Below are positions 1 to 9,122 of a DNA stretch of 9,122 nt, piece after piece. This DNA comes from Naegleria gruberi (lineage: Eukaryota), in NCBI GenBank assembly GCA_000004985.1, contig GG739046.1; one strand, written 5' to 3'. The position numbers and the translations under genes are program-made. Position 1 is the first letter of the stretch. Each line of letters begins with the position of its first letter. The notes beneath the pieces are model-generated. The model worked only from the letters and a program-made list of their open reading frames with translations. It searched no databases and was not told the DNA's origin.

Positions 1-144
1 TTGTTCTTCTTCGTGTCTNGAACAGGAGGAGGTGAAGGCATAGCAGAACTATCAGATGAATTTGAGGTGGAAGGAGTTAGAACAATGACTCGTTGCTCAC
101 TACCTGCAGAAGGTGAGCTAAGGTCTTTCGTTTTCTTGTTGTAG
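1..144 (+). CDS. 3' end of unidentified protein-coding gene, partial and running off the window start. It is open from base 1 in frame 1 and stops with TAG at 142..144. An alternative ending uses donor GT at 113 and acceptor AG at 143..144 (32-nt intron); the ORF then ends ...AEVGVGYKC* with TAA at 165..167
   Basis: Frame 1 has no stop for 47 codons from the window edge. GC content is clearly higher in 20..112 than in the very AT-rich flank from 170 to 830. An AATAAA at 166..171 follows the ORF end. No recognisable domain; the translation LFFFVSxTGGGEGIAELSDEFEVEGVRTMTRCSLPAEG is acidic and low-complexity. Confidence 0.3.
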   Translation: MFFFVSXTGGGEGIAELSDEFEVEGVRTMTRCSLPAEGELRSFVFLL

Positions 145-165
145 TTGGTGTTGGGTATAAATGCT

Positions 166-171
166 AATAAA
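166..171 (+). promoter_or_regulatory. Putative polyadenylation signal (AATAAA) for the left-edge plus-strand gene
   Basis: Canonical AATAAA overlapping or just after the candidate stop codons at 142..144 and 165..167. Confidence 0.25.
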
Positions 172-321
172 GATTTATATCCATTAAAGCAGGTCTTGGC
201 TGAATCACCTTAATGGTGAAACAGTCCCTGAGCTTTAATACCCATTAGTACAATTACTTGTTCTCAATCTTGATTTATTAATTTGCAATGTAACATGTGT
301 AAGTCCAGACTTTGATGAATT

Positions 322-369
322 TTTATAATGGTGGCTATAAATTAACTATGATAAATATTTATAATGGTG
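322..369. repeat. Short direct repeat TTTATAATGGTG at 322..333 and 358..369. A third copy of the TAATGGTGA core lies at 211..219
   Basis: Exact 12-mer read twice, 36 bp apart, in the non-coding stretch 3' of the transposase ORF. A 9-mer core TAATGGTGA is shared with 211..219. Significance is marginal in AT-rich DNA. Confidence 0.3.
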
Positions 370-813
370 ACCCTTATTAAAGTCTAAGGTAACTTCGGCG
401 GAATTGGTTTTGTTTGGTCTTTTCGGAATAATTTATAGTGGAGATTAAATAAAGATTTTTTGTTTGGTTCTATCTAAATTACTATTGCTTAACAATACTT
501 TCATTATTTCGTAAGAAAAAACAATTCATTAATTTATAAAACAAACTTTAATAAGCAATATTTGTTTAGGACCGACAAAACAAAAGGAATTTTATTTTAC
601 CTTTTCCAATATCCTTTCCAACACAACACAACCAAATGTGTATTGTTTTGATAACCCATTAACACTTTGGCGAGACGAAGTTTGGATACGGGCGAGCATG
701 TGAAATTTGAATCATTTTCAATACAACCTAAGATAATGAGAATTAGTCAAGCTGCTCTTTGTTTGGAACTATATCCGGCTCGACACTGGAAAAAAAATAA
801 AACTGTTTTTGTT

Positions 814-819
814 TTTATT
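814..819 (-). promoter_or_regulatory. Putative polyadenylation signal (AATAAA on minus strand) 16 nt downstream of the transposase stop codon
   Basis: Plus-strand TTTATT at 814..819 is AATAAA on the minus strand, directly after the TAA stop (835..837) of the transposase ORF. Confidence 0.3.
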
Positions 820-834
820 GGAAAACTTTGTTAA

Positions 835-1749
835 TTATTTGGATGGGTGTTCGCAAAGGGTATCATTATGTAAAGCACACATCCAGTAACCACATTGGGT
901 ACATTTTGTGTGCACTCTTGAGTTGTTACAGTAGTGGCAATTGTGGTAATGATGATCATTGACTTTTACATGTGTATGGGGCTGAGTCAATTTTCTCCCT
1001 ACATTATCAACTTGAGCACCACCTTTTCTTGCTAATTCAATAGCAAGCATCGAGAGGTACGAAACTAATGTTGTGTTGGGGTCGACAGCTTCCTTGTAAA
1101 AGATCCAACAATTTGTGACTGCTACTCGAAAAATTCCGAACCAAGCTGCATTTGTCCACCTATGCATCCGATGTGATCCATTGTAAAGATGGGCATACCG
1201 ATCAGACACATCCACATTAACATGGTTCTGCTCATACACTGCCTTCACACTAGGGTGTTCATTTCCTCTAGTTTTGGTTTGTTCAATAGATACTTCATTT
1301 GTTACAAAGTTTACAACTTTTTTATCAGAAAATCTAATAACAACAAAATCACCATTAGTGACCGAAACCCAATCACCTTTTTCCAATGTATACTCATTGA
1401 GTATCTGGTTACATGGTTTTCCAAGTCGATTACTCATGCAGTTCATTGTGAAACGAAATCCCATTAAATTCAAAACTGCAGCCGTCTTGTAGTGCCCGAA
1501 GTAAGAATCAACACAAATACTATAATTTCTGGATGGTAGGGCTTGTACAAAATCCCAGACAAGTATATGGACAGGTGGTTGATGACCACAGTATGGCCAA
1601 AGACGATACACGAACCATTTACTATCTGACATTAAATAAAGCTTCACACCAGTGTTAGTGGGTTTTCCTTTAATGTGTTGTTTAAAGCGATACCTACCAT
1701 CAAATTCTATCAATGTTTCATCGACAGCAATTCTTCGGAAGGATCCAAA
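835..1749 (-). CDS. piggyBac-family transposase (DDE_Tnp_1_7), C-terminal ~300 aa including stop. An in-frame TGA at 1750..1752 and a frame change upstream split it from the next segment
   Basis: The translation aligns from memory with Trichoplusia ni piggyBac transposase. RRIAVDETLIEFDGRYRFKQHIKGKPTNTGVKLYLMSDS matches HLTIDEQLLGFRGRCPFRMYIPNKPSKYGIKILMMCDS. ICVDSYFGH matches ITCDNWFTS, the 2nd catalytic Asp, encoded at 1507..1509. QNHVNVDVSDRY matches NQTKGGVDTLDQM, the 3rd catalytic Asp, encoded at 1210..1212. RWTNAAWFGIFRVAVTNCWIFY matches RWPMALLYGMINIACINSFIIY. The C-terminal Cys-rich domain CHYCNNSRVHTKCTQCGYWMCALHNDTLCEH (about 838..950) matches CTYCPSKIRRKANASCKKCKKVICREHNIDMC. Confidence 0.85.
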   Translation of the reverse strand, partial: FGSFRRIAVDETLIEFDGRYRFKQHIKGKPTNTGVKLYLMSDSKWFVYRLWPYCGHQPPVHILVWDFVQALPSRNYSICVDSYFGHYKTAAVLNLMGFRFTMNCMSNRLGKPCNQILNEYTLEKGDWVSVTNGDFVVIRFSDKKVVNFVTNEVSIEQTKTRGNEHPSVKAVYEQNHVNVDVSDRYAHLYNGSHRMHRWTNAAWFGIFRVAVTNCWIFYKEAVDPNTTLVSYLSMLAIELARKGGAQVDNVGRKLTQPHTHVKVNDHHYHNCHYCNNSRVHTKCTQCGYWMCALHNDTLCEHPSK

Positions 1750-1962
1750 TCACCTTGGAAATTATATTAAATATTCTTGTAAAATGATGAGGGTTTGCTC
1801 TGAAGTGTCTATTGATGTAAAGAAAGTCATCTCGGTTGTTCCAAATATTCTTGATGAATTGGTTACTGGTCAGAAGTGATGTAGAGAAGTATAAATCCAA
1901 CTCAGGAAGAGGAGCGAGCATTATTGTGATAATAGTTGCAAAATAGAGGTAAATGTCAGACA
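1721..1962 (-). CDS. piggyBac-family transposase, central segment in a frame offset by one nucleotide from the C-terminal segment. It continues 5' into the assembly gap; the N-terminus and first catalytic Asp are not visible
   Basis: The minus-strand translation reads SDIYLYFATIITIMLAPLPELDLYFSTSLLTSNQFIKNIWNNRDDFLYINRHFRANPHHFTRIFNIISKVIWILPKNCCR*. It aligns with piggyBac EDEIYAFFGILVMTAV...SRDRFDFLIRCLRMDD...FTPVRKIWDLFIHQCIQNY. The reading frame switches to that of 835..1749 within about 1725..1745, so as assembled the gene carries one 1-nt indel. Confidence 0.7.
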
Positions 1963-4900
1963 NNNNNNNNNNNNNNNNNNNNNNNNNNNNNNNNNNNNNN
2001 NNNNNNNNNNNNNNNNNNNNNNNNNNNNNNNNNNNNNNNNNNNNNNNNNNNNNNNNNNNNNNNNNNNNNNNNNNNNNNNNNNNNNNNNNNNNNNNNNNNN
2101 NNNNNNNNNNNNNNNNNNNNNNNNNNNNNNNNNNNNNNNNNNNNNNNNNNNNNNNNNNNNNNNNNNNNNNNNNNNNNNNNNNNNNNNNNNNNNNNNNNNN
2201 NNNNNNNNNNNNNNNNNNNNNNNNNNNNNNNNNNNNNNNNNNNNNNNNNNNNNNNNNNNNNNNNNNNNNNNNNNNNNNNNNNNNNNNNNNNNNNNNNNNN
2301 NNNNNNNNNNNNNNNNNNNNNNNNNNNNNNNNNNNNNNNNNNNNNNNNNNNNNNNNNNNNNNNNNNNNNNNNNNNNNNNNNNNNNNNNNNNNNNNNNNNN
2401 NNNNNNNNNNNNNNNNNNNNNNNNNNNNNNNNNNNNNNNNNNNNNNNNNNNNNNNNNNNNNNNNNNNNNNNNNNNNNNNNNNNNNNNNNNNNNNNNNNNN
2501 NNNNNNNNNNNNNNNNNNNNNNNNNNNNNNNNNNNNNNNNNNNNNNNNNNNNNNNNNNNNNNNNNNNNNNNNNNNNNNNNNNNNNNNNNNNNNNNNNNNN
2601 NNNNNNNNNNNNNNNNNNNNNNNNNNNNNNNNNNNNNNNNNNNNNNNNNNNNNNNNNNNNNNNNNNNNNNNNNNNNNNNNNNNNNNNNNNNNNNNNNNNN
2701 NNNNNNNNNNNNNNNNNNNNNNNNNNNNNNNNNNNNNNNNNNNNNNNNNNNNNNNNNNNNNNNNNNNNNNNNNNNNNNNNNNNNNNNNNNNNNNNNNNNN
2801 NNNNNNNNNNNNNNNNNNNNNNNNNNNNNNNNNNNNNNNNNNNNNNNNNNNNNNNNNNNNNNNNNNNNNNNNNNNNNNNNNNNNNNNNNNNNNNNNNNNN
2901 NNNNNNNNNNNNNNNNNNNNNNNNNNNNNNNNNNNNNNNNNNNNNNNNNNNNNNNNNNNNNNNNNNNNNNNNNNNNNNNNNNNNNNNNNNNNNNNNNNNN
3001 NNNNNNNNNNNNNNNNNNNNNNNNNNNNNNNNNNNNNNNNNNNNNNNNNNNNNNNNNNNNNNNNNNNNNNNNNNNNNNNNNNNNNNNNNNNNNNNNNNNN
3101 NNNNNNNNNNNNNNNNNNNNNNNNNNNNNNNNNNNNNNNNNNNNNNNNNNNNNNNNNNNNNNNNNNNNNNNNNNNNNNNNNNNNNNNNNNNNNNNNNNNN
3201 NNNNNNNNNNNNNNNNNNNNNNNNNNNNNNNNNNNNNNNNNNNNNNNNNNNNNNNNNNNNNNNNNNNNNNNNNNNNNNNNNNNNNNNNNNNNNNNNNNNN
3301 NNNNNNNNNNNNNNNNNNNNNNNNNNNNNNNNNNNNNNNNNNNNNNNNNNNNNNNNNNNNNNNNNNNNNNNNNNNNNNNNNNNNNNNNNNNNNNNNNNNN
3401 NNNNNNNNNNNNNNNNNNNNNNNNNNNNNNNNNNNNNNNNNNNNNNNNNNNNNNNNNNNNNNNNNNNNNNNNNNNNNNNNNNNNNNNNNNNNNNNNNNNN
3501 NNNNNNNNNNNNNNNNNNNNNNNNNNNNNNNNNNNNNNNNNNNNNNNNNNNNNNNNNNNNNNNNNNNNNNNNNNNNNNNNNNNNNNNNNNNNNNNNNNNN
3601 NNNNNNNNNNNNNNNNNNNNNNNNNNNNNNNNNNNNNNNNNNNNNNNNNNNNNNNNNNNNNNNNNNNNNNNNNNNNNNNNNNNNNNNNNNNNNNNNNNNN
3701 NNNNNNNNNNNNNNNNNNNNNNNNNNNNNNNNNNNNNNNNNNNNNNNNNNNNNNNNNNNNNNNNNNNNNNNNNNNNNNNNNNNNNNNNNNNNNNNNNNNN
3801 NNNNNNNNNNNNNNNNNNNNNNNNNNNNNNNNNNNNNNNNNNNNNNNNNNNNNNNNNNNNNNNNNNNNNNNNNNNNNNNNNNNNNNNNNNNNNNNNNNNN
3901 NNNNNNNNNNNNNNNNNNNNNNNNNNNNNNNNNNNNNNNNNNNNNNNNNNNNNNNNNNNNNNNNNNNNNNNNNNNNNNNNNNNNNNNNNNNNNNNNNNNN
4001 NNNNNNNNNNNNNNNNNNNNNNNNNNNNNNNNNNNNNNNNNNNNNNNNNNNNNNNNNNNNNNNNNNNNNNNNNNNNNNNNNNNNNNNNNNNNNNNNNNNN
4101 NNNNNNNNNNNNNNNNNNNNNNNNNNNNNNNNNNNNNNNNNNNNNNNNNNNNNNNNNNNNNNNNNNNNNNNNNNNNNNNNNNNNNNNNNNNNNNNNNNNN
4201 NNNNNNNNNNNNNNNNNNNNNNNNNNNNNNNNNNNNNNNNNNNNNNNNNNNNNNNNNNNNNNNNNNNNNNNNNNNNNNNNNNNNNNNNNNNNNNNNNNNN
4301 NNNNNNNNNNNNNNNNNNNNNNNNNNNNNNNNNNNNNNNNNNNNNNNNNNNNNNNNNNNNNNNNNNNNNNNNNNNNNNNNNNNNNNNNNNNNNNNNNNNN
4401 NNNNNNNNNNNNNNNNNNNNNNNNNNNNNNNNNNNNNNNNNNNNNNNNNNNNNNNNNNNNNNNNNNNNNNNNNNNNNNNNNNNNNNNNNNNNNNNNNNNN
4501 NNNNNNNNNNNNNNNNNNNNNNNNNNNNNNNNNNNNNNNNNNNNNNNNNNNNNNNNNNNNNNNNNNNNNNNNNNNNNNNNNNNNNNNNNNNNNNNNNNNN
4601 NNNNNNNNNNNNNNNNNNNNNNNNNNNNNNNNNNNNNNNNNNNNNNNNNNNNNNNNNNNNNNNNNNNNNNNNNNNNNNNNNNNNNNNNNNNNNNNNNNNN
4701 NNNNNNNNNNNNNNNNNNNNNNNNNNNNNNNNNNNNNNNNNNNNNNNNNNNNNNNNNNNNNNNNNNNNNNNNNNNNNNNNNNNNNNNNNNNNNNNNNNNN
4801 NNNNNNNNNNNNNNNNNNNNNNNNNNNNNNNNNNNNNNNNNNNNNNNNNNNNNNNNNNNNNNNNNNNNNNNNNNNNNNNNNNNNNNNNNNNNNNNNNNNN

Positions 4901-6498
4901 NNNNNNNNNNNNNNNNNNNNNNNNNNNNNNNNNNNNNNNNNNNNNNNNNNNNNNNNNNNNNNNNNNNNNNNNNNNNNNNNNNNNNNNNNNNNNNNNNNNN
5001 NNNNNNNNNNNNNNNNNNNNNNNNNNNNNNNNNNNNNNNNNNNNNNNNNNNNNNNNNNNNNNNNNNNNNNNNNNNNNNNNNNNNNNNNNNNNNNNNNNNN
5101 NNNNNNNNNNNNNNNNNNNNNNNNNNNNNNNNNNNNNNNNNNNNNNNNNNNNNNNNNNNNNNNNNNNNNNNNNNNNNNNNNNNNNNNNNNNNNNNNNNNN
5201 NNNNNNNNNNNNNNNNNNNNNNNNNNNNNNNNNNNNNNNNNNNNNNNNNNNNNNNNNNNNNNNNNNNNNNNNNNNNNNNNNNNNNNNNNNNNNNNNNNNN
5301 NNNNNNNNNNNNNNNNNNNNNNNNNNNNNNNNNNNNNNNNNNNNNNNNNNNNNNNNNNNNNNNNNNNNNNNNNNNNNNNNNNNNNNNNNNNNNNNNNNNN
5401 NNNNNNNNNNNNNNNNNNNNNNNNNNNNNNNNNNNNNNNNNNNNNNNNNNNNNNNNNNNNNNNNNNNNNNNNNNNNNNNNNNNNNNNNNNNNNNNNNNNN
5501 NNNNNNNNNNNNNNNNNNNNNNNNNNNNNNNNNNNNNNNNNNNNNNNNNNNNNNNNNNNNNNNNNNNNNNNNNNNNNNNNNNNNNNNNNNNNNNNNNNNN
5601 NNNNNNNNNNNNNNNNNNNNNNNNNNNNNNNNNNNNNNNNNNNNNNNNNNNNNNNNNNNNNNNNNNNNNNNNNNNNNNNNNNNNNNNNNNNNNNNNNNNN
5701 NNNNNNNNNNNNNNNNNNNNNNNNNNNNNNNNNNNNNNNNNNNNNNNNNNNNNNNNNNNNNNNNNNNNNNNNNNNNNNNNNNNNNNNNNNNNNNNNNNNN
5801 NNNNNNNNNNNNNNNNNNNNNNNNNNNNNNNNNNNNNNNNNNNNNNNNNNNNNNNNNNNNNNNNNNNNNNNNNNNNNNNNNNNNNNNNNNNNNNNNNNNN
5901 NNNNNNNNNNNNNNNNNNNNNNNNNNNNNNNNNNNNNNNNNNNNNNNNNNNNNNNNNNNNNNNNNNNNNNNNNNNNNNNNNNNNNNNNNNNNNNNNNNNN
6001 NNNNNNNNNNNNNNNNNNNNNNNNNNNNNNNNNNNNNNNNNNNNNNNNNNNNNNNNNNNNNNNNNNNNNNNNNNNNNNNNNNNNNNNNNNNNNNNNNNNN
6101 NNNNNNNNNNNNNNNNNNNNNNNNNNNNNNNNNNNNNNNNNNNNNNNNNNNNNNNNNNNNNNNNNNNNNNNNNNNNNNNNNNNNNNNNNNNNNNNNNNNN
6201 NNNNNNNNNNNNNNNNNNNNNNNNNNNNNNNNNNNNNNNNNNNNNNNNNNNNNNNNNNNNNNNNNNNNNNNNNNNNNNNNNNNNNNNNNNNNNNNNNNNN
6301 NNNNNNNNNNNNNNNNNNNNNNNNNNNNNNNNNNNNNNNNNNNNNNNNNNNNNNNNNNNNNNNNNNNNNNNNNNNNNNNNNNNNNNNNNNNNNNNNNNNN
6401 NNNNNNNNNNNNNNNNNNNNNNNNNNNNNNNNNNNNNNNNNNNNNNNNNNNNNNNNNNNNNNNNNNNNNNNNNNNNNNNNNNNNNNNNNNNNNNNNNN
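1963..6498. other. Assembly gap (4,536 N)
   Basis: Continuous run of n. The two long X-filled ORFs in the track (1718..6574 minus, 1936..6729 plus) are artefacts of translating N. Confidence 0.99.
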
Positions 6499-6505
6499 GG
6501 GTTAA
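6499..6505. repeat. Candidate piggyBac terminal trinucleotide GGG (6499..6501) plus TTAA target site (6502..6505) at the right gap edge
   Basis: piggyBac elements insert at TTAA, and their termini read CCC.../...GGG. These are the first seven bases after the N run. Confidence 0.35.
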
Positions 6506-6560
6506 AGATACCAACACATCTTTTGGCATTACCTCAAAGTCAATTTCGTCTTTCAACCAT

Positions 6561-7286
6561 TTATAAAACCTCAATATTGAAAGGGTATCTTTTTACAATT
6601 TCTTTCATTAACTGTGTTTCAGTCATCGAATATTTCAAGGTTTTTAAATTTTTGCTCTTTGATAAGCATTTTCTCAATATATCAATATCATCTAATAAAC
6701 TTTCTCCAACAAACATAATAGTTCCATAGTTTTTCCCTAAAGATTTCATCACTATTTCCTTATCATTTCTAATATCTCTCTTACAATGCTGAAGAGAATT
6801 AGGTTTAAACTCAAGAGATGATGAAATTATTTCTGAATCAATAGTACATAAAGCAAACTTTAGAGCATCTCTATAATATTTAACAGCTTTAGAAACAAAG
6901 GTCTTTGCTTTCCACAAATCACCTTGGAAAAAAATCTTTCCCTTCTTATTCCTCAAAACTTGAATCATAAAATCCTCATCCTTTTCAAATGAGTTACCAT
7001 ATATAAAGCCGCAATCTCTCATGACATATCCTAATAAAAATTGTCTTTTCATTTCCAATGTAGGAATGGAATTAAATAATTCAGTAACACGTTTCCTTTT
7101 CATCATTTTAGAATGATGAATAATTATTAAATATTTCCAATATTCCTTCAAGTTTTGTAAAGTTTCTTCTCTTTTCTTGTTCATTGTATTCCGCAGCATA
7201 TTATACATGATGGGGGTGTTGTTTTGTCCACATTTGTATCCATCTAAAATTATCGTAACTGGTTCAGCATCTTCGTGTGATGACAT
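6561..7286 (-). CDS. DUF4116-like repeat protein, 241 aa from ATG at 7286..7284 to TAA at 6563..6561
   Basis: Open frame of 269 codons. The first ATG gives MSSHEDAEPVTIILDGYKC.... At least three repeats fit the DUF4116 consensus as I recall it (..ALQYASEELKNDKEFVLEAVKQNG.AL..): FEKDEDFMIQVLRNKKGKIFF, then DLWKAKTFVSKAVKYYRDALKFA, then SLQHCKRDIRNDKEIVMKSLGKNYGTIMFVGESLLDDIDILRKCL. An in-frame stop upstream at 7398..7400 and no good acceptor downstream of it indicate a single-exon CDS. Confidence 0.6.
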   Translation of the reverse strand: MSSHEDAEPVTIILDGYKCGQNNTPIMYNMLRNTMNKKREETLQNLKEYWKYLIIIHHSKMMKRKRVTELFNSIPTLEMKRQFLLGYVMRDCGFIYGNSFEKDEDFMIQVLRNKKGKIFFQGDLWKAKTFVSKAVKYYRDALKFALCTIDSEIISSSLEFKPNSLQHCKRDIRNDKEIVMKSLGKNYGTIMFVGESLLDDIDILRKCLSKSKNLKTLKYSMTETQLMKEIVKRYPFNIEVL

Positions 7287-7457
7287 TTTTTTATGGTTTT
7301 CATGTAAATGAACTTGCACAAGTTGAATTGTTGTGAGATTGTGAACAATAGATATTTCTCTGTTTTGCACACTTTGATTTGTTGGATTTTGTGAAAATTA
7401 ACTTGTCGAGATGATCAACTTTATTGCTCTGGAGAAAGAAACATGGACTATTCCTTA

Positions 7458-7679
7458 TTATTCTGGTTCGTTGCTTAGTTTCCTTTCTGATTCATCATTT
7501 AATTGAGAACAATATTGTTGCAAGCTTAACAAGCCTTCAGTAAATTCTTGTTCTTTCTTCTTCCGATAGTGGTCATTGATATTAAAAACACAACTTTCAA
7601 TAGTTGTAATTAAGGTATTTTTTCCAGTGCTCCCACAAGGTGAAATTAATGCATTTCCTACACTCATTGCTGAAAGCAT
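7458..7679 (-). CDS. Small ORF of 73 aa with a non-canonical Walker-A-like stretch (SPCGSTGKNT); uncertain gene
   Basis: ATG at 7679..7677, stop at 7460..7458. Codon composition looks protein-like (MLSAMSVGNALISPCGSTGKNTLITTIESCVFNINDHYRKKKEQEFTEGLLSLQQYCSQLNDESERKLSNEPE). An ORF of this length is not rare by chance in AT-rich DNA. It cannot be spliced in frame to the DUF4116 ORF because of the stop at 7398..7400. Confidence 0.25.
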   Translation of the reverse strand: MLSAMSVGNALISPCGSTGKNTLITTIESCVFNINDHYRKKKEQEFTEGLLSLQQYCSQLNDESERKLSNEPE

Positions 7680-7898
7680 TTTTTTTAATGCGATACGAAA
7701 TGGCAGTTCTTAGTATGTAACGAGATGATCTAAGGTAGAACTCTTTCTTCATAAAAGCTCTCTGAGCATGGGTGAATAGATAGTACAACAATAGGTACGA
7801 AGTAGGATAGTTTGGATTTTTGGATTTTCAAATTCTTGCTTGGAGTTTGGCAAAGTGTTGAATATTGGTGAAAGTAAAATTATATACATTTATAATAT

Positions 7899-8419
7899 TT
7901 AGTTAATACCCAACAATTTCTTTACATATGAATAGAGATCAAGTAATTGAGAACACAATTGAGAATTGGCCATCTTTTTAACAAAATCTGGTATCCATCC
8001 TATAATTACACATTGTAAATATTTCAATATTTGAAATGACTTACCCTTAACATCAGTTTGAATAACATATGTTACATGACAACTAGTAGCAGTTGTTTCG
8101 TTTGGTTTCTTAACTGGTTTAATGACATAACCAGAAACTAACAAATCTCCTCTAACATATCCTGATTGTTCTGGATACAATGCATTATCTACAACACTCT
8201 TTTGACATAAAACAATTGATCCATCTTCTCTCTTTTTCAATCTTCTACAAATCAAATAATCTCTCTTTGAAACACCAAATGCAGGTGATTTATGGGAGTG
8301 AACAACAACTTCAATATCCTCAACCTTTTTCAATGATTTAATTTCGGAGAGGGAAGTACTCAATTTTAAAACATGATTACTATCCCACAATACATTGGCA
8401 ACTTGTTCAGGTGTCAATC
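7899..8419 (-). CDS. START domain protein, exon 3 of 3 including the TAA stop at 7901..7899. Acceptor aattag|GA with AG at 8421..8420
   Basis: The exon encodes (G)LTPEQVANVLWDSNHVLKL...DYLICRRLKKREDGSIVLCQKSVVDNALYPEQSGYVRGDLLVSGYVIKPV...TSCHVTYVIQTDVKGKSFQILKYLQCVIIGWIPDFVKKMANSQ. It matches STARD10/PCTP motifs YVRGENGPGGFIV and C.ITY..Q.DPKGSLPK.V.N......APK.MKKM. Intron 2 is 137 nt (8420..8556). The spliced product is 233 aa. Confidence 0.8.
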
Positions 8420-8556
8420 CTAATTATTAATAAATTATTTAAAGTAATTTTCATGATGATCAATAATAATTTAATCATGAAATAAATTATTCATAAACAT
8501 CATGTGGGACATCATGTGGATAAAGGTCAAGATATTAGAATCATAAATCTACATAC

Positions 8557-8614
8557 CAGACATTAAGAAGGTAACCTTGTAAGATCCAGTATGTGGTGGA
8601 GGCTCAGCAAATTC
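8557..8614 (-). CDS. START domain protein, exon 2 of 3 (58 nt). Acceptor ttgcttgtag|G with AG at 8616..8615; donor CTG|gtatgt with GT at 8556..8555
   Basis: The exon encodes EFAEPPPHTGSYKVTFLMS plus one nucleotide. It joins exon 3 through a Gly codon. TGSYKVTFLMSGLTPEQVANVLWDSNH aligns with PCTP TGLYEYKVFGVLEDCSPTLLADIYMDSDY and STARD10 ...YDVLHDIEYRKKWDSNV. Intron 1 is 97 nt (8615..8711). Confidence 0.6.
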
Positions 8615-8711
8615 CTACAAGCAATAAAATTGATGATCAAATTGTTGTTCATTAAATATTATTTCAAAAATTCCACTTTTTACTATTTATCAATCAATAC
8701 TATAAACCTAC

Positions 8712-8834
8712 TGCTGTACATCCATTCTTTTCATCAATCTTTTGCCAAACCTTTCCGGTTGGATTCTTACTATCCGCCAATTCAATTACACGTGATTCAG
8801 CAATATTAATTTCATCAGCAATATTGGATGTCAT
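8712..8834 (-). CDS. START (StAR-related lipid transfer) domain protein, exon 1 of 3. ATG at 8834..8832; donor GCA|gtaggt with GT at 8711..8710
   Basis: The exon encodes MTSNIADEINIAESRVIELADSKNPTGKVWQKIDEKNGCTA. The WQKIDEKNG stretch resembles the N-terminal W..L.E..G of the PCTP/STARD10 START domain. A strong donor gtaggt follows. The exon is in phase 0. Confidence 0.65.
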
Positions 8835-8935
8835 TTTTTTTATTTTTAAAGATGAAGGAATTGGAATGAAATTGCATGCTAGAATGTTTCTAAATAGTAG
8901 ATGATGAATATTAGTTAAAGATCTATTCAGTAAAA

Positions 8936-9121
8936 TTATAAAATTGTGAATTTTTGTGAAATATCTTCCTTCTTTTGTTTGTTGATGGTGGCTTCTCTTA
9001 ATTGTTCGACAACATGTCTGTTAAATTCATTAATTGTAATAACATCATTAGATTCAATTCCTAATACGCTCTTAATTAGTGGATCCATACTAATCCTGTG
9101 ATTTTCATTGAATAATTGTTT
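8936..9121 (-). CDS. Unidentified ORF ending 101 nt upstream of the START gene ATG. It is open to the window edge, so it is either the C-terminal ~61 aa of a larger protein or a 50-aa ORF from ATG 9088..9086
   Basis: The minus-strand frame reads KQLFNENHRISMDPLIKSVLGIESNDVITINEFNRHVVEQLREATINKQKKEDISQKFTIL* with stop at 8938..8936. The last 70 nt contain no GT dinucleotide, so it cannot be a spliced 5' exon of the START gene. No domain recognised; ESNDVITINEF is only weakly EF-hand-like. Confidence 0.2.
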   Translation of the reverse strand, partial: KQLFNENHRISMDPLIKSVLGIESNDVITINEFNRHVVEQLREATINKQKKEDISQKFTIL

Positions 9122-9122
9122 T

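Follow-up and report, generated by a model that had tools for sequence, protein, structure and literature searches.

A probable piggyBac-like transposon copy in Naegleria gruberi, with a frame break and a 5´ side cut by an assembly gap

The window, by which we mean the whole 9,122-nucleotide stretch of Naegleria gruberi DNA that was analysed (contig GG739046.1), most probably contains an autonomous piggyBac-like DNA transposon copy that is young and is cut on its 5´ side by an assembly gap. We assign a probability of about 0.8 to this reading, in which the copy is a selfish element and not a host gene. The minus strand at 835..1962 encodes a predicted transposase of the piggyBac superfamily, about 375 codons of which are visible, in two frames, between the gap edge (1962) and a TAA stop. 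The following features define this region:

1963..6498, no strand: assembly gap of 4536 N in a draft eukaryotic scaffold.
1745..1960, minus strand: 72 visible codons from the N-terminal side of the transposase (SDIYLYF...ISKVIW), stop-free from the gap edge on and in a frame that differs from that of the core.
1729..1744, minus strand: frame break, 16 nt against 18 nt (6 codons) in relatives, located from the frames and the protein alignment.
838..1728, minus strand: catalytic core and C-terminal region in an uninterrupted frame (AVDET...EHPSK), identified with Pfam, phmmer and AlphaFold2/Foldseek.
835-837, minus strand: TAA stop codon of the transposase ORF, from the ORF translation.

The core frame stays open from 1749 to the TAA at 835-837 (304 codons, 838..1749), and the second frame is open from 1960 to 1721. 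None of 20,000 shuffles remained open over a length of 304 codons, and the analytic probability of such openness is 6e-10. The 304 aa matched the Pfam family DDE_Tnp_1_7 (PF13843) with E=5.3e-22 and 79 bits over profile positions 128-349 of 349, far above the gathering cut-off of 22.4 bits; this is the profile search that a preliminary description of the region had proposed as a check. A phmmer search against all PDB chains matched only T. ni piggyBac (6x67/6x68, E=8.6e-10) and piggyBat (9c0f, E=6.5e-9). The AlphaFold2 model of 303 aa (mean pLDDT 75, pTM 0.68) was closest in Foldseek to 6x67_C (E=4e-14, TMq 0.65), followed by 9c0f_C (E 2e-13) and then by the Tn5 transposase; the model and the PDB matches agree on an RNase-H-like fold with the piggyBac insertion domain. 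An exhaustive HMMER search of 1.84 billion representative proteins returned 1778 matches at E<=1e-3, which is expected for a large superfamily. Among the annotated N. gruberi proteins, none resembles the window ORF and no close paralogue was found, and the protein collection contains no entry identical to the ORF products.

Alignment to the full-length T. ni piggyBac revealed that all three residues of the DDD triad are present at the D268, D346 and D447 positions. The codons, each placed by residue alignment to 6x67, are the following:

1720..1722, minus strand: first catalytic Asp (equivalent to T. ni piggyBac D268), IAVDET against LTIDEQ.
1507..1509, minus strand: second catalytic Asp (equivalent to D346), ICVDSYF against ITCDNWF.
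1210..1212, minus strand: third catalytic Asp (equivalent to D447), VNVDVSD against GGVDTLD.
1201-1203, minus strand: D450 equivalent, from the same VNVDVSD/GGVDTLD alignment.

The preliminary description had named the second and third Asp codons correctly. It had placed the first in the gap, where it does not lie: that codon is visible and aligns to D268. Its family call, a piggyBac transposase, is borne out by the PF13843 match, the PDB matches 6x67 and 9c0f and the DDD triad.

Downstream of the catalytic core, the protein ends in a Cys/His array:

847..939, minus strand: C-terminal Cys/His array, presumed to be a cross-brace zinc-binding domain from its ligand pattern and alignment columns.

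The array, which reads C-x2-C-x8-C-x2-C-x4-C-x2-H-x4-C-x-H, lies within the last 31 residues and contains eight ligands in the expected order (C270, C273, C282, C285, C290, H293, C298 and H300 in the 303-aa translation). C273, C282 and C285 are invariant, and C270 is nearly invariant, across 10 aligned relatives, which include the insect PGBD4-like protein P0175 that carries PF13842. A complete Cys-rich domain, as had been described, is supported by the ligand pattern and the four conserved Cys columns, but PF13842 gave no match to the window tail even at E<=10 (and none on the intact N. lovaniensis protein either), and the Cys/His tail was modelled by AlphaFold2 at pLDDT<50.

The frame break separates these domains from the visible N-terminal part. 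The earlier statement that some 380 aa align along their whole length to piggyBac transposase holds in that homology lies on both sides, but the two sides are in two frames, with the break at 1729-1744. The frame upstream of 1745 (SDIYLYFATIITIMLAPLPELDLYFS...NPHHFTRIFNIISKVIW, 1960-1745) aligns to the N. lovaniensis proteins P0003 and P0157 and to the metagenomic protein P0001. Between the Trp codon at 1745-1747 and the Ala codon (of AVDET) at 1726-1728 there are 16 nt, where all four relatives that align gap-free across the stretch have six codons, so that two nucleotides are missing or, equivalently, one is extra. The transposase ORF is interrupted as assembled, and because two nucleotides are missing between these codons, the assembled copy cannot, on its predicted frames, make the protein. 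The best repair puts back two single G's in GG runs (tgg[g]at and ttg[g]ct) and yields VIW-DPSEEL-AVDET. Both the Trp and the Pro of this stretch (W72 and P74) are invariant in the alignment, and only the two-G repair retains the Pro. The frame-repaired protein matched PF13843 with 92.8 bits (E=3.5e-26) in a single stretch over profile positions 39-349, and both frames therefore belong to one domain. An intron was rejected as the cause of the frame change since the 16 nt between conserved codons leave no room for it. A ciliate-type genetic code, raised by the TAA stop and by the domestication of piggyBac in ciliates, was also rejected, as the host belongs to Naegleria and the relatives terminate at the same position.

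Only 17 nt separate the two indels of the best repair, which lie about 220 nt from the contig end in 1.1 kb that is otherwise free of faults, and they look like base-calling errors. A tentative alternative, which we take seriously while placing it below even odds, is that the copy is intact and potentially active, with the 2-nt deficit being an assembly or base-calling artefact in which two G's were dropped from GG runs. The repair requires two separate single-G losses, and the chance that two real independent indels fall so close together in 1.1 kb is only about 3% (estimate, 2x17/1128), while the remaining part of the 1125 nt is defect-free. The assembly contains low-quality positions, as the single ambiguous 'n' at position 19 of the window shows, in addition to the large gap, and the N. 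lovaniensis sister elements are evidently active, as judged from 100% identical copies. However, a real single 2-nt deletion or 1-nt insertion is more parsimonious, although the invariant Pro is then lost, and the ORF has no N. gruberi protein model.

No stop codon occurs in the 375 visible codons. A stop would arise from 4.8% of the single substitutions possible across the 1125 coding nt, and the probability of finding no stop is 0.58 at 1%, 0.07 at 5% and 0.005 at 10% neutral divergence. Because a stop-free frame is improbable at the higher divergences, the copy is either young or constrained. The suggestion in the preliminary description of a recently active copy is reasonable given the stop-free codons, but the 2-nt deficit means that the copy is not intact as assembled. 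The frame break and the unseen 5´ part would also suit a long-dead copy left by an ancient invasion of piggyBac; we regard such a relic as very improbable, given that 375 codons are stop-free (P<0.005 at >=10% neutral divergence) and that the catalytic and zinc-ligand residues are all retained. The simplest reading is either that the copy was recently inserted and is starting to decay or that it is intact and its sequence contains local errors.

The nearest proteins are annotated in N. lovaniensis as 'PiggyBac transposable element-derived protein domain-containing' and share 54-56% identity with the window protein over 375 aa. They form two 90% clusters with three and five members, which amounts to at least eight annotated protein copies. 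RepeatMasker counts 29 PiggyBac fragments in N. lovaniensis, equal to 0.08% of its genome (PMC6125883). With a length of 1873 bp, the N. lovaniensis element is bounded by terminal inverted repeats of the sequence CCTCTACGCGACGG. Three of its copies were examined, at the following loci:

L005, 3759-5631: N. lovaniensis piggyBac copy.
L007, 2759-4631: N. lovaniensis piggyBac copy.
L004, 3759-5596: N. lovaniensis piggyBac copy.

Two of the three are 100% identical, the third is 97.9% identical, and their flanks are unrelated. Because near-identical copies sit in unrelated flanks, this family has, by all appearances, moved very recently.

Decayed and aberrant homologues are also found in N. lovaniensis. 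The 171-aa hypothetical protein C9374_003429 (locus L001, 10001-10516 on PYSW02000018.1) is an internally deleted piggyBac remnant: its N-terminal part and second Asp are retained, but IHET stands at the position of the first Asp. Some 200 nt further downstream, a different frame may preserve a piece of the Cys-rich tail (~10704-10769; tblastn E=1.0, not significant), and no convincing inverted repeats were found around the remnant. In P0158 (C9374_003666, 1338 aa), the transposase is broken off inside the Cys-rich tail and fused to about 840 unrelated residues, which is either an annotation read-through into the neighbouring gene or a chimeric gene. A metagenome scan for closer relatives with both ends returned only two relatives, at 30-31% identity.

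Domesticated piggyBac genes occur in other protists, for example ciliates. The preliminary description had offered a domesticated PGBD-like gene as an alternative to a recently active copy, that is, a host gene derived from a piggyBac transposase; these precedents, the conserved DDD triad and Cys/His array and the open 304-codon core would all suit such a gene. The nearest relatives, however, are multicopy elements that bear terminal inverted repeats, the frame is broken as assembled, and the annotated N. gruberi proteins include no match. An orthologue at the same locus is absent in N. fowleri, whose corresponding locus (L006) shares only a START-domain gene with the window and has no piggyBac-like ORF nearby, and in N. 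lovaniensis the homologues have unrelated surroundings. At a different locus, the decayed internal-deletion remnant was the only further Naegleria homologue found. Domestication is the least probable of the readings weighed here and can hardly be entertained; a selfish transposon copy remains our preferred reading.

The START-domain gene identifies the other side of the gap:

7899-8834, minus strand: NAEGRDRAFT_76605, START-domain gene, complete, four exons, exact protein match.

All 218 aa of the NAEGRDRAFT_76605 protein are encoded exactly by the window once the introns are removed. When the minus-strand ORF at 7899-8417 is read naively, it is 91% identical to the N. gruberi START-domain protein, because it then runs through an in-frame, stop-free intron of 45 nt (8000-8044). 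A species close to but distinct from N. gruberi, considered from the 91% match, was rejected: this intron is the whole difference, and the exons are 100% identical. Positions 1..1962 of the window are linked to the START gene only by scaffolding across the gap. The START protein is recorded twice, as EFC35737.1 and EFC41209.1, each on a contig of its own, which raises the possibility that the 9122-bp window is a small scaffold representing a duplicate or a haplotype.

Judged from the N. lovaniensis protein P0157 (525 aa), to which the window aligns from about residue 149 onwards, roughly 148 codons of the N-terminus should lie within the gap at 1963..6498, along with the 5´ UTR and the 5´ terminal inverted repeat. 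The gap, 4.5 kb long and beside a transposon copy, is plausibly repeat-induced.

Two further coding stretches were observed in the window. A 269-aa ORF with DUF4116 repeats (Pfam E=6e-14) is located at 6499-7370 on the minus strand, between the gap and the START gene and on the same strand as the transposase; the part at 6561-7370 is in one frame, the frame changes at 6561-6574 (intron or frameshift), and the ORF then runs into the gap. At the left edge, a short open stretch on the plus strand (1-120) ends at a GT (gaag followed by gtgagc) and may represent an exon of a gene on that strand.

Terminus-like motifs beside ATAT or TTAA are present downstream of the transposase stop. The pattern sought was a GC-rich block ending in GG and then a 4-bp A/T palindrome. 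The reference termini were those of the N. lovaniensis element and of L003, a decayed metagenomic relative (169-2056) whose ends are the same as those of the N. lovaniensis element; they read ATAT followed by CCTCTACG[C/A]GACGG, with T8 preceding at the 3´ end. The 3´ region and its three candidates are the following:

609..834, minus strand: 3´ non-coding part of the element with three terminus candidates, from likeness to the N. lovaniensis and L003 termini.
Candidate A, minus strand: ATAT at 771-774 and CCGGCTCGACACTGG at 775-789, adjoining an A8 run at 790-797 that reads T8 on the element strand, a feature shared with N. lovaniensis and L003.
Candidate B, minus strand: TTAA at 659-662 and CACTTTGGCGAGACGAAG at 663-680, with the 7-mer CGAGACG in common with the L003 terminal repeat.
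Candidate C, minus strand: ATAT at 609-612 and CCTTTCCAACAC at 613-624, a terminus-like motif.

In local alignments to the termini of the relatives, none of the three candidates convincingly beats shuffles. Candidate A is located 60 nt past the stop, compared with 34-67 nt in relatives, and we rank it slightly ahead of candidate B on architecture. The TTAA at 659-662 was rejected as the sole favoured terminus after two equally good ATAT candidates were found. The 18-nt sequence of candidate B occurs once in the visible window sequence. Two short motifs are each repeated within 35 nt (666-698) of the otherwise AT-rich spacer that follows the transposase stop: GGCGAG at 669-674 and 691-696, and TTTGG at 666-670 and 681-685. 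They could serve as subterminal binding repeats should candidate B prove to be the real terminus. No convincing partner inverted repeat was found in the visible window, including the part after the gap, where a weak match at 7845-7861 is at chance level. With one copy and one side of the element visible, neither a TIR pair nor a target-site duplication is demonstrable, and the 5´ end of the element, together with the partner repeat, must lie in the gap.

The piggyBac superfamily is defined by insertion at TTAA, and this target is near-universal. The N. lovaniensis ends are all flanked by ATAT (ATAT, then CCTCTACGCGACGG...CCGTCGCGTAGAGG, then ATAT), with no further duplication beyond, which suggests that the lineage of the N. 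lovaniensis element and L003 is active and may target ATAT instead of the canonical TTAA. A metagenomic element at L002 99-1937 (JGI metagenome 3300038658, contig Ga0399987_039355) is complete, about 1.83 kb long and very AT-rich, with an intact 493-aa ORF (P0001) that is 44% identical to the window protein. Its terminal inverted repeats are 13 bp long (CCTTTAGGGGACA), and at each end the direct 4-bp flank is TTAT and not TTAA. ATAT and TTAT have been reported only in unique copies (PMC5381638). Because the N. lovaniensis and L003 ends are all flanked by ATAT and the metagenomic relative by TTAT, we also considered that the frame break in N. gruberi is an artefact, that the element is intact and currently mobile, and that its clade has relaxed or changed the TTAA target. 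We judge this combination unlikely. If true, it would provide a natural series for studying target choice by piggyBac and an endogenous vector for a protist without genetic tools.

By analogy with its family, the transposase would act in four steps. It would bind the terminal and subterminal repeats, partly through the Cys-rich tail, and its DDD site would nick the 3´ ends of the element. Hairpins would then be formed on the transposon ends and reopened, and the ends would be joined to a 4-bp target, which would be duplicated. The window appears to hold the parts that are needed for catalysis, with the N-terminus and the 5´ end missing or hidden. Overall, this is a routine copy of a known transposon type, and nothing supports domestication. 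Its value for annotation is that this stretch of N. gruberi can be recorded as an unannotated transposon copy, which extends the piggyBac record to N. gruberi; for N. lovaniensis, that record consists solely of a RepeatMasker count (PMC6125883). The wider interest lies only outside the window, in the recently active-looking N. lovaniensis sisters inserted in ATAT, which is unusual for a TTAA superfamily.

Among known systems, T. ni piggyBac (IFP2; 6x67/6x68) shares with the window protein the PF13843 domain, the D268/D346/D447 triad and the order of the Cys/His ligands, and it is the best fold match. In contrast, the core identity is only about 19-25%, the T. ni protein has 594 aa compared with about 525 aa in Naegleria, and the Naegleria Cys-rich tail is too divergent for PF13842. 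The last zinc ligand is a His spaced by x1 in the Naegleria protein and a Cys spaced by x2 in T. ni piggyBac. Human PGBD1-5 and the ciliate PiggyMac/TPB2 belong to the same catalytic-domain family, and the DDD triad is kept in some of them; they are single-copy host genes that lack terminal inverted repeats and are conserved at fixed loci, whereas the window copy has no synteny with N. fowleri. The closest relatives are the piggyBac proteins of N. lovaniensis, C9374_014382/P0157 (525 aa), C9374_010529/P0009 and C9374_014391/P0173, from the same host genus. They have the same domain order, the DDD triad and the same spacing of the first five zinc ligands (C-x2-C-x8-C-x2-C-x4-C), but their last three zinc ligands differ from those of the window protein, and they form a separate sub-lineage with no DNA-level similarity to the window. 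Compared with the window copy, which is truncated and frame-broken and whose termini are only candidates, the N. lovaniensis copies are complete (1873 bp), with defined terminal inverted repeats and ATAT on both sides.
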